DNA from: an uncultured Chloroflexia bacterium
GTDB taxonomy: Bacteria; Chloroflexota; Chloroflexia; Thermomicrobiales; UBA6265
Reading direction: 5' to 3'
Length of the DNA: 64,000 nt
Assembly (NCBI GenBank): GCA_963737985.1
Contig: CAVTUU010000009.1
Span: 89,640-153,639 of the forward strand
The notes beneath the pieces were generated by a model. The model was not told the DNA's origin. It worked only from the letters and a program-made list of their open reading frames with translations, and ran no database searches. Numbering within the stretch: position 1 is the stretch's first letter; the number at the start of each line of letters is the position of its first letter. The position numbers and the translations under genes are program-made. This document shows positions 1 through 64,000 of this stretch, one piece after another.

Positions 1-293
1 CGACGTCGAGCTACAACGTGACGTCAATTGGCAGCTCCGCCGGGTCACCGTCACCAACGCCGACTGCTACTACGACGCCGACGGAGACGGCATCGCCCAT
101 ACCGACTGTGTCGGAGTCACCGACCGCCGCGCCGACGGAGGAACCGAGCGCCATCGCCACCGAGACTGCCACCCCGGAGGCGACGGCGACCGGGATTCCA
201 ACCGAAGCGCCGGCAGATACACCAACCGCCGAGCCGACTCAGGAACCGACGGAAACTCCGACAGTTGAGCCTACGGAGACGCCGACTCCGTAG
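1..293 (+). CDS. C-terminal fragment of a CDS cut by the window edge; Pro/Thr/Glu-rich low-complexity tail
   Basis: Frame is open from the window start to TAG 291-293. Translation reads ...TPTETASPIPT...EPTETPTVEPTETPTP, the same tail type as the C-terminus of the next gene. A canonical terminator follows. Confidence 0.5.
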   Translation, partial: TSSYNVTSIGSSAGSPSPTPTATTTPTETASPIPTVSESPTAAPTEEPSAIATETATPEATATGIPTEAPADTPTAEPTQEPTETPTVEPTETPTP

Positions 294-322
294 GGTCCGG
301 CGTCAAAAGGCAAAAGGTGAAA

Positions 323-355
323 GGGAGGCGGGATCGACGCCTCCCTTTTGTTTTT
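323..355 (+). terminator. Rho-independent terminator
   Basis: Stem GGGAGGCG (323-330) / CGCCTCCC (338-345) with a 7-nt loop, followed by TTTTGTTTTT (346-355). Confidence 0.8.
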
Positions 356-502
356 CGAACCACCTACGACTCGTCGCCGCAAACGACCTGTGGCAAACTG
401 TCACAATCGATCCAACTTCAGTTCAATTGCCGTGAGAGTCATGCGGATTCGCCTTCACCTCGCGAGCATGCGCCAAGCGAAGGTTCAACTAGGAAGCGAC
501 GA

Positions 503-2833
503 ATGACACGGTACCGGCCCAACCTTCGTCAGACGCTCGCTGTACTGCTTGTTCTTGGGATGGTCCCTGCAATCGCGTTGCAACGACCCGCCACGGCCCG
601 AGTACCCACGTCGTCCATCGCGCAAGAACCGATTCAAGCCGCTCAGGTCATCAAGGACAATTACATCGTCGTTCTGCGGAATGACGGGTTCAGCGCGGCC
701 GACGTGACGGCATCGTTCAAGGCGTCGAAGACCGTCAAGGTCAAACAGGAGTACACGAGCGCATTCAACGGATTCTCGGCGGAAATGACTGAGAAGGAAG
801 CCGAGAAGCTCAAGAACGATCCACGAGTCGCCTCGGTCGAGCCCGACCGCTTGATCTACATGCCGGAAGCGAGCGTTGGCGAGAGTATCGATCGCGTCAA
901 CGCCGAACTCAACCCATACGCCAAGATCAACGGCATCACCGATCCAAGCACGAACGTCGACATCGCAATTATCGACAGCGGAATTGCGCCGAACCCACTG
1001 TTGCGCATCGCTGGCGGATATGACTGCTCCGGGAGCGGCACGTATTACGACCAACGCGGACACGGCACCTTCGTATCCGGTCTTGCGGCCGCGAAAGATA
1101 ATTCCTCGGGCCATTCCGGCGTTGCGCCGGGCGCGCGCGTGTGGTCAATCAAGGTGATCAACAGTAATTGGGTTCCCGATAGCTACATCGTTTGCGGGGT
1201 CGATTGGGTCGCAGCGCACGCGAACACAATTGAAGTCGCGAACATGAGCCTGGCGTGGTACGACGCTGATCCAGAGTCGAACTGCGATAGCTCGGCCCTA
1301 CACCTCGCGATCTGCTCAGCGACGAATGCCGGCGTGACCATCACGGTCGCCGCGGGGAATGCAAGCTGGAACTCGTCCCAGATCGCGCCAGGAAAGTACG
1401 CGGAGGTCATCACCGTCTCGGCCATGGTTGACACCGACGGAGGGCCAGGTGGTCTCGGTCCCCCGTCAACCGACAGTCAGGGCAAAGACGACGCAATGGC
1501 GACCTTCAGCAATTTCGGCGCGAACATCGATATCGCGGCGCCAGGCGTCGATGTCGTTTCATTCGACGAAACCGGCGATTTCGGTCCGAGTAGCGGAACG
1601 AGTTTCTCCGCGCCACTCGTTGCCGGTGCAGCCGCAATGTATATCGTCGAACACGGTCGAGTAGGACCTGCCGCGGTGAAGGCTGGGCTACTTGCCATGC
1701 GCGAGCGCGTCCATCTCGACGGTGATCGCGACGGCATCGACGAAGGCGTCCTTAACGCGAGCGGTCATACCTATGCAGCATCGATGTCGCTCTCTCGCGA
1801 TTCGGCTCAGGTCGATCAAAACGTCAAAATTAGTCTGAATCGCTTTCCGCCAGGCGAGCGAGTCACCATCAAGCTCGATTCGGCCATCATTCAATCCGGC
1901 TCGATCACGAGCAGCGGTTCGTCCGACCTGGCGTTCAAGGTTCCCGCCGCGCCCAAGGGTGATCACGTGATCACCGTCATCTCGCACACATACGCGGTGC
2001 AACGCGCGTTGCACGTCTCCCCGCGCATCAGAATCCTTCCAATCTCGGGAATTCCTGGTTCGGGTTTTGAAGTGTCACTTCGGGGATTCTCGCCGCACCA
2101 ACAAGTTGCGATCAGGTGGCACAACGGTTCGTCGTGGCGGATGCTGGGTTCAATCGTTACCTCGAACAGCGGAAGCTCCAATGTGAAGTACTACGTGCCG
2201 ACGACCTATCGTGGTGGGCACAAGATCGAAGCAGATCCCGCGAGCGGTGGTTCCGTGACGACCACATTCGCAGTGAAGCCGCGCGTGCGGCTCAATCCAG
2301 CGTCCGGCAAATCCGGCTCCAACGCATCTCTCGAGCTCAAGGGATTTGTGGCGGGCGAGACGGTCAAGGTGTACCTGCTGAACGGCTCGACAAAGATGCT
2401 CCTGCGAACCAAAACGATTTCGGTGAACGGCAGCGCCACATCGACGGTGACGATCCCTTTGCGAGCCGCACTCGGCGGTCATCCAATCAGTGCTGAAGGC
2501 ACGCGTGGAAGTTTCGTGTCGAGTTCGTTCATTGTCAGCGCGTTGGGTTCGGCCGTGACGCCGTCGCCCACGAAGACCGCGAGTCCTACCCCGTCGCCAA
2601 CCCAGGCCGCCACCGAATCGGCGACGGCCGTTCCCCCAGAAACAGTGACGATTGCTCCAACGGACATTCCAACCGAAACCTCAACTCTCGAACCGAGTGA
2701 AACGGCGACGGAGACGGTGCCGGAGACCCCGACGGAAGCGCCAACGGAAACGGGAACACCGACATCTGAGCTCACCGTGACGCCGAGCGACATACCAATT
2801 TCGGAATCAACGGTAACCCCAACTGAGGGCTAG
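503..2833 (+). CDS. Secreted subtilisin-like serine protease (peptidase S8) with I9-type propeptide, three tandem beta-domain repeats and a PT-rich tail
   Basis: ATG 503 is preceded by AGGAAG (491-496). The longer ORF start at 317 would read through the terminator at 323-355. Signal-like LAVLLVLGMVPAIA. Catalytic motifs IAIIDSGI (Asp), HGTFVSG (His), SGTSFSAPLVAGAAA (Ser). Three ~80-aa repeats (FPPGERVTIKLD / FSPHQQVAIRW / FVAGETVKVYLL). Confidence 0.9.
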   Translation: MTRYRPNLRQTLAVLLVLGMVPAIALQRPATARVPTSSIAQEPIQAAQVIKDNYIVVLRNDGFSAADVTASFKASKTVKVKQEYTSAFNGFSAEMTEKEAEKLKNDPRVASVEPDRLIYMPEASVGESIDRVNAELNPYAKINGITDPSTNVDIAIIDSGIAPNPLLRIAGGYDCSGSGTYYDQRGHGTFVSGLAAAKDNSSGHSGVAPGARVWSIKVINSNWVPDSYIVCGVDWVAAHANTIEVANMSLAWYDADPESNCDSSALHLAICSATNAGVTITVAAGNASWNSSQIAPGKYAEVITVSAMVDTDGGPGGLGPPSTDSQGKDDAMATFSNFGANIDIAAPGVDVVSFDETGDFGPSSGTSFSAPLVAGAAAMYIVEHGRVGPAAVKAGLLAMRERVHLDGDRDGIDEGVLNASGHTYAASMSLSRDSAQVDQNVKISLNRFPPGERVTIKLDSAIIQSGSITSSGSSDLAFKVPAAPKGDHVITVISHTYAVQRALHVSPRIRILPISGIPGSGFEVSLRGFSPHQQVAIRWHNGSSWRMLGSIVTSNSGSSNVKYYVPTTYRGGHKIEADPASGGSVTTTFAVKPRVRLNPASGKSGSNASLELKGFVAGETVKVYLLNGSTKMLLRTKTISVNGSATSTVTIPLRAALGGHPISAEGTRGSFVSSSFIVSALGSAVTPSPTKTASPTPSPTQAATESATAVPPETVTIAPTDIPTETSTLEPSETATETVPETPTEAPTETGTPTSELTVTPSDIPISESTVTPTEG

Positions 2834-3245
2834 GATACGGGGCTCCGTTTACTTTTCCATTTGGGAATTGAACGCGCTGCCATTGCGGGCCGATGTGCGG
2901 TGATACGATGATGGCGAGCTTCGGGTTATTTCAGTTCAGACGAGGGAAGTTGCTATTCCATGGACGCCAGTGGCGCCGCAACCCCTTGCCCGACGACGGA
3001 CCCAGCGCAACCTGTCACGGTAATCCTCGTCCCGACAATGGAAGCTATGTCAGCAACCACACCGGCGCCGTAACGATTGACCCGCGACACGACCCACTAA
3101 TCCATCCTGTTGTAGCGGCGCCCAGCTGTGCGCCCAGGATCGTCGTCCACCTGGTTGCCATCGGAGACGGCCGCGTTCACCCTGCGGACGCATGCTTCCT
3201 TACGAAAAGACGGATTTGTAGCCTCGGAGAGGCTTTCTCTGGTCA

Positions 3246-3268
3246 GCCCTAGGTTTTCAACCTAGGGC
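3246..3268 (-). terminator. Hairpin immediately downstream of the coxM-like gene
   Basis: Perfect 10-bp stem GCCCTAGGTT / AACCTAGGGC with a 3-nt loop, a few nt past the stop at 3275. No clear U-tract. Confidence 0.45.
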
Positions 3269-3274
3269 TCTCAC

Positions 3275-4144
3275 CTACGCTCGCGCTTTTTCAGCCGCTG
3301 CTTGGATCGCCCGTCGGGTCAGTCCGATCGTCACCGAGCGGCGGTAATCGGCCGAGGCGTGGATGTCGTCGAGGAAGTCGATTCCATCGCCCGCGTGGGC
3401 AGCAGCAGCGTGAATCGATGCTTCGTCGAGCGATGTTCCAATGAGCGCTTGTTCGACACTGCCGGCGCGAACCGCAACATCGCCTGCGCCGGTGATACCG
3501 ATCTTGGCTTGGCTGCACTTCCCGTCGTCACCAAGGGTCAGGATTGCGGCAATTCCGGTCAGGGCATAGCCAGACGCCTGATTGGCGAGTTTTTGGTAGT
3601 TCGAACCAGTTTTAGCTGGCTGTGAAGGAATACGGATCTCGGTGAGGATCTCGTCGGGAGTCAGGGCCGTCGTCAAGAAGCCGACGAAAAAGTCTGCAGC
3701 GGGAATCGTGCGCTCACCGTTTGGACCTTGGGCAACCATTTCCGCTTCAAGCGCCAGAATCGCCGCTGGGTAGTCGGCGGCCGCATCGGCATGAGCCAGT
3801 GCGCCGCCAATTGTTCCACGATTTCTCACCTGGACGTCACCAATGACACTCGCGGTCTCCGCCAATACCGGGCATTGAACGCGAATGGTTGGATCCGTTG
3901 CGATTTGCCTGTGCGTAGTCATCGCACCGATCCGTATCCCCGGTCCGTTTGCGCTTATGCCTTGCAGTGTTTGGATTCGGCCAAGATCGATGAGGTGAGC
4001 GGGCTGGGCGAGGCGAAGCTTCATGATCGGCAAGAGACTATGCCCGCCCGCGATCAACTTGGACTGGTCGCCGAACTCTTGCAGGAGCCCAATGGCTCCT
4101 GCAACGCTTTCTGCCTTGTGGTATTCGAAGGGCGCTGGAAACAC
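3275..4144 (-). CDS. coxM: Molybdenum hydroxylase (CO dehydrogenase / xanthine dehydrogenase family) FAD-binding medium subunit
   Basis: 289 aa. N-terminus MFPAPFEYHKAESVAGAIGLL...KLIAGGHSLLPIMKLRL is typical of CoxM/CutM FAD-binding subunits. Confidence 0.9.
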   Translation of the reverse strand: MFPAPFEYHKAESVAGAIGLLQEFGDQSKLIAGGHSLLPIMKLRLAQPAHLIDLGRIQTLQGISANGPGIRIGAMTTHRQIATDPTIRVQCPVLAETASVIGDVQVRNRGTIGGALAHADAAADYPAAILALEAEMVAQGPNGERTIPAADFFVGFLTTALTPDEILTEIRIPSQPAKTGSNYQKLANQASGYALTGIAAILTLGDDGKCSQAKIGITGAGDVAVRAGSVEQALIGTSLDEASIHAAAAHAGDGIDFLDDIHASADYRRSVTIGLTRRAIQAAAEKARA

Positions 4145-4182
4145 CGTTGGTTCTCCTGTGGCTGGGCGTCAAGCCCTCACGA

Positions 4183-4683
4183 CTATCGAGATTCAAATGG
4201 CTCCGGTTGCGCTCCGGCCGCGATCTTCGCCGCCGCGGATTGCACTGACTTCACGATGTTGTGGTAGCCCGTGCAGCGGCAGATATTTCCTTCAAGCGCG
4301 TGGCGAATTGCAGGTTCGTCTGGATTGCTGTTGTCGCTTAATAGCGCCACAGTCGACAAGACTACGCCTGGAGTGCAATACCCACATTGCAGACCATGTT
4401 CTTCCCAGAATGCTTGTTGCACTGGATGGAGCGTTCCACGCGGAGCAAGACCTTCGATCGTCGTCACGGAAGTGCCGTCAGCTTGCGCTGTCAGGATCGT
4501 GCAGCTTTTCGCTGCCAGTCCGTCGACAAGAACGGTACAGGCGCCGCATTGACTCGTTTCGCAACCGACATGGGTGCCGGTGAGACCGAGCGTATCGCGC
4601 AAAAACTGGACGAGTAACTGACGCGGTTCAACCTCGGCACTTCGCTCGGCGCCGTTAACTGTCACTTTGACAGAGACGTTCAA
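4183..4683 (-). CDS. coxS: Molybdenum hydroxylase (2Fe-2S)-binding small subunit
   Basis: Both [2Fe-2S] cysteine clusters are present ([12 protein letters not shown]; CGYCTPG...CRCTGY). Likely TTG start at 4683 after GAGGGAGA; the raw ORF extends to 4728. Confidence 0.9.
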
Positions 4684-4778
4684 GACTTCGTTCTCCCTCG
4701 TTGAGCGATTCCAATGTGAACGAGCCACGCAACTGCGACCCGAATCACAAGTGCAAGGATCTGGCGGTTGCGTTCAGG

Positions 4779-5219
4779 CTAGGCGTTCCCCGCTCGACTA
4801 TCGAGACAACTGAAGAACTGCCCGACGATCATTTTCGCCGCGGGCTGCATGACGCGCGCTCCAACCCGAGCGAGCGTACCCCTGACATTGGCATCGCCTT
4901 TGTACTTAACGAGCGTTTTGCCGTCCTGTTCAACCAACTCGAGCGTGCCGACACCTGAAACTTGTCCTTGCGGGCCGCTTCCCTCGATCGCCATGGTGTA
5001 ACGCTCGGGCTCCTGTTTATCGGTGATCTTGACACTGCCATTGAATGTGCCACGAATCATCGCGACTCCGATTTTCATTGTCGCGTTGAACTCGTCTTCT
5101 CCGGTTTGTTCGAGTTTTTCACAACCTGGCAGACATTGACGGAGCGTTTCCGGGTCGAGCAGAAAGCGCCAGACCGTTTCGCGCGGTGCGGAGAACGTGT
5201 GCTCCCCAACTAACTCCAT
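4779..5219 (-). CDS. coxG: CoxG-like SRPBCC family protein
   Basis: 146 aa. MELVGEHTFSAPRETVWRFLLDPETLRQCLPGCEKLE matches the CoxG/SRPBCC pattern. GGAGG RBS upstream. Confidence 0.85.
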   Translation of the reverse strand: MELVGEHTFSAPRETVWRFLLDPETLRQCLPGCEKLEQTGEDEFNATMKIGVAMIRGTFNGSVKITDKQEPERYTMAIEGSGPQGQVSGVGTLELVEQDGKTLVKYKGDANVRGTLARVGARVMQPAAKMIVGQFFSCLDSRAGNA

Positions 5220-5301
5220 GTAGACCTCCCTACCGGAGGCGGCAATAAACCGCCGTCCAGACTCAAGATGGACGGCAGTGTATCAAGAATTGAACCGCCG
5301 A

Positions 5302-5784
5302 TTATTTGGTTGCTCTGCGCCAGGTTTCTATGATTCGGTTGTCATGCGCAAATGCGAGGGGCGGAAGATCGTCAGGTGAGAACCACGCGACCTCTGTCAA
5401 ATCGTCCGCCGCGACCGCCTCGCCCGCGGCCGCTGACGCGATATAGACCGCGAGAACAACTGTCTCGCCGGGTGAAGAATAGAGACCGAGGAGATCGCCA
5501 ATCTCGACATCGAGACCGATTTCTTCTTTCGCTTCCCTTCGGGCTGCCTCCTCGACTTGTTCGCCACGCTCGACGAACCCGGCGGGGAAACTCCACTTGC
5601 CGGGCTCTCGCGTCGAAGCACCTCGTTTTCCGAAGAGCAGCTTGCCGTCGCGTTCGATGACGACCGCGACAGCAAGCTTCGGATCGAGATAGGTGACCGT
5701 TCCGCAAACGATGCAAACCGGACGTATCGTTCCTTCGACCGGTTTCATCGCGGTTTCGTTGCCGCATTGCTGGCAATAGATCAC
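5302..5784 (-). CDS. NUDIX hydrolase with N-terminal zinc ribbon
   Basis: Complete Nudix box GFVERGEQVEEAARREAKEEIGL. N-terminal CQQCG...CIVCG. Confidence 0.9.
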   Translation of the reverse strand: MIYCQQCGNETAMKPVEGTIRPVCIVCGTVTYLDPKLAVAVVIERDGKLLFGKRGASTREPGKWSFPAGFVERGEQVEEAARREAKEEIGLDVEIGDLLGLYSSPGETVVLAVYIASAAAGEAVAADDLTEVAWFSPDDLPPLAFAHDNRIIETWRRATK

Positions 5785-5795
5785 AGGCGTTTTGC

Positions 5796-7316
5796 CTATC
5801 GCCGCCGTGCGTTATCAACGAATTTGACGACATCGGACTTGAGTTTGGTCAATGCTTTTGATTCGAGATAGACCATGTGACCAACCTCGTACTCTTCGAC
5901 CTGAATGTTCGCCCGTTGCGACGGATCGAGGTTCATGTGGCTCAGGGTGTACTCGGTCGCGAAGTACGGCGTCGCGAGATCGTAGTATCCAGATGCGACC
6001 AAAAGCTTGAGATATGGATTCTTGGCGAACGCGCTTCTCAGCGATTCGCTCGTATCGGGTTGCCCATCGCTGGCCTTGCCCCAATCCCATTCGATACCGC
6101 GAAGGATGTGGTACTCGGCGTCGTTTTCGTAGTTGAGCTCACGGCGGACGTAATCGTTGAACATCGCCGTAAACGGCGGTCGAATCGCGGCCATGCTCGG
6201 ATCGAAGTCGGGCGTTTCCGAGATATTCCGCTCGTCAATGCCTGTGTAGCGGCTATCTAAGCGGCCCACTGTTCGCCGTTCGGAGCGAAGCAGCTCCTTG
6301 CAGAAGCGGTGGATCTCCACGCGCAAATTGCTGTCTTCTATGTATTGTTCACTGAGACCGATATATCGCGACAATTTGGTGACTGATGCCGCCCGATCCT
6401 TATCGGTGAGCGTGTCGCCTTTCGCCAGCAACGCGTTGTACTCATTGATTGTCCAAGCTTCGACCTCATCCAGGAACTTGTTGAGATTCAGCTTCTGCAG
6501 TTCCTTGGGCAGCCGTTTGTGGTACCAGGCCGTGGCGGCATACGTGGGCGCATAGAGGAGATAGGGCAAATCATTGCCTGGACCAAAGCGCGCAGTCTGC
6601 AAATTGAGAATGCTTGAGACGAGCACAATGCCATTGAAGGCAATTCCGCGCTCGATGAGATGCCCGGAGAGCCCGGCCGCGCGGAATGTGCCGTAGCTCT
6701 CCCCAACCAAATACAGCGCCGAAGACCAGCGTTTGTAGCGAGTCAGATAGAGGCGGATGAACTCGCCGATCGACTCGATATCCTTCTGCACCTCCCGAAA
6801 TTTCTTCGCCAGGTCATCGGACTTCGCTCGGCTGTAGCCGGTGTCGACCGGGTCGATGAAGACGAGATCAGTGGCATCGAGCCACGTGTCATCGTTGTCG
6901 ACCAGCTCAAATGGTGGCGCCGGCATCCACCCTTCGGCCTCCATGACCACACGACGCGGACCCAGCGCTCCTAAATGAAGCCAAACCGACGACGAACCAG
7001 GACCGCCGTTGAACGAGAACATCAATGGCCGTTTCGGGTCACCTTCCGGCGAGTTCAACGTGTACGCCATGAAAAAGAGTTCCGCTTCTGTCTCGCCCTT
7101 TTCGTTCTTGATCGGCATCGTTCCTGTGGTGACGAAATACTTCAGTGTCTTTCCACGGACCTTGACTTCATGCTCGGTGACAACGGGCGGCTTCTCCGGT
7201 TCTTCCACTTTCTTTGGTTCTTCAGGGGTTGCATTGGATGCGGGAGTCGCAGTGGCCGTTGCGTCCGCCGCGAACTGCCGGCCGTCCAATGTCAAGAATC
7301 GATCAAATGCGGTCAT
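5796..7316 (-). CDS. Peptidase S10 (serine carboxypeptidase) family protein
   Basis: FNGGPGSSSVWLHLG and nucleophile motif GESYGTF. Start ATG 7316 is preferred (AAGGGTG upstream); the ORF is open to 7358. Confidence 0.85.
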   Translation of the reverse strand: MTAFDRFLTLDGRQFAADATATATPASNATPEEPKKVEEPEKPPVVTEHEVKVRGKTLKYFVTTGTMPIKNEKGETEAELFFMAYTLNSPEGDPKRPLMFSFNGGPGSSSVWLHLGALGPRRVVMEAEGWMPAPPFELVDNDDTWLDATDLVFIDPVDTGYSRAKSDDLAKKFREVQKDIESIGEFIRLYLTRYKRWSSALYLVGESYGTFRAAGLSGHLIERGIAFNGIVLVSSILNLQTARFGPGNDLPYLLYAPTYAATAWYHKRLPKELQKLNLNKFLDEVEAWTINEYNALLAKGDTLTDKDRAASVTKLSRYIGLSEQYIEDSNLRVEIHRFCKELLRSERRTVGRLDSRYTGIDERNISETPDFDPSMAAIRPPFTAMFNDYVRRELNYENDAEYHILRGIEWDWGKASDGQPDTSESLRSAFAKNPYLKLLVASGYYDLATPYFATEYTLSHMNLDPSQRANIQVEEYEVGHMVYLESKALTKLKSDVVKFVDNARRR

Positions 7317-7465
7317 GTTCACCCTTACGCGAGGCGCTCCCGCGCCGTCGATCAGCAACCGGGTGATTCACCGTGGTTTCGCCGATCTTGTCAAGCCGTA
7401 GATTCAAATGTGACCTAGTCTGCGAGACAATTGGCGCAGAACTTGGCACAACGTTGGAGGCAGCG

Positions 7466-8586
7466 ATGTGGGAAGTTGACGAACCGGCTCTGGAACGCCT
7501 CGCGATCGGAGCCGGAATTCTCGGCACTGGGGGCGGTGGGAATCCTTACCTCGGAAAACTCCACGCGCTCCAACTTCTGCGCGCCGGGCAACGCGTCGTG
7601 GTCGCGAGCGTCGACGAAGTGCCAGAAGACGCGCTCGTGACGTCGGTCGGCGGGATGGGCGCCCCGTGATCAGCATCGAGCGGCTCAAGCGAGGAGACGA
7701 GGCGCTCAATGCAATGCGCGCGCTCGAACGGCACATCGGCCGGTCGTTCACGCACGTCATTCCGGGTGAGATCGGTGGCGCGAATGCAATCAATCCGATG
7801 ATCGTCGCTGCCCAAAGCGGACTTTCTATCGTCGACGGTGACGGCATGGGCCGGGCGTTTCCTGAGCTGCAAATGGATACCTTCAGCATGGAAGGTATTC
7901 CCGCGGCGCCCGCCGCCATATGCGATGTCCGAGGTCACGTTGCGATTTTTGACGGTTTCTCTGATCCCGTTGTGCTCGAACGCTATGCCCGCGCGGTGAC
8001 GATTGAATTGGGCGGCTCCGCAGGTTACGCCTTTCCCGTCATGAGTGGCGCCGACGTCAAGCGCACTGCAATACCGAATACGATTTCACTTGCCGTGGCA
8101 GTCGGTGATGCCGTGCTCAGCGCCCGCCAATGTCACGAAGATCCAATCGCGGCGGTACTTGATGTCACGGGAGGTCGGCGACTTTTCGCAGGCAAGGTCG
8201 TCGACATTGAGCGCCGGTTGTCAGGCGGTTTTGCGCGCGGCGTGGTCAGCATCGATGGAATTGGCGGCGACCAAGGACGGCAACTGACGATCGACCTGCA
8301 AAACGAATACCTCATCGCTCGCGCCGGTGATGGCGAGGTGCTCGCCGTCGTTCCCGATCTCATCTGTCTTGTCGATGCCGACACCGCCGATCCGATCACC
8401 ACGGAAGTGATTCGTTACGGACTTCGGGTCGTCGTCCTCGGTATACCCGCCCCAGAACAATTGAAGTCACCTGCGGCTCTAGTCGTGGTAGGTCCGGCCG
8501 CCTTCGGTTATGACGTCGAGTTCGTGCCGCTAACCGGCAAATATGGAGAGAAGCACGCTCCAGTGTCTCAATTTCTTGACCGGTAA
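7466..8586 (+). CDS. DUF917 family protein, interrupted by an apparent -1 frameshift at a C-run near 7662-7666
   Basis: ATG 7466 follows GGAGG. N-terminal part ...GILGTGGGGNPYLG...SVGGMGAP stops at 7667-7669. It continues in another frame as VISIERL...PGEIGGANAINP...GDGMGRAFPELQM. Joined, the two parts read as one DUF917 protein. Confidence 0.8.
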
Positions 8587-9128
8587 TGGAGAAAGACCGT
8601 GCCATTGCCGAAGCGGCGTTCGTTGAGCAATTCCAGATCGAAATGTACGTTGCGGGGCAGCGACGAATTGCCTCCGCCAATCACGATTGGTGAAAGGAAG
8701 AACTGAAACTCGTCGACAAGGCCGGCCCTGATCGCTTGGGCGGCCAGATCAGGACCACCAACCGAGATGTCTCGGTCGGCTTGTGTTTTCAGTTGCCGGA
8801 TGGCATCAGGATCGAACGTGCGTTCGATCCGCGTTTTTGCGCTTGAAACAGATTTAAGCGAGGAGGAATACACGATCTTGTCGGCGGCGCGCCAGATCTC
8901 CGCGAAATCTCGGGCAATTTCCGATTGGCTGGGATCAGTGTCCATTGTTTCCCACCAAACCATGACGTCGTACATGCGCCGTCCGAAGAGGTAGGTCCCG
9001 ACCGGGCGCTCGAGATCGTTGATGAAGGCGTGCACTTCGTCGTCGGGGGCCGCCCAATCGAAGTTCCCATGTTCGTCCGCAATGTAGCCGTCGAGCGAGC
9101 AAATCGACGAATAGATCAACTTAGCCAT
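8568..9128 (-). CDS. Dihydrofolate reductase family protein (RibD C-terminal domain type)
   Basis: MAKLIYSSICSLDGYIADEHGNFDWAAPDDEVHAFINDL...TYLFGRRMY is typical of the YyaP/RibD_C family. Confidence 0.85.
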   Translation of the reverse strand: MAKLIYSSICSLDGYIADEHGNFDWAAPDDEVHAFINDLERPVGTYLFGRRMYDVMVWWETMDTDPSQSEIARDFAEIWRAADKIVYSSSLKSVSSAKTRIERTFDPDAIRQLKTQADRDISVGGPDLAAQAIRAGLVDEFQFFLSPIVIGGGNSSLPRNVHFDLELLNERRFGNGTVFLHYRSRN

Positions 9129-9173
9129 ACTGATCCTCCTCATTGCGCGGCGAGCTGGCGCTGTCGCGAGAAA

Positions 9174-10094
9174 TCAAATCTTCATCCCAGGTATGTCCGT
9201 GTTCGATATCGACTCCCGGCAGTGGTCGAGGAAGGCGGCAACGGCCTGGGGTTGACGGGCTCCGGAGAGTGTGGCCACGCCGAGGATCATGGGCCGGTGT
9301 TCACCCGAAAGCGGAACAACCGCGAGCGGGAGGCCGTCGAGAGCGCGATCGAGGGCGGGACGGACGTTGAGTAGCGAATAGCCAAATCCGTTCGCGACGA
9401 GCGTGCGAATGGTTTCGATGTGCGGCGATCGCATCGCGATATTTGGTTGCAGATTCTTTGCGATGAAAAGCGCGCGAAAGTAATCGCGACTGATTGGCAA
9501 ATCGACGAGGATGAATGGTTCCGGCGCAAGCTCGACGAGATCAATGTATTCGCGCTGCGCCATCGCGTGGTCTGCCGGCAGGAGCACGATCGGCGGAAGT
9601 TCCGCGAGCGGAACGAACGAGACGTCGCTGGGAATATCGAGATCATACGTGAGAGCGAGGTTGAGCTCGCCTTGGCGGAGGAGCGCGAAGAGTTCGTCCT
9701 GACCCCCCTCGCGCAAATCGATGTGAACCTTCGGATGCCGCTGCACAAACTGCCGGCAAAGTTGCGGGGTGACGATTGGCGCGAAGGTGACCAGGCAACC
9801 GAGCGCAATCCTGCCCGCAATGTCGTCAGAAAATTCATAGGCGAGTTGGTCGACATCCGCGGCCTGCTGTAAAAGTCCGCGGGCGTGGATGAGAAACTGG
9901 CGTCCGGCCGGAGTCGGCGCCACACCGTGGGCGTGATGCCGGATGAGAAGTTGGACGCCGAGCGATCGTTCGAGTTCGGCAAGGGCCGCCGACACCGCTG
10001 ATTGCGAGAGATTTTCGCGTTGCGCCGCGAGCGTGACTGTTCCCGCATCACAGGTCGCGACAAACAGTTGTAGCTGGCGGAGGGTGAATCGCAT
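9174..10094 (-). CDS. LysR family transcriptional regulator
   Basis: N-terminal HTH MRFTLRQLQLFVATCDAGTVTLAAQRENLSQSAVSAALAELERSLGVQLL plus a LysR substrate-binding domain. Confidence 0.9.
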   Translation of the reverse strand: MRFTLRQLQLFVATCDAGTVTLAAQRENLSQSAVSAALAELERSLGVQLLIRHHAHGVAPTPAGRQFLIHARGLLQQAADVDQLAYEFSDDIAGRIALGCLVTFAPIVTPQLCRQFVQRHPKVHIDLREGGQDELFALLRQGELNLALTYDLDIPSDVSFVPLAELPPIVLLPADHAMAQREYIDLVELAPEPFILVDLPISRDYFRALFIAKNLQPNIAMRSPHIETIRTLVANGFGYSLLNVRPALDRALDGLPLAVVPLSGEHRPMILGVATLSGARQPQAVAAFLDHCRESISNTDIPGMKI

Positions 10095-10112
10095 CAAGGA
10101 CCGAATAAGTCC

Positions 10113-10796
10113 CTATAGAGTTTCGGGGTCGCCGGGAACGCCATAGCCCGGAGCGCCACTTGGATTGAGCGCTCTGGCGATGTAGTCGGCCATTTGCGGT
10201 TTCCAAATCTCCCAAATCGATGCAAGTTCGCCGATGGGGTCTTCCGACCAGTCGACGCGCAGATCGGCGATGGGCCAAGGAGCTTCACCGGCGACCAGCA
10301 ACCCGGCAGAGTGAACCGGCCCTTCCTCTCCTCCGGCCCGCAAACCTGCCTGGAGCGCCGCGATCAAGCGGTCGCCGAGATCAAGATCGGGATCGGTCGA
10401 GAACGCATCGATCATCGCATCCGGCACTTCCGGCACCGCGACCATGTTGCCCGCGGCGACAGCATCGATGCTTTCAACAGTGTGATAGCGGCCCAGGGTT
10501 CGACCTCCAGAAAACGATGCCGTTTCCCCGAGCCGATCCACTGCTGTCAGTTGACGATACTGAATAAGTACCTCTTCACTCACGAGCTTTGACAGAGCCG
10601 CGGACGCAGAAGCGCCCTGCTCCATCATATCGAGCAGGCGCGGTCCAAGCATGGGATCGGTGATGTTTTGGGTGCAGACGGCGCCAACGCCCGATCGCAC
10701 GTGAGCACAACGGGACGCCACTGCTGGGCTCGACGATGAGATGACGATGCCGAAATAACCAGTGCGCGCACAACGCGCGGCAAGTGAGAAGGTCAT
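10113..10796 (-). CDS. DUF1028 family (Ntn-hydrolase-like) protein
   Basis: MTFSLAARCARTGYFGIVISSSSPAVASRCAHVRSGVGAVCTQN is the characteristic DUF1028 N-terminus. Confidence 0.8.
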   Translation of the reverse strand: MTFSLAARCARTGYFGIVISSSSPAVASRCAHVRSGVGAVCTQNITDPMLGPRLLDMMEQGASASAALSKLVSEEVLIQYRQLTAVDRLGETASFSGGRTLGRYHTVESIDAVAAGNMVAVPEVPDAMIDAFSTDPDLDLGDRLIAALQAGLRAGGEEGPVHSAGLLVAGEAPWPIADLRVDWSEDPIGELASIWEIWKPQMADYIARALNPSGAPGYGVPGDPETL

Positions 10797-11221
10797 GGCG
10801 CGGTTAGACGGTCGGCCGGAATCACAGCCGTGGCGTCAATTTCGACCAACCATTCCGGACGGGCAAGCGCAGAGACAACGATTCCAGTTGAAACCGGATA
10901 GACGTCCTTTAACCATCGCCCGACTACCTGATAGACCGGCTCGCGATGGCGGATATCGACGAGGTAGATCACGATCTTGACGATGTCTTCAAGCGCGCTG
11001 CCGGACTCGTCGAGCAACTGTTTGATGTTGGCCATTGCCTGCTCGGTTTGGGCGGCGGCGTCACCAACACCGACCGATTCCGCGGTATCGAGGTTTTGTC
11101 CGACTTGGCCCCGCAGGTAAACCGTGTTCCCCGCCACAACTGCTTGGCAAAGGTCGTTGTCGAGTTGTTGATTGGGGTAGGTGTCGCGGGTGTTGAACTT
11201 CCGGATTCTCCGGTGGCTCAT
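10793..11221 (-). CDS. RidA/YjgF family enamine-imine deaminase
   Basis: 142 aa. ...VYLRGQVGQ...AQTEQAMANIKQLLDESGSALEDIVKIVIYL...VEIDATAV. 4-nt overlap with the DUF1028 gene. Confidence 0.9.
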   Translation of the reverse strand: MSHRRIRKFNTRDTYPNQQLDNDLCQAVVAGNTVYLRGQVGQNLDTAESVGVGDAAAQTEQAMANIKQLLDESGSALEDIVKIVIYLVDIRHREPVYQVVGRWLKDVYPVSTGIVVSALARPEWLVEIDATAVIPADRLTAP

Positions 11222-11239
11222 CTGCCTGACCTCTTCATC

Positions 11240-11385
11240 GCCACACTGAGCGTCCCGTCATTCTGCGCGCTCTCGTCATTCTGAACGAAGTGAAGAATCT
11301 CGTCTGCGCTACAGAGCGTTTCCACCAGAGTGAGATCATTCGACTCCACGCTCTGCGCAGCTCAGGATGTCGAATGAACGGGCGC
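11240..11385. repeat. Palindromic intergenic repeat element, copy 1 (GTCATTCTG...GAAGAATCTCG / GAGATCATTCGACTCC...GCTCAGGATG arms)
   Basis: Duplicated left arm CCGTCATTCTGCGCGC / CTCGTCATTCTGAACGAAGTGAAGAATCTCG and an imperfectly complementary right arm. Same architecture as the element at 22185-22366. Confidence 0.6.
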
Positions 11386-12852
11386 CGTCTGTTTACCTGT
11401 GCCTGGCAAAACGCGATCTGATAAGCCAGCCGACTTTCGCACGAATTCGAGGGGTCCCTCCCAGTCGAAGCTGCGATAGACCGCCGCCAGATTCGCATAT
11501 GGCGGCGATTGCGCAAAGAGCTGGAAGGTCAATCGATGTCCGGCATAGTCCGAATTCAGCAAGTCGCGTGCAAAGGCGAGAAGTTTCCGCCGGTCGCTGG
11601 CCACCCAGTCGTCATTGATCGTGTAGAACTTTTCCATCCAGGGTGCGGTTTCCGGAGCTTCGAACGTGGCAACATCGGGCGTGACGCAGATTTGTCCGCC
11701 GCAAAGTTCGCGGGCGATGTGCATCATCGCCGGCAATTGCGATGACGCCAACACTCTTCCGGTGTACAGCAGCGATTGGTTCGGCATTATGAGACCGCCT
11801 GGGCTCGCTTCCGCCTCAGCGATTGCCGCGGTGAGATGCGCATTGATCCCTTCGCGGAAACAGGCGAGTTGGGCCAGCTTCTCTTGCACCGCTTGCTGCT
11901 TTTCGAGTCCGGTCTGCCGGACGTTGAAAAGCGCGGCTCCGATCATCATGTCGGCCAGTTTCAGTACACGCTGGGTGTATGGGAACGCACTATAGCGGTG
12001 CAGCGTTGCCCGGATGTAAGCGGCGGCCCGCGTAAAGCGATAGAAAAGAACATCTTCCCAAGGTATTTCAACGTCGTCGAAGATCACCAGCGTGTCGATC
12101 TCATCAAAGCGATTCGACAGTGGGTAGTCCTCGATCGAACCATGACCGGCGAACCCGGTTCGACAGATGTGCTTGATGCCCGGAGCGCCCATCGAAACGA
12201 TGAACCCGACCGCGAAATCCGAGAGTTCGCTGTCGCCCCAGTTTGCAATTGTGGGTTTGACGAACGCCTGGTTGGCATAAGCGGCCGCTGTCTCGTATTT
12301 TGCCCCGCGCACGACGATGCCGCGATCAGTTTCCCGCACGACATGCAGCAGCATGTCCGGATCTTGATCCTGCGGTCGTTTAGAACGGTCACCTTTTGGA
12401 TCAGTGTTTGCGGAAACGTGGAACGGATCGGCTTGCACCGCCCGTTCGACATGGCGACGGATGTTCTCGGCAAAGCGCGGATCGACTTCGTTCAGCAAGT
12501 CCTGGCCATCATAGAGCGACCACATCTCGCCAACGGTTTCATCGCCAACCCGAGTGACGACGCCACCGACTTCGTTCAGTACGGTGTCGACTGCTCGTCG
12601 TTTTTCATGCCAGTCCTCGCGGCTGCGCGGCAGTTTTGGTCCGACGGCAAACCTCTCTCCAGTCGACGGGTCAGCATACGTCATCACATCGCGTGTTTCG
12701 GCCTCTCGCGCCATGTCGTAGATTCGCGCGCGAATGTCGACGACTGGTTTGAACGCGGGGTGAACGGTGACGTCGGCAACACGCTCACCGTTGATCCAGA
12801 CGTCCCGACCGTCGCGAATTGATTCCCGATATTCTTCGCCCGTTCGGATCAT
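11362..12852 (-). CDS. 4-hydroxyphenylacetate 3-monooxygenase family, oxygenase component (HpaB-like two-component flavin monooxygenase)
   Basis: 496 aa. MIRTGEEYRESIRDGRDVWINGERVADVTVHPAFKPVVDIRARIYDM is typical of the HpaB family. The last codons run into the repeat element. Confidence 0.9.
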   Translation of the reverse strand: MIRTGEEYRESIRDGRDVWINGERVADVTVHPAFKPVVDIRARIYDMAREAETRDVMTYADPSTGERFAVGPKLPRSREDWHEKRRAVDTVLNEVGGVVTRVGDETVGEMWSLYDGQDLLNEVDPRFAENIRRHVERAVQADPFHVSANTDPKGDRSKRPQDQDPDMLLHVVRETDRGIVVRGAKYETAAAYANQAFVKPTIANWGDSELSDFAVGFIVSMGAPGIKHICRTGFAGHGSIEDYPLSNRFDEIDTLVIFDDVEIPWEDVLFYRFTRAAAYIRATLHRYSAFPYTQRVLKLADMMIGAALFNVRQTGLEKQQAVQEKLAQLACFREGINAHLTAAIAEAEASPGGLIMPNQSLLYTGRVLASSQLPAMMHIARELCGGQICVTPDVATFEAPETAPWMEKFYTINDDWVASDRRKLLAFARDLLNSDYAGHRLTFQLFAQSPPYANLAAVYRSFDWEGPLEFVRKSAGLSDRVLPGTGKQTAPVHSTS

Positions 12853-12858
12853 CGGTCC

Positions 12859-13446
12859 CTACTCCAAGTCTTCGCGGGGCGCGGGATCAGCAGCCAAAGC
12901 TCCGAGTTCCGCCGGCAATGGAGCGGGCGCTCCATACCGCCGGCGCGTGTAGAGAAGCGGTACAGCCGTTTCGTAATCGGCGTGCCGGACTCTGGCCGTG
13001 ATGATGACGTGGGTTGCGGCCGTGTAGCTCTCCGCCAGTTCACAATCGAAGTGGGCGACGGCGCCATCGAGCATCGGCGAGCCTGTTTCTCCGTTCGACC
13101 AAGACCAATGATCGAAGTCATAGGCGGCGCCGTGAAGTGGCCGCCCGGCGAATGTGTCGGCGATATCGGCGTGCTCTTCGTTCAACACGCTGATGGCCAA
13201 GACCTCGTTTTCCAGAATTGCGCGGGCGATTGGGCTCCGCTGACTGATACAAACGAGCACCATGGGCGGATCGGCGTCGAGCGAGCAAAACGAACTCACC
13301 GTCAATCCAAACCGGCCTGCAGGACCATCTGTTGTGGCGACAGTGACACCAGAGACAACATGACTCATCGCCTCAACAAATGTCGCGCGCCGGTTCGCTG
13401 TTTCTTCATCAATTGCGGGAATCACTGTGTCACTCGTCAACGTCAT
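12859..13446 (-). CDS. Flavin reductase (HpaC-like, FMN-binding split-barrel)
   Basis: ...FVEAMSHVVSGVTVATTDGPAGRFGLTVSSFCSLDADPPMVLVCI... Lies immediately upstream of the HpaB-like gene. Confidence 0.9.
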   Translation of the reverse strand: MTLTSDTVIPAIDEETANRRATFVEAMSHVVSGVTVATTDGPAGRFGLTVSSFCSLDADPPMVLVCISQRSPIARAILENEVLAISVLNEEHADIADTFAGRPLHGAAYDFDHWSWSNGETGSPMLDGAVAHFDCELAESYTAATHVIITARVRHADYETAVPLLYTRRRYGAPAPLPAELGALAADPAPREDLE

Positions 13447-13592
13447 GAACTCTCACTATTCTCCTGGCAACCAGCAACAGGGAGGATAGAACACCCGGAA
13501 GTCATCTGTAAAACACATTTACTTGGTGCACAAGATCACTGTTTTCGATGGCCAATTCCTTCCCAACGTGTTGTGAAGGTCGCGAGATTTCG

Positions 13593-14432
13593 CTAAATGG
13601 TGATCTCTCCAGCCTCACGCGCTGCCTGAATTGCGGCAAGCTCTCGTTTTCCTTGCTTTTCCAACGCCGCTAGCCAGCCTTTCTTATAGGGTTGCAGGAT
13701 CTTGACGAGATCGGCGGCGATGGCGAGATTGCGGAACCATTTCCGGTCGGCCGGGACAATGCGCCAAGGCGACTCCTTGGTATTGCATTTAGTCAAGGCA
13801 TCTTCGTACGCCTCCCAATATTCGTTCCAGGAACGGCGTTCGATCCAATCCTGCGCGGAGAGCTTCCACGCTTTTTCCACATCCCTCTCTCGTTCCAAAA
13901 GCCGTTCTTTTTGTTCATCTTCACTAATGTGAAGGTAGTACTTGGCCACAATCGTCTTGTTCTCGACCATGAGCTGCTCGAAGGCATTGATTTCCCCGTA
14001 ACGTTTTCGCCAAATTGATGGCGGTGCAAGTGCCTTCACTCGAACGACGAGGACATCTTCGTAATGGGATCGATTGAAAACGGTGAGCATGCCGCGCCCC
14101 GGCGTGTGCGGGTGGATTCGCCACAAGAAATCGTGTGCCAGTTCCTCCTCTGTCGGCGTTTTGAACGGCTGGACTCTGATCCCTGCCGGATTGACATCCT
14201 TGAAGACGTGCCGAATTGTGCCGTCTTTGCCGCTTGTATCGAGACCTTGGAGGATGACAAGTAAGGCGTGGGTTTTCGCGCCGAAAAGCAGTTCTTGCAG
14301 TTCCCCGAACTCAAGGGCGAGCGCCTCGAACTTGGCTGTCGCCGTCTCGCGATCGAGCCCGCCTGTCTCGTCACTTGCGATCTTGCTGAGCCTGACCGAT
14401 TTTCCCGGCGGCACTTGCACGACGTAGCTCAT
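13593..14432 (-). CDS. Polyphosphate kinase 2 (PPK2) family protein
   Basis: LLVILQGLDTSGKDGTIRHVF (Walker A-like) and FNRSHYEDVLVVRV motifs. Confidence 0.9.
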   Translation of the reverse strand: MSYVVQVPPGKSVRLSKIASDETGGLDRETATAKFEALALEFGELQELLFGAKTHALLVILQGLDTSGKDGTIRHVFKDVNPAGIRVQPFKTPTEEELAHDFLWRIHPHTPGRGMLTVFNRSHYEDVLVVRVKALAPPSIWRKRYGEINAFEQLMVENKTIVAKYYLHISEDEQKERLLERERDVEKAWKLSAQDWIERRSWNEYWEAYEDALTKCNTKESPWRIVPADRKWFRNLAIAADLVKILQPYKKGWLAALEKQGKRELAAIQAAREAGEITI

Positions 14433-14500
14433 CGGCGCTCCTCTTCTGCCTGCGAATCACGAGTCTGGGTCGACATCGCTGCGACCGAACTGCCAATGAA

Positions 14501-15466
14501 TCATTGCGGAGTTTGCAATGACGGCTGTGGCTGCGGTTGAGGTTGCGGCGGCGCAGACGCGGGAGGTTGAACTGCCCGCGACCAGGAACGTCGGGCAAGG
14601 GCGACACCGAAGAGTACAAGCGCACCGCCAATTAGCTTGAGTGGTCCAAACGATTCATTGAATACCCAAACCGAGAAGATCCCCGCCAAAATCGGGATTA
14701 AATACATGTATGGCACTGTCCGCCCAACTCCGCGGCGCTCGATTGCCCATCCCCAAATTGTGTACGCGACCAGCATCGACATGATTGAGGAGTAAAAGAG
14801 CGACGCCCACCCCGACGCATTGACCGCGCCCCAGTCTTGATTGAGGACGGCTGGCAGCGTGAGTGGTAGCGAGCAGACCAAGCCGATCAGCGCCGACCAG
14901 GCGGTTACAACCGGAGAGCCATAGTGCCGGACAAGCGGTTGCGTGGCAAGGCTATAGGCAGAAAAACAAATCGCGCCGGCCAAGCTCAACAAGTCGCCGT
15001 ACACTGGCTTCCCATCGGCCAATTTCTCGCCGACGAACACCGCGACGCCGATCGTTGAACAAGCCACGCCGACCCATTGCATCGTTCCAATTCGCTCAAA
15101 ACCAAGAAACCCGGCGAAGAGCATGGTGATAACCGGACCGAGTGAGACGAGGATCGAAGTCGAAAAAGCAGTCGTGTGATCGAGGGCAATGGTGAATAGG
15201 AGGTTATAGGCGGCGTAGCCCGTTACGCCGGTGAAGAGGAAGAGTAAGTAGTCTTCGCGCCGAATCGTCAGGGGGATATGACGGTAAATCAACCACGCAA
15301 AAATCGGCGCCACCACGATGGCGAACCGACCGAAGACGTATGCCTTTGGATCAATCTGGTCGAGTGCCCGTTTGACGATGATGTTGTTCGCTGCCCAAAC
15401 CACGACCGTGAAGAGCATCGCCCCATCGGCGATGTCAAACCGTTTCGGATCGTGTTCCCGCCCCAT
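14501..15466 (-). CDS. EamA/DMT family transporter
   Basis: About 10 predicted hydrophobic helices arranged as two EamA-like halves. Pro/Gln-rich C-terminal tail. Confidence 0.8.
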   Translation of the reverse strand: MGREHDPKRFDIADGAMLFTVVVWAANNIIVKRALDQIDPKAYVFGRFAIVVAPIFAWLIYRHIPLTIRREDYLLFLFTGVTGYAAYNLLFTIALDHTTAFSTSILVSLGPVITMLFAGFLGFERIGTMQWVGVACSTIGVAVFVGEKLADGKPVYGDLLSLAGAICFSAYSLATQPLVRHYGSPVVTAWSALIGLVCSLPLTLPAVLNQDWGAVNASGWASLFYSSIMSMLVAYTIWGWAIERRGVGRTVPYMYLIPILAGIFSVWVFNESFGPLKLIGGALVLFGVALARRSWSRAVQPPASAPPQPQPQPQPSLQTPQ

Positions 15467-15631
15467 TGAACGTCCAATCCCCTGGCCAAATAGACCAAGA
15501 AGGATAAATGGGATAGCGGAAACCTGCCGTAGTGGTCTGCTAACTCGGCGTATCCAGGAATGGATTAGTCAATCATTAAGGAATCATGGTGCACAGAGAT
15601 GTGCTGAGCAATTTGGGGATTTTTTTCGATC

Positions 15632-16489
15632 TTAGAAGAGTGAGGCGCCTTCTAACTTGAGGAGTTGCTGTTTCACCTCTGGTCCGCCTGCGTATCCACC
15701 TAACGTCGCGTCAGAGCGAACGATACGGTGGCAAGGGACGACCAAAGGAACTGGATTTCGGTGAAGCGCGTTGCCGACAGCGCGTGTTGCGCCCGGATTT
15801 CCGACGGTACGGGCAATGTCCTGATAGGAGCGTACTTGCCCGAAGGGGACATCGGCGGTCGCGATCAGAACGGACTTAGTAAAAAGAGGAAGGCCCGAAA
15901 GATCGATCGGCAGATCGAAATGGTGGCGCTTGCCAGAGAAATACTCCTTGAGTTGGTGGGTTACGATCGACGGCGCTTTCAGATCCGCGACGGCACGAAA
16001 CCCGCGGTGTTCAAGTCCGGCGCGAAACTCGGCCTCCGACCACCGCTTGCCAAAGCCAATCTCGACGAGTCCTTTCTCCGAGACCGCAATATACAACGGC
16101 CCGATTGGACTCTCTATCTTGGCATAGGCAGCATGTAGTTTATGCAGTTTTGGCGGTAACGGCGGCATGGGTGAAATTGTTGCTTCGCCAAGACGTTCGA
16201 GGAGATCGTCAACGCGCTCAAACGTGGTAAGTTCGCCGCGGCAATATGAGCACGTTCCGGTGTGGGTGAGTAGCCAGGATTGGTCAGGGGAAGTCAAATC
16301 GCCGATGACATAGCCGGGCATATTTTCTTCGCAAAGATCGCACGCGTCGACGCCCGGCTGATTTGCGGTGACCGCGAGCGCGGGGCCAGGATCAGTCACT
16401 TCAAGACCCTTCGGCGCGCTCACACGGCGACGAATTGACTTGGTTCGTTGGGTCATTCTTGGATTCGTTGTTGTCATAGCTGCGTCCAT
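15632..16489 (-). CDS. Fusion protein: zinc-binding anti-sigma (ZAS, zf-HC2) N-terminal domain + methylated-DNA-protein-cysteine methyltransferase (MGMT/Ogt) C-terminal domain
   Basis: CDLCEENMPGYVIGDL...LLTHTGTCSYCRGEL contains the H-x3-C-x2-C ZAS signature. The C-terminus has TRAVGNALHRNPVPLVVPCHRIV (PCHR active site). No TM segment. Located downstream of the ECF sigma gene. Confidence 0.85.
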   Translation of the reverse strand: MDAAMTTTNPRMTQRTKSIRRRVSAPKGLEVTDPGPALAVTANQPGVDACDLCEENMPGYVIGDLTSPDQSWLLTHTGTCSYCRGELTTFERVDDLLERLGEATISPMPPLPPKLHKLHAAYAKIESPIGPLYIAVSEKGLVEIGFGKRWSEAEFRAGLEHRGFRAVADLKAPSIVTHQLKEYFSGKRHHFDLPIDLSGLPLFTKSVLIATADVPFGQVRSYQDIARTVGNPGATRAVGNALHRNPVPLVVPCHRIVRSDATLGGYAGGPEVKQQLLKLEGASLF

Positions 16490-16555
16490 TCAGCATTCCC
16501 ATCATACGGCGGGTCGAATAGGCCGCCGGGCGGCCGAAGCTTCGGCCGCCCGGGT

Positions 16556-17179
16556 CTACAAGCGGTCGCCGAAGCAATCCCGCAGTTTTCGGAGCGCCTC
16601 GTGCACATTGGCACGGGCAGCGGCCTCAGTTGAATTGAGATTCGCGGCAATCTCGTCGTATCCCAACTCATGATACTTCCGCAAAACCAAAGCAATGCGT
16701 TGCTTTGGTGGGAGGTTCAGTACGTAGGATTCAACTTCTGCAAGCAAATCCCGGGCGTCGAGCTGGCTAACGGAATCGACCGTCGCGGCAGGAAGAAACT
16801 CTTCCGCCCCGTCCATCAACGGATCCTCTCGGCTCCGTTTCCGGCGGTCCGACAAAAAGGTATTGGTCGCGATCTTATACAACCAGGCCCGGTAGTTCGC
16901 CGTGCAATCAAGCCGTCCGAAGGCACGGTAGGCCTTCATGAGCGTTTCCTGGTAAAGATCGTCGGCATCGGCACGGTTTCGCGTAAGCTGCGTCACAAAT
17001 CGATAAATCTCTGACTGGTGCCTCGTCAGCAGATCCTCGAATGTCACGGGTTGCGTGCCAGGCATGCCTGAGAGTGGCGCTTCGTCAAGCGCCCCAACTC
17101 GTGCGGTTGCCAATGCTTGCATCATCGAGTTCCGTCGCTCCGTCCGACCCGCCCTAACGGCGGCGATGGCCCCGTGCAT
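16556..17179 (-). CDS. ECF-type RNA polymerase sigma-70 factor
   Basis: Region 2 (DADDLYQETLMKAYRAF...YRAWLYKIATNTFLSDRRKR) and region 4 (LPPKQRIALVLRKYHELGYDEIAANLNSTEAAARANVHEALRKLR). The start may be the internal ATG at 17125. Confidence 0.9.
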   Translation of the reverse strand: MHGAIAAVRAGRTERRNSMMQALATARVGALDEAPLSGMPGTQPVTFEDLLTRHQSEIYRFVTQLTRNRADADDLYQETLMKAYRAFGRLDCTANYRAWLYKIATNTFLSDRRKRSREDPLMDGAEEFLPAATVDSVSQLDARDLLAEVESYVLNLPPKQRIALVLRKYHELGYDEIAANLNSTEAAARANVHEALRKLRDCFGDRL

Positions 17180-17514
17180 TTCCGGTTACCGTTCCCCCGT
17201 GAAATCCGACGCGCCCCAACCGCGTCGATCTCCTTCCACAACTGTACAACGCGCGGTCGTGCGTTATGTGAGATGACATTGATAAATCCATAGATTGCCC
17301 GCACCAACTACTGTACGTACACCTGATTTTGCGTTAGGATGTCGCTATCGCGACCGCGAAAATCGGCGATCCGAACCGAACTGTTCACGCATTGAACCGT
17401 CGCGGCCCCGCCTTGGCTTCCGCAGCCAAAAACAGCGCGTTTGATCGAGACGAATCAACCTCAGGCGACGCCGGAGGGTCGCCGAGTGTGCGGGACAAGG
17501 AGGGATGTGCGGCC

Positions 17515-19482
17515 ATGGTGATCGGTATCACTCGACCAAGAGACTCGCGGTCGGTCTATTCCGTCGAATCTATCCACCGGACTGCGTTTGCCGAGGATTG
17601 GCAATCCAGTCGCGGCGAAATCAGATACGAAGTCTCCTGCGACTTGTTCGGAGGTTTCCCTGGATTCGCTCAGCGTGGAGGCATGTACATTGGGGCGCAA
17701 CTCCGGATCACCGACCGCTTCATCCTCATCGACGAGGGTAAGGCAGGAGGATTCGGACTTCCGATTTCCTGGCTTGAAGGAGCAGTCGTTATCCCATTCC
17801 AGCAGCGAGACGAACCAGGATTGCGCGTTTTCTACAAAGATGGCGCGTGCCCGCGACTATTCACGGTTCGGTTTCGTGGCGGTCGACTCTCGATGCGCGC
17901 GCACCGGCGAGCCGAGCATTCGCTCAATCTCCTGACGACTCTTGGCATGAACGAGCGGTTTAGCATTGAGGCTCCGATTGAGCCGAACTTCCGCTTTCCC
18001 TGGGACCAGACCCGCCAATTCGAACTCGAAAATGTGGTTTGGACGGGATCCACCACTGCTCCATTCCAAGTCGGTCTCGATTCGTCTCCCGCGGATGTAT
18101 GGCTTACAACGAAGTCACTGATTTGGGGGAGCCCGGGCGGTGACGGCATCAATCGTGTTCCTTTGCAGCTGCTGCAGGATGTCATCACCGCGCAAGTGAG
18201 CGATCGCCAAAGAACGCCTGCGGTCTACGTTTCCTTTGGGGACGAAACGACCGGCCGCTTCGATCTCGCTTTCCTGTTCGACCGCTATGACCCCGAACGA
18301 AATGTGCGTGAGCGGGGCGCTTTTCTGGTCGGACTCCGCTCTCGTGGCATTCCCTTGGGCGCGCCAATGCCACTCTACCAACCGTGGCGGATTACAAATC
18401 ACCCCGTTGTTTCACAACCAACGCTCCCCCAAGACACTGAGGAAATGCCGACGATGGAGCGCCCATTGCGTAGGCGGCGCCGCACGTCGATTTCGCAAAT
18501 GGTGTCTCGTCATATGGTCGACGCCGAGGAACCAACCTGGGCGGATTCATTTGCCCAAGAAGAAGAGGATGGAGATCTCGAGCTCTTCGATGTCTCAGAC
18601 GCGGTATGGCCCGAAACCTATTCGCCAGCTCCGTACTTACGAGTTGTCGACGAAACTTATGATGAGCCAGTTTCAATCTCACAGGCCCCAGCGTGGGAGC
18701 CGGAGCCAGCTGTTGACGATTGCTGGGAGCGCGAACTCGAAGAGCCAGTTGACGCCGGCGCAGACGTATTCTCGACCGTTGAAGAGACACCTGAACTCGT
18801 CACGGATTCTCCAATGGTCCTGACCGACTCCTCTGACGTGAATGAGGAACCGATTCATGTTGGACCAGTGGCAAAGCCCGGGTCGGAAACCGAAGAATCT
18901 GCCGACGTGGTTCTTGCTGAGCTTGCTGGAGCCGATGAATCAGAAGCAGTGGCTGGAGGAACAGTGGCGCTCGGTGATTATGAATTGGCAACAGATTGGT
19001 CAATCACCAACGCGCAGACCGAACCGCTGTCATCGTCGTTACCTCCCGCGACCGCATCACTCGCCGTCCTGCAACAGGAACTCGACGAAGCAACAATGAA
19101 GGCAGCGAGTCAATCGTCTAAGGCGTCGTTGACTATTCAAGAATATGAAGCAAGTTGCCTCGCGGTGCTGAGCGAGGTGCTGCGAGCGATCAATGATCGC
19201 GTCGCTTGCCGGCCGGCGAAAGCAATCACTGAACCACTTCCGTCTCCGTCTCTCCAATCGAGTGCGCTCGGAGCGCTCATCGAACTCACCGCCAATGGTG
19301 ATTTGACCATGGACGAGGCCCGCAAGCGCAAAGCCCGGCTTGTCGCGTTGGGCGAATCCGGCGTGCGCCTGCGCGCGCTGATGGAACTGCGCGATTTCGG
19401 TCACATCACAACTCAGGATCTCGATCTCAAGAAGGAGCAGATCACCGCCCATCTCGCGACGTTCGTGCGCCCAACCGCGTGA
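17515..19482 (+). CDS. Hypothetical 655-aa protein: two PH/GRAM-like N-terminal modules, long acidic disordered linker, two SHOCT-like C-terminal helices
   Basis: ATG 17515 is about 10 nt after AAGGAGGG. No catalytic motif recognised. The C-terminus LIELTANGDLTMDEARKRKARL and LMELRDFGHITTQDLDLKKEQI resembles SHOCT. Confidence 0.7.
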   Translation: MVIGITRPRDSRSVYSVESIHRTAFAEDWQSSRGEIRYEVSCDLFGGFPGFAQRGGMYIGAQLRITDRFILIDEGKAGGFGLPISWLEGAVVIPFQQRDEPGLRVFYKDGACPRLFTVRFRGGRLSMRAHRRAEHSLNLLTTLGMNERFSIEAPIEPNFRFPWDQTRQFELENVVWTGSTTAPFQVGLDSSPADVWLTTKSLIWGSPGGDGINRVPLQLLQDVITAQVSDRQRTPAVYVSFGDETTGRFDLAFLFDRYDPERNVRERGAFLVGLRSRGIPLGAPMPLYQPWRITNHPVVSQPTLPQDTEEMPTMERPLRRRRRTSISQMVSRHMVDAEEPTWADSFAQEEEDGDLELFDVSDAVWPETYSPAPYLRVVDETYDEPVSISQAPAWEPEPAVDDCWERELEEPVDAGADVFSTVEETPELVTDSPMVLTDSSDVNEEPIHVGPVAKPGSETEESADVVLAELAGADESEAVAGGTVALGDYELATDWSITNAQTEPLSSSLPPATASLAVLQQELDEATMKAASQSSKASLTIQEYEASCLAVLSEVLRAINDRVACRPAKAITEPLPSPSLQSSALGALIELTANGDLTMDEARKRKARLVALGESGVRLRALMELRDFGHITTQDLDLKKEQITAHLATFVRPTA

Positions 19483-19672
19483 GTTGCGGAAACGAACACG
19501 TTCAATCACACCTCGTAGCGCTCGGCCGGACCTTCCGCCGGGCGCCGTGTTACCATGACCGGCGGTCGTGCGTTATGAACTTGCGAGGCACTCAATTTCG
19601 CCTCCCGAACAACCAGGGCTGCAATGCTGACCCGATCCCACCCTGCAGCTTCCGCGGAGGATTGAACTTTCC

Positions 19673-22118
19673 ATGAGCCAAGGAAGAATCGCGCGCGCCA
19701 ATCGTCGAACTCCCGCCGCCCGCCGGCGCATGGCGCGCTACGGGCGGACAGTAGGAGCGCGGCGCGGATACGTTATGCCGCCGCACTTGCTGCCGGGCGT
19801 GACTGGACGTAAGAAGAAGAGCTCAAACAAGCGCAATGGGATTCTCGTCAGCGTTGTTGTCGTCTTTCTAGGCTTTATCGTCCTCTTTACCGCCGGGATG
19901 ATTATCAGCACGGCTGCCGCGGTCGCAGGCACTGTCCACGCCTATCGCGAAGTCAATAAAGATTTGCCTAACGCCGCAGTCGTCGCTGGCGATACCTTTG
20001 AGAACAGCATCATCTACGACCGCAACGGCGGAGTCCTCCAGGAAATTGCGAATCCAAACAACGGATGGCGCACATTTGTGCCACTCGATCAAATATCGCC
20101 TGATCTCATCAACGCCACCGTTGCGGCTGAGGACTCTACCTTCTGGAGTCACTACGGCGTTGAGCCGGGCGCGATCGTCCGCGGCGCGTTGATCAATTAC
20201 GGCGGCGAAGGTTCCTCGGGTGGCTCAACCATCACCCAACAGCTTGCCCGCGGTTTGTATCCTGATCAAATTGGGTTTGACATCTCCTACACCCGCAAGA
20301 TCAAAGAGGCGCTGGCCTCGGTCTACCTCGACAACAAATTTTCAAAGCAGGACATCTTAACGATGTACCTGAACCAGATCTTTTACGGGCAAAACTCCTA
20401 CGGCATCGAAGCCGCCTCAGAAACGTACTTTCAGAAACACGCGAACGAGCTAACCCTTGGCGAGGCGTCGTTGCTCGCCGGCCTGCCGCAGGCGCCGTCG
20501 AACTACGACCCGACTGCCTTCCCCGACAAAGCCAAAGCCCGGCAGAAGTACGTGCTCAAACAAATGGTCCGCTATCACTACATCACCCAAGATCAAGCGG
20601 ACGCGGCCTATGCGGACACTCCCGCCGCCCATAAACGTAACGCGGAAATCAAGGATGCGCCGCATTTCACGAACTACGCGAAGGACTGGGTAGTCCAGCA
20701 CTACGGCGAAGACGCGCTGAACGAAGGCGGACTTCGCATCTACACGACGCTCGATCCAACGCTGCAACATCGCGCCGAAGAAATCGTCCGCGGTCAGCTG
20801 CCAGATCTGGCCCAGTGGAATCGCAACAACGCGGCGATGGTCGCGATGGTGCCTTGGAGTGGCGAAATCCTTGTCATGGTCGGCTCGGCGGATTTCAACG
20901 ATCCAACGATTGGCGGCCAGGTGAATTACGCCGTCGCGCCCATTCAACCCGGTTCATCAATCAAGCCCATAGTCTATGCTGCCGCCTTCGAAGACGGCTG
21001 GAATCCGGGCACGGTCGTTATCGACTCGTCCTTCAAAGAACCGACTCCAAACTCTCCTGAGCCATACTACGAACCGCAAAACTACACCGGAAACTATTAT
21101 GGCGCGGTGAGCGTGCGAACCGCCTTGAGCAACTCGCTGAATATCCCGGCAGTTCGAGCAATCAAATACACCGGCGTTCAACATGTCATGGACCTGGCGC
21201 AGGGCCATGGGATACAAGCAAAGCTTGACGGATTCCGCGGCGAATTACGGTTTGTCGTTTGCGCTCGGTTCTCCCGAAGTGCAACTCGTCGAACACACCA
21301 ATATGTATGCGAGCTTTGCCAACGAAGGCAAATATGTCGCCGCCAATCCCATCCTGAAAATAACCGACTCGCAAGGCAACGTACTCTATGAGCGAAACCC
21401 GGCGAAGGAATGGCAAAATACGCCGCAAGTGCTCAAGGCGGCATACGCGTACCAGATCACCTCGATTCTCACCGACAACAAATCCCGCTCAATGGTCTTC
21501 GGAGCAAACAACCTCTTCGGGCAGACACAAGACGAACTTGGACGACCAACGGCCGCGAAGTCCGGAACAACCGATAACTGGAAAGACATCTGGACCATGG
21601 GTTACACCACCGATCTTGCAATCGGTGTCTGGGTCGGGCATACCACTGGCGACGGTTCGACCGTGGGAGATCTTCCAGAACTCGATGGTATTCAAGGTGC
21701 GGGGCCAATCTGGTCAAAAATGATGCTGGAGATCCATCAAAATCCGCAGTGGTCGCAATACCTTCTCGGTCCAGACGGCAATCCAATGCCGAAGGAATTC
21801 CCCCGTCCGGCCGATATCTATGAAGGTGATGTTTGCGTCGCCACCGGTGGTAAGGCTGCCAGTGGATTCGAATCGCACGAGGATCTTTTAGTTCGCAACG
21901 AGGGGCCCGCGCTCGATTGCGATCAGATCAACGCCTATCAGGCCAAGGTCCTGCAAGATGCGCTCGCCGACCTCAAAGTGCATGGCGACAAATATGTACG
22001 AGGCGCTGCGGACAGTATCCGCCGATACGCTGAAGCCGTCGGCTACAGCTCGAGCGGCTTTGGTCGTGGCCAATTCCGAGGTGACTCCCCACAGATTCAA
22101 CCCCGCAACGGGCCATAG
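19673..22118 (+). CDS. Class A penicillin-binding protein (PBP1A-type glycosyltransferase/transpeptidase), apparent +1 frameshift at a G-run near 21201-21203
   Basis: GT51 motifs EDSTFWSHYGV and GGSTITQQLAR. TP domain SSIKP...; frame 1 degenerates after ...HVMDLAQ while ORF 21183-22118 continues AMGYKQSL...FALGSPEVQLVEHTNMYASFANEGK...KSGTTDN. Confidence 0.9.
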
Positions 22119-22184
22119 AGCAGATTGATTTCAGTCAAGTGACGACTCAGATGGTGGTTGCCGAACAAATTCGGAGCGCGGCAA

Positions 22185-22366
22185 CCCCACCGTCATTCTG
22201 AGCCCCTTCCCCACCGTCATTCTGAGCGAAGCGAAGAATCTCGCCCTGCGAGAAAGCCCGGTTGCGATGAGCGAGATCCTTCGACTCCGGCTCCGCCTCC
22301 GCTCAGGATGACGGAGGGGTGGCGCGCAGGATAACGGAAGGGGAGCGCGCAAGATGACGGGGATGG
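22185..22366. repeat. Palindromic intergenic repeat element, copy 2 (nested multi-arm form)
   Basis: Two left arms CCCCACCGTCATTCTGAGC (22185-22203, 22209-22227), core GAAGCGAAGAATCTCGC...GCGAGATCCTTCGACTCC, and three right arms GCTCAGGATGACGGAGGGGTGG / GCGCAGGATAACGGAAGGGGA / GCGCAAGATGACGGGGATGG (22301-22366). Confidence 0.7.
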
Positions 22367-22480
22367 TTGTCTGATGGGTGCGGATTTGCGGATCCCTGCA
22401 TGGGCAAGGACGTTGTAGTCAAGGCCATTGAACACCAGGCGGGCCAAAGCGATAAATGTGGCAGGCTCAAAGGTAATCAC

Positions 22481-22526
22481 AAACCAACCCTCCCCGGACG
22501 CGTCGCCGCTCGGTGAGGGTTGGTTT
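22481..22526 (-). terminator. Hairpin downstream of the Lrp/AsnC gene
   Basis: 12-bp stem AAACCAACCCTC / GAGGGTTGGTTT with a 22-nt loop. On the minus strand it is followed by TTTGTGATT. Confidence 0.4.
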
Positions 22527-22566
22527 TCTCAGAGTTATCGTTGGACTCAATGCAATGGCGAATTGC

Positions 22567-23148
22567 TTACGATGGTCTTTTAGTTCGAGGTCGACCTGGA
22601 CGGCGCGCACGTGGCGCACCATCGCTTCCTTCGCCATCATCAGTAGCGGATACGCCGCGGCGGCGCCGGCGATTGAGTCTCGTTCGTTGCTGGGTTGTAC
22701 CGGCAGGGGGTGTGATCTCATGCCAAGGCACCGGAGAAGAGAGGACCAGCGATGTGGAGCAGTGAGCTCCCGCCGCACCCAGGTCATCGACGAACGCTTC
22801 TAAGGATGCGGTGTCAGCGACGTGAATCTTGACGAGAAACGTCGCGTCGCCCGTCGTGCGATGACATTCAACAACCGCCGCATCGCTCTTGACCCTATCC
22901 AAAAATGGATCGTAGTTGGCTCGGTCGACTTCGGCGGAAACAAGCGCGGTAATGGGTCGCCCAAGGGCGTCCGGCGCGACGATCGCACGATAACCGGCGA
23001 TCACGCCTCGATCTTCGAGGCGTCGCACGCGTTCAATCATGGCAGGACTGGACAGGCCGACTCGCTCGGCGAGCGCCTTCATAGTCAGCCGCCCATTCTC
23101 CTGAAGCTCGGCTAGGATGCGCTCATCGATCGAATCTATTTGGTTCAT
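22567..23148 (-). CDS. Lrp/AsnC family transcriptional regulator with a ~40-aa basic C-terminal extension
   Basis: HTH IDERILAELQENGRLTMKALAERVGLSSPAMIERVRRLEDRGVI plus an RAM domain. Tail ...RRRRRGVSATDDGEGSDGAPRARRPGRPRTKRPS. Confidence 0.9.
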   Translation of the reverse strand: MNQIDSIDERILAELQENGRLTMKALAERVGLSSPAMIERVRRLEDRGVIAGYRAIVAPDALGRPITALVSAEVDRANYDPFLDRVKSDAAVVECHRTTGDATFLVKIHVADTASLEAFVDDLGAAGAHCSTSLVLSSPVPWHEITPPAGTTQQRTRLNRRRRRGVSATDDGEGSDGAPRARRPGRPRTKRPS

Positions 23149-23637
23149 CGTCTTTCCTCACCTTCTGCGGAAGATACGCGAGGTTGTTACCTTCACGAAG
23201 CTTCCAAGTCCCAGGTTCATCAAGATGGTAGACGAATGATTCACATTCCAAAGTGAGTCTATACGCTCTCAGAATATGCGACAAGGCCAAAGTTCGTTCT
23301 CTTTCATCATCAGATTGTCGATTTTTTCTCCAAAAACGTTTCCCGCGCCACATGTGCGGATTCAAAGCGAGATTCACTGTATGCATTGTTCTGTTCAACA
23401 TCGGAAAGTTTAGATGTCTGGAGACCGGCGATAACGCATCTAAGGCTGTGTGTTGGCATTGATCTTCCCAAGGTTACGCCCCTCTATAGACTAAAATCCG
23501 GAATGCAGCATTCGTCGTTGGCGCAAACTGAATGCTCGCAGCCAGAATCCTTGGGAATCGATTCCTAGCTGAGAACATTGACCACCGATTCAGAGTCGAT
23601 GCTGTTGCCCGGTTGGGCTTGCCAAAGAGGAGCGGCG

Positions 23638-23859
23638 ATGCGTCTCGAACATGTCGATTCGAGTGAACCCGGCCGGACGATAGGCGCGGCGGTCGTTCGC
23701 GCCCGGGCCGGCGGTGGTGTCGTCCTCGACCTCGGACCAGCGGATGGCCCCCCTCAACTCCGACTGCTCCTTAGTCAATCCGAAGCGCTTCAACTCAGCA
23801 AAAGCGTTCACGCAGTCGCCAATGATGGCGGAGAAGACGTGCTCATCGTCGAAGACTGA
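23638..23859 (+). CDS. Small hypothetical protein (73 aa)
   Basis: ATG 23638 follows AAGAGGAG, and the ORF is followed by a strong hairpin. No recognisable domain. Confidence 0.4.
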   Translation: MRLEHVDSSEPGRTIGAAVVRARAGGGVVLDLGPADGPPQLRLLLSQSEALQLSKSVHAVANDGGEDVLIVED

Positions 23860-23885
23860 GACGGGCGCCCATACGGGCGCCCGTC
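23860..23885. terminator. GC-rich hairpin between convergent genes
   Basis: 10-bp stem GACGGGCGCC / GGCGCCCGTC with a 6-nt loop, between the 23638-23859 ORF (+) and the response regulator (-). Confidence 0.55.
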
Positions 23886-23915
23886 GAATGAGTGCTTAAT
23901 TGATGAATCTGTAAA

Positions 23916-24656
23916 CTATGCGGCGGTAGATTTTTGCGCGTTCTCGTGCGCGGCAGCTCGTTCGACGGCGGCATACGGTTGCGGACCGATTTCCGCCCAA
24001 CCTTTCTGGACCGCATATCGAAGCGCGGCCACGCGATCGTCGACCTCGAGCTTGCGCAGAACCGAGGTCATGTGATTCTTGACAGTCTGTTCGGTGATAA
24101 AGAGCGAATCGCCGATCTCTTTGTTCGACCGCCCCATCACCAAACAGTCGAGGACTTCAAGCTCGCGAGGCGAGAGCGCGACATCGGATGCCCCGCCGGT
24201 GCTCCCATCGCTGAGCGATCGGAACTCGCCGAGCACTCGCCGCGCCAGTTCGGGATTAGTCAGAACCGCCTGGTGCAAGAGATTTTCGCCTCGCAGAACC
24301 GAGTTGACCGTCTCGAGGATTTTCGTCGGATCGGAATCCTTGGTCAGGAATGCTGAGGCCCCGACGCGAATCGCGGCGAAGAGTCGATCGTCATCGACGT
24401 GCATCGAGAGAAAAACAATGCTTGTGTTGGGTCGCTGGCGGCGCATGGCTGACGCGATTTGCAGACCGGTGACTCCAGGTAGCTGCACATCCATCACGAC
24501 CAACGATGGATGATGAATGTCCGCCATGTGCAACGCATCGTGGCCGCAGGTCGCTTCTCCGACAACGGAGAGCCGTGTATCCTGCTCGATGATGCGTCGC
24601 AGACCGTTCCGAAACAACGGATGGTCGTCGACGAGTAGGATCCTTCGTTTGAGCAT
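23916..24656 (-). CDS. Two-component response regulator, NarL/FixJ (LuxR-type HTH) family; no adjacent histidine kinase
   Basis: Receiver domain RILLVDDHPLFRNGL...LVVMDVQLPG. C-terminal LSPRELEVLDCLVMGRSNKEIGDSLFITEQTVKNHMTSVLRKL. Confidence 0.9.
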   Translation of the reverse strand: MLKRRILLVDDHPLFRNGLRRIIEQDTRLSVVGEATCGHDALHMADIHHPSLVVMDVQLPGVTGLQIASAMRRQRPNTSIVFLSMHVDDDRLFAAIRVGASAFLTKDSDPTKILETVNSVLRGENLLHQAVLTNPELARRVLGEFRSLSDGSTGGASDVALSPRELEVLDCLVMGRSNKEIGDSLFITEQTVKNHMTSVLRKLEVDDRVAALRYAVQKGWAEIGPQPYAAVERAAAHENAQKSTAA

Positions 24657-24918
24657 CGCGGCAGTCTCCCTCGGAGTGTCTACTTTCCGACTATCTCAGG
24701 CAATTCGCGCTTCATGCGATACTCTACTTTTAGGCTATTTTGCATAGATTTGGGGAGATCTTTTCCCCGGACCGAAGTCCAGGTTCAAGTGAACCAATAG
24801 GGCTAGTACTGTTGTCCTACGGTCATTCGGCAGTCAACGCTATCGTTTGTATACTGATGTCGAGGGCAGTTCCGGCTTTCAATCACAGGTCACTACGAGT
24901 GTTAACAAGGGCGGAGCA

Positions 24919-26323
24919 ATGCTGCTCTACCATGAGGATTCCATGAACGAAAACGGCCAACCATCGATCGAATGTTCACGTTGCGGCACAAGCAATCCCG
25001 CTTCCGCGAGCTATTGCATGCATTGCGCTAGTCGCTTGGCAGACAGTATGCCTGCTTCACACACGTACCGTGTTGTCGTAACTGGTGTCGGCGCGATTAG
25101 CTGTCTTGGACCGACCGCGCCCGAAACGTGGACGCGTGTTTTGGCCGGGGAAACAGGCATCAAGCGCGTTCCCGATCTCGATCCCGCCACGAATCCCTGC
25201 CTGCTCCGCGGCGATGTCGACGAATCTCGCGTCACGAATCGGTTTCTTGAAGGGAAAGCGGCGCGAAACACCTCGCGTTTTTCCCGGCTCGCCGTTGAAG
25301 CTGCCGGGGAGGCGCTGATCGACGCCGGCTTGCTCGACGAAAGCTTGCAGCCAAACACAGATCTGAGTCTCGGCGGCGCGTTGCTAGGAACGTGCGTCGG
25401 TGGGACATACGACGATCTTCTGCCCGCGTACGACATCTTTCAAACGAAAGGGCCGGGCAGAGTACCGCCTCACCTGCATGTCATGTTTCCGCACAATCTC
25501 GCCGCGTACACCATTCAGTCGCGGTTTAACCTCGGTGGACCAAGCTCGACCGTCGTCACCGCTTGTGCGACAGGCGCCCAAGCAATTGGCGACGCATTCC
25601 ACGCCGTCAAATATGGAAAGGCGCCGTTGATGGTCGGCGGCGCAGTCGAACTGACCGACCATCCACTGTTCATTGCCGGTTTCGCCGCGATGCGGGCACT
25701 GCCAACCGACAGCAACGACAATCCCGACCTTGCCAGCCGACCATTTGACGCAACGCGGGCGGGATTTGTCCTTGGCGAAGGCGCGGGAATGGTGATCCTC
25801 GAAGAACTCGAACATGCACGGGCACGCGGCGCTCAAATTTACGCTGAGATTCTCGGTTTCGGCACGTCAAACGATGCGTACCACCCCAATCGCACCCCAT
25901 CCTGAAGGAGCTGGTGCGGCCCGGGCGATCTCGGAAGCACTAAGAGACGGCTGCGTTGATCCTTCCCGAGTCGGGCATGTCCATGCCCATGCCGCTTCTA
26001 CCCCCGCAGGTGACCTCGCCGAGGCAGAAGCGATCAGGGTGGTATTCGGAGAGCGAGCAACGGACATACCAGTCACCTCTATCAAGGGCGCACTTGGGCA
26101 CTGCATGGGTGCATCTGGCGCGCTGGAGACCGTCGTCGCCACCTACACGATGGCCCAACAAGTTATTCCGCCCACGCGAAATTATCGCAATCCCGACCCG
26201 GCGATCGGCCTCGACATCGTTCATGGAGAAGCGAGAAAGGCTTCATTCGAGGTCATGACGAAACATTCGTTCGGTCTCGGCGGCCAAAACGCGGTTCTGG
26301 TCTTGGGCAAAGCCCCAGCCTAA
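24919..26323 (+). CDS. Beta-ketoacyl synthase (KAS I/II-type) with N-terminal zinc ribbon; apparent frameshift at a C-run at 25884-25887
   Basis: CSRCGTSNPASASYCMHC (C-x2-C-x11-C-x2-C). Active-site TACATGAQ, HAHAASTPAGD, GALGHCMGASGA. Frame 1 ends ...SNDAYHPNRTPS* while ORF 25814-26323 continues ...PIAPHPEGAGAA.... The start is uncertain (24919 or 24943). Confidence 0.85.
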
Positions 26324-26324
26324 G

Positions 26325-26795
26325 GTGACGAGCGATAAACCCAAGCCAACAGAGATTCCCCACTATCCGGCAACCGTTCGCGGATTCCGCTTGCTCGTCG
26401 ATCTCTTCGTCGTCTTTGGATTGGCGTATTGGGGTCTTCAAGTTGAGGACGGCGCAACAGGTGTGCTTCTGGCCATCATCCTGTGCGCGTTCGCCTGTGC
26501 TTTGTGGCTCATGTTCGGTGTACCTGACGATCCGCTACGCGATTCGTTCTCGGTCATCCGAGTCAACGGTTACGTAAGGCTGATGTTGGAGCTTGCCATC
26601 GTCGGCGTCACTGTATTTGGTGTTTGGATTGCCGGGTCGCGGGCCGCGGCTGAGACGCTCCTGACGGCCGCTGGGATCTGTTACGGCGTGACCTGGGAAC
26701 GGCTTGTTTGGTTGGTCCGCAATTCGCCAGACTCTGGCATCACAAAATCGGACGACGCCGCCACCGGTTCGAGCGGCAGGAAATCCTCGGCGTGA
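26325..26795 (+). CDS. Small integral membrane protein (possibly DUF2568/YrdB-like)
   Basis: GTG start 1 nt after the KAS stop. Four hydrophobic segments. The 3' end overlaps the convergent MFS gene by about 115 nt. Confidence 0.5.
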   Translation: MTSDKPKPTEIPHYPATVRGFRLLVDLFVVFGLAYWGLQVEDGATGVLLAIILCAFACALWLMFGVPDDPLRDSFSVIRVNGYVRLMLELAIVGVTVFGVWIAGSRAAAETLLTAAGICYGVTWERLVWLVRNSPDSGITKSDDAATGSSGRKSSA

Positions 26796-28012
26796 CCGAG
26801 CGCTGTCCGTGAAAAAACGAGCGCGATCCCGAACTGAAGCACGCCAATGACAAAATAGACAAGCGCCACATTTCCGGTTCGTTCGATCGCGATCCCGCCA
26901 AGCAGACTCCCGAGCGGAATCGCCGACCAGGCCAGCACCGACGCGATGCTGATGACCCGGCCGAGCATGTGGTTGGGCACAATTGCTTGGCGCAAGCTTC
27001 CGGTATTGATGTTGAACATCATGCCGAGACCCGCGCCTACCGCGAGTACCGGGACCGCCAACCAGTAGTTCGTCAGTTGAGAGAAGATCGCGATGGTAAT
27101 TCCTCCGAGCATCAGAGAACTCAACGCGACTTTGCTAAACGACCATCGCTTCCGCAGTGTCCCGGCCGCGAGCGAAAAGAAAACAACACCTATCGCGTCA
27201 GCCGCAAACAGCCAGCCGATCTGCGCATCGGTCGCCCCGAGTTGATCGTTCGCGAACAGCACCAGTTGCGCGTAAATAGATGCGCCGACAAAGTTGATCA
27301 ACGCCATCATGATCGAGATGTTTCGCAGGACCGGATGACCCAGGACATAGCGCAGGCTCTCCATCACGTCGTCTCGAAGCCTCGTTTTTGGCTGGAGTTC
27401 ATCGTTTGACATGTTGAACGACCGGCGAATCAAGGCGATCGAACCGGCTGATAGCACGAAGGAGAACGCGTCGATGTAGAGGACAGTCTCGACTGGAATC
27501 ACCGCAATGAGCGCACCGCCAATGATCGGACCCACAACCGAAGCTGCGGAAAAGCTCGCTTGAATGCGACCGTTTGCTGATACGAGATCATCGGTTTTGA
27601 CGAGACTCGGGATTGCGGCGAATTGCGCGCCGTCAAAGCAGATCGTTAGCGTTGAAATCAAAAAACCGACGGCGTAAATCCACCAGGTTCGCAGTTCACC
27701 GATCTCCGCCATCAGCGGAATCGTGGCGATGAGCGCGGCACGGCCAATATCCGCTCTGATCATCAGCCGCTTGCGATCGACTCGATCGACCCACGCCCCG
27801 AGGACCAACCCGAACAGCAAGTACGGAATGAACTGGGCGGCGCTCATTAGTCCGAGGTTGAACGCGGAACCGGTGAGCTTGAAGATCAGCAACGGCAACG
27901 CGAAGAGCGTGACCGAATTACCGAGATTGGATATTGTCTGGCCCGCCCAGAATTTCCAGAAATCGAAACTCAATCGCTCAGAATTGGAAGTGTTTCCGAT
28001 TGCCTGGGACAT
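26681..28012 (-). CDS. MFS transporter
   Basis: 443 aa, about 12 TM segments. FWKFWAGQTISNLGNSVTLFALPLLIF and DRVDRKRLM are typical of the EntS-like MFS_3 group. Confidence 0.85.
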   Translation of the reverse strand: MSQAIGNTSNSERLSFDFWKFWAGQTISNLGNSVTLFALPLLIFKLTGSAFNLGLMSAAQFIPYLLFGLVLGAWVDRVDRKRLMIRADIGRAALIATIPLMAEIGELRTWWIYAVGFLISTLTICFDGAQFAAIPSLVKTDDLVSANGRIQASFSAASVVGPIIGGALIAVIPVETVLYIDAFSFVLSAGSIALIRRSFNMSNDELQPKTRLRDDVMESLRYVLGHPVLRNISIMMALINFVGASIYAQLVLFANDQLGATDAQIGWLFAADAIGVVFFSLAAGTLRKRWSFSKVALSSLMLGGITIAIFSQLTNYWLAVPVLAVGAGLGMMFNINTGSLRQAIVPNHMLGRVISIASVLAWSAIPLGSLLGGIAIERTGNVALVYFVIGVLQFGIALVFSRTALGHAEDFLPLEPVAASSDFVMPESGELRTNQTSRSQVTP

Positions 28013-28095
28013 AGAATCTCCACCCTAAAGACGTTTGCCCTTAAGCGCCAATTGTTTTGCTGTTGTCCTTATCGAGCGAGCTGGCGATTCCTCGA

Positions 28096-28761
28096 CTAGT
28101 TGTCGGACGGGTCATCCGGAGGGATAACGGTTCCCGTCGACGGATAAAGCCCGACCAAGAACTCGTAGTCGATCAATTCTGGACTATCCTCCTGCGCTGC
28201 TTTCAACTTGAATTCTTCCAACAACTCACCGAGACGCTGATCGAGCTCCACGGCTTGCTCTTGCTTCAGCCGAAACCAGACCCTTCCTAGAACCAGACCA
28301 CCATCGGCAAGATGTTGGCTCGAAGCATCGACCAATCCGGCGCGATGTGATCGCCGGATTTCAGCTTTTGCCTCGTCGAGCACAAAGGAGAGATGCGTAT
28401 CAAGCCCACTCGCAGAACCATCACCCGGGGAGAGCAGCGATCGATCCACCGAGAGTCGTGAGGCCGTCAGCTCGTATCGCTTTTCGGCAATGCCTGACAC
28501 TATTCGCGTGCTCGCGACGCGAATGAGCCTGTGCGATTCCAGCAAGTTCATGTGGTAGTAAAGGCGAGTGGAAGGAATATCCAGTTCCGCCGCGAGTTCT
28601 TTCACCGTGCGCGGCGTTTCTCGCATCAACTCGAGAATCTGGATGCGAAATGGATCAGACACTAGTCGGAGTAATTCCAAATCCGTGACAACGAGAACGT
28701 CACCATGAGCGTCGCACGTCGCCTGTATCGGTGGAGTTTGTTTACTTTGCAACTCGGTCAT
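28096..28761 (-). CDS. ArsR-family winged-helix transcriptional regulator
   Basis: LLRLVSDPFRIQILELMRETPRTVKELAAELDIPSTRLYYHMNLLESHRLI. Lies upstream of and co-directional with the MFS gene. Confidence 0.8.
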   Translation of the reverse strand: MTELQSKQTPPIQATCDAHGDVLVVTDLELLRLVSDPFRIQILELMRETPRTVKELAAELDIPSTRLYYHMNLLESHRLIRVASTRIVSGIAEKRYELTASRLSVDRSLLSPGDGSASGLDTHLSFVLDEAKAEIRRSHRAGLVDASSQHLADGGLVLGRVWFRLKQEQAVELDQRLGELLEEFKLKAAQEDSPELIDYEFLVGLYPSTGTVIPPDDPSDN

Positions 28762-28951
28762 TCAAGTTCCATTCACCATTCAACTAAGTTTGAATGATCA
28801 TATATGGCGAGCCTGGCGATGTCAACAATGGCGCTGTCCTGGCACGATAGGAAAAGGCCTTTCTCTTGAGCGTCGTCATCCGATCCGCGATAATCCGCGG
28901 TGCAGTTCGGTCTACTCAAGTCCGAAAGCTCTCACCATGGAAAGGCGCCAA

Positions 28952-29890
28952 ATGAGCACCATTGATCAAACACGTCGCTTCGTCAGCGGACTTGGCTTGC
29001 CCGAACGCGATCGGAACGATCTCCCCGCCTCAACTCTTCGCTTCCCAGATGGTGGGCAGTACCGCATCGAGATCCCGTCGGTAGAAGGTCCGAACGCGTT
29101 GCGCATGGTCTTCGAGCAGGCGGACGCGCTTGGTGTGCCAGTTCACCGCGTCAGTCAGGGAAGCGGCGTCATGTTGCTGACCGACGCCGAGCTCGACGAG
29201 ATGGCGGCGATTGGCGCCGAGCGAGGGATTGAAATCAGCCTTTTCGTCGGTCCGCGCGCGGGCTGGGACACGGGCGCCATGGCCTATTCCACGGCCGGAC
29301 GAATCGTCGCGCCAAAAGTCCGCGGCATGGACCAGCTCGTTCAAGCTGTCGATGACGTCAAGCGAGCATGCGAACACGGAATCACCAGTGTGCTCGTGAC
29401 CGATGAGGGACTTCTCTGGGTGCTAAGCGAGATGAAGAAAACTGGCGAGCTGCCCGAGGAGCTGATTCTCAAAGGTTCGGTCATGCTCGGTGCATCAAAT
29501 CCCGCGTCGATCCAATTGCTCGAGCGGCTCGGTCTGACCACCTTCAACATCCCGACCGATCTCAGCTTGGCCCAGATCGCAGCGATACGTCAGGCAACGA
29601 CGATGCCGCTCGACATTTACATCGAAGTGCCAGATGACATCGGCGGCTTCATCCGACATTACGAAATTGCCGATATTACCCGGGTGGCGGCGCCGGTCTA
29701 TCTCAAATTCGGACTACGCAACGCGCCGAACATTTACCCCGCCGGGACGCACCTCGAAGCGACCGCGGTCTCGCTCACCCGCGAACGCATGCGCCGGGCG
29801 AAGATTGGGCTCGATTTGCTGAATCGCCTCGATCCGGATGCAATCATGTCGCCGCTGCCAACGGCGCGCGCGGCAGCCTTGACGACGTAA
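28952..29890 (+). CDS. Hypothetical protein (conserved-looking, family not recognised)
   Basis: Long ORF with coding-like composition. The start is uncertain (ATG 28952 or 28937; raw ORF from 28790). Confidence 0.55.
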   Translation: MSTIDQTRRFVSGLGLPERDRNDLPASTLRFPDGGQYRIEIPSVEGPNALRMVFEQADALGVPVHRVSQGSGVMLLTDAELDEMAAIGAERGIEISLFVGPRAGWDTGAMAYSTAGRIVAPKVRGMDQLVQAVDDVKRACEHGITSVLVTDEGLLWVLSEMKKTGELPEELILKGSVMLGASNPASIQLLERLGLTTFNIPTDLSLAQIAAIRQATTMPLDIYIEVPDDIGGFIRHYEIADITRVAAPVYLKFGLRNAPNIYPAGTHLEATAVSLTRERMRRAKIGLDLLNRLDPDAIMSPLPTARAAALTT

Positions 29891-29969
29891 GTGCGCGAAC
29901 ACTCAAAAGAAGCAGCGAGTAGCCATCCTGGGCTACCCGCTGGGCATTTCTGGAGCGTTGGATGCGCCG

Positions 29970-30527
29970 CTACGAAGATCTCAGATTCAGCACGATCACG
30001 ATCACTCCGGAGCCGTCCTCGCTGCGGGAAACGAGCGTGGCGGTACCGCGCGCCCCCACATAGGGCCCACCCACCGCCTTGACCTGCATCACGAGAGTCG
30101 AGGGCCGAAGGGAGGGATCATCGTTGTAATATGTCCAACGCTGGGTCGTGCTTGGGTCATCCGGGTTCACCGGAACCGCATCGAGGATCGATTTTCCGAT
30201 CCTGATCCTAGGCAGGTCGTCATTCCCGGGATCGTCAAAGTCGAGCCTGCCGGTAATCGCGGCGCCAGTGGCCTCCCCCGCTTTCGCGACCATGTTTTCG
30301 TTGATGTCGATTGGCCCGATGGTAAGGAAGTCTCCAGAAGAATCCCGTGTGTACCACCCGACTAAGGTCACAATACCGCCGCCTGTCGTCGCGACTGGCG
30401 TCGAAGCGCCGGCGGTTGGCGTCGCGTCTTGCGCTGACGCGGGGCCGCTTGGACCAGCAAGTGTTATGAGTGCCATCAGCAGCGCAGAAACCGCTGCAAG
30501 TCCTAGTAATCGCGCCCGCATGGTCAT
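29970..30527 (-). CDS. Secreted hypothetical protein
   Basis: Signal peptide MTMRARLLGLAAVSALLMALITLAGPSGPASA. No recognised domain. Confidence 0.6.
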   Translation of the reverse strand: MTMRARLLGLAAVSALLMALITLAGPSGPASAQDATPTAGASTPVATTGGGIVTLVGWYTRDSSGDFLTIGPIDINENMVAKAGEATGAAITGRLDFDDPGNDDLPRIRIGKSILDAVPVNPDDPSTTQRWTYYNDDPSLRPSTLVMQVKAVGGPYVGARGTATLVSRSEDGSGVIVIVLNLRSS

Positions 30528-30767
30528 TCCTCCATCGAAGACGGTCGGGGCCCAATTCTAGGTTTTACTATGTTTCCAGATTAAGTCAACCTTTTAAGGT
30601 CTAACTGGCTAATTATTTTCCGCAAACAACCTATTCAAACATTCTTTTCCGGTCACCTCGTGACCATGACCATCATTGAGCCCCTGTGAACCGTGACAAT
30701 CAGTCGCAGGATGCGGATCACTTACCGCTTCGACGTTTCGCATCCCCTACACTGAATACGCAGGCAG

Positions 30768-32108
30768 ATGACCTCTCGTTTCGCCACAAGGGCAAAAGTT
30801 ATGTCCACACCACAGTCCATAGCGCAGCAATCCGCTACCGAACTCTACCTTTCCCGGGTACTGAGCAAACCGATTGTCGACACCGAAGGCGAACAGATCG
30901 CGCGGATTGAAGATATCGTCGTGCGATTCGGTGTAGATCCCATGCCACCGGTAAGCGGACTTGTTGCCCGCCAAGGTCGAAGGGATTTTTATGTCGACTG
31001 GGAGCAAGTGGCTGAGCTTTCCGGCACAGGCGCCCAATTAGCCACGTTCAAAGTCGATCTGCGCCCGTTCTCTCGCCAAGATGGTGAGGCGCTCCTGCGG
31101 CGCGACATTCTCGACAAGCAACTCATCGATGTAGACGGACGCAGGGTCGTGCGCGCCAATGATCTCTTGTTGGCTCGGACGGGAACCGATGTTCGCCTCG
31201 TCGGCGTCGATGTCAGTATCCAAGGCATCTGGCGACGACTCGCGCCCCAGCGTTTCACGAGCGAGGCAACCGGGCGCCGCCTTATCGAATGGGCGGACGT
31301 CGAATCGTTCGCGACTGACGTGCCGATGGTTCGCCTGAGAACCTCCCACGAACGTGTCGCGCGTTTGCATCCGGTAGAAATCGCGCAATTGCTCGACGAC
31401 CTTTCGCCTATTCATAGTCGAGAGATTTTGGAATCGCTTGACGATGAAACTGCCGCGGACGCGGTTCAAGAACTCGATCCCGATGATGCGGCCGATCTCT
31501 TGGAAGGGATCGACCCCGAACGAGCGGCTGACATTCTCGACGACATGGCCCCCGACGACGCGGCGGATGTGCTCGCCGAAATGGGACTTGCTGACTCTGA
31601 AGAGCTCCTGAGCTTAATGGAACCAGACGAATCCGAAGACGTGCGGGAGCTTCTCATCCTCGCAAAGCGCCACTCCGGAGATGTCGCAGCCAGCCTAATG
31701 ACGACCGACATCGTCACGCTCGATCCAACGCTGACAACCGGCCAAGTATTGGAAACACTGAGGCAATTGCCCGATCCACCCGATCCTCTGTTCCACCTCT
31801 ATCTCGTGGAGAACGATCTGGCGGATGCCGATCGCCAGCACATTGTGGGCGTCGTTTCGCTTCGCAATCTCGTGCTTTCAGACCCCGAAACATTACTGAG
31901 TGATCAGGCCGACCGTACCGTCCCAACAGTCACCTTGGACACACCGTCCCGGGAAGTCGCGCAAATCATGTCGGAATACAATCTGGCAACTATCCCGGTC
32001 GTCGACGAAGACGGGTGCATCCTAGGCGCTGTCCACGTCGATGACGCGATGGACATCCTCTTGCCCGAACTGTGGGCGCGGCGACTCACTGGCCGGCTCT
32101 TTCACTAG
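30768..32108 (+). CDS. Soluble PRC-barrel + MgtE N-terminal domain + CBS-pair protein (MgtE cytosolic sensor part without the membrane pore)
   Basis: Two PRC-barrel-like units (SKPIVDTEGEQIARIEDIVV; DKQLIDVDGRRVVRANDLLL). Acidic MgtE_N repeats (AADAVQELDPDDAADLLEGIDPERAADILDDMAPDDAADVLAEM). CBS pair. The ORF ends right after CBS with no TM helices. Confidence 0.85.
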   Translation: MTSRFATRAKVMSTPQSIAQQSATELYLSRVLSKPIVDTEGEQIARIEDIVVRFGVDPMPPVSGLVARQGRRDFYVDWEQVAELSGTGAQLATFKVDLRPFSRQDGEALLRRDILDKQLIDVDGRRVVRANDLLLARTGTDVRLVGVDVSIQGIWRRLAPQRFTSEATGRRLIEWADVESFATDVPMVRLRTSHERVARLHPVEIAQLLDDLSPIHSREILESLDDETAADAVQELDPDDAADLLEGIDPERAADILDDMAPDDAADVLAEMGLADSEELLSLMEPDESEDVRELLILAKRHSGDVAASLMTTDIVTLDPTLTTGQVLETLRQLPDPPDPLFHLYLVENDLADADRQHIVGVVSLRNLVLSDPETLLSDQADRTVPTVTLDTPSREVAQIMSEYNLATIPVVDEDGCILGAVHVDDAMDILLPELWARRLTGRLFH

Positions 32109-33400
32109 TGGCGTCTCGTTTCGACCGCGCACGCCAGCGCGTCAATTTCGTAAATGTTCGCGCGATCCGTCCACGCGGACGCCTGGCGGCGCTGGCGTTC
32201 CTCGGACCCGGGCTCATCGCGGCTAGCGCGGGAAACGACGCCGGCGGCATCGCGACGTACTCGTCGATCGGCGCCGATCTCGGATATGAACTTCTCTGGG
32301 CCATCGTTCTCATAACGATCAGTCTGGCGGTTGTCCAAGAAATGGCCGCGCGCATGGGCGCGGTCACCGGCAAAGGTTTTTCCGATCTTGTTCGTGAGCA
32401 ATTTGGCGTGAGGATTACCGCATTGGTGATGGGCACGCTCCTCATTGCCAATGCCGGATTGGTCGTGTCTGAGTTTGCCGGTATCGCGGCGGCCGCCGAA
32501 CTCTTCGGAATTTCTCGGTACCTTGCCGTTCCCGTGGTCGCCGCGCTCCTCTGGCTTTTGATCGTGCGTGGGTCCTACGCTGGCGTAGAAAAGATCTTTC
32601 TCGGTCTTACGCTTGTCTTTCTCGCCTATCCAATTGCGGCAGTGCTCAGCGATCCCGATTGGAGCGATGTTGCTCGACACATGGTATGGCCCGATTTTCA
32701 GTTTTCCGCGCGCCGCCTCACGCTCCTAGTCGCGATGATCGGCACAACCATTACGCCATATATGCAGCTCTATTTGCAGTCGGCGGTCGCGGAAAAGAGC
32801 AGTCGAACCGATCCGCGAGAAGCTCGTATTGATGCGTATGCGGGCGCAATATTCTCCAACTTCATCGCCGCCTCGATCATCATAGCTACTGGCGCGACGT
32901 TGTTTGTGCAAGGTGTGGGCGTCGAATCGGCGAAAGACGCGGCCGAGGCGCTCGAACCTATCGTCGGAAGCGCCGCGCCGTACATCTTTGGCGCAGGACT
33001 TTTTGGGGCGTCAATCCTCGCCGCGGCAGTCCTGCCGCTCGCAACTGCCTACACCGTGACCGAGGCGTTCGGATTTGAGAAAGGTATCTCCCGCTCGATT
33101 AGAGAAGCGCCAGTGTTTCACGGACTCTTTGGAGGATTGATCGTACTTGGCGCAATCGCGGCGCTCATTCCAGGCCTGAACATAATCGATTTGCTCGTTT
33201 CGACTCAGTTGCTCAACGGTCTGGTTCTGCCGGTCGTGCTCGTCGCTATCGTGCTGTTGGTCAACGATCGAGTGGTTATGGGCAGCCATACTAATAGTCG
33301 GGCTTATAACATCGTGTCTTGGACGACCGTAATCGTCGTCGCCACACTCTCAACTGTATTTCTGGGCATGACCATTGCCGAGTTGTTGGGACTCGCCTGA
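32108..33400 (+). CDS. Nramp-family transporter with non-canonical metal-site motifs (NRMT-like)
   Basis: GTG 32108 overlaps the upstream TAG (TAGTG). TM1 reads GNDAGG instead of DPGN. TM6 reads IGTTITPYMQLYLQS instead of GATVMPHNLYLHS. About 11 TM helices. Confidence 0.85.
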   Translation: MASRFDRARQRVNFVNVRAIRPRGRLAALAFLGPGLIAASAGNDAGGIATYSSIGADLGYELLWAIVLITISLAVVQEMAARMGAVTGKGFSDLVREQFGVRITALVMGTLLIANAGLVVSEFAGIAAAAELFGISRYLAVPVVAALLWLLIVRGSYAGVEKIFLGLTLVFLAYPIAAVLSDPDWSDVARHMVWPDFQFSARRLTLLVAMIGTTITPYMQLYLQSAVAEKSSRTDPREARIDAYAGAIFSNFIAASIIIATGATLFVQGVGVESAKDAAEALEPIVGSAAPYIFGAGLFGASILAAAVLPLATAYTVTEAFGFEKGISRSIREAPVFHGLFGGLIVLGAIAALIPGLNIIDLLVSTQLLNGLVLPVVLVAIVLLVNDRVVMGSHTNSRAYNIVSWTTVIVVATLSTVFLGMTIAELLGLA

Positions 33401-33495
33401 ACACTCACTCGCAATCAGCATCTCAAAGTTCGCGTGCTATCATCGGCCCCGATTTCCTCCGAGTGATCGTGTGCATCGACTGACCGAGGAGCCTC

Positions 33496-34467
33496 ATGGC
33501 AACAACCGAACTCATCGAAGGCAACGTGGCGATGGTCTTTCCCGGTCAGGGAAGCCAATTCGTCGGCATGGCGACTGAACTCCAATCAGTGTCGCCAGCC
33601 GCCAAGGCAGTGTTTACGCAAGCAGACGAAATCCTTGCGTTTCCCCTCTCTAAGATCATTGCCGAGGGTCCAGCCGATGTCCTCGAAGATACGATCAACG
33701 CGCAACCCGCGATCCTGACCGCCAGCGTTGCGGCGCTTGAAGCACTCCACGAACGGCTCACCGCCCAATCAGCGACGATCACGCCTCTTGCTGTCGCCGG
33801 ACACTCGCTCGGCGAGTTCACGGCCCTCGTCGCGGCGGAATCGCTGGACTTCCCGACGGCCCTCACACTCGTGCGCGAGCGCGGCCGCCTGATGAAAGAG
33901 GCAGGAACGGAATCTCCTGGCGGAATGGCAGCGATCCTGGGGCTCGACGACGAGGCGCTTGCCGCTGCCTGTCAGGAGGCAAGCAGCGTGGGAATCGTGG
34001 TGGTGGCAAACGCAAATTGCCCTGGGCAGATCGTGATATCCGGTGAAATCGCGGCACTTGAGCGCGCAATGCAACTGGCGAAGGAGCGGGGCGCAAAACG
34101 AGCATCGCGTCTGGGCATCTCAATCGCCTCCCATTCCCCGCTCATGGCAAACGCCTCGAAACAGTTTGCCGAGGTCGTTGCCGCTGCGCCAATCAAAGCA
34201 CCCAAAATTCCAGTGATTGCCAACGTGACAGCCCGACCGCTACAGACTGTCGATGAGATCAGAACCGAGCTTTCGTATCAAATCGAGCGGCCAGTGAACT
34301 GGACTGGCTCGGTTCGAACCATGGTCGATCTACACATCGATACGATTGTCGAGATAGGTCCCGGCGCGGTCATTTCTGGCTTAGTGAAGCGCATTACGGC
34401 CGATGTGCCAACGTACACTATCGCCGACCTTGGACTCGAATTGCCGAGTCTGGGAAGACCCTCGTAG
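33496..34467 (+). CDS. fabD: Malonyl-CoA:ACP transacylase
   Basis: MVFPGQGSQFVGM and active-site GHSLGEFTALVAA. Confidence 0.95.
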   Translation: MATTELIEGNVAMVFPGQGSQFVGMATELQSVSPAAKAVFTQADEILAFPLSKIIAEGPADVLEDTINAQPAILTASVAALEALHERLTAQSATITPLAVAGHSLGEFTALVAAESLDFPTALTLVRERGRLMKEAGTESPGGMAAILGLDDEALAAACQEASSVGIVVVANANCPGQIVISGEIAALERAMQLAKERGAKRASRLGISIASHSPLMANASKQFAEVVAAAPIKAPKIPVIANVTARPLQTVDEIRTELSYQIERPVNWTGSVRTMVDLHIDTIVEIGPGAVISGLVKRITADVPTYTIADLGLELPSLGRPS

Positions 34468-34620
34468 GCGAGCAATGCGCGCAATCGTTCTGATCCCGTA
34501 AACTTCCCTTGCATTCGCCGGTGCGTCTGGGACTGCCGGGTCACGATTCAATGCACAATTGGCTGACTCAACTGGCGAATCAAACCAAACGATCACGTGT
34601 TGGGGAAGGGGATTAATTCG

Positions 34621-35861
34621 GTGAAACGGGTGGTTGTGACGGGTGTGGGCGCGATGACCCCACTCGGTATCGGGGCGAAGGCCTACTGGGAAGGTTCGAA
34701 GGCCGGCTGCTCTGGTATCCGTCACATTCAAGGCTTCGACCCTTCTAATCTGCCCGTTACGATTGCTGGTGAGGTTCCCGGTTTCGCGGCGAAAGATTTC
34801 ATGGATCCGAAGGCCGCTCGTCGAATGGATCGCTTCGCCCAATTCGCAGTCGCCTCGGCGCGAGAAGCAATCGAGCAGGCCAAGCTCGAGATTACCGATG
34901 ACAATCGCGAAATGGTCGGCGTCGTCGTCAACACAGGCGGGGGCGGCATCCCAACTATCGAACACGAAGTCGGGACCATGCATGACAAGGGTCCGAGCCG
35001 GCGTCAGCCCCTTCCTGATCCCGATCTTTGCCCCAAACATGGCCAGTTGTCAGGTCTCGATTGCCTTCGGCATTCGCGGACCATCAAGTACATCGGCGGC
35101 GGCCTGCGCATCTGGAATCCAGGCGTTTGTCGACGCCACCCATATCATCCAACGTGGCGAAGCGGACATTGTGATCACCGGTGGAACTGAAGCGGGGATC
35201 ACTCCGGTTGCCATCGCCGGACTGGCGAATATGGGCGCGCTTTCACGGCGAAACGACGATCCCGCGGGCGCAAGCCGGCCGTTTGATAGCGGGCGCGACG
35301 GATTCGTCTTTTCCGAGGGCGGGGCAATCATGGTCCTCGAATCAGAAGAGCACGCCCTTGAGCGGGCGCAAAAATCATCTGCGAGGTCAAGGGCGGCGCT
35401 TATACATCGGACGCGTTTCACATCACAGCTCCCGATCCAAACGGTGAAGGCGCGGCGCTCGCGATGAAGCGCGCGCTCAAGTGGGCGGGCTTAGAACCGA
35501 GCGACGTGCAATACGTCGCCGCGCACGCGACCGCGACCCCGATCGGCGACATCGCCGAAACCGAGGCGATCAAAGGCGCTTTCGGCGATCATGCGCACAA
35601 GATGGCGATGTCGGCCAACAAGTCGATGGTCGGTCATCTGCTGGGCGCGGCCGGAGCGGTCTCGTCGCTCTCCTGCGTGATGGCGATCGCGAAGGGATAG
35701 TGCCGCCAACGATCAACCTGACTGATCCTGATCCGGCCTGCGATCTCGACTACGTGCCAAATGTCGCACGCAAAATCGACATCAACGTCGCTCTCGCCAA
35801 CGGGTTCGGCTTTGGCGGCCAAAACGCCTGTGCGGTCTTCGCGAAGTACAACGGCGCGTAA
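34621..35861 (+). CDS. fabF: 3-oxoacyl-ACP synthase II, reading frame broken three times (near 34998-35002, 35364-35366, 35694-35696)
   Basis: The pieces in three frames join into a full FabF: [15 protein letters not shown]...HDKGPSR|[38 protein letters not shown]...ALER|[29 protein letters not shown]...HATATPIGD...[11 protein letters not shown]...AIAKG|IVPPTINL...[15 protein letters not shown] 34621 follows GAAGGGGA. Confidence 0.9.
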
Positions 35862-35888
35862 AACGTTTGGCTTGATTCAGGTCGAATA

Positions 35889-35912
35889 CGGCACGCCCTA
35901 ACCGGCGTGCCG
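35889..35912 (+). terminator. Hairpin downstream of fabF
   Basis: 9-bp stem CGGCACGCC / GGCGTGCCG with a 6-nt loop, 28 nt after the fabF stop. No U-tract. Confidence 0.5.
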
Positions 35913-35948
35913 GCTCGCTCGTTGTAATGCGCGTGATAGTTGCTCCCG

Positions 35949-36013
35949 TATAATGTGTTTCACCCAAACGGGAGAAAAGCGAATAACGTATCCAGCTGGT
36001 CACATGTGGATAC
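35949..36013 (+). promoter_or_regulatory. Candidate -10 hexamer and operator-like inverted repeat upstream of the sigma/ImmA/HerA operon
   Basis: Perfect TATAAT at 35949-35954; the only TTG-type -35 candidate, TTGTAA at 35922-35927, is 21 nt away, which is too far. Inverted repeat GTATCCA-N12-TGGATAC (35988-36013) encloses palindromes CCAGCTGG and CACATGTG. Confidence 0.3.
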
Positions 36014-36069
36014 GATTGAATGGCATAACGCAGCCACATATCAATCAGCAGCGAGGTCAATCACTGCCG

Positions 36070-36702
36070 ATGACAACTGCTAGAGACGATCGGGCAACTG
36101 GAAAATCGCTCCATGAGCAGCTCTTGCGAGGTGACCCGGATGCCGCAAGCGCCATCTATATTGCCTATCGCGATCGAGTGAGCGCGCACATTCGAGCGCA
36201 GGCACGCGCAAATGGCGAGCATCTGCCAGATGAAGACATGGTCATCGATGCAGCAACCGAGGCGTTTGCCAAGTATTTCGACAAACCGGAAAAGTTCAAT
36301 CCTGACCTGAAATCGCTGCTTGGCTATCTCAACATGTCGGCACTCAGTGACTTCCTCAATCTTGTCGATAAACGAAAACGCAGGCCGCAACTACGTGTCG
36401 GAATTGAAGATGAAGTCTGGAATAAGTATGCAGACGATGACGCTCAGTCTTTTGAAGACGAGGTCATCGACCAAGACGATAGCGAACTTGTGCGGAAATT
36501 GAGAAGCCAGTGCGTAAGAACCGACGAAGACCGCATCATTTACGAACTTCTTCTCGACAAGGTCCGCGAGACCAGCAAGTGCCTGGAAGCGCTTGGATGG
36601 CCCGAGGGCGCGGAGAGCACGGAACGGCTCCGGAATGCGAAGGACCGAATCAAAAAGTGTCTCCAGCGGGCGCACAGCAGGTTCGTCCAGGAGAACCAGT
36701 GA
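36070..36702 (+). CDS. Divergent ECF-like sigma-70 family protein
   Basis: Region-2-like DEDMVIDAATEAFAKYFDKPEKFNPDLKSLLGYLNMSALSDFLNLVDKRKRR. Region-4-like DEDRIIYELLLDKVRETSKCLEALGWPEG..STERLRNAKDRIKKCLQRA. Its stop overlaps the next start (TGATG). Confidence 0.65.
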   Translation: MTTARDDRATGKSLHEQLLRGDPDAASAIYIAYRDRVSAHIRAQARANGEHLPDEDMVIDAATEAFAKYFDKPEKFNPDLKSLLGYLNMSALSDFLNLVDKRKRRPQLRVGIEDEVWNKYADDDAQSFEDEVIDQDDSELVRKLRSQCVRTDEDRIIYELLLDKVRETSKCLEALGWPEGAESTERLRNAKDRIKKCLQRAHSRFVQENQ

Positions 36703-37142
36703 TGGGAATCCCTTTCGACGACGAGATGCAGGCAAAAATGACTCGAATGCTTGCCGCGAAACTCGCCGTATCACCGAAAACCATGTCGTGGGTAATCGAC
36801 CAGTACAAGGAAATCGAGCACGTTGACGACGCTTCAGTTCAACGTATCCTCCAAATCAGCGCCAACGATTTCTATCACTTAGCAATTTGCGGCAGACCAC
36901 GAGAAAATCTCTTCACAGAAGACCTCGAGACCTTCGCCGATCGGTTCAGCATCCCGCAACAACCGCTCGCGCGATTGGTCCGTAGGGTTGAGGCAATCAC
37001 GAGCTTCCGCGAATACACCGACGTGGCTGCCGCTTCATTGCTGGCTGCCGCACGTGATATTGCTGAGGACAGGCCAGAACCTTACGACGTCGAGAAAGAC
37101 GAGACCGGTTCAGAAGAGCCGGCGCCGGACGACGAGCAATGA
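36702..37142 (+). CDS. Small protein with a possible degenerate XRE-like HTH and an acidic tail (positional equivalent of an ImmR/DdrO-type partner)
   Basis: 146 aa. VQRILQISANDFYHLAICGRPRENL...LETFADRFSIPQQPLARLV. C-terminus DRPEPYDVEKDETGSEEPAPDDEQ. ATGA overlap with the next gene. Confidence 0.55.
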   Translation: MGIPFDDEMQAKMTRMLAAKLAVSPKTMSWVIDQYKEIEHVDDASVQRILQISANDFYHLAICGRPRENLFTEDLETFADRFSIPQQPLARLVRRVEAITSFREYTDVAAASLLAAARDIAEDRPEPYDVEKDETGSEEPAPDDEQ

Positions 37143-37847
37143 TTGCCGGTTGGCTCTCCAACGCCGCGGATTACTTCTGGGCGCAGACGGACCCGCCGGC
37201 AACCTATCCCCGCGACCTCACGCTGCCTGCACTGCGCGCGTTTGTTCTCGATGAGCAAGTCATCCTCGGACTGCGGGTCAGTTCAATTCAAAAGTGGTTT
37301 CTCAGCCGTAAGTGCGCGATCGACTTCCCCGAGCAGGATCGACGCCTTCGGGGCTGTCTGACGGCAATCGGAGGCTGCGCGATTGTCTTCATCGACGGCG
37401 CGGATAGCGATGCCGAACGTCGATTTACGTTTGCGCACGAGATTGCCCACCTCTTGCTCGATTACCGCCTCCCGCGAGTGCGGGCGATTTCCTTACTCGG
37501 ACCTTCCATTCTCCAAGTCCTCGACTGTCTGCGGCCGCCAACAGAATCCGAACGTATCCATGCTGCTATAAAGAATTGCTCACTCGGTCTTTATTGCCAT
37601 TTGCTCGATCGGCGGGATCAAACGGGACACGTTGCGTCCGTCGAGAGCCGTGCTGATCTCCTCGCTTGGGAGCTGCTGGCTCCAGACGAAGAACTCGAGC
37701 ATCGGTACGAGAAAATCGATTTCTGCCGCCGAATTGTGCAACGAATTGATTCGCGTGTTCGGCCTGCCAGCTCCCGAGGCCGCGAAATACGCCGATCGCT
37801 GGACTCGCGCCCACTTTGGTCCGCAACCGCTCATCCGTCTCGTCTAG
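37139..37847 (+). CDS. ImmA/IrrE family (COG2856, DUF955/M78-like) zinc metalloprotease; apparent +1 frameshift at AAAA 37712-37715
   Basis: RRFTFAHEIAHLLLDY carries the HExxH motif at 37435-37449. After ...EHRYEK the sensible continuation SISAAELCNELIRVFGLPAPEAAKYADRW...LIRLV* is in the frame of ORF 37632-37847. Confidence 0.8.
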
Positions 37848-37859
37848 CGAGCAAATGCT

Positions 37860-39034
37860 ATGTCCGACTCCGTCGCCAACCGAAGTCCGTCAATTGAGGA
37901 CGCGTTTCTCGCGGCGTTTGGCGAGCCGATCAGCCGGACGTTCGATCTCACCACCTGGCGCGAGGCGGGTCGTCTGGGCGATCTGTATGGCCAACTTCAG
38001 CAGGAAATCGCAAGCGCCCAGGAACAAGTTGCGGCGCCCGCAAGTCGATTCGGGCCGAGGTCTTTCCCAGATTCAAGGAGCTCGTTAGCGAGCTTCCGTG
38101 CGCCGGCCTGTACAAGACCTCCACGCAGGATATCGAATCGGCCCAGCGCGGCCTTCTTTTCAACGGCGCGGTCGAAGCCGCAAACGGCACGGTCGTGGCG
38201 CATGAATCGCTCACTCTGTCGATCACGCAAGTCGGCGTCTGCCTGGTCTCGTACCGCGCCGACCGCGGATCCTGGGTTCATCGCCTCTATCGGCGCGACT
38301 TGCGGGAAACGGTGAGTGACCCTGCATCGCTTGCTCAGGAAATGATCAATCGCAGTCATCGCCACGAAAGCGACGATCAATCGGCCGGTATCCGCATGAG
38401 CGAGCTGTCGCGCCGAAGCTTGCGCTCGTACGCCGAACGCGCAACGCTTGTCGAATTGAGCGAGGCGCCCTGGAAAATGGGCATCGGCCATCCCGCGCCA
38501 TATGAGTTGTTGACCGGTTCCGGCAGCCCCGACGTCATCCTCGCGAGTATCGACATGCTTAAGCGTCTGATTCTCAACTGCAAAACATTCGTCTTCGTTT
38601 CGCCGTCGCTCGCGCAGCGCGCATACCTCATGCTCGGCGATGCATTGAAGCCACTGGAATACGCGGTCATCGGCACGACGACCGATCAACTCATGTCGAT
38701 CGTGAACACCGGACACTACTCAAACGCGATCGCGAAACAACTCCGCGCGTTCAACGAGATCGGGCCAAAACTCGTCTTTGGCTGCTACCGGGCGTCGGAG
38801 ATCGGGCCAGCGCGTATCTTCTATGCCCACGTTGATCACGCGCACGAAGCTGCACAGATCGCGCTGGCCGACAGCCGCCTGCAAGAGCACCGGGGCTTTC
38901 CAGTCTTACTCGATCTCGCGGGCGAAATCTGCCGTACGAGCTTCGGCGCGGGCGATTTTGTCGCCACACTTCGCGACGCATACGCCGGCGCTGGTCAACC
39001 ATATGATTTTCATCAAGAATACGGTTCGAGATAA
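37860..39034 (+). CDS. NurA-like protein (assignment by eye), apparent frameshift near 38036-38044
   Basis: The N-terminal ORF (37860-) and ORF 38195-39034 join as ...EQVAAPAKSIRAEVFPRFKELV...LLFNGAVEAANGTVVAHESLTLSITQVGVCLVSY...FVFVSPSLAQ...IGTTTDQLMSIV...ARIFYAHVDHAHEAAQIAL...RGFPVLLDLAGEICRTSFGAGDF. The block order resembles the NurA domain. It sits directly upstream of a HerA-type ATPase. Confidence 0.5.
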
Positions 39035-39064
39035 TAATTATGTCGATAAGGAGAGGGACGAGTG

Positions 39065-40861
39065 ATGGCGGACGGTGAGCAAGATGCCGTTCTCGATGCG
39101 CCTACCGACGGATTGCGAGACCACATAGCGCGCGCTGGCGGTGAATGGCAAGAGCCTGTCGAATTCAAGGGCTCGGTTGGCCGGACGACGTTCGACGCTC
39201 CAGATAGCGAAGGACAACTCGATCACCGTGCTCCTCCCGCACGGCAACCTGCAGGCTCTCCCTCGCAAGCTCTCGTCCGCATCGTCAGTCGACCGGACGG
39301 ACGGGAATATCTCGGCGTCGTCATCAAAGGTCCATTCGCTGAACCCGATGGTCTCCGCACCGACTCTCATCTCGTGATTACCACGACAATCCACGGTGGC
39401 ATGTTCATGCCGAGCCACCATGGTCGAGTACAGGTGGAGCTACTCGGACAGCGGATTGAAGGTGTTCTCCAACCGCCGCAGTTTCGACCGCTTCCGAACA
39501 GTCCCGTATTTGTCCTCGACGAGTCTGAAACGATCGATGTCTTGCGCGTGCGGGGCGACATCCGCCTCGGTCTCGCGGTCGGACACACGAAGGTTCCGGT
39601 TGCTATTCCTTCAACAAGCAAGTCTGTGCTTCCTCGCCACTCCGCGATCATCGGCACCACTGGAGGAGGAAAATCGACAACTGTCGCCGGGTTCATCTCT
39701 AAGGCGCAGCAAGCCGGTCTCGCCGTCGTGCTTCTTGACGTCGAAGGCGAATACACCTTTCTCGATGAGCCGACCGACGACAAGACTATGATCGCGCGCC
39801 TCGGTCAGATCGGTGGGCGACCACAAGGTGTGACCGATATGACGCTCTATCACCTCGAAGGCCGCGAAACGGCGAATCCGCACCATCCTAATCCGAAGCC
39901 ATTCACTCTCAAGTTTTCGGACCTCTCGCCTTATGCGGTCATTGAGATTCTCGATCTTTCCGACGCGCAACAGGAGCGTTTCCAACTCGCATACGACACA
40001 ACGAAGAAGCTATTAAGAGAACAGAATCTCGTTCCGTCCGTCGACGACTCTGAGATCGATGAGTTTGAAGGGGGATATCCCGGCATGCGGCTCGATCACA
40101 TGATCGACGTCTGTAGTGCTTTTCACGCCGCGCTTCAAAAATCAGACGCGTCCTTCATTTCGGCCGATTTCAAGCGGAAGGGCGCTGAATTGACGCGCGA
40201 GGTCAGCGCGCAAAGAGAGCGAACATCCCATCCAGTGAGCTGGCTGGCCCTGATCGGTCGCTTGCGCCGGCTGCATCGTCTCGGCGCGTTTGACAGCGCC
40301 AATGCCCGGTCGCTCAATTATGGGACGCTGCTCGAAGCGGGCAACGTCGGCGTGATCGATCTTTCCGATACCGAGTCACCTGATCTCAATAACCTCGTCA
40401 TCACGGCCATTCTGCGCGGAATCCAAAAGGAACAGGAGCGGCTCTACGCCGAGGCCGAACGCGGTCACGATGCAATCCCGCGCACCCTTGTCATCATCGA
40501 GGAAGCGCACGAATTTCTCGCGAAAGAGCGGATCGACAAGATGCCTCACCTCTTCGCTCAGGTCGCCAGAATTGCCAAGCGCGGAAGAAAACGCTGGTTG
40601 GGCCTCGTGTTCGTTACGCAACTTCCACAACATCTTCCGAACCAGGTGATCGGACTTGTGAACAATTGGGTGATCCACAAGATCAGCGACACAACCGTGG
40701 TAACCACCTTGAAGCAGTCGGTCAGTGGCATCGATGAAAGCCTTTGGACTCGACTTCCAGGTCTCGCGCCCGGTCAGGCGATCGTCAGTTTCACGCACAT
40801 GCACCGCCCGGTGCTGACCGCGATTGATCCAACACCCGCCAAGTTACGCATGGTTGATTAG
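39065..40861 (+). CDS. herA: HerA/FtsK-superfamily ATPase (DUF87 HerA-like, with HAS-barrel-like N-terminus)
   Basis: ATG 39065 follows AAGGAGAGGG. Walker A RHSAIIGTTGGGKSTT, Walker B TLVIIEEAHEFL, then GLVFVTQLPQHL, NWVIHKISD, PGQAIV. Confidence 0.9.
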   Translation: MADGEQDAVLDAPTDGLRDHIARAGGEWQEPVEFKGSVGRTTFDAPDSEGQLDHRAPPARQPAGSPSQALVRIVSRPDGREYLGVVIKGPFAEPDGLRTDSHLVITTTIHGGMFMPSHHGRVQVELLGQRIEGVLQPPQFRPLPNSPVFVLDESETIDVLRVRGDIRLGLAVGHTKVPVAIPSTSKSVLPRHSAIIGTTGGGKSTTVAGFISKAQQAGLAVVLLDVEGEYTFLDEPTDDKTMIARLGQIGGRPQGVTDMTLYHLEGRETANPHHPNPKPFTLKFSDLSPYAVIEILDLSDAQQERFQLAYDTTKKLLREQNLVPSVDDSEIDEFEGGYPGMRLDHMIDVCSAFHAALQKSDASFISADFKRKGAELTREVSAQRERTSHPVSWLALIGRLRRLHRLGAFDSANARSLNYGTLLEAGNVGVIDLSDTESPDLNNLVITAILRGIQKEQERLYAEAERGHDAIPRTLVIIEEAHEFLAKERIDKMPHLFAQVARIAKRGRKRWLGLVFVTQLPQHLPNQVIGLVNNWVIHKISDTTVVTTLKQSVSGIDESLWTRLPGLAPGQAIVSFTHMHRPVLTAIDPTPAKLRMVD

Positions 40862-40902
40862 CGTCCATTGCGCCTGTTTACGAGATCTTCGTAGGTATTC
40901 TT

Positions 40903-40924
40903 CCGGACGAATTTCTTCGTCCGG
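40903..40924 (+). terminator. Hairpin downstream of herA
   Basis: 9-bp stem CCGGACGAA / TTCGTCCGG with a 4-nt loop, 42 nt after the herA stop. No U-tract. Confidence 0.45.
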
Positions 40925-40978
40925 CGGCTGATAGAATGCGCCTACGCGCGTCGTTGCAACTATTGGAAGGGCGGCCGG

Positions 40979-42124
40979 TTGAAGATCACGGATGTTGAAG
41001 TCACGTACCTGAGGCTCCCTTCGATCGCGCTCGAAGCCAACGGCACGCAGGACTGCGCGGTCATCCAAGTACATACCGATGAGGGCATAACAGGAATCGG
41101 CGAAGCGGACTCGGCTCCGCTCGTCGTGAAGGCAATCGTCGAAGCTCCGCGTTCCCATTCGGTGATGGTTGGTCTCAAAGAAGTGCTGATCGGCGAGAAT
41201 CCGCTCGACATTGAACGTCTGTGGCGCAAGATGTATCAAGCGTCGATCTACTACGGGCGACGCGGTGCTGTCATCCATGCAATCAGCGGCATCGATATCG
41301 CGCTTTGGGACATCAAAGGCAAAGCTGCAAAGCTGCCGCTTTGTGAACTCCTCGGCGGTAGCGTCAACGCCAAAATCCGCGCGTATGCCTCCGCGTTGTT
41401 CGGACGCGATGGGAAAGAAACTGGGGAGAAGGCCGCGCGATTCAAGGAAGCCGGTTTCACCGCGTTCAAGTTTGGTTGGAAGGACTTCGGCAAGGCGGAG
41501 CGAACCGACCGCGCGCACGTCGTAGGGATTCGCGACGCCGTCGGACCTGACATGCCGATCATGGTCGATGTCGGTTGGGCGTACGATAGCGGCGGTCCGG
41601 TTTGGGACGTTGCCACCGCTCTACGCCGCGCTCACATGCTCGCCGAGTACGACGTCTTCTGGTTGGAAGAACCGCTCCATCCGGACGATATGGACGGCTA
41701 CGGTGAACTCTCAGACCGCTCCCCGGTCCGGATCGCGGCCGGCGAAGAACTTGCTACACTCTTCGAATTCCGTGAACTTATTGAACGCGGACACATCGAC
41801 GTTCTGCAACCAGATGTTTCGCGGGCGGGTGGGGTCACCGAAACCGTGCGCATCGCCGCGCTGGCCCACGCCTATTCCAAACCAATTGTGCCGCATCACT
41901 ACAGCAGCGGCATCCTCGGCACGGTCTCTGTTCATGTCAACGCCGCCATTCCGAACCATCTGTTTCAAGAAACTCCGGCTCCGGGCGAAGGTTCGGAGCT
42001 GAACACCGATCTCGTCTATCCTCGGGTTCAGCTCGACGATGACGGCTGTATCGTTATTCCAAAAGGACCGGGACTAGGGATCGTATTGAACATGGATGTC
42101 GTTGACAAATACCGAGTAGCGTAA
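40979..42124 (+). CDS. Enolase-superfamily enzyme (mandelate racemase/muconate lactonizing enzyme family; sugar-acid dehydratase-like)
   Basis: MKITDVEVTYLRLP...VHTDEGITGIGEA...GIDIALWDIKGKAAKLPLCELLGG...FWLEEP...AGEE. TTG start at 40979. Confidence 0.9.
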   Translation: MKITDVEVTYLRLPSIALEANGTQDCAVIQVHTDEGITGIGEADSAPLVVKAIVEAPRSHSVMVGLKEVLIGENPLDIERLWRKMYQASIYYGRRGAVIHAISGIDIALWDIKGKAAKLPLCELLGGSVNAKIRAYASALFGRDGKETGEKAARFKEAGFTAFKFGWKDFGKAERTDRAHVVGIRDAVGPDMPIMVDVGWAYDSGGPVWDVATALRRAHMLAEYDVFWLEEPLHPDDMDGYGELSDRSPVRIAAGEELATLFEFRELIERGHIDVLQPDVSRAGGVTETVRIAALAHAYSKPIVPHHYSSGILGTVSVHVNAAIPNHLFQETPAPGEGSELNTDLVYPRVQLDDDGCIVIPKGPGLGIVLNMDVVDKYRVA

Positions 42125-42134
42125 GGATTTCACA

Positions 42135-42701
42135 ATGGTTGAAACCCGATGGGCACGAATGCTCCGTCGCGTAACTGCGATGCACACGCAATGGAATCAA
42201 ATGACGCATGACCTGACGCTCAATCAAGTCAACCACCACGAACGTGAAGGCGTCTTGCCGATCGCTTTTTCGCTGCATCACTTTGTGCTTGTCGAGGATC
42301 AATCAATCGCGCGCCGGGTCCTCAATGAAGCGCCTCTTTGGGAGAGCGGCGGTTGGGAGAAGCGTGTCGGCGCGACGGTTCCATCGGTGACCCGTGGCAC
42401 GCCGATCGCGGTCGCGGAGACCTTGCAGTTTGGCGATTACGAATCCTGGCTGGGTTACCAATCCGCGGTATTCGACCTCACTGAGCAAACTCTTGAGGAA
42501 CTCGCCGACGAGCGCTGGGATGAGATCGTGTTCGAAACGATGCCTAATCCACTCAAAGGTGGTTTTCTCGATCTCGTCGTCGGCGATCGCCCGGTCTATC
42601 TGGGCGACATGCTCGACGTCTTCATCGCCTATCACGGTAGCCGGCATCTCGGCGAGATTGAACACGCCCGGTCGTTGATCGGATTGCAAGGCGTCGGATA
42701 G
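42135..42701 (+). CDS. DinB-superfamily protein
   Basis: 188 aa. Helical bundle pattern with spaced His residues (NHHEREG...SLHHFVLVED...YHGSRHLGEIEHA). Confidence 0.65.
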   Translation: MVETRWARMLRRVTAMHTQWNQMTHDLTLNQVNHHEREGVLPIAFSLHHFVLVEDQSIARRVLNEAPLWESGGWEKRVGATVPSVTRGTPIAVAETLQFGDYESWLGYQSAVFDLTEQTLEELADERWDEIVFETMPNPLKGGFLDLVVGDRPVYLGDMLDVFIAYHGSRHLGEIEHARSLIGLQGVG

Positions 42702-42818
42702 ACCGAGGCAACTCAGCATCGCTAACCAGTGCTTGCCTAGATACAATCTGACCTGTTCATCGAACCGTCCGCGCGGCAATGTTGCCGTGACCGGGTCGTG
42801 TTCAAGAGAGGTGGGACC

Positions 42819-43250
42819 ATGGCTACCCGTGAATCATCCAACACCGGCGCGACCTGTGCTCTGGTCAAACTCGGTTCAACATATGAGGGCGCGCAGGGCT
42901 TGAGTTACTTCGAGGGAATCTCCACTGAAACCGTCGGCTCATCAGCGATTTGCATGCATTTGCTCACGATGCCGCCGGGAGCCCGGGCACATGCCCATCT
43001 GCACGAGAATCACGAAACCGCTATCTATCTCATTAGCGGCCAAGCCGAGACGTGGTATGGCGATCAACTCGAGCACTACATCGTCATGGAACCAGGCGAC
43101 ATGTTTTATATTCCGGCAGGGATCCCTCATTTGCCGGCGAACCCAAGCGACAGCGTATCCGCGACGGCCGTGATCGCGCGCACCGATCCGAACGAGCAAG
43201 AGAGTGTGGTGTTGCGTCCCGACTTGGAAAAGTTCGTTCCATCTCGATAG
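42819..43250 (+). CDS. Cupin domain protein
   Basis: PGARAHAHLHENHETAIYLISG...GDMFYIPAGIPHLPAN (cupin motifs 1 and 2). ATG 42819 follows GAGAGGTGGG. Confidence 0.8.
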   Translation: MATRESSNTGATCALVKLGSTYEGAQGLSYFEGISTETVGSSAICMHLLTMPPGARAHAHLHENHETAIYLISGQAETWYGDQLEHYIVMEPGDMFYIPAGIPHLPANPSDSVSATAVIARTDPNEQESVVLRPDLEKFVPSR

Positions 43251-43275
43251 AAATCTGATTTGAAAGGCGTGTTGA

Positions 43276-44016
43276 ATGCAGCGTTTTGAAGGGAAGACAG
43301 GGATCGTGACCGGTGGCGCTCGCGGCATCGGACGAGCGATTGCCGAACGTTTATCGAGCGAAGGCGCACGGATCATGATCGCCGATGTCGACGAGGCGAC
43401 CGCACAAACGTCCACGAGGGAGCTTGGCGATCAAGTCATCGCGCAAAAAATGGACGTCACATCTGAGTCTTCATGGAAATCCGCTGTTGATCGCGCCATG
43501 AGCGAATGGGGCAAAATCGACATCCTCGTCAACAACGCCGGCATCGCTGGTCGTTCCGCCACGGTTTGGGATTACTCGCTCGACGAATGGAACCAGGTCA
43601 TCGGAATCGACTTGACCGGGGTTTTTCTCGGGTGTCACACGGTTGTTCCACACATGATCGAGGCTGGTTATGGACGGATCGTAAACATCTCATCTGTGGC
43701 TGGAAAAGAGGGGAACCCAAACGCGGCGGCCTATTCCGCGGCAAAAGCAGGCGTCATCGGGCTGACCAAATCGCTGGCCAAGGAAGTTGCGACAAAGGGA
43801 ATTCTCGTCAACGCGATTACGCCCGCGCCGATCGAGACTGAGATTCTGAAGCAAATCAGTCAAGAACATATCAATTACATGCTGAGCCGGATTCCAATGG
43901 GCCGGATTGGTCAACCGGAAGAAGTGGCAACCCTGGCGGCTTTCCTTGCCTCAGAGGAAGTTACCTTTTCGACCGGCGCCGTGTTCGACATTTCTGGCGG
44001 CCGAACGACCTATTGA
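43276..44016 (+). CDS. SDR family oxidoreductase (FabG-like)
   Basis: TGGARGIGRAIA, NNAG, and the S...YSAAK catalytic pattern. Confidence 0.9.
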   Translation: MQRFEGKTGIVTGGARGIGRAIAERLSSEGARIMIADVDEATAQTSTRELGDQVIAQKMDVTSESSWKSAVDRAMSEWGKIDILVNNAGIAGRSATVWDYSLDEWNQVIGIDLTGVFLGCHTVVPHMIEAGYGRIVNISSVAGKEGNPNAAAYSAAKAGVIGLTKSLAKEVATKGILVNAITPAPIETEILKQISQEHINYMLSRIPMGRIGQPEEVATLAAFLASEEVTFSTGAVFDISGGRTTY

Positions 44017-44043
44017 TCGAAGATAAGACAAAGCGGCGCCGGG

Positions 44044-44472
44044 CTATTGGGCCGGCGCCTTCGCTTGTTCTTGCCCATTCGAGCTCTGGATCTTCTCTAG
44101 CTGCTCTTTGAGCTCTTCATGCTGCTCGCAGAGGCTCTGATATTTTTGCTTCAGCTCATGCAGTGTATCGTCCGATTGATCTTCGGCATTCATGATTTCG
44201 TTGTCCGCTGACTCTATCGAGCGAATGATCTCATCGAGCTTGAGATGCGTCGCGAGCGCATCTCGATTTTGAGTGTGCTGGATGAGGAAGACCATCAGGA
44301 ATGTAACGATCGTAGTTCCAGTGTTTATCACGAGTTGCCACGTGTCGGTAAATCCGAACACTGGACCCAAGAGTGCCCAGATGATGATGATTCCTAGCGC
44401 CCCCACAAATGCAACGTAGCTACCGCTGAGTTCGGCGACCCGTGATGAAAACTTTGTAAACCATCGCGACAT
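44044..44472 (-). CDS. Low-affinity iron permease family membrane protein
   Basis: MSRWFTKFSSRVAELSGSYVAFVGALGIIIIWALLGPVFGFTDTWQLVINTGTTIVTFLMVFLIQHTQNRD. The internal ATG 44472 is chosen to avoid overlap with the MFS gene. Confidence 0.75.
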   Translation of the reverse strand: MSRWFTKFSSRVAELSGSYVAFVGALGIIIIWALLGPVFGFTDTWQLVINTGTTIVTFLMVFLIQHTQNRDALATHLKLDEIIRSIESADNEIMNAEDQSDDTLHELKQKYQSLCEQHEELKEQLEKIQSSNGQEQAKAPAQ

Positions 44473-44570
44473 CGCGAATGCCTTTCCAGGTGATCGAGAC
44501 AGAAACCAAAGTCCCGCCCCTCTAAGGCAACTTACGTTCCAAGCCATTTGTCTGATCTGTTTGGTGGCGT

Positions 44571-45890
44571 TCAGCCGGCAAGTTGCACTTCGGTCGCTGG
44601 CTCTCCAACTGGCGACGGCGTTTTGCGTAGATGGCGAACCGGCGTCCGTAGCAGCCAAACGCCGGCAAGCGCCATCGAGGTGCTCGCGAAAACTACCGTG
44701 AAGCGCAACCCAACCGAACTACCCATCCAGCCACCAACGACTGCCCCGATCAACATCGCGCCAAACTCCAGAACGCGCATGCTGCCATTGATTCGTCCCA
44801 ATACGTTGGCGGGTGCAATCGCTTGGCGGAGGCTGATCTCATCGATGATGTAGACCGTCGCCGCTCCATCGGCGATCAATTGCTGCGCGATGAGCAAGAT
44901 CACTGAAAATACGGTCACGCCGGTTGCGAATGCGATCATCCCTTGGCCAGCGCCCGTTACCACCAATCCCGCAATCATGGCCGGTCCCAGGCCAAGCCAA
45001 AGCGTGACCTTTTGGGCCAGGATTGAACCGGCAAGCGAACTGATTCCGCCGACCGCGAAAATCACCCCGAGCGCGCCTGGATTGAATCCCAATTCCCTAT
45101 TCACGTACAGCAGGTAGACAACACCATTGACCCGGAAACTGAAATCCAAGATGACATTGGCGACGGCCAGACTTCGGAGAATTGGTTCTCTGAGTAACAC
45201 CCGGAGTCCATCGGTAATCTCTTCGCGGATGTGTTTCCGTTCCTCGACCGGCTTGGCGGGAGGCTCTGGCGACTCGATGCGATGGACAAAATAGGCAGAT
45301 GCGAGGAATGTCACGGCGTCGATAACCATCGCCCCAGGCGCGGAGAGCAATTGGACGAGCCATCCTCCAGAACTAAACGCAGCAGTTTCGGAAATCGCCG
45401 CGCTCGCCGCGAGTTTGGCGTTGCCTTCGACGAGCTCATCTGACCGCACCAAGCTCGGCAAATAGGCCTGATAGGCGACATCAAAAAACGTCGAGAAGAC
45501 GCTCACGAGCGCGGCAACCACATAAAGGAGTTCCATTCGAACTTCATCGAAGAGAGCGGCGACAGGGACGGTCATCACGAGCACGGCTCTCGCCAGATCA
45601 GACACGATCATGATCGGTCTTCGCGGTAAGCGATCGACCCACGCCCCGGCGAACAAGCCCAAAAGAAATGCGGGTGTCATTTCGGCGATGCCTAGGAGGG
45701 CTATCTGAAACGCGTTCGCATCGAGCGTCAGAATCGCGGCGAATGGCAAAGCGGTTCGAGTGATCAGCGACCCGAATAGGGATATTGATTCCGCTGACCA
45801 CAATCGAACGAAATCTTTATGCGACCAAAGACCTGTTCGAAACCGCCGCAAGCACACTCCTAACATGATCTGGCGACGCCAGTCCCACAT
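44571..45890 (-). CDS. MFS transporter
   Basis: 439 aa, about 12 TM segments. WSAESISLFGSLITRTALPF and DRLPRRPIM motifs. Confidence 0.85.
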   Translation of the reverse strand: MWDWRRQIMLGVCLRRFRTGLWSHKDFVRLWSAESISLFGSLITRTALPFAAILTLDANAFQIALLGIAEMTPAFLLGLFAGAWVDRLPRRPIMIVSDLARAVLVMTVPVAALFDEVRMELLYVVAALVSVFSTFFDVAYQAYLPSLVRSDELVEGNAKLAASAAISETAAFSSGGWLVQLLSAPGAMVIDAVTFLASAYFVHRIESPEPPAKPVEERKHIREEITDGLRVLLREPILRSLAVANVILDFSFRVNGVVYLLYVNRELGFNPGALGVIFAVGGISSLAGSILAQKVTLWLGLGPAMIAGLVVTGAGQGMIAFATGVTVFSVILLIAQQLIADGAATVYIIDEISLRQAIAPANVLGRINGSMRVLEFGAMLIGAVVGGWMGSSVGLRFTVVFASTSMALAGVWLLRTPVRHLRKTPSPVGEPATEVQLAG

Positions 45891-46118
45891 GAGTACCGAC
45901 GAACCAGTTTAGTCAGTCCCGAAATCGACGTGCCTCCTACCAGCCAACAGGACTTAGTGGGAGTCGCGTGCAATTGCGGATTCGGCAAGATACCCGCATC
46001 ATAGTGGCAACACGCGAAGCCCCGAGCAATGTTCACCCGAGTGCGGTGGCGGTCCCGCCGGTGAGCCACGAGAGGACCCGTCGCGCGAGTCCGTCACGAA
46101 CCGGAGAGACAAAGCCCC

Positions 46119-46397
46119 GTGAGCTCACCGATGCGAGTCGATCGCCCGCGCCTTCAAGAGGACCGGCTCATTCATAAAACGACGATTGGTCGGATTGAAC
46201 CGACCGAAGACGACCGGCCACCAGTTTGTCCCCGGTGCCAAAAGCGACTGGTTATCCTGGCGACCCATCACGACCTCGACTCGCACGGAAAACGGGTCCG
46301 TCGCCAGCTCTGGGGCTGCCCGCGAGGTCATGCGACTGTTTATCGCACAGGCGGCTCCTTTGGCGGCATGGAAGTGCTGCCAGATGTGTCACCGTGA
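46119..46397 (+). CDS. Small hypothetical protein with CxxC...CxxxH pattern
   Basis: 92-aa ORF with PPVCPRCQKRL...LWGCPRGH. No RBS or family support. Confidence 0.3.
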   Translation: MSSPMRVDRPRLQEDRLIHKTTIGRIEPTEDDRPPVCPRCQKRLVILATHHDLDSHGKRVRRQLWGCPRGHATVYRTGGSFGGMEVLPDVSP

Positions 46398-46458
46398 AAT
46401 TGAAGTGAAAGCGGTCGCCTGGCGAGCGAGCAGATCTCAACGGCTAGGTGGGTTCGGC

Positions 46459-46932
46459 TCACGCAGGTTCTTGGCGGAAGATCCAGTAGGGTAGGTCGCT
46501 TCCGGCCAAGACGTCAGCCGCGATGACCTCGAACCCCAACCGCTTATAGAACTCGACATTCGACTCAGTCGTTGTCCACAAGCAAGTAGGACACGCATCT
46601 TCAGCGGCGCATTTCAAAAACACGCGTACGAGCGCAGACCCAATTCCTGTGCCTTGTTCAGCCGGATCAACCCCAAGTAACCCTATATACCAACACGGCG
46701 ATGGAACGAGACGAGCCTGGTGCTCTTCAATAGGATTCACCAGCTCCTCGAACCGATGAACTGTTTCTTCGCCAATGATCACTTGGAGCGGCTGCAGTCC
46801 GGCTTCGATCATTCGCTCGACCGAAGGCTCAGCAGGGGGCATCCGCCAGCCGTAGAGAAGCCCTACTGGTTCCTTCGCAGGGACAAAGACCTTACCGACC
46901 AGCTTCGCATAGCGAATCCCTTGCTCAAACAT
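46459..46932 (-). CDS. GNAT family N-acetyltransferase
   Basis: Acetyl-CoA binding motif VDPAEQGTGIGSALV...VEFYKRLGFE. Confidence 0.85.
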   Translation of the reverse strand: MFEQGIRYAKLVGKVFVPAKEPVGLLYGWRMPPAEPSVERMIEAGLQPLQVIIGEETVHRFEELVNPIEEHQARLVPSPCWYIGLLGVDPAEQGTGIGSALVRVFLKCAAEDACPTCLWTTTESNVEFYKRLGFEVIAADVLAGSDLPYWIFRQEPA

Positions 46933-47104
46933 AAGCGGCGCAAGTCGCGCTCGTTCGTCCTCATCCGGCAGAACGAGACTCCATGAGATTCACATTGTGG
47001 AACGCTCGCGCGCACGCCTTCGAAGCCTCGGTAATTTGGTCGTCAACCAAAGGCACAATATCAATGCGGTGTCTCACCGCCCAAATACTCCTCGTTGAAT
47101 TGTT

Positions 47105-48427
47105 TCAAAGCCCGATGCGATAGGCGGTGAACTCGGAAACTTGATCACCTTGTAGCGCCAAGAAAATAGGCACGAGGAGCGGCGGCGCTTCGGTCGCGTC
47201 GGGCGGACGTTGGATCGAAAGCACAAACGCAACCCGACCCCCATCATCCACAACGAGGTCGACGGACTCTCCTGATCCGCTCGGCTCAGCTTCGAAAATT
47301 GCGTCGAAGGCAGCTCGTACAGCTTCGGGCCCTCCCTCCCGCACGAGCCCGCCTTCGGCATACTGTTTCACCTGGCAATCCGCCGTGAACAACGTATCTA
47401 TCACGCTTGGGTCGCGCGAGTTGATCGCCCTAATCATCTGCTCGACGATTTCCGTGGGTCGTCCAGTCAATTGGGATGGAGCCGAAATATCTTGCGTCCC
47501 AGTCAGCGGCAATTGCGCCGAACGACCATTCCGGCTCCTGCCAAGACCCATCATGAACAGATCGACGGCAGCAAATGCCTGCTCCGTTCCGGGACCCAGG
47601 AAAACGTCGTGGCGTGCCCCGATGACTGTCTCGACGCGTAGCGGAGCTTTCGTCATCGTCGTCTTCAGACGATCGACGAATTCTTGCGGGATATCTCCGC
47701 GTTGACCTCGAACGAATAGCGTCGGGCACTCGATTCTCGCCAACACATCCCAATCGGATCGGGGAACGGACGCCGCCGCAATTCGCTCGACGATGTCGAG
47801 GTCGTATCGCCAGCGAACGCTCCCATCCTCCTGCTCGATGAGATCGATTGGCATATCATGGCGCGCTCGTTCCAACGACAGACCCAGGGTCTCACGGTAG
47901 TAGGTAACCGCATCCTCGTTGCTCGCGAACGTCGGCGGGATGGTCTGCGCGAGTTCGATCCGTCTCGCGGCTCTCGCTTCGTTCACCTCGGGCGCAGTGT
48001 CTCCGACGATAAGTCCACAGATCGCATCTGGATGCAGAGCCGCGAGGCGATAGGCCACCAACCCACCATGCATGCGGCCGATCACGACAGGACGCGCCAG
48101 CCCGATCTCTTTGATCAGGCCCGCAACATCATCAGCCATCGTGTTGGGATCGTAGCCGTCATCTGGATGACCCGAGCCGCCGCGGCCACGAAGATCTGGT
48201 GCGATCACCCGAGACCAGCGCGCCAAATGGGCAGCGAGATTTGCCATCCCTTCTCCGGTTTGGAGGATGCCATGCAGAACGACCACCGGCGGCCGAGTTG
48301 GCGCGGAGGGACCTTCCCATTCCAAATAGCTGAGTTCAATTCCATTCGCCGGAGCGCGGCGTTCTTCTGGAAGCTGTCGCTCACCCAGAAGCCGGCCCGC
48401 TCCCTTTCGCTCAACCGCTTCCGTCAT
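47105..48427 (-). CDS. Alpha/beta-hydrolase-fold protein fused to a C-terminal SnoaL/NTF2-like domain; nucleophile position is not Ser
   Basis: VVVLHGILQTGEGM...APDLRGRGGS. The nucleophile elbow reads VVIGRMHGGLVA (G-R-M-H-G rather than G-x-S-x-G). C-terminus IVEQMIRAINSRDPSVIDTLFTADCQVKQY. Confidence 0.8.
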   Translation of the reverse strand: MTEAVERKGAGRLLGERQLPEERRAPANGIELSYLEWEGPSAPTRPPVVVLHGILQTGEGMANLAAHLARWSRVIAPDLRGRGGSGHPDDGYDPNTMADDVAGLIKEIGLARPVVIGRMHGGLVAYRLAALHPDAICGLIVGDTAPEVNEARAARRIELAQTIPPTFASNEDAVTYYRETLGLSLERARHDMPIDLIEQEDGSVRWRYDLDIVERIAAASVPRSDWDVLARIECPTLFVRGQRGDIPQEFVDRLKTTMTKAPLRVETVIGARHDVFLGPGTEQAFAAVDLFMMGLGRSRNGRSAQLPLTGTQDISAPSQLTGRPTEIVEQMIRAINSRDPSVIDTLFTADCQVKQYAEGGLVREGGPEAVRAAFDAIFEAEPSGSGESVDLVVDDGGRVAFVLSIQRPPDATEAPPLLVPIFLALQGDQVSEFTAYRIGL

Positions 48428-48515
48428 GACAGCCTCCAGTCAACTGTGCTCACTCGACTGATTAGAAGTTCCTGGAAGCATACTAATCCAAACGCGTATC
48501 AGCCTGTCGACGAGA

Positions 48516-49412
48516 TTAGCCGCGCGCCGATTTCGCAGCCTCGGCCAATCGACCGATCGACGCGGTGTTGAGCGGATAAAGATTGCAGATGACGTGACCT
48601 ACACCGGCGTCGGCGTAGGCTTTGAGCCCGGCTGCGACATCGGCAACGCCACCGGCAATAAACTTCGTCGCATCGCCGACATTGTCCGGCGTTGACCCAA
48701 GCTCGGGAAATGCCACGTTCAATCCAGCGGTGACTTCGAGCGTTGCTGGATCCCGGTCGATTTCAGTGCAAGCTTGGTCCATCGATGCGCGCCGTTCGGC
48801 AATGTCACCAACTTCGCCGTGCCACGCGGTGTTCCAGCTATCGGCAAACTTCGCCGTAAGTTCAAGCATCCTTGGCTGGCGAGAGGCAACCAGAACTGGG
48901 ATTGCGCGGGACGGCCGGGGCAGCATCTGACACTTTGGAGCCGAATAATACTTGCCGGTGAAATCTACTTCGCCCTTCTTGACCAGTGGCACGATGATTT
49001 CGAGCGCTTCCTCGAAGCGACTGACCCTATTAGCGAATGAGATACCGAAGGTATCGAATTCTGGTTGGTGCCACCCGGCGCCTAGCCCAAGAATGATCCG
49101 GCCCCCACTTACTTCGTCGAGGGTTACCGCCATTTTGGCCAACACTGCCGGATTTCTGAACGCCGTGCACAACACGAGCGCGCCGAGTTCAACGCGTGAC
49201 GTGGCATCGGCCAGAGCAGACCAAATCGTCCATCCCTCGAGCACTCCCGACGGATCTTGATCTTTGAACTGATAAAAGAGGTGATCGTAGACCCAGACAG
49301 AATCGAGCCCATCCGCTTCAGCCCGAAGCGCCATCTCACGAATCTGGCTGTAGGGAAAGGGCTGGCCAAGATCCTCACGTTCGCCGAGAGGAAGAATCAC
49401 GCCGATTTTCAT
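48516..49412 (-). CDS. LLM-class (luciferase-like) F420-dependent oxidoreductase
   Basis: MKIGVILPLGE...DSVWVYDHL...GRIILGLGAGWHQPEF. ATG 49412 follows AAGGAG. Confidence 0.85.
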   Translation of the reverse strand: MKIGVILPLGEREDLGQPFPYSQIREMALRAEADGLDSVWVYDHLFYQFKDQDPSGVLEGWTIWSALADATSRVELGALVLCTAFRNPAVLAKMAVTLDEVSGGRIILGLGAGWHQPEFDTFGISFANRVSRFEEALEIIVPLVKKGEVDFTGKYYSAPKCQMLPRPSRAIPVLVASRQPRMLELTAKFADSWNTAWHGEVGDIAERRASMDQACTEIDRDPATLEVTAGLNVAFPELGSTPDNVGDATKFIAGGVADVAAGLKAYADAGVGHVICNLYPLNTASIGRLAEAAKSARG

Positions 49413-49565
49413 CCAATCTCCTTGCTCAATTTCGTTCACAGCGGTTTCGTTCGCCAAAGGCTACACTCTATGGCCGAGGTCGCATTCACGCAACGCCTTT
49501 GATGAAATCCGACTTGGTTGCAACAAGCCGGCTATTTGATTGCGAACCGAAAACTTCGGGAAGAT

Positions 49566-50873
49566 ATGGTTTCAGGATCCGAAACAACTGAGCGGACGAC
49601 CGCTTCCCCAGCCGGACGGCGGCATAAATCTCGTGGCCTCAGCGGTGGCCGATATGGTCGTGTCCTTCAGAACGAGCAGTTTCGCTTGCTCTGGTTTTCT
49701 CAGCTTTGCGCCTCAGTCAGCGACTCACTTTCACAGGTTGTGTTGCCGCTCTTTGTCTATAACCTCACCCAATCCGCAGGGCTGCTCGGTTTCGTTTTCG
49801 CCATGCAACGCGCGGCGCAGCTCGCCGTTTCGCCAATCACCGGGGTGGTCGCTGATCGCTTCAATCGGCGCCGGATTATGCTGACCTGCGATCTCACGCG
49901 AGCAGCCTTGCTTGCGATCATGTGCTTCGCGAGCGAGGTCTGGCAGGTCGCCGTGATCGCTGTTCTCGTCTCAGTTGCGAGCGCCTTCGCGCGCCCAGCA
50001 GAACTTGCGACTGTGCCGACACTCGTTCCTCCTGAAGATCTAGTCCCTGCGCTGTCGTTATCCCAGGTTTCGTGGAGCATCATTCGCATCGTCGGACCGG
50101 CAGCGGGCGGCGGCATCTTCAGCGTTGTCGGTGCGCGGCCGGCATTTGCCATCGAGACGCTGGTCTACCTCGGATCGTTCATGTTCCTTTATCGATTGCA
50201 CATTCCGAATACGATTCTGCGACCCGCTGGAAGCTTCTTTACTTCTGCCTGGCGCGATTTCATCGATGGGCTGCGTACGGTTTGGCAAATCCGCGTGGTC
50301 CGCGCGATCACCGGCACCGAGGCCCTGTGGAGCTTGATCGCAGCATCCTTAAGCATCGCCACCGTCGTTCTTACCGAAGAGGAGATGAATCTCGGAGACC
50401 GTGCCGGCACGGTGTATAGCCTGCTCGTCGCATCGATAAGTGCGGGCGCGGTCATTGGAGCGCTCATCGCTCATCGGGTCGAGGCAAGTTTCGGTCGCGC
50501 GCGCTTGATGATCGTCGGTTATCTCGGTCCGCTGTTTATCGTTCCCGTTATGTTTACTCCGCCCACATGGTTCATCTTCATCCTGTTTTTCTTGCTTGGC
50601 TTTACGGACGCCTGGGCTGTGATTTCCTATCAGTCGTTCCTCGCGGAGGCAGTCGAGGATGAGCTTCGCGGCCGGGTTTACGCGACGTGGGCAGCGATGG
50701 TGGTGCTTGGTTCCCTGATCGCGAGCGCCGTGGTCGGTTGGTCAACCTCCCATATCGGAGCGGCAGTGACGATTGGTCTCTCGGGACTGATCGTTGGGAT
50801 TGGCGGACCCTTGCTCCTCATCCTTTCCGGCGCGGGCTCGGTGCTCCGAACTCAGCATGCGGAAACCGCCTAG
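49566..50873 (+). CDS. MFS transporter
   Basis: About 12 TM segments. FRLLWFSQLCASVSDSLSQVVLPLFV and DRFNRRRIM. The start is uncertain (raw ORF from 49518). Confidence 0.85.
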   Translation: MVSGSETTERTTASPAGRRHKSRGLSGGRYGRVLQNEQFRLLWFSQLCASVSDSLSQVVLPLFVYNLTQSAGLLGFVFAMQRAAQLAVSPITGVVADRFNRRRIMLTCDLTRAALLAIMCFASEVWQVAVIAVLVSVASAFARPAELATVPTLVPPEDLVPALSLSQVSWSIIRIVGPAAGGGIFSVVGARPAFAIETLVYLGSFMFLYRLHIPNTILRPAGSFFTSAWRDFIDGLRTVWQIRVVRAITGTEALWSLIAASLSIATVVLTEEEMNLGDRAGTVYSLLVASISAGAVIGALIAHRVEASFGRARLMIVGYLGPLFIVPVMFTPPTWFIFILFFLLGFTDAWAVISYQSFLAEAVEDELRGRVYATWAAMVVLGSLIASAVVGWSTSHIGAAVTIGLSGLIVGIGGPLLLILSGAGSVLRTQHAETA

Positions 50874-50971
50874 GTTTCGCCATCGCCAAGCGATTCGGCT
50901 CGGTTACAATGCACGCTGGTCCGCCATGCGAGGCGGTGTTTAACTTTGAGCGGGGCGGAGGAACCGTCGGA

Positions 50972-51373
50972 ATGAGTCCACTTCTGGGTCGCAAGAAAAA
51001 AGAGTCCGTCGTGGCCGCGTCCGGACCGACGTTGTTGCCAGGTGGATGGCGATTCAGCTTGAAGGGCTCGCCACGGCATTATGATGATGTGCTCGAAATA
51101 ATCGAAGCGGGTAGGGATGCCAAGGTCTACTTCGGCGAGGCGCTTGCGTACGAGCGGGGCGCCGGTGTCGCACTTTGGCGCGTGAGCGCGACCGGTTTTT
51201 CCTGGTTGCCGAAACTCTACGAGTGGTGGGCAGAGCAAGAGCGCATTGAACCGATTCAATTCACCTTCCACCTCTATTTGCCCGATAATCCGAAATACCC
51301 CGCCCTCGACCTCCGCGAGCACAAACCGGAGGACGTGGAAGCCTTCATCAAGGAACACGCTCCACAAACTTAA
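50972..51373 (+). CDS. Hypothetical protein (133 aa)
   Basis: ATG 50972 follows GGAGGA. No recognised domain. Confidence 0.45.
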   Translation: MSPLLGRKKKESVVAASGPTLLPGGWRFSLKGSPRHYDDVLEIIEAGRDAKVYFGEALAYERGAGVALWRVSATGFSWLPKLYEWWAEQERIEPIQFTFHLYLPDNPKYPALDLREHKPEDVEAFIKEHAPQT

Positions 51374-51395
51374 CCCAATGAGAATCGTGCGAAAC

Positions 51396-51426
51396 AAAAA
51401 CCGCCCCGGACAATTGTCCGGGGCGG
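51396..51426 (-). terminator. Strong palindromic terminator, U-tract on the minus strand
   Basis: 26-nt perfect palindrome CCGCCCCGGACAATTGTCCGGGGCGG (51401-51426), preceded on the plus strand by AAAAA. On the minus strand this reads hairpin + TTTTTGTTTC. Confidence 0.75.
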
Positions 51427-52017
51427 CTATGTTGAGTCTTGTGCGACGGGCTCGATGCCAGCGAGTGTTATCGGATCAATCGGCGCCGATCTTCATCTCC
51501 TGGTCATCCGCCGCCGGTAGGACGGCGACGGGGGCGCGTTCTGGGTGAACTTTCCAACAATTCCCAACCGACTCCGTTGCATTGCATCGTGCCGCATCCT
51601 GCTCTCCTCGCACCGCCCAACCAAGTGAGCATCGCAACGGGGTCAGCCCGTCCGCTTCAAACGAGGATGAGAGTCGCAAGCGCGACAACATCGGACACCC
51701 ATAGCGCCCCGGCTCCGCCGTTGGCTCCTCTTCTAAGAGGGGCCGGCGTAGCTCGCGGCTCATGCCGAACACCTTTCGCATATCCACGTTGCCGTGGCTC
51801 CGGCCGAATTGCCAACCTCAAACGGGATTCCCCGTCCCCCAAGGGAGGTCATGTCGGCCGGTTGACGCTTGGTTCGCTCGCACAAATCAGAACCAAGTCG
51901 TTAAGGCAGTATATACCACCGCCCAACCTGAAAGATTCCAACCGGCCCCACACCGTCACCCGTATACTTCCGGGCCACGAGGCCAATATCGACAATATCA
52001 ATTGAGTAAGGACGGGT

Positions 52018-52395
52018 ATGGACTACCTTTGGGTCGGTTTGGGTGGGTTGGTAGGCGCTAATGCTCGCTTTATCCTGGGACGGGCAATCGCCGATCGCGC
52101 CGGGTCTTCTTTTCCCTTCAGCACATTTACGATTAACATCACGGGTTCGTTGCTCATTGGAATCATCATGACCTTATTGACCGAGCGCTGGATCGCCGAT
52201 CCAGCTTGGCGACTCGTTCTCGTCGTGGGCTTCCTTGGTGGCTACACCACGTTCAGCAGTTACACATTCGAAGCCATCAACTTGTTCCAGGAGGGCCAAG
52301 CCGCCCGCGCCTTCATCTACATCGTCGGAAGCAACGCCTTGGGATTGATCGGGTGCTATTTTGGAATCGTGATTGCGAGGTCATTGGCGGGGTAG
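52018..52395 (+). CDS. crcB: Fluoride ion channel CrcB/FluC
   Basis: 125 aa. GGLVGANARF...TFTINITGSLLIG...GFLGGYTTFSSY. Confidence 0.9.
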   Translation: MDYLWVGLGGLVGANARFILGRAIADRAGSSFPFSTFTINITGSLLIGIIMTLLTERWIADPAWRLVLVVGFLGGYTTFSSYTFEAINLFQEGQAARAFIYIVGSNALGLIGCYFGIVIARSLAG

Positions 52396-52498
52396 CGTTT
52401 CAACACACTAGGGATTCGAAAAAGCATTTCCCACGCGGACAACATCGACCGCTTCGAGGTCGACCAAACTGCCAGGTCGCGAACCACATGATGTACAA

Positions 52499-53551
52499 CT
52501 AATCGTCGAACTTCCTCGACAAACCAAAGAGTCCGAACAGATCTGGGTTTGTGAACCGCGTGAGCGATGCGATTGCACCATGTTCGATGGCAATGACGAG
52601 TACCGCGTGAGCCACGAATGCCCCGACGTCATCTTCCCGGGAATAGACGGCGAACGCCGGCTGCCGGTTCGCTCGTATCGGCACAAGCCGGAACCGGTCT
52701 AGGCGGCCACCTCCCGGTACGGTGGCAAGGAACTCCCCAATCTCGTCTCGCCCAACATAGCGCGCGGGCAGCGGCGGCATAGTGAAGACAGCATCCTCCG
52801 TCAATATGCCTACAATCGATGGGATATCCGCTGTATGCCAGGCATCAACTAGCCGTCGCACGAGAGCTTGTTCGGTGGCGCTGCTGGCGCCTGAGTGAAT
52901 GCGCGCAACGCGCGCGGCGATTCGCTCCTGTTCAAGCGTGGCTCGGGCTCTCTGAAGCGTGCTGTTGATGCCGGCGACACTTGTCGCCAGCATCGTCGCT
53001 ACCTCCGCCGCCGAATAGCCAATGACATCGCGAAGTAGGAGTGTGGCGCGCTGACGAGGAGGGAGCAGCTGGACCGCTGCGACGAAGGCGAGTTCAACGC
53101 TTTCCGCTTGTTCAATCGTTTCTTCGGGACCCGACTGGCTTGAATTCAATTCATCGAGGAGAAAGTCGGGATACGGGTCAAGATTCACCTGCTCACCTTG
53201 GGACCGCCCATCCTTCGCTCGATCATTGAGAGAAACAGCGATGACCTCTCTTCGTCGAGTTCGCCGGGTCAATACGGTCAGGCAGACATTGGTGGCGATC
53301 CGGTAGACCCAGGCGCGAAACGGAGCGCGCGGCTCGAAGCGATCGATCTGGCGCCAGGCCCGCATCAGTGTCTCTTGGAGGGCGTCATCCGCATCGTCGA
53401 TGGTTCCGAGCATCCGGTAGCAGTGGACGTGGACCTCGCGTTGGAGAGGTCGCGTCAACTCTTCGAATGCATGCTTATCTCCCGCGGCCGCCGCGGCGAG
53501 ACGTTCCATCTCAAGCTCTCTGCCAACGTCGACGATCTTCTCTATCCTCAA
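52499..53551 (-). CDS. ECF-type sigma-70 factor with C-terminal SnoaL/NTF2-like extension
   Basis: Region 2 DDADDALQETLMRAWRQIDRFE...FRAWVYRIATNVCL, region 4 LPPRQRATLLLRDVIGYSAAEVATMLATSVAGINSTLQRAR, followed by a ~130-aa extension. The start may be 53509. Confidence 0.9.
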   Translation of the reverse strand: MRIEKIVDVGRELEMERLAAAAAGDKHAFEELTRPLQREVHVHCYRMLGTIDDADDALQETLMRAWRQIDRFEPRAPFRAWVYRIATNVCLTVLTRRTRRREVIAVSLNDRAKDGRSQGEQVNLDPYPDFLLDELNSSQSGPEETIEQAESVELAFVAAVQLLPPRQRATLLLRDVIGYSAAEVATMLATSVAGINSTLQRARATLEQERIAARVARIHSGASSATEQALVRRLVDAWHTADIPSIVGILTEDAVFTMPPLPARYVGRDEIGEFLATVPGGGRLDRFRLVPIRANRQPAFAVYSREDDVGAFVAHAVLVIAIEHGAIASLTRFTNPDLFGLFGLSRKFDD

Positions 53552-53648
53552 GGTTTTTCATATTCGGCCGCAGGAGGAGGCGTTCGCTTGGGGTGCATGC
53601 CTCCTCCTGCTCAAGGATTACTCTTTGCCGAGGTCTCTCGAATACGAG

Positions 53649-53945
53649 TCACCTGCTCCAAAAACCATACGAGCCGACTTCGCGCAGTTGGACCGGCATG
53701 GGAGGTTCCTCGCAACGATCGTTGATATCCTGCTGAAATGCGCGGAAGGCCGCGACTTCCATCAGTGGGTTCTGACCATCTTCAGCTTCGTTCGCCGCCA
53801 CATGTACGAAGCTGACGCCGTCTTCCAGAACGAAGGTAGCGTAGCGAATGCCCATTGGCGCGGTTTGCCGAAGTTCCTCATAGACCTGCTTCACAAGTTC
53901 CTCATTCTTGGCGGCCTGATCGGGCTTGACCTTATAGCGCACCAT
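53649..53945 (-). CDS. Small ABM-like (dimeric alpha/beta barrel) protein
   Basis: MVRYKVKPDQAAKNEELVKQVYEELRQ...FVHVAA... pattern. Internal ATG 53945 is preferred. Confidence 0.45.
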   Translation of the reverse strand: MVRYKVKPDQAAKNEELVKQVYEELRQTAPMGIRYATFVLEDGVSFVHVAANEAEDGQNPLMEVAAFRAFQQDINDRCEEPPMPVQLREVGSYGFWSR

Positions 53946-54072
53946 GACCTGTCTCACGTCTGATCTCCTGATGAGCGATCGTAGCGTTGCGCCGAATTTA
54001 GCGCTCACCCATATAACTCATCTCAGGCATCAAACTCATCGGTGGGTCGTCACGCGCCGTTCACGTCCGAAT

Positions 54073-54858
54073 TTATTGCGCCAGATACCCACCATCGACC
54101 GACAAAATGGCGCCGGTGATGAAGGAGGCATCGTCAGAGGCGAGGAAGAGGATCGCCTTGGCAACCTCCTCGGGGTCGCCGATGCGGCCCATTGGGTGGG
54201 CCTTCTTGATCGCCTCAAGATATTCGAGGCCGCCTGGTTCTTCAGGTAGGCGCTGGACTCGCTCCGTGTTGATCGTGCCTGGCGCTACCGCGTTGACGCG
54301 AATACCCTGATCCGCCCACTCGATAGCAAGATGCTTCGTGATCCCGGTCGCCACGAATTTGGCCGGTCCGTAGGTCGATTGACGTTTCTGGCCGGCCATG
54401 CCCGATATCGACGAAAGGCAAACGATCGACCCGCCGCCGGTCTGAAGCATTGCCTCGATGGCGTACTTGCAGGTGAGAAACATGCCGCGGCCGTCGATCG
54501 CCATCACCTTGTCCCAATCATCGCCGGTTGATTCAGTGATCGCGCCCAAGGGAATGATGCCGGCGTTTGCCACGAGAACGTCGATCTTGCCCCAACGATC
54601 GACGCCCGCCTGAATCATCTGCTTGGCATCGGCATCGAGAGAGACGTCACCAACGACCGCTTCGATCTGGGCTCCGCGATCGGCCAACTCATCCATCAAC
54701 TTGAGGAGCGGTCGCTCCTGAACGTCTGTCACGACGAGCTTCGCGCCTTCCCGGGCAAACACGGTTGCAGTCGCGCGCCCAATGCCAAACGCGGCCCCAG
54801 TTACGACAGCTATCTTGCCGCTCAAGCGCCCGAGACCGCCGGACATGTAGTCTGACAT
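54073..54858 (-). CDS. SDR family oxidoreductase
   Basis: VTGAAFGIGRA, ANAG, and the S...YGPAK catalytic pattern. Confidence 0.9.
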   Translation of the reverse strand: MSDYMSGGLGRLSGKIAVVTGAAFGIGRATATVFAREGAKLVVTDVQERPLLKLMDELADRGAQIEAVVGDVSLDADAKQMIQAGVDRWGKIDVLVANAGIIPLGAITESTGDDWDKVMAIDGRGMFLTCKYAIEAMLQTGGGSIVCLSSISGMAGQKRQSTYGPAKFVATGITKHLAIEWADQGIRVNAVAPGTINTERVQRLPEEPGGLEYLEAIKKAHPMGRIGDPEEVAKAILFLASDDASFITGAILSVDGGYLAQ

Positions 54859-54876
54859 CCTCGTCTCCCGAATCTA

Positions 54877-55863
54877 TTACGCGATCGCGCGCTCGATATC
54901 GAGTGTGCCGTTTGCGGCCGCCTTCTTGAAGTCCTCGATTGTCTGGCGCACTCCATCTTTGAGTGATCGCCAACCGTTGTCACCAAGCGCTGCCTGGTAC
55001 GCAGAGCTGTCGACGTCATCTGGGACCTCGATCGGCTTGGTTTCGTGGGTGATCTTGCCTTTCATGTCGGGAGTCGCCGCTTCGATCGCGGCCACGACAT
55101 CGTCGATCGAGGCAGTGGCGCCGCCGAGATTGAAGACAGGCGCGCCGTCGAGCGGTGTGCGCACGGCGTGGATGAATGCCTTTGCCACATCGTCGGCATG
55201 TTGGTAGACCGCCGAACCACCGAACGAGATGCGATACGGCCTTCCAACCGCGGCGGAAAGCATCGCCTTTGTTGGCGTCGAGCTGACTCCTTGATCGCGG
55301 CCTGGTCCATAGACGAAGAAGGGCCGCAGGCCGGTGCTCCGGATTTGCCAATCTTGCCAATAGATTCGAGCGTAGCCTTCGTTCGCTTGCTTGGTCACGC
55401 CGTAGAGTGATGCGGGAATCAGCGGGGCATCATGAGCGATCGGCCCGGGCGGATAGAGTGCCGACGGACCATAGACTCCAACCGAGCTGGCATAGACGAG
55501 CCCCTTGATCTGGTCGGCGTGATTGCGCGCAGTCTCGTAAACAATGGCCGAGCCAACGACATTTACTCGCGCACCCTGCACCGGGTTGGCGCGGACAAAT
55601 GGAACCTGAAAAGCGGCGAGGTGGATGATGTGCGTAATTCCGTTTTCGGTCACGACCTGATCGAACCGCTCCTGATCGGTGATATCTCCTTCGAGGATGT
55701 TGACCTTGCCGAGCGATGCCTCGTCCATGATCAGCTTCAACCGATGAGGATTTCCGGGCAGATCATATGTGTAGACTGCCGCCCCTTCCGCGACAAGCCG
55801 TTTCACCGACCATGCGCCAATGCAACCAAACGCTCCAGTTACCAGATACCGATCGTCAGCCAT
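54877..55863 (-). CDS. NAD-dependent epimerase/dehydratase family protein
   Basis: ATG 55863 follows GGGAAGGA. YLVTGAFGCIGAW Rossmann motif and the S...YGVTK pattern. Confidence 0.9.
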   Translation of the reverse strand: MADDRYLVTGAFGCIGAWSVKRLVAEGAAVYTYDLPGNPHRLKLIMDEASLGKVNILEGDITDQERFDQVVTENGITHIIHLAAFQVPFVRANPVQGARVNVVGSAIVYETARNHADQIKGLVYASSVGVYGPSALYPPGPIAHDAPLIPASLYGVTKQANEGYARIYWQDWQIRSTGLRPFFVYGPGRDQGVSSTPTKAMLSAAVGRPYRISFGGSAVYQHADDVAKAFIHAVRTPLDGAPVFNLGGATASIDDVVAAIEAATPDMKGKITHETKPIEVPDDVDSSAYQAALGDNGWRSLKDGVRQTIEDFKKAAANGTLDIERAIA

Positions 55864-55909
55864 AGTTCCTTCCCAACATCTGTCGTTTCGAGTGCCATAT
55901 TTGTGGCGC

Positions 55910-56758
55910 TCATCCCCGAGGAATGAATGCGATCGCTCGCCCGGGACCGCCCGATGAGCCTTCAATCTTGAGAGGCAAAAACATGAACAGCGCTCCGCGC
56001 GGCGGCAACCTGACCAGGTTGGTCAGCAGTTCGATATACAGCATTCCGCGGCCGAGACCATACCAATGCGCCGATGGTCCGTTGTGCGACGAACCGATAC
56101 TTGCGCCATCAATGCCGATCGTGGTGATCCCTTTGCCGAGCAGGTATTCGAGCGCGGGCTCGTCCGGTGTCGGCCAACCGGGATCACGTTGAAGGACGAA
56201 CGAGGAGGTGATGTACGCTTGGCCCTCCGGCATATCGACATAGTGCCGGTCCCAGTCGCTGCGGAACAGCACGATCTCGCCTTCCCGCAAATCGCCGTGC
56301 TCAGCTTCCCACCGCTGGATGTGCTTCGGAAGAATCTCCGGACTGACGCCAGGCTCGCCGGTGTCAGTCAACTCGCTGACATCGATAACCACCGCTGGCC
56401 CAATGAGCCTCCCGAGTTCGACTTTGTCCCCGGTGGTCAGACCATGCTCGTTGGCATGTGGCAGGCCTGAATCCGGCGGCGGAATGAAGTGCGCCGGTGC
56501 GTCGAAATGTGTCCCGCAGTGTTCGTCGAGGGTGAGCCACGCGGTGTGGTACGGGCCGCGAAAGCCGTGGAGCGGTTGGACCTGATCGCTCCGGTTCGTG
56601 TACCAGTTGTAGACCTTGCGTTGAAACGGCATGTGGGTCGGCCAGGCAGGTGGGAGCCGCTCGGCCAGCGTTACGGTGAGGTCGACAAGCTCGGAATTCG
56701 CCAGAAGTTCGCCGACCGACTCGAGTCCTGTTGTAGACCCGGAATTCGAGGTTGTCAC
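55910..56758 (-). CDS. Cyclase family protein (kynurenine formamidase-like)
   Basis: Metal-binding signature DEHCGTHFDAPAHF. Confidence 0.85.
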   Translation of the reverse strand: MTTSNSGSTTGLESVGELLANSELVDLTVTLAERLPPAWPTHMPFQRKVYNWYTNRSDQVQPLHGFRGPYHTAWLTLDEHCGTHFDAPAHFIPPPDSGLPHANEHGLTTGDKVELGRLIGPAVVIDVSELTDTGEPGVSPEILPKHIQRWEAEHGDLREGEIVLFRSDWDRHYVDMPEGQAYITSSFVLQRDPGWPTPDEPALEYLLGKGITTIGIDGASIGSSHNGPSAHWYGLGRGMLYIELLTNLVRLPPRGALFMFLPLKIEGSSGGPGRAIAFIPRG

Positions 56759-56902
56759 ACGCGGACTCCTTGATCCCGATTGCAGCCGGAACGCGCCCTC
56801 CCGGCTTGGTGCTGTGCTGGAAGAATCTCATGGGAATTCTTGACCGGCAACCAGAGCGCAAGTCCTTCCTCTATCGAGTCGCCAGAATCAAAGTGGCGTT
56901 CG

Positions 56903-57955
56903 CTATTCGGTGCGCGTTTGGACCTTTTCCAGACGGAGGGCGAGGACGTTCAGTAAGAGCGCCGCGAGAAGAATGATGCCCTGGAGCGCCTCTTTGAAAT
57001 AGATGCTGATATTCGGCAAGAGATTCAGCCCGTTCGACAGAATGCCGAAGATGCACAGACCGATGAGGGTGTTCTTGATGCCACCCTCGCCGCCGAACAG
57101 CGAAGTGCCGCCAAGCACCACAGCCGCCACAGTTGACAGAAGGAGGTCACCGCCCGCCGCCGGGTTCGCACTATGTAAGCGGCCGACGAACAAGAGCCCG
57201 GAACAGCCTGCTGTTAACGCGCAGATCATCAGCGACATCATGACCACCTGCCGCGTATTAACACCTGACATCTCCGCGGCCTCGCGGTTGCCTCCGGTCA
57301 TGTACACGTATCGCCCAAATTTCGTGTAGCTCAAAATAATGTCGCCAACTGCCAAGAACCCGAGAGCGACGAGCCCAATGACGGGAATCCCGAGCACCTT
57401 GTCGCCCGCGCCCCCGAGGTGGCTGAGAAGAGACGGGACTTTCCCAATCGGCTTGCCCTCAGAAACGTAAACAGACAACCCATGAGCAATGGTGAGCATG
57501 GCCAGCGTCATCATGAAGGATGGAATGCCAACATAGGCGACCATAAAGCCATTCAGAAGTCCGAGCAGCGTCGCGACGGCAACGGAGACGAGGATGCCCC
57601 AGGAACCGAGATGAGGCCAATTCTCACCGACAAAGAGCGCCGCGCAGACAACGCCGGTCAACGTCGATATTGACCCGATGCTCAGGTCGATTTCGGCGCA
57701 GAGAAGCACGAAGGTGACGCCAGTCGCCGCGACGGCGACCGGACCGATTTGCGTGACGACGTTTTGCAGGTTGCGCGTCGTCAGGAAAACGTCAGTGACA
57801 AGACTGAAAAAGATGAACATGCAGACGAGAGTGGTAAGCGGAGCGAGCATGCGCGCGTGGCGGCTGCCCCAACGCAACGTGGATTGACCGAAACTTGATG
57901 AAGCCCGGTCGCCGCCAATCCCCGGTGCGAGCCCCTCAGGAATCTGCTGTGCCAT
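56903..57955 (-). CDS. Sugar ABC transporter permease (RbsC/AraH-type)
   Basis: 350 aa, multi-TM. ...LLCAEIDLSIGS...GGTSLFGGEGG.... Confidence 0.9.
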   Translation of the reverse strand: MAQQIPEGLAPGIGGDRASSSFGQSTLRWGSRHARMLAPLTTLVCMFIFFSLVTDVFLTTRNLQNVVTQIGPVAVAATGVTFVLLCAEIDLSIGSISTLTGVVCAALFVGENWPHLGSWGILVSVAVATLLGLLNGFMVAYVGIPSFMMTLAMLTIAHGLSVYVSEGKPIGKVPSLLSHLGGAGDKVLGIPVIGLVALGFLAVGDIILSYTKFGRYVYMTGGNREAAEMSGVNTRQVVMMSLMICALTAGCSGLLFVGRLHSANPAAGGDLLLSTVAAVVLGGTSLFGGEGGIKNTLIGLCIFGILSNGLNLLPNISIYFKEALQGIILLAALLLNVLALRLEKVQTRTE

Positions 57956-58063
57956 GAACCTTCTCCCTGCAACCGTCTCGCGTCGGTCATCGACGCTTCA
58001 AACCACAATCGATCAACACCGATCATCTGGTGGCGCTCCACCATTTGCGGAGCCTGAAAGGAG

Positions 58064-59593
58064 CTACGCGAAGCTCAAGAGCAGATCCTTTGAAACGCGT
58101 TCATGTGCAAACTCTTTGGTCACTCGTCCCTTAGACATGACCAGTACTCGATCTGATTCGGAAAGGACTGTTTCGGGTTCGGTCGACATCAAGATGATCG
58201 CGACCCCTTCGCTCTTTAGTGTCTGAATCAAGTCGAGAACTTCTCGTTTGGCGCCCACGTCCATCCCGCGCGTTGGCTCATTGAGGATGAGCAACTTCGG
58301 TTGCTGCGTGAGCCACTTGGCGAAGACAACCTTTTGTTGATTGCCGCCACTGAGGTATCCGGCCTTCAGCGTGGGGAGGGCTGGTCGCACGCCGGTGCGC
58401 TTCACGAGATCAGTCGCGACCCCGATTTCTGACCTTTGTGTGAACAGTGACGGGACAAGGTCATCGAGGTGGGCAAGGGTGATGTTCTTGTAAATCTCGT
58501 GCCGGGGGAACAATGTCGCCCGGCGGTTCTCCGTGAGATAGGCAATGCCGAGCCGCTTCGCTTCCTGGGCCGTTTTCGGCTGAATTTGACGGTTATCAAG
58601 GTAGATCCCGCCCGACCGCGGCCGCACCTGGCCGAACAGCGAACGTGCAACCTCAGTCATTCCAGCCCCAAGAAACCCGAACATCCCCAGAATCTCGCCC
58701 GAACGGACCGAAAAGGACACATCGATGAAAGCGCCGGGTACGGTTAATTGTTCGAGCCGCAGCACTTCTGGACCGTCGACCGGCGGCGGAAGTTGCACGT
58801 CACCTTCATAGCTCTCCGCGAGCACACTTGCGTCTCTACCGATCATTAACTCAATCAAGCGGTGCTTGGTCAGACCCTGGATCGGCAATGTCGCGACCTT
58901 GCGCGCGTTTTTGAGTACGGTCACCCGATCGGCAACCGCCACGACGTCCTCCAGAAAATGGGATATGAAAATCAAACTCTTGCCACGTGCCTTGAGTTGG
59001 CGCATCAGCCCAAAGAGGCGCTCGGCCTCGGGCGCGGAAAGCGCGGAGGTCGGCTCGTCCAGGATGATGATGTCCGCTCCAGAGAAAACGACCCGGGAAA
59101 TTTCCACAAGCTGCTGGGAACCAAGCGAAAACTTGTTCAGCCTTTCGCTGGCATCGAGATCGATCCCGAGTGATCGCAATTGAGAAGCGGCCTCTCGATT
59201 CATCCGCTTCCAATTGACCAACCCAACCCGGTTTGTCAGTTGCCTTCCCAGGAAGACATTCTCCGCGACGGTCAGCGCGGGCATGCCAGTCAGTTCCTGG
59301 TAGATCATGCCGATACCGCGCGCCTTCGCATCAGCCGGCGAGTTGAATCGAATCGTTTCACCGCGAAGGAGCAACTCGCCTTCATCCGGTGAATGCACGC
59401 CGCTCAGGATCTTCATCAGCGTGCTTTTACCAGCGCCGTTTTCGCCAACTAGGCCGTGGATTTCACCGGGCGCGAGATCGAAATCGACACCATCGAGTGC
59501 CGTCGCCCCGCCGAACCGCTTTGTTGCGCCGGCGAGTGCGAGAAGGGGCGCGGCCGGCTGCCCGGCAACGTGTTCTTCAACGTGTTCCGTCAT
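58064..59593 (-). CDS. Sugar ABC transporter ATP-binding protein (duplicated ABC domains)
   Basis: GENGAGKST, LSGGNQQK and two Walker B segments (IIILDEPT / LLILNEPT). Start ATG 59593 is preferred over 59674. Confidence 0.9.
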   Translation of the reverse strand: MTEHVEEHVAGQPAAPLLALAGATKRFGGATALDGVDFDLAPGEIHGLVGENGAGKSTLMKILSGVHSPDEGELLLRGETIRFNSPADAKARGIGMIYQELTGMPALTVAENVFLGRQLTNRVGLVNWKRMNREAASQLRSLGIDLDASERLNKFSLGSQQLVEISRVVFSGADIIILDEPTSALSAPEAERLFGLMRQLKARGKSLIFISHFLEDVVAVADRVTVLKNARKVATLPIQGLTKHRLIELMIGRDASVLAESYEGDVQLPPPVDGPEVLRLEQLTVPGAFIDVSFSVRSGEILGMFGFLGAGMTEVARSLFGQVRPRSGGIYLDNRQIQPKTAQEAKRLGIAYLTENRRATLFPRHEIYKNITLAHLDDLVPSLFTQRSEIGVATDLVKRTGVRPALPTLKAGYLSGGNQQKVVFAKWLTQQPKLLILNEPTRGMDVGAKREVLDLIQTLKSEGVAIILMSTEPETVLSESDRVLVMSKGRVTKEFAHERVSKDLLLSFA

Positions 59594-59691
59594 TTGTAGG
59601 CGCACCAGACCGTTAAGAGTCGTCCGGTCAAGCACGAGGGATGGAGTGCTCGCACTCCATCCCTTTGCGCTCAAACGGACTCGCGAGCCTG

Positions 59692-60828
59692 TTAGTAGAG
59701 CAGGTTGTCTCCGAGCCAGATATAGCCAGGAGCATTGTCTTTCGTGATCGGGCCGCCGTCCGTGCGGATGAACTTCGGAAAGTCTCCGTAGTCCTTCTTG
59801 TACTTGTCGGTGCCGGAGATGGTCAGGTAGCCAGCCCAGATCGCACCGCCGTGAATGCGGCCCGACGGGTTGATGGTCGAAGCAGTCATCTTGTCGGCGA
59901 TGATCGCCTCGCAGACATTCCGCAGACCATCGACGCCAGTGATCTTGACCTGATCCTGCATGCTGGCCGCTTCGACAACCGCTCGCGCGGCGAGCGCCAT
60001 GTCGTCACTGTGGAAGAAGCCGCCCTTGACGTCAGGGTAGCGCTGAAGCAGGTCTTGCCAAAGGCTGGCAACCTTTTCAACCTGCCAGTCGCCAGGCGTT
60101 TCGTCGACAACTTCGATGTTCGGATATTGCGCGAGAACGTTGTGGAAGCCCTGGGCGCGACCTTGAGCGCCAGTGTGCGATAGCTGGCCCTGCGTATGAA
60201 TGACCTTGCCCTCGCCGCCGATGGCCTCGAACAGTTGCTTGCTGGACGTTTCGCCCATGTAGATGTTGTCGGGCTCGAGGAATGTCAGATGCCCGTAATC
60301 AGCGAAGGCCGCTGGATCTTGAATAACCCGCGTGTCCATAACGACCAGGGGCGTGCCCTTGGCGATGATCGCATCAGTACCGTCTTTGAGCGCGTCGGAA
60401 GCCGATGGGTGAAGGGCGACAAAATCCCAGTCCTCAGACGAGATCGTTTGCAGCGCCTGCAACTGCTTGTCGATCGAGAACTCGCCGTCAAACGACTTGA
60501 CCTCAACGCCAAGCAAATCGCCAAAGAGCGCGCAGGTCTCGATCCCGTGCGACACCCATGTCGACGCCGCGCCGACTTCAACGGTTGCCGCGCGGTACTT
60601 CTTCGCCGGCAGATCGTCGGGAAGAATACCGAGATTGTTGAGCGCCTCGGCTCGGGTCATCCCCTGCCGGAAACCAGCGGCCGCGACAAGCGCGCCGATT
60701 GCGACTCCGCCTTGCATGAACCCACGACGGGAAATACCGTCGACCATTTCGCGAACCTGCTTGCGGCTCTTGGGTCGGGCTACGAGCTCCTTGACTTCGT
60801 CCACTCTTCGCTGAATCGACTCATCCAT
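59692..60828 (-). CDS. Sugar ABC transporter substrate-binding protein with Tat-type signal
   Basis: ATG 60828 follows GGAGAGGA. SRRGFMQGGVAIGALVAAAG. Periplasmic binding protein fold. Confidence 0.85.
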   Translation of the reverse strand: MDESIQRRVDEVKELVARPKSRKQVREMVDGISRRGFMQGGVAIGALVAAAGFRQGMTRAEALNNLGILPDDLPAKKYRAATVEVGAASTWVSHGIETCALFGDLLGVEVKSFDGEFSIDKQLQALQTISSEDWDFVALHPSASDALKDGTDAIIAKGTPLVVMDTRVIQDPAAFADYGHLTFLEPDNIYMGETSSKQLFEAIGGEGKVIHTQGQLSHTGAQGRAQGFHNVLAQYPNIEVVDETPGDWQVEKVASLWQDLLQRYPDVKGGFFHSDDMALAARAVVEAASMQDQVKITGVDGLRNVCEAIIADKMTASTINPSGRIHGGAIWAGYLTISGTDKYKKDYGDFPKFIRTDGGPITKDNAPGYIWLGDNLLY

Positions 60829-61343
60829 TGTCTGATCCTCTCCATTCTCGAGGGTAAGACACTCCAGCCAGCGCCCGCGCACTAGCGCCCCGTATAACAA
60901 CTGCACCTCAACGCCGTCTGAGGTCGCGCACGCATGACGTAATCTCGGCGCAGGCCCACAGGTGGGCGTCGAGGCATATCGAGGCCAAAGGTAAACAGAT
61001 ACGCTCTCAGGTAAGAGAGCCCAAACGAGAAATGGCCGAAGGGTAGTGATTCCAGCGTTACGCGCCCGCACAGCGCGCCTACACGGTCTGCCACCCCGTG
61101 TTGATGAAGAGAGCCGCTCCTGGCAGTTGGAGCCTGCCGACTATCGGAACTTTGTTGTGCGCATTTGACCTGGTAAGCACGGTAGCACAGTGGTTGATGT
61201 GGGTCAACACCATTGTAGATATCGCAAGAAAACTGTTTTCCCACTTTTTGCCTGTGGAGGTTTCGCTCTTAATACTACGAAGGAATGCTAGGATCGAGTG
61301 TTGGAATCACCTGGAGTGATCACGTTCACGCTGGAGTAATCAG

Positions 61344-62120
61344 GTGGGCGAAAGCGGCAACGAACTAGGCGGCAAGATCGCGATCGTTACCGGCGCTGGC
61401 AGCGGGCTCGGAATGGCCACCGCTCGCGCTCTGGCCGCGCATGGCGCAACTGTCGCGGTAACAGAACTCCCTGGTCGCGAAGACAGGGCGGAGCTCGTAG
61501 TTTCTTCAATCTCCGCCAAAGGTGGAAACGCCTTTCCAATCTCGCTCGATGTCACCGACCTGCAATCTATCCAATCCGCGGTTGACTCGGTCGTCGCACA
61601 CGCGGGCCGCATCGACATACTCGTCAACAACGCCGGTCTCAATATCGCCAAACCCGCGTTCGAGGTTGTCGAGGAAGATTGGGACCGCATCCACGATGTC
61701 AACCTAAAAGGTCTCTTCTTCATGGCCCAAGCAGCTGGACGAGTGATGCGCGAGCAAGAACCGGCTGGGGGCTGCATCGTCAACATGGCGAGCATCATGG
61801 GTTTGGTCGGCTATTTCAACCGAGCGCCGTATTGCGCGAGCAAAGCCGGCGTCGTGAACCTCACCCGCGTTCTGGCCATCGAATGGGCCGATTATGGGAT
61901 TCGGGTCAATGCGGTTTGCCCGACGTTCGTCGAAACCGAAATCAACCGTCACCTTTTTGCCGAAACATCGTTTCGTGAGGAAATTCTGCGCCGGACACCG
62001 CTCAAACGCTTAGGCACACCCGAAGATGTCGCCGCGGTGGTTCTCTTTTTTGTGAATCCCTCGTCGTCGTTGATCACTGGTCAGGCGCTCGCCACCGACG
62101 GCGGTTGGACCGCAATCTAG
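61344..62120 (+). CDS. SDR family oxidoreductase
   Basis: VTGAGSGLGMA, NNAG, and the S...YCASK catalytic pattern. GTG start. Confidence 0.9.
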   Translation: MGESGNELGGKIAIVTGAGSGLGMATARALAAHGATVAVTELPGREDRAELVVSSISAKGGNAFPISLDVTDLQSIQSAVDSVVAHAGRIDILVNNAGLNIAKPAFEVVEEDWDRIHDVNLKGLFFMAQAAGRVMREQEPAGGCIVNMASIMGLVGYFNRAPYCASKAGVVNLTRVLAIEWADYGIRVNAVCPTFVETEINRHLFAETSFREEILRRTPLKRLGTPEDVAAVVLFFVNPSSSLITGQALATDGGWTAI

Positions 62121-62244
62121 GACGAGTTCGACGACAGTGTTTCCTGCACCCCTACTCGTTCCCTTAGTCACGCAAAGCCTCAATGTGGTACCCATTGCAT
62201 GAAGCGCCGGCCGGGGAAGCATTTGAGAAAGGGTACCGAGAAGC

Positions 62245-63177
62245 ATGTCATCGACGTTAGGCGTTCTCGTTATGGCCTATGGCGGACCGGATAAACTCGA
62301 CGATGTCGAGCCATATCTGCTCGATGTCCGCAACTATCGTCCAACGTCGACCGAGGTCATCCACGAGATCACCGAGCGCTACCAGAAAATCGGTGGCCGC
62401 TCCCCTATTCGCGAATTGACCGAAGCGCAAGCCGCTGGTTTGGAACACGCGTTGAACGAAGACGACGATGATGTCACGGAGTGGCGAGCATTCGTCGGCA
62501 TGCGTCACTGGCATCCTTTCATCAGAGACACCCTTGCCGAGATGCAAAAAGCCGGCATCGAACGGGCGGTCGGTGTGGTCATGGCCCCGCACTACTCGCG
62601 GATGAGCATAGGCGCCTATTTCAAGAAGGTCGAGGAAGCGGAATCGTCGATCGAGATAGCGAGGGTCGATCGCTGGCACTTGCTCCCAGGTTATCTCGAC
62701 GCGGTTGAATCACGAGTGAAAGCGGCGCTGGAGAAGTTCCCCGCTGAGGTACGGTCGGAGGTCTCGGTTGTCTTCACCGCCCATAGTTTGCCGGAGCGTA
62801 TTCTCGAATGGGACGATCCCTATCCGCGGGAGCTCCAAGAAACCGTCAAAGCACTCGGTCCGCGCCTCAACGGGCAGCCGTATGAATTTGCCTACCAGAG
62901 CGCAGCAATGACGCCTGATCCGTGGCTTGGACCTGACGCCGGCGAAGTGATCGCTCGCTTGCATGCGGAAGGTAAGCGACACGTTCTGATCGCCCCCATC
63001 GGTTTTGCTTGTGAGCACGTCGAAATCTTGTACGACATCGACATCGACTTCAAACAGCAAGCGGAAGCGCTTGGCATGCAGCTCGAACGGATCGAGATGG
63101 TTAACGACGATCCTGCAATGATGGCTGGGTTGGCGGGATTGGTCTGCGCAAAAGCCGCGGAAGTGGGATGGCTTTGA
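62245..63177 (+). CDS. hemH: Ferrochelatase / coproporphyrin ferrochelatase
   Basis: GVLVMAYGGPDKLDDVEPYL...RYQKIGGRSP...FTAHSLP...ACEHVEILYDID. Confidence 0.95.
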   Translation: MSSTLGVLVMAYGGPDKLDDVEPYLLDVRNYRPTSTEVIHEITERYQKIGGRSPIRELTEAQAAGLEHALNEDDDDVTEWRAFVGMRHWHPFIRDTLAEMQKAGIERAVGVVMAPHYSRMSIGAYFKKVEEAESSIEIARVDRWHLLPGYLDAVESRVKAALEKFPAEVRSEVSVVFTAHSLPERILEWDDPYPRELQETVKALGPRLNGQPYEFAYQSAAMTPDPWLGPDAGEVIARLHAEGKRHVLIAPIGFACEHVEILYDIDIDFKQQAEALGMQLERIEMVNDDPAMMAGLAGLVCAKAAEVGWL

Positions 63178-64000
63178 GCGAGAAACGCCGAATCGCGGTT
63201 GTTGGGGGCGGGATCGCCGGACTCGCGACCGCATACCGCCTGACCACGATCGACCCTGCGGTTGCTGTCACGCTATTCGAGGCAGAATCGAGACTCGGGG
63301 GGAAGATCAAGACCGACAGTCTTGACGGGTACACCATCGAAGGCGGCCCCGACTCGTTTCTCTCCTACAAACCGCGTGGCATCGGACTTTGTCGCGAGCT
63401 CGGAATCGACGGCCAACTCCAAGGCGTGACCGAATCAACCCGGCGCAGCTTCGTTCTTCGTCATGACCGGCTCTACGACCTACCGGAAGGACTCACCGGT
63501 CTCATTCCGACCAAGCTCGGTCCCATGGCAAAGACCCGCCTGATTTCGCCCATTGGCAAAGCGCGAATGGCAGCTGATTACGTTTTGCCTGCCAAGAAGG
63601 ACGGCGGCGATGAGACGCTCGCTTCGTTCATCGAGCGCCGGTTGGGGCGCGAGGTCTACGAGAATCTGGTCGAGCCGCTGATGGCAGGGATCTACGCCGG
63701 CGACGGTCGCCAACTTTCGCTTGCCGCCACGTTTCCACAACTGCGAAGGGGCGAACTCGACCATGGCGGTCTGATCAAGGGCGTACTCGCCGCGCGCCGC
63801 ACTGCTCCGCAGCCAAACGGCAACGCGCCTCGCCTATCGCCTTTCTTGTCTCCTGTCGACGGCATGAGCGCTATCGTCTCCACGCTCGTCACGCGACTTC
63901 AGGAAGCCGGGGTCGGCATTCTGCTTGACCGGCGAATCGATCGAGTTTCGCGCGACGATCACGGTCGGTTTCACCTGATTGTCAACGGTCAACCCGACAT
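63168..64000 (+). CDS. hemY: Protoporphyrinogen/coproporphyrinogen III oxidase (HemY type), 3'-truncated by the window edge
   Basis: ATG 63168 overlaps the hemH stop by 10 nt. RIAVVGGGIAGLATAYRL...FEAESRLGGKI...GGPDSF. The frame is open to the window end, so it is absent from the ORF track. Confidence 0.85.
   Translation, partial: MALSEKRRIAVVGGGIAGLATAYRLTTIDPAVAVTLFEAESRLGGKIKTDSLDGYTIEGGPDSFLSYKPRGIGLCRELGIDGQLQGVTESTRRSFVLRHDRLYDLPEGLTGLIPTKLGPMAKTRLISPIGKARMAADYVLPAKKDGGDETLASFIERRLGREVYENLVEPLMAGIYAGDGRQLSLAATFPQLRRGELDHGGLIKGVLAARRTAPQPNGNAPRLSPFLSPVDGMSAIVSTLVTRLQEAGVGILLDRRIDRVSRDDHGRFHLIVNGQPD

What the first reader, a model, noticed from the sequence alone, without database searches (positions are those of the whole stretch)
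15632..17179. ECF sigma factor paired with a cytoplasmic zinc-anti-sigma domain fused to an O6-alkylguanine-DNA methyltransferase
The gene after the ECF sigma factor encodes one 285-aa polypeptide.
- Its N-terminus matches the ZAS/zf-HC2 anti-sigma signature: CDLC...x22...H-TGT-C-SY-C, i.e. H-x3-C-x2-C, at about 16241-16342.
- Its C-terminal ~165 aa is a complete MGMT/Ogt domain with active site PCHRIV (Cys codon at 15731-15733).
- It has no transmembrane segment.

Established knowledge: ZAS domains hold ECF sigma factors inactive until a Cys-based signal releases them. MGMT is a suicide enzyme whose active-site Cys is irreversibly alkylated. In Ada, Cys methylation is the transcriptional switch for the adaptive response.

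Inference: alkyl transfer onto the fused MGMT domain could release the sigma factor. That would be an Ada-like alkylation sensor built on the ECF/anti-sigma chassis. I do not know this as a characterised mechanism.
Basis: partly seen in the sequence, partly recalled or inferred. Interest (0 to 1): 0.65.

Follow-up and report, generated by a model that had tools for sequence, protein, structure and literature searches.

The report
Anti-sigma factor fused to DNA-alkylation repair enzyme
A bacterial stress sigma factor sits next to a partner protein in which a zinc-finger anti-sigma domain is fused to a complete suicide DNA-repair enzyme (O6-alkylguanine methyltransferase).

Summary
On the minus strand an ECF sigma gene (16556-17125, 189 aa from the conserved start) is followed by a 285-aa ORF (15632-16489). 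That ORF has a disordered N-terminus, a three-helix zinc anti-sigma domain with invariant C50/H76/C80/C83, a Pro-rich linker, and a full MGMT with every catalytic and DNA-binding residue.

It is not an assembly artefact. All 61 complete ORFs of this kind in independent metagenome and genome contigs are fused the same way. All 64 loci with room upstream carry the sigma gene.

A conserved ECF-type promoter, TCTCACA-N15-CGTT, precedes the sigma gene and occurs nowhere else in the window.

The wider picture is new to the finding:
- 53 of the 80 MGMT loci most similar to this one, from Actinomycetota, Chloroflexota, Gemmatimonadota and Methylomirabilota, have an ECF sigma directly upstream.
- Most of these MGMTs carry a short Cys-free N-terminal helix instead of the zinc domain.
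- 30 of 50 share the promoter motif.

The association is catalogued as group ECF122, mechanism unknown. The best reading is that MGMT acts as the anti-sigma sensor: alkyl transfer destabilises it and frees the sigma factor. That step is inferred, not shown.

The parts
17248..17273 (-). ECF-type promoter TCTCACA-N15-CGTT (-35 at 17267-17273, -10 CGTT at 17248-17251), upstream of the sigma gene. Candidate autoregulatory promoter.
   Evidence: It is the only match in the 64-kb window, even with 1 mismatch or a relaxed pattern. An exact match lies upstream of sigma in 35 of 48 related loci with enough upstream DNA, and 47 of 48 match within 2 mismatches or with a 16-nt spacer. All 38 exact occurrences in 382 kb lie upstream of sigma.
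16556..17125 (-). ECF (group 4) sigma factor, 189 aa from the conserved start M19. The mechanical ORF extends to 17179.
   Evidence: Sigma70_r2 E=3.4e-16 and Sigma70_r4_2 E=2.2e-11. TIGR02937 sigma70-ECF scores 88.5 bits against a cutoff of 42.9. The closest solved structures are M. tuberculosis SigE and SigH and S. coelicolor SigR. The database gene call for this exact protein is 189 aa (P0121).
16526..16553 (-). GC-rich 12-bp hairpin directly after the sigma stop codon, with no U tract.
   Evidence: RNA fold. It is conserved with compensatory changes in the closest relatives (L081, L086-L088) but not across the whole family. Its function is unknown.
15632..16489 (-). Anti-sigma/MGMT fusion gene, 285 aa. 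The start could be M1, M5 or M12.
   Evidence: AlphaFold2 mean pLDDT is 85.4 and residues 1-26 are disordered.
16181..16384 (-). Zinc anti-sigma domain (residues 36-103). Helices at 37-42, 49-61, 67-79 and 81-103. Ligand codons: C50 16340-16342, H76 16262-16264, C80 16250-16252, C83 16241-16243.
   Evidence: The ligands are invariant. Profile hits go to RsiW, DdvA and RslA. Foldseek hits go to RslA (probability 0.96-1.0), ChrR (rmsd 1.0 A over 46 columns), RskA and RsiW.
16139..16180 (-). Pro-rich interdomain linker (residues 104-117).
   Evidence: pLDDT falls to 64-73 there and no secondary structure is predicted.
15635..16138 (-). Complete O6-alkylguanine-DNA alkyltransferase (residues 118-285). 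Active-site Cys253 codon at 15731-15733.
   Evidence: Pfam and NCBIfam hits. Foldseek TM 0.85 and 37% identity to M. tuberculosis OGT 4wxd. Y222, R236, N245, C253, H254, R255, Y266 and E280 are invariant.
14501..15466 (-). EamA-family transporter, conserved immediately downstream. Possible operon member.
   Evidence: Pfam EamA E=9e-42. Of the loci listed, most of them with at least 1.2 kb downstream, about three quarters carry EamA and/or PPK2 on the same strand after the fusion. No second ECF promoter lies in front of it, and no terminator-like site was found in the 15467-15631 gap.
13593..14432 (-). PPK2 (polyphosphate kinase 2 family), conserved downstream. Possible operon member.
   Evidence: Pfam PPK2 E=5e-67. 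Synteny.

Best explanation
This is a two-gene, self-regulating ECF sigma / anti-sigma module in a Thermomicrobiales-like Chloroflexota genome. The anti-sigma factor is a soluble protein with two domains.

**Shown by sequence, structure prediction and comparison.**
- The N-terminal zinc anti-sigma domain is of the type that holds an ECF sigma factor inactive.
- The C-terminal domain is a fully competent suicide O6-alkylguanine-DNA alkyltransferase.
- The pair sits behind a conserved ECF-type promoter, so the sigma factor probably drives its own operon and hence the MGMT, possibly with EamA and PPK2.

**Inferred.**
1. When the MGMT domain repairs an O6-alkylguanine, Cys253 is irreversibly alkylated.
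2. Alkylated alkyltransferases are known to be destabilised at the interface between their N- and C-domains and to be degraded.
3. This unfolds or exposes the attached anti-sigma domain and frees the sigma factor.
4. The freed sigma transcribes more sigma and more MGMT/anti-sigma.
5. Fresh anti-sigma re-captures sigma once the damage is gone.

The circuit would measure consumption of the repair enzyme and replace it in proportion. The same logic would apply to the much larger set of sigma-coupled MGMTs that carry only a short N-terminal helix.
For: **Anti-sigma identity of the N-domain.**

**Obligate linkage.**
- All 61 complete zinc-domain ORFs are fused to an MGMT with PCHR.
- All 64 loci with room upstream have the ECF sigma directly upstream. 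The other 7 are cut off by the contig end.

**Autoregulatory promoter.** It is unique to the position upstream of sigma.

**MGMT, not the zinc site, is the constant partner.**
- 53 of the 80 MGMT loci most similar to the query have an ECF sigma directly upstream.
- In 35 of 50 of these the MGMT start overlaps the sigma stop by 4 nt.
- Every coupled MGMT has an N-extension of 21-87 aa. For 22 of 32 uncoupled MGMTs the maximum possible extension is 15 aa or less.
- Most extensions lack Cys and His.
- 30 of 50 non-zinc loci share YCTCAC[AG]-N15/16-CGT[TC], against a background of 0.0065 per 900 nt.

**Catalytic integrity.** All 53 coupled MGMTs keep Y, the R-finger, N, PCHR, Y and E. They cluster apart from uncoupled MGMTs.

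**Division of labour.** Mycobacterium operons read promoter, plain ogt, sigma, extended MGMT. This suggests one enzyme copy and one regulator copy.

**Alkylation context.** A full Ada gene is inserted in the cluster in L084, L131 and L139.

**Established knowledge.** Alkylated AGTs are unstable and degraded because the N-domain/C-domain connection is perturbed (PMC4605297). Alkylated human AGT changes partners and modulates transcription (PMC10779285).
Against: - There is no experimental or co-folding evidence that the N-domain binds this sigma.
- The predicted domain has three main helices. It lacks an obvious fourth, sigma2-binding helix of classic class I anti-sigma domains.
- The invariant Zn(Cys3His) site could itself be the sensor.
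- Co-transcription of a repair gene with its regulator is also what a plain output gene would look like.
- Nothing shows that alkylation of a bacterial MGMT triggers proteolysis in these organisms.
- The window's own zf-HC2 score is below Pfam's threshold.
Confidence: 0.5

Rival explanations
1. The zinc-thiolate site of the anti-sigma domain is the sensor, as in RsrA/RshA. Oxidants or thiol-reactive electrophiles, including SN2 methylating agents that attack Zn-bound Cys as in Ada's N-domain, eject zinc and release sigma. The fused MGMT is the effector, made in fixed 1:1 ratio with the regulator.
For: - C50, H76, C80 and C83 are invariant in 93 sequences.
- The sigma factor is closest to SigH, SigE and SigR, which use soluble zinc anti-sigma factors.
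- In C. glutamicum the zinc-anti-sigma-controlled SigH regulon includes a putative MGMT, and its model includes thiol depletion by alkylation (PMC3489674).
Against: - About 50 sigma-coupled MGMTs share the promoter motif and the MGMT subfamily but have Cys/His-free extensions. The partnership therefore does not depend on a zinc sensor.
- In many anti-sigma factors of this type the zinc is only structural (general knowledge).
- This reading does not explain why the MGMT must be physically fused in 61 of 61 cases.
Confidence: 0.25
2. The MGMT is only cargo. An ordinary anti-sigma gene fused with the downstream regulon gene, and sigma release depends on an unrelated, unknown signal or on plain transcriptional control. 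Alkylation of Cys253 has no regulatory consequence.
For: - Adjacent genes in an operon do fuse.
- pTM is 0.59 with a flexible Pro-rich linker, which suggests two independent domains.
- The published catalogue lists the MGMT only as a conserved neighbour (PMC8999054).
Against: - No locus has a separate anti-sigma gene between sigma and MGMT. The MGMT start overlaps the sigma stop in most non-zinc loci.
- N-extensions are specific to sigma-coupled MGMTs.
- The coupled MGMTs form their own subfamily with a signature Arg five residues after the Cys.
- The Mycobacterium operons carry an additional plain ogt.
Confidence: 0.15
3. The fusion is an assembly or sequencing artefact that joins two ORFs.
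For: None found.
Against: The frame is continuous. There are 120 database homologues of 260-300 aa and 61 complete fused ORFs on independent contigs.
Confidence: 0.01

Closest known systems
ECF122 group of the ECF sigma classification (Casas-Pastor et al. 2021, as summarised in PMC8999054)
   Same: An ECF sigma factor with a conserved 6-O-methylguanine DNA methyltransferase gene in its neighbourhood. No recognised anti-sigma factor. Mechanism listed as unknown. The example is actinobacterial (Cellulomonas).
   Different: The published note treats the MGMT as a neighbour, not as an anti-sigma factor. It does not mention a zinc anti-sigma domain fused to it. Formal membership of this sigma factor in ECF122 could not be tested because the group's models were not available. 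What links them here is the shared promoter motif and gene order.
ChrR-SigE of Rhodobacter sphaeroides
   Same: A soluble two-domain anti-sigma factor. The N-terminal zinc anti-sigma domain holds the ECF sigma, and the C-terminal globular domain receives the signal. The ChrR N-domain superposes on the model at rmsd 1.0 A over 46 columns.
   Different: The C-terminal domain is a cupin that responds to singlet oxygen. It is not a DNA-repair enzyme, and no covalent self-modification is involved.
RsrA-SigR / RshA-SigH (zinc anti-sigma, ECF12 type)
   Same: A small cytoplasmic H-x3-C-x2-C anti-sigma factor encoded next to an autoregulated ECF sigma. The sigma factor here is closest to SigE, SigH and SigR among solved structures.
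   Different: Those proteins consist of the anti-sigma domain only, and the zinc/thiol site is the sensor. The promoter consensus differs (GGAAT-N18-GTT type, from memory, against TCTCACA-N15-CGTT here).
Ada of E. coli (adaptive response)
   Same: An MGMT domain fused to a zinc-binding regulatory domain. Irreversible Cys alkylation acts as the signal. It autoregulates to replenish a suicide enzyme.
   Different: Ada is an AraC-type DNA-binding activator. It is switched by methylation of N-terminal Cys38 from methylphosphotriesters (PMC10779285). The protein here has no Ada_Zn_binding or AraC domain and would act by sequestering a sigma factor. Genuine Ada genes coexist in the same cluster in L084, L131 and L139.
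M. tuberculosis OGT and other stand-alone alkyltransferases
   Same: The fold (TM 0.85, 37% identity) and all catalytic residues.
   Different: Stand-alone enzymes start at the 'Y-x-T-x-D-S-P-x-G' strand and have no N-terminal extension.

Membership tests
Zinc anti-sigma domain (ZAS, zf-HC2, class I anti-sigma domain) | H-x3-C-x2-C motif plus an upstream Cys/His ligand about 25 residues before it | tested here: met
   C50-x25-H76-x3-C80-x2-C83. Invariant in 93 homologues and present in 113 of 120.
Zinc anti-sigma domain (ZAS, zf-HC2, class I anti-sigma domain) | Pfam PF13490 match above the gathering score | tested here: inconclusive
   The window protein scores 13.6 bits, or 17.3 for the domain alone, against a cutoff of 22.2. 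28 of 32 family members match, best E=2e-7.
Zinc anti-sigma domain (ZAS, zf-HC2, class I anti-sigma domain) | Helical anti-sigma fold resembling solved sigma/anti-sigma complexes | tested here: met
   The AlphaFold2 N-domain has pLDDT 90.6. The best PDB matches are RslA, ChrR, RskA, RsiW and MucA. The profile's top PDB sequence hits are RsiW, DdvA and RslA.
Zinc anti-sigma domain (ZAS, zf-HC2, class I anti-sigma domain) | Fourth helix that contacts sigma region 2 | tested here: not met
   The model shows helices 49-61, 67-79 and 81-103 plus a short helix at 37-42. A Pro-rich linker follows and then the MGMT, with no separate fourth helix.
Zinc anti-sigma domain (ZAS, zf-HC2, class I anti-sigma domain) | Encoded directly downstream of, and co-oriented with, an ECF sigma gene | tested here: met
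   True in the window and in all 64 loci with room upstream; the other 7 of 71 are cut off by the contig end.
Zinc anti-sigma domain (ZAS, zf-HC2, class I anti-sigma domain) | Physical binding and inhibition of the sigma factor; zinc occupancy | not testable with these tools
This needs multimer prediction or biochemistry.
O6-alkylguanine-DNA alkyltransferase (MGMT/Ogt) | Both Pfam domains above threshold and the two-domain fold | tested here: met
   PF01035 scores 105.9 bits and PF02870 scores 50.7 bits. TM 0.85 to M. tuberculosis OGT.
O6-alkylguanine-DNA alkyltransferase (MGMT/Ogt) | PCHR active site plus Tyr, Arg finger, Asn hinge, Tyr and Glu (human Y114, R128, N137, C145, H146, Y158, E172) | tested here: met
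   Y222, R236, N245, C253, H254, Y266 and E280 are invariant in the family and in all 53 sigma-coupled MGMTs.
O6-alkylguanine-DNA alkyltransferase (MGMT/Ogt) | Alkyl-transfer activity | not testable with these tools
   Needs an enzyme assay.
ECF (group 4) sigma factor | Regions 2 and 4 only, about 190 aa | tested here: met
   Sigma70_r2 and Sigma70_r4_2, with no region 3 or 1.1. TIGR02937 is above its cutoff.
ECF (group 4) sigma factor | Conserved bipartite promoter with a CGT-containing -10 upstream of its own gene | tested here: met
   TCTCACA-N15-CGTT at 17248-17273. Conserved in 47 of 48 loci (within 2 mismatches or with a 16-nt spacer) and specific to that position.
ECF122 (ECF Hub group) | Sequence match to the group's model | not tested
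   The group models and the reference protein WP_057211282.1 were not available.
ECF122 (ECF Hub group) | MGMT gene conserved next to the sigma gene | tested here: met
.
Ada | N-terminal Ada_Zn_binding (Cys4) domain and AraC-type helix-turn-helix | tested here: not met
   No PF02805 or HTH_AraC hit in the window protein. Real Ada genes nearby in L084 do show these domains.

The most novel reading that the evidence does not exclude
Sigma-coupled MGMTs are a widespread, Ada-independent adaptive response to DNA alkylation in Actinomycetota, Chloroflexota and neighbouring phyla. The suicide repair enzyme is itself the anti-sigma factor. Each repair event consumes one inhibitor molecule and releases one ECF sigma factor, so transcription of the repair operon tracks enzyme consumption. 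The zinc anti-sigma fusion in this window is the most elaborate form. The short-helix form in Actinomycetota would be a previously unrecognised minimal anti-sigma module.
Probability: 0.4. Interest if true: 0.82.

Novelty: new variant of a known kind. Interest (0 to 1): 0.68.

Why it matters
**A different route to the adaptive response.** The classical adaptive response to alkylation (Ada) is a textbook case of a repair protein turned into a regulator by its own chemistry. It is absent or different in many bacteria. A second, structurally unrelated solution would show how large parts of Actinomycetota and Chloroflexota regulate alkylation repair. Here that solution would be a suicide enzyme that titrates a sigma factor.

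**An open question in the ECF field.** It would explain an ECF group currently listed as having an unknown mechanism and no anti-sigma factor.

**A new kind of input.** It would add irreversible enzyme consumption to the known inputs of anti-sigma factors.

**Practical uses.**
- The module is small: a promoter and two genes.
- It appears self-contained.
- It could be triggered specifically with O6-benzylguanine-type pseudo-substrates. That makes it directly testable and potentially useful as an orthogonal switch.

Tried and rejected
1. **Co-folding sigma with the fusion.** No interface prediction was possible.

2. **Literature.** Five full-text searches plus a search for 'ECF122' found only the ECF122 note. 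None found an experimental study. The Casas-Pastor paper's main text and preprint do not mention the MGMT link, and no supplements are held. A 2023 review of alkyltransferase fusions lists EndoV, histone-like and Ada fusions but nothing on sigma factors.

3. **Genome scan.** The genome-contig scan used MGMT-core patterns, so it returned mostly generic MGMTs. This turned out to be useful, because it revealed the non-zinc sigma-coupled forms.

4. **Regulon members in the window.** A search for further members using the promoter motif found none.

5. **Terminator and sigma-70 promoter scans.** These gave nothing above the shuffled expectation.

6. **N-domain against 1.84 billion cluster representatives.** Only 41 hits, 17 of them at E<=1e-10. 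This zinc-domain subtype is therefore a narrow family, and the search added little on function.

7. **Ada membership.** Considered and rejected.
Full report
**1. The observation**

On the minus strand there are two consecutive ORFs: 16556..17179 (207 aa) and 15632..16489 (285 aa).

The first is an ECF sigma factor:
- Sigma70_r2 E=3.4e-16, Sigma70_r4_2 E=2.2e-11, and TIGR02937 at 88.5 bits against a cutoff of 42.9.
- The database gene call for this exact protein is 189 aa (P0121, on a 1.38-Mb contig).
- The ATG at 17179 is not conserved in the closest relative. The gene most likely starts at 17125.

The second ORF has both MGMT domains far above threshold: PF01035 at 105.9 bits and PF02870 at 50.7 bits. 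It also has a sub-threshold but full-length zf-HC2 match at residues 50-84 (13.6 bits against 22.2).

There is no hydrophobic segment; the maximum Kyte-Doolittle 19-residue mean is 1.2.

**2. Is the N-terminal region really an anti-sigma domain?**

The weak Pfam score is rescued by comparison.
- A search of 5.8 billion protein clusters gave 2826 hits. The top 120 are nearly all 260-300 aa and come from Thermomicrobiales-type metagenomes.
- 113 of the 120 carry C-x25(28)-H-x3-C-x2-C. The other seven are N-terminally short. All 120 have PCHR.
- In a 93-sequence alignment C50, P58, H76, C80 and C83 are invariant.
- 28 of 32 N-domains hit zf-HC2, best E=2e-7.
- A profile of the domain finds the zinc anti-sigma factors RsiW, DdvA and RslA as its top three PDB sequences (E=0.003-0.013).

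AlphaFold2 on the full protein gives mean pLDDT 85.4:
- Residues 1-26 are disordered.
- Helices lie at 37-42, 49-61, 67-79 and 81-103, all with pLDDT above 90.
- A Pro-rich linker spans 104-117.
- A canonical MGMT follows.

Foldseek on the full model first lists MGMTs; M. tuberculosis OGT has TM 0.85 at 37% identity. The first non-MGMT hits are RslA chains in complex with SigL.

The N-domain modelled alone (pLDDT 90.6) has these best PDB matches:
- RslA, probability 0.96-1.0.
- ChrR, rmsd 1.0 A over 46 columns.
- RskA, RsiW and MucA.

All of these are anti-sigma factors solved with their ECF sigma. One difference from the classic class I domain: no separate fourth helix is predicted.

**3. Is the MGMT intact?**

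The equivalents of human Y114, R128 (Arg finger), N137, C145, H146, Y158 and E172 are Y222, R236, N245, C253, H254, Y266 and E280. All are invariant. By sequence this is a working, DNA-directed suicide alkyltransferase.

**4. Is the fusion real and linked to the sigma factor?**

A metagenome scan with an N-domain-specific pattern returned 68 further loci. Combined with the window and six genome or contig loci:
- All 61 complete ORFs with the zinc domain continue into an MGMT with PCHR.
- All 64 loci with room upstream have the ECF sigma directly upstream on the same strand. The seven without it are cut off within 300 nt of the zinc domain.

An artefact is excluded.

Gene order is conserved down to 47% identity:
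- A divergent unknown gene of about 650 aa and a PBP1A gene lie on one side.
- The other side reads sigma, fusion, EamA transporter and/or PPK2.
- In three loci a complete Ada gene (Ada_Zn_binding + AraC + MGMT) sits between EamA and PPK2.

**5. A conserved promoter**

Upstream of the sigma gene all relatives share TCTCACA-N15-CGTT. This is an ECF-type bipartite motif with the usual CGT-containing -10.
- In the window it lies at 17248-17273(-). It is the only match in 64 kb, even with one mismatch or a relaxed pattern.
- 35 of 48 loci with at least 160 nt upstream have it exactly. 47 of 48 have it within two mismatches or with a 16-nt spacer.
- All 38 exact occurrences in 382 kb are upstream of sigma.

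This fits autoregulation. As far as the sampled DNA shows, the local regulon is the operon itself.

**6. The wider family**

This was not part of the original finding.

The genome scan used MGMT-core patterns and returned the 80 MGMT loci most similar to the query. 53 of them have an ECF sigma gene immediately upstream. They come from:
- Actinomycetota: Mycobacterium, Amycolatopsis, Solirubrobacterales, Gaiellales, Acidimicrobiia, Thermoleophilaceae.
- Chloroflexota: Limnocylindria, Anaerolineae, Dehalococcoidia.
- Gemmatimonadota and Methylomirabilota.

Only the Thermomicrobiales and Sphaerobacteraceae loci and one Dehalococcoidia locus have the zinc motif next to a sigma gene. One Vicinamibacterales locus has a zinc domain-MGMT fusion with no adjacent sigma. 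The rest carry a shorter, Cys/His-free N-extension, typically one helix of the form L-x-R-L-h-x-R-L-x(3)-A...LLDVAY.

Features of the sigma-coupled MGMTs:
- **Extension length:** 21-87 aa in every case. For 22 of 32 uncoupled MGMTs the maximum possible extension is 15 aa or less.
- **Translational coupling:** in 35 of 50 cases the start codon overlaps the sigma stop by 4 nt.
- **Catalytic residues:** all 53 keep every one. They carry a signature Arg five residues after the Cys, where uncoupled enzymes have Gly.
- **Phylogeny:** they cluster apart from uncoupled MGMTs in a neighbour-joining tree.
- **Promoter:** 30 of 50 non-zinc loci have YCTCAC[AG]-N15/16-CGT[TC] upstream, against a background of 0.0065 per 900 nt. 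These sigma factors therefore appear to share one promoter specificity with the window's.

In several Mycobacterium loci the motif precedes a plain ogt with no extension. The sigma gene follows, and then the extended MGMT. An operon with two MGMT paralogues, with only the one in the anti-sigma position carrying the extension, is what a split into enzyme and regulator would look like.

**7. What is known**

A 2022 review lists ECF122 among ECF groups with no cognate anti-sigma factor and unknown mechanism. It names 6-O-methylguanine DNA methyltransferases as the conserved neighbour (PMC8999054). No paper in the searchable library reports experiments or mentions a zinc anti-sigma-MGMT fusion. 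A 2023 review of alkyltransferase fusions does not mention sigma factors.

Two relevant points are established:
- Alkylated alkyltransferases from human, archaeal and bacterial sources are destabilised through the connection between their two domains, and are degraded in vivo (PMC4605297).
- Alkylated human AGT acquires new partners and alters transcription (PMC10779285).

**8. Mechanism**

*Shown:* a soluble anti-sigma-type domain is fused to an intact MGMT. It is obligately paired with an ECF sigma factor behind a conserved ECF-type promoter.

*Inferred:* the fusion protein sequesters the sigma factor. Alkyl transfer to Cys253 during repair destabilises the MGMT, exposes the anti-sigma domain to unfolding or proteolysis, and frees sigma. 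The operon is then transcribed until new, unmodified fusion protein re-captures sigma.

I put this at about 0.5. The main rivals:
- **The zinc-thiolate site is the sensor and MGMT is the fused effector (0.25).** This is weakened by the many Cys-free relatives.
- **The MGMT is mere cargo (0.15).** Three observations weaken this: no separate anti-sigma gene exists anywhere, the extensions are specific to sigma-coupled MGMTs, and the Mycobacterium operons carry two MGMT paralogues.

O6-benzylguanine, which alkylates only the MGMT Cys, would separate these models cleanly when combined with a C253S mutant.

**9. Verdict**

The neighbourhood is already catalogued as ECF122. The following appear to be undescribed in the literature I could search:
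- the recognition that the MGMT carries the anti-sigma module, either a full zinc domain or a minimal helix;
- the shared promoter;
- the consumption-sensing logic.

It is a new variant of a known kind: an anti-sigma factor with a novel sensor domain. Interest is 0.68.

Noticed in passing
window 17312-17321: Perfect palindrome TGTACGTACA, unique in the 64-kb window (0 of 100 shuffles reach one match). It is conserved as GTGTACGTACA in 9 related loci, at a variable 28-109 nt upstream of the ECF -35 where measured. It lies between the sigma promoter and the divergent unknown gene. It is a candidate operator for a second regulator or for the divergent gene.
   Followed up: partly
window 16526-16553 (-): A 12-bp GC-rich hairpin immediately after the sigma stop codon, with no U tract. 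It is kept with compensatory changes in the closest relatives (L081, L086-L088) but not family-wide. It might set the sigma:anti-sigma ratio.
   Followed up: partly
window 19673-22118 (+): The class A penicillin-binding protein (Transgly + Transpeptidase) is split into two overlapping ORFs, 19673..21391 and 21183..22118. Relatives have one gene of 784-819 aa. This is a frameshift, either a pseudogene or a sequencing error.
   Followed up: no
window 17392-19482 (+): A 696-aa protein with no Pfam match, divergently transcribed from the sigma operon. It is conserved in that position in several relatives, e.g. L081, L082, L084, L123 and L139.
   Followed up: no
L020, L023, L024, L028, L035 (Mycobacterium spp.); L051 (Propionibacteriaceae): The Mycobacterium operons read ECF promoter, plain ogt (no extension), sigma, MGMT with an N-terminal helix. 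That is two MGMT paralogues flanking the sigma gene. In L035 the first copy reads ACHR instead of PCHR. L051 has the same gene order, but no promoter motif was found there.
   Followed up: partly
L084 9934-11028; L131 2654-3766; L139 6830-7942: A full-length Ada gene (Ada_Zn_binding + AraC + MGMT in L084; the other two were identified by a second MGMT hit in the same position) is inserted between EamA and PPK2 in the sigma/anti-sigma-MGMT cluster. Both alkylation systems can therefore coexist side by side.
   Followed up: partly
L007 5944-6705 (Vicinamibacterales chromosome): A zinc anti-sigma domain-MGMT fusion (HVGECPRC, PCHR) with no ECF sigma next to it; murJ lies upstream on the other strand. 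This is an orphan or trans-acting version in Acidobacteriota.
   Followed up: partly
L050 (Gemmatimonadota), about 5941-6693: A sigma-coupled MGMT whose N-extension looks like a degenerate anti-sigma domain that has lost the zinc ligands (…LTEDLAACPDLRERA…). It appears intermediate between the zinc form and the short-helix form.
   Followed up: no
proteins P0241, P0253, P0255, P0256, P0258, P0262 (not in the window): Giant proteins of 2500-4500 aa contain 4-13 repeats that match residues 23-59 of the queried N-domain fragment, which is roughly residues 53-89 of the full protein. Their nature is unknown.
   Followed up: no
window 52502-53557 (-): A second sigma-70-family ORF of about 350 aa, phmmer E=9e-15 to the ECF sigma. 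It was not examined.
   Followed up: no
window 15718-15720 (codon of R258) and loci L003-L080: Sigma-coupled MGMTs read PCHR-v-v-R-s-d-G, while uncoupled ones read PCHR-v-i-G-a-d-G. This is a subfamily signature five residues after the active-site Cys.
   Followed up: partly

Follow-up and report, generated by a model that had tools for sequence, protein, structure and literature searches.

What does a compact block of five genes, all read in one direction, do for an uncultured Chloroflexia bacterium? The block lies at 36070–40861 of the 64,000-nt stretch of DNA that we analyzed, hereafter the window. A preliminary description read it as a protease/repressor/sigma switch wired to a HerA and NurA-like pair, a reading that our analysis supports. 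The features of the block are:

35889–35912, plus strand: hairpin 5′ of the block, 9-bp perfect stem, −19.8 kcal/mol, z −4.1 against shuffles
35987–36014, no strand assigned: inverted repeat CGTATCCA-N12-TGGATACG in the g1 leader, 8-nt perfect arms
36070–36702, plus strand: g1, predicted divergent ECF-type sigma factor, 210 aa
36702–37142, plus strand: g2, small orphan putative regulator, 146 aa
37139–37847, plus strand: g3, predicted ImmA/IrrE/CapP-type M78 zinc metallopeptidase, frame split by a 1-nt indel
37860–39034, plus strand: g4, predicted NurA-like (RNase H/PIWI-fold) protein, frame split by a 1-nt indel
39062–40861, plus strand: g5, HerA-type hexameric ATPase/translocase, 599 aa
40903–40924, no strand assigned: hairpin 3′ of the block, 9-bp stem, z −3.4 (plus strand) and −4.3 (minus strand)

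All earlier statements on gene direction, overlaps, gaps and hairpins were borne out. The first two junctions are TGATG at 36700–36704 (g1/g2) and ATGA at 37139–37142 (g2/g3); gaps of 12 nt separate g3 from g4 and 30 nt separate g4 from the g5 ATG at 39065, with a GTG also present at 39062. Orthologue alignments begin at the g1 start (36070), and a longer ORF from 35953 exists. The hairpins mark the block boundaries, one directly 3′ of the fabF stop codon and one following the g5 stop codon, and neither carries a U-tract. The inverted repeat is a candidate operator, known from the window sequence alone.

The block is flanked upstream by fabD and fabF and downstream by MR_MLE enolase-superfamily, DinB_2, cupin and SDR genes. 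These are the flanks given in the preliminary description, which took the block for an accessory insertion; the flanks stand, but no recent insertion is obvious here. Since fabD–fabF adjoin it in six Thermomicrobiales loci (L001, L002, L004, L005, L054, L074), the block looks inherited in this order rather than newly inserted. This synteny suggests vertical inheritance and was counted against a role in defense, as was the lack of defense genes, integrase, tRNA or CRISPR array within the 64-kb window.

A genome survey seeded with HerA yielded 80 loci. In 65 of them, g3–g4–g5 kept both their order and their strand, across about nine phyla (Chloroflexota, Planctomycetota, Actinomycetota, Acidobacteriota, Deinococcota, Bacillota, Verrucomicrobiota, Bacteroidota, Armatimonadota), and all five genes occurred in the same order in most of the 80. 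Upstream of g3, the median overlaps were −8 nt (g1–g2) and −4 nt (g2–g3). In a reverse test, 27 metagenome loci retrieved independently via close g3 relatives contained g1–g2 and/or g4–g5 where the contig permitted, with one exception, in which an IS5 element had inserted after g3. The five-gene cassette is real and conserved beyond chance adjacency. Its distribution is patchy, with a HerA identity of about 50% across phyla. Close relatives were absent from 72,556 plasmids and numbered only three among 2.9 million viral contigs; both results count against the explanation favored below.

The window g1 protein alone gave no Pfam match. Sigma70_r2 was matched by 19 of 30 aligned orthologues (best 4e-10), in the PDB the family profile matched ECF sigmas alone (2q1z, 1.5e-4), and the L018 orthologue matched TIGR02937 at full length (9e-7, below cut-off); on these profile matches g1 is predicted to be an ECF-like sigma factor, as first proposed. 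Protein alignments of g2 show an HTH-like core, a conserved LxAAR(D) motif and an acidic tail, and its relatives lack Pfam domains and are all named 'hypothetical'. The size and acidic tail described earlier were upheld, while the HTH reading remains weak (TniQ N-terminal HTH, E about 0.02); the PADLOC model PDC-M69A also matched weakly (0.002). We consider g2 a probable cytoplasmic anti-sigma factor or repressor and a probable substrate of g3; no dimerization domain was detectable in it, which, like the unproven HTH, counts against the favored explanation. The g3 protein matched Peptidase_M78 at 30 bits (Pfam cut-off 22) and PADLOC capP at 3.5e-8, its family has an invariant HExxH plus E...D..A.ELLAP, and its best PDB matches were IrrE and CapP. 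These matches agree with the ImmA/IrrE assignment and predict an ImmA/IrrE/CapP-type M78 zinc peptidase. At about 240 aa, g3 would be too short for the ssDNA-binding GAF domain of CapP/IrrE. CapP is activated by ssDNA, and this shortfall counts against the favored explanation.

For g4, no match was found in Pfam, PDB sequences, PADLOC or NCBIfam. Despite this, a Foldseek search with a confident AF2 prediction for a homologue of 73% identity (pLDDT 87.4, pTM 0.84) returned NurA for all top 10 matches (2ygk, E 1.2e-6, prob 1.0), and the next matches were Argonaute PIWI and EndoV; the model predicts an RNase H/PIWI fold and upholds the NurA-like assignment. The putative catalytic signature D-E-H-H-D is complete in 55 of 72 g4 proteins, 26 of whose loci carry a methylase, compared with 0 of 11 loci lacking the β1 Asp. 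The HerA assignment of g5 was confirmed by DUF87 (5.5e-20), HerA_C and both Walker motifs (A, GTTGGGKST; B, LVIIEEAHEF). PADLOC HerA models matched it at 1e-26 and PADLOC mad8 at 4e-21, and it scored under every NCBIfam HerA equivalog cut-off. Its closest solved relatives are archaeal HerA proteins (4d2i, 1.9e-19; 9x1l, 1.1e-15). These were studied in DNA-end processing, an observation that counts against a role in defense.

The cassette looks like an undescribed system. In agreement with the claimed novelty of the combination, searches of PADLOC v2, NCBIfam 2026, Pfam and the literature covered returned no system with the same architecture; no PADLOC v2 model matches g1, g2 or g4, and NCBIfam 2026 holds no model for g1–g4. 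As in the HerA-NurA complexes of S. solfataricus, P. furiosus, T. kodakarensis and D. radiodurans, a NurA-fold gene lies directly 5′ of the HerA gene; g5 is closest in sequence to 4d2i and 9x1l, and NurA structures are the best matches of the g4 model. A defense role has been argued for the T. kodakarensis complex. Unlike NurA, g4 does not match PF09376 and has the putative active site D-E-H-(H)-D rather than D-E-D-H, and the cassette lacks mre11/rad50 linkage and is tied to the switch of sigma, regulator and peptidase, to a promoter of its own, and to methylases and cas genes. The pairing of an M78 zinc peptidase with a small regulator by an immune-type operon recalls CapH/CapP of CBASS (also DdrO/IrrE and ImmR/ImmA), and Lau et al. 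have already noted a trio of sigma, HTH and M78-peptidase genes next to 24 CBASS systems. In contrast to CapH/CapP, the cassette regulators are co-directional and translationally coupled to their cargo instead of divergent, g3 apparently lacks the GAF domain, g2 is not recognizably XRE and has an acidic tail in place of the two-helix dimerization domain, and the cargo is a NurA-like protein with HerA.

The anti-phage systems SIR2-HerA and DUF4297-HerA also join a HerA hexamer to an effector enzyme; however, the cassette partner has a NurA fold and a three-gene switch is added, and g5 reaches 74 bits against the 800-bit cut-off of NCBIfam 'HerA_antiphage'. In the CBASS-CRISPR island of Myxococcus xanthus, the dedicated ECF sigma of DdvS/DdvA drives defense genes including CRISPR-Cas, but that anti-sigma is transmembrane whereas the cassette has a cytoplasmic partner that goes with a peptidase, and the two systems differ in promoter motif and in cargo. 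In the ICEth1 tdtA operon of Thermus thermophilus, in MADS and in TdpAB/DndFGH, a HerA/FtsK-type ATPase occurs with a nuclease and a gene for DNA modification; ICEth1 carries NurA and a PF01555 methylase. None of their other components match g1–g4. ICEth1, which has been described as a machine for donating DNA, contains neither a sigma factor nor an HTH protein nor a peptidase; the MADS operon spans 22 kb and comprises 8 genes, among them a kinase and a specificity subunit; and Tdp and Dnd rely on phosphorothioation. A nurA-csm6-herA cluster that lies next to CRISPR arrays in archaea, and for which a role in adaptation has been proposed, pairs a canonical Pfam NurA with Csm6 and has no sigma/peptidase switch.

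A conserved promoter-like motif, TGTCGAAC-N15/16-GGGAAT, sits ahead of g4, within g1 and, in a subset of genomes, ahead of cas genes. It was found upstream of g4 in 28 of 71 loci (reverse strand 0; shuffles 0.7), and GTCGAAC-N15-GGAA lies inside g1 (+327 nt) in 25 of 47 loci, always with 15-nt spacing (reverse strand 0; shuffles 0.1). Strict matches numbered 71 in 1.1 Mb, where our own arithmetic predicts about 5, and the pattern was seen again in independent loci. The motif precedes cas3 in L019 and L030 and cas4-cas1 in L078; in L068 and L077 it lies ahead of cas4-cas1 in a divergent arrangement. A site bound by a regulator, rather than a promoter, is a conceivable reading of the motif, and this counts against the favored explanation.

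Genes for a PF01555 DNA methyltransferase adjoin 28 of the 80 loci and type I CRISPR-Cas genes 22; one or the other adjoins 43, and both only 7. Within the flanks retrieved, 58 of 80 loci, the window included, have no cas genes. The cas4-cas1 genes follow herA by 30 nt in three, and by 32 nt in a fourth, of L021, L029, L048 and L066, CRISPR arrays follow in L023 and L036, and the L087 cassette sits among a type I R-M system, a methylase and a serine recombinase. Because of these methylase and cas neighbors, the motif before cas genes and the co-conservation, we lean towards a widespread, self-contained switch and effector cassette that acts as an inducible system against invader DNA. In the proposed mechanism, a presumed trigger would lead the zinc peptidase g3 to cleave g2, the small cytoplasmic anti-sigma or repressor, and the dedicated sigma g1 would read the cassette-specific promoter, placed upstream of g4-g5 in most family members, to express the effector; the promoter inside g1 would express g2-g3 and provide feedback, and in some genomes cas3 or cas4-cas1 would also be induced. 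By analogy with archaeal HerA-NurA, g4 and the g5 hexamer may form a complex that threads and shreds DNA from free ends. The in-operon type II-like methyltransferase of about one third of loci suggests self-marking, and the CRISPR-Cas linkage suggests cooperation with adaptive immunity. The fast evolution of g1 and g2 next to a slow HerA and the methylase pattern of the D-E-H-H-D signature also speak for this reading, and precedents exist in the sigma genes near capH/capP, the activation of CapP by ssDNA, the M. xanthus ECF sigma and the defense role argued for T. kodakarensis HerA-NurA.

An IrrE-like switch could instead respond to DNA damage by turning on bacterial HerA-NurA end processing for the repair of double-strand breaks, with no part in immunity. 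IrrE/DdrO-type logic does govern repair genes in Deinococcus, and the archaeal affinity of g5, the housekeeping synteny in Thermomicrobiales and the lack of methylase and cas neighbors in the window fit this alternative, as does the low dN of HerA (0.09), a slow rate equal to that of fabD that counts against defense. We nevertheless judge repair unlikely, though not negligibly so: the methyltransferase or cas linkage, the cassette's own motif before cas genes, the patchy cross-phylum distribution, the fast divergence of g1 (dN 0.74) and g2 (0.51) and the repeated loss of catalytic residues, which a repair nuclease should not tolerate, all speak against it, and recent work questions whether HerA-NurA does resection at all. 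The closely spaced cas4-cas1 genes, the arrays, the motif before cas3 and cas4-cas1 and the archaeal cluster would also suit a CRISPR accessory without stand-alone defense, in which the sigma switch induces cas genes and HerA/NurA-like fragments feed Cas4-Cas1 spacer acquisition; with most loci lacking cas neighbors and a methylase association independent of cas, this is quite improbable. We give very little credence to a mobile-element module for DNA transfer or maintenance, of the kind in which the ICEth1 NurA-TdtA operon pushes DNA from donors. In that operon NurA and a HerA/FtsK-type ATPase are encoded together with a restriction enzyme and a PF01555 methylase, the induction of ICEs is governed by ImmA/ImmR pairs and a serine recombinase adjoins L087; however, integrase, att repeats, tRNA and conjugation genes are absent near the window copy, plasmid relatives were not found and the chromosomal position is stable in Thermomicrobiales.

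Within the favored inducible anti-invader system, the window copy is a derived variant without features of the family's complete versions: it has no methylase, cas genes or g3-g4 spacer promoter. Since this spacer promoter is missing, a single transcript begun upstream of g4 probably covers g2-g5. Two motif-like sites occur in this copy:

36397–36423, plus strand: degenerate internal motif in g1, GTCGGAA-N15-GGAAT, at the homologous position (+327 nt), two mismatches, not significant alone
38450–38475, plus strand: low-confidence match inside g4, GTCGAAT-N15-GGAA, one mismatch, not conserved in L001, with a chance expectation that we estimate at about 0.08 for the 5.2-kb block

The window g4 nuclease is probably impaired because the putative catalytic Asp and His are replaced by Asn and Ile, giving N-E-I-H-D; this loss counts against the favored explanation. 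Together with the lost g4 promoter spacer and the two frameshifts, these substitutions would fit a decaying, non-functional remnant, an outcome the preliminary description had tied to genuine frameshifts in g3 and g4. Mapped against intact L001, g3 has exactly one frame change, in the A-run at 37711–37714, and g4 exactly one, at GCGCCCGC (about 38030–38036). Four further frameshifts lie in two housekeeping fatty-acid synthase genes, with fabF broken three times. As all six are homopolymer indels typical of sequencing error and fabF of the same assembly is broken likewise, the g3 and g4 frameshifts are assembly errors, not decay. Such a remnant is thus highly improbable, given also the dN/dS against L001 of about 0.18 for g4 and 0.04 for g5 (dS saturated). 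Moreover, the g4 genes of relatives L002-L004 share the same substitutions yet have intact reading frames.

The five genes proposed in the preliminary description, namely g1 (an ECF-like sigma factor), g2 (a small orphan regulator), g3 (an M78 peptidase), g4 (a NurA-like protein) and g5 (a HerA ATPase), are five open reading frames running in one direction, with fabD and fabF upstream and MR_MLE, DinB_2, cupin and SDR genes downstream. The overlapping codons, short gaps and bracketing hairpins claimed for the block were all recovered. The features of the locus in the window are as follows:

35889-35912: hairpin, folding much better than shuffles (z -4.1), no U-tract
35940-35977: inverted repeat TTGCTCCCGT/ACGGGAGAAA in the g1 leader, with TATAAT at 35950-35955 between the arms
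35987-36014: inverted repeat CGTATCCA-N12-TGGATACG in the g1 leader
36070-40861: g1 to g5, all in one direction
36700-36704: TGATG common to the g1 stop and the g2 start
37139-37142: ATGA common to g2 and g3
39065: ATG 30 nt after g4, the g3-g4 gap being 12 nt
40903-40924: hairpin, folding much better than shuffles (z -3.4), no U-tract

The inverted repeats of the g1 leader may represent an operator or attenuator. Scans of the block for sigma-70 promoters and intrinsic terminators performed no better than on shuffles, and the window contains no tRNAs or Rfam families.

Reading frames were mapped against L001, an intact relative from a Thermomicrobiales MAG with 87% HerA identity to the window. 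One frame change was located in g3 (near 37708-37715) and one in g4 (near 38030-38036). Three homopolymer indels divide fabF (34597-35861) among four reading frames, and a further homopolymer indel shifts the frame of a second ketoacyl synthase (25069-26311); all six frame-change sites fall in homopolymer runs (A4, C3, C4/C5, A5, G3 and C4). Since housekeeping fabF is broken three times, the breaks in g3 and g4, which had been considered possible signs of a decayed locus, point to an indel-prone assembly rather than decay of the cassette. Indels seem to occur in this assembly at about one per kb of coding sequence, which calls for caution with other apparent pseudogenes in the window.

Conservation across genomes argues that the five genes belong together. 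Among 80 genome loci obtained by HerA-seeded retrieval, 65 encode g3-g4-g5 in the same order and on the same strand with g1 and g2 upstream, bearing out the co-conservation expected of a genuine module. Carriers span the Chloroflexota, Planctomycetota, Actinomycetota, Acidobacteriota, Deinococcota (Calidithermus), Bacillota, Verrucomicrobiota, Bacteroidota and Armatimonadota, and include the cultured strains Calidithermus chliarophilus DSM 9957, Actinomadura scrupuli KCTC 19488, Thermalbibacter longus CFH 74404 and Jatrophihabitans lederbergiae DSM 44399. Median overlaps are 8 nt for g1-g2 and 4 nt for g2-g3, and median gaps are 109 nt for g3-g4 and 66 nt for g4-g5. Four loci (L020, L022, L046 and L047) contain g4-g5 without the switch genes, and a few others contain HerA alone. 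We also performed the reverse test in metagenomes, seeded with g3 because the g1 alignment is too divergent. All 27 loci with a close g3 carry g1-g2 and/or g4-g5 within contig reach, with the sole exception of L101, where an IS5-family transposase (5744-6549) directly follows g3 in place of g4-g5. A plasmid origin was rejected, as plasmids carry no close relatives (none of the records reaches 80% HerA coverage), and a phage origin is unlikely: viral contigs carry almost none, and of three IMG/VR loci the one with examined flanks (L087) has a defence-island context.

The assignments of the regulatory genes differ in what they rest on. The g1 protein of the window alone has no Pfam match; the proposed sigma factor assignment holds at the family level, with 19 of 30 orthologues matching Sigma70_r2 (PF04542; best 4.4e-10). 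The top PDB matches of the family profile are all ECF sigma factors (2q1z, 4nqw, 1or7), and the g1 of locus L018 spans all 165 positions of TIGR02937 at 28.6 bits, below the cut-off of 42.9. The g3 protein is an M78 peptidase, as originally called (PF06114; 30 bits vs a Pfam cut-off of 22); it matches the PADLOC capP model at 3.5e-8, and its best PDB matches are IrrE and CapP. Across the g3 family, A99-H-E-x-x-H104 and E169 are invariant and D173..ELLAP is nearly so; in the window, HEIAH and VESRADLLAWELLAP both lie upstream of the frameshift. The C-terminal GAF domain of CapP and IrrE, which forms an ssDNA groove, seems absent from g3, given that only about 50 residues follow ELLAP, too few for such a domain.

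For g2, the suggested XRE-like helix-turn-helix is matched by no HTH_3 or HTH_31 profile; the conserved core LA..LGC....L.RLALC.RPR has an HTH-like pattern. Beyond this core come a variable linker, the nearly invariant motif L.AAR(D) and an acidic tail. The protein matches no Pfam, NCBIfam or PADLOC capH model, its weak matches being to TniQ-N (E ~0.02) and PADLOC PDC-M69A (0.002), and none of its relatives is annotated or has a Pfam domain. Identity between the window and L001 (5004-6082) is 30% for g1 and 46% for g2, vs 82% for the flanking fabD and 87% for HerA; the regulatory pair may have evolved rapidly or been replaced. GC content falls to 0.51-0.55 across 36000-36999 of the window.

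Structural modelling places g4 in the NurA fold. Sequence searches of Pfam (32 orthologues), PDB, PADLOC and NCBIfam returned nothing for this protein: none of the 32 orthologues matches NurA (PF09376) at E<=1, and at E<=10 a search of PDB sequences with the family profile retrieves no NurA chain. At 90% clustering the protein has at least 1,618 homologues, all annotated as hypothetical and lacking a Pfam domain; clustering at 50% leaves 584 representatives. A first AF2 model, built from a 40-sequence alignment, had a pLDDT of 68, a disordered core and weak NurA matches (E 0.03). From a 110-sequence alignment we obtained a model with pLDDT 87.4 and pTM 0.84, for which NurA structures fill the first ten Foldseek ranks (E 1e-6 to 1e-4, prob 1.0, TM 0.34-0.55), the best being 2ygk (1.2e-6), with T. 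kodakarensis and P. furiosus NurA also in the top ten; Argonaute PIWI domains and endonuclease V are listed next. The NurA-like call is thus right at the level of fold, and the sequence family is new.

The active site of PfNurA comprises Asp51 (strand 1), Glu105, Asp126 (strand 4) and His411, and mutation of the essential Asp51 abolishes activity. When residues of g4 are placed on the secondary structure of the model, Asp109 falls on the first long strand as part of a DG[TS] motif, Glu193 on the long helix after it, His209 where the next strand ends, and His325 and Asp339 near the C-terminus. Judged by strand position and motif, these residues are the putative equivalents of the NurA catalytic residues. 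DG[TS] is present on that first strand in 60 of 71 g4 proteins and the full D-E-H-H-D signature is intact in 55 of 72, 26 of them at loci with an adjoining methylase (PF01555). Loci in which g4 lacks the Asp have a methylase in 0 of 11 cases (hypergeometric p ~0.003, a value that ignores phylogeny), and an independent locus set agrees with this link. The g4 of the window lacks the putative strand-1 catalytic Asp: it reads N-E-I-H-D, with Asn at the Asp position (VEAANGT) and Ile in place of His209, and its Thermomicrobiales relatives read N-E-H-H-D, R-E-S-H-D or D-E-R-H-D. The window copy therefore probably has an impaired nuclease. It stays under purifying selection despite these substitutions, with dN/dS against L001 of ~0.18 for g4 and ~0.04 for g5, values that are rough and indicative as dS is saturated.

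The HerA assignment of g5 was confirmed by a DUF87 match (PF01935; 5.5e-20, 72.8 bits vs a Pfam gathering cut-off of 23.2) and by the Walker A (GTTGGGKST) and Walker B (LVIIEEAHEF) motifs; among solved structures, the HerA proteins of S. solfataricus and T. kodakarensis are nearest to it. It scores far under the cut-off of every curated NCBIfam HerA equivalog, including both the repair model HerA_Thermprot (90.8 vs 800 bits) and HerA_antiphage (73.8 vs 800 bits). By these sequence scores, g5 is a member of a separate HerA clade.

The spacers between g3 and g4 share a two-part motif, TGTCGAAC(TT)-N15/16-GGGAA(T), in a single orientation. We scanned the loci for GTCGAAC with at most one mismatch followed 13-17 nt later by GGAA, with the following results:

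Upstream of g4: 28 of 71 loci; reverse strand 0; shuffles 0.7
Inside g1, +309 to +348 nt: 25 of 47 loci; reverse strand 0; shuffles 0.1

In g1 the spacing is 15 nt throughout, and the copy falls in the stretch linking sigma regions 2 and 4, fixing the codons there as V-E-L...G-K/N. A strict form of the pattern has 71 matches in 1.1 Mb vs about 5 expected by our own arithmetic. The motif arrangement recurs in independent metagenome loci; in L101 the copy that would serve g4 (5675) is kept ahead of the IS element. Being non-palindromic, two-box and fixed in orientation, the motif better fits a sigma-dependent promoter than an operator, and it supports g1 as a working sigma factor. Copies also precede herA (L055, L080), an unknown gene (L070), cas3 (L019 at 9828, L030 at 9850) and cas4-cas1 (L078 at 10009); on the opposite strand, they face divergent cas4-cas1 (L068 at 5024(-), L077 at 3366(-)) or a DUF2130 gene followed by cas4-cas1 (L038 at 4702(-)). 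The copies directed at cas genes suggest that the cassette sigma factor controls CRISPR-Cas in those six genomes. The Thermomicrobiales clade that includes the window has almost no g3-g4 spacer and no motif upstream of g4, and it keeps a recognisable copy inside g1 (GTCGGAA-N15-GGAAT at 36397-36423 in the window), so g2-g5 of the window are probably expressed from upstream promoters. The sequence GGAAC is modestly enriched upstream of g1 (16 loci vs 8.8 expected).

Defence-related genes adjoin many of the cassettes. A type II-like DNA methyltransferase (PF01555) lies directly upstream of g1 or downstream of g5 at 28 of the 80 loci, the flanks include type I cas genes (cas3, cas8, cas7, cas6, cas4-cas1, cas2) at 22, and one or the other is present at 43; the window contains no homologue of these genes. 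In three loci the herA stop is 30 nt from the cas4-cas1 start, and in a fourth 32 nt. CRISPR arrays directly follow cassette-cas4-cas1 in Ktedonobacteraceae (L036 12250-15700; L023 10241-10504), that of L036 having at least 47 copies of the 37-nt repeat GGCTAAATGGCCTGGGGAATCCGTGAGGAATTGAAAC. In the IMG/VR contig L087 (1685-5841, 11030-14152), the cassette sits between hsdM/hsdR of a type I restriction-modification system, a methylase, a large serine recombinase and DUF2924, a setting that looks like a defence island at the border of a prophage or element.

Defence is the best supported reading of the cassette and one that we consider somewhat probable, and a repair module is its main rival. 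The context of the cassette bears on the debated role of HerA-NurA itself, in break repair vs destruction of invader DNA: a NurA-fold/HerA pair hard-wired to a CapP-like stress switch, methylases and CRISPR-Cas is the kind of context expected for immunity. For the T. kodakarensis HerA-NurA complex, structural work from 2026 argues for defence, and CRISPR-linked nurA-herA is known in archaea. In the CapH/CapP pair, cleavage at F82|R83 is stimulated by ssDNA and requires the Arg; sigma factors have been noted beside 24 CBASS capH/capP pairs, and DdvS/DdvA control a defence island. Analogy with these systems underlies the proposed switch, and analogy with HerA-NurA the proposed effector; we infer the trigger, g2 cleavage, g4-g5 complex formation and DNA degradation in this way.

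The view that this combination matches no described system also stood. The matches in PADLOC-DB v2.0.0 are to HerA, capP/RmrA and MTase_II models and, weakly, PDC-M69A; PADLOC v2 lacks models for g1, g2 and g4, NCBIfam (June 2026) lacks them for g1-g4, and full-text literature searches retrieved no paper combining the parts of the cassette. MADS, raised by a mad8 match, was rejected, being a 22-kb, eight-gene operon with kinase and specificity subunits of which no other component matches, and Dnd/'HerA-capture' systems do not describe the g1-g5 cassette. The cassette is not categorically new, because its pieces have precedents in HerA-partnered effectors, CapP-type regulators with sigma factors, ECF-controlled defence islands and CRISPR-linked nurA-herA.

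In the model that we propose, the peptidase would release the dedicated sigma factor, which would then read the private promoter TGTCGAAC-N15/16-GGGAAT and turn on a HerA/NurA-like DNA-shredding machine and, in some genomes, type I CRISPR-Cas genes, with the companion methyltransferase marking self DNA. The g1 regulon would comprise g4-g5, g2-g3 through the internal copy (feedback) and, in some genomes, CRISPR-Cas. On the boldest reading, which we consider possible but less likely than not, the cassette would be a new class of inducible immune module, of which window-type lineages might keep a nuclease-dead version for another purpose. If true, HerA-NurA-type machines would for the first time have a direct, experimentally tractable genomic case for a role in immunity, and possibly in spacer supply, rather than in recombinational repair. 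The cultured carriers make the question directly testable. Sigma factor, partner, peptidase and defined promoter, with one promoter copy within the sigma gene, form a compact design that could account for the silencing of costly DNA-degrading effectors and cas genes until they are needed, and two orphan families, g4 and g2, gain a working annotation.

Individual lineages show additional elements around the cassette. In L081 (13217-19637), which belongs to a 1.86-Mb contig, the genes after the cassette encode an RNase_H_2 protein, a UvrD-PD-(D/E)XK/Cas4-like helicase-nuclease and an N6_N4 methylase of 1,011 aa, and a second methylase lies upstream. Five Ktedonobacterial loci (L023, L031, L033, L036 and L042) share GGGAACAT(A/G)GT about 50 nt upstream of g1, sometimes inside AACAT...ATGTT dyads; relatedness alone may account for this element, or it may serve as an operator or promoter specific to the lineage.
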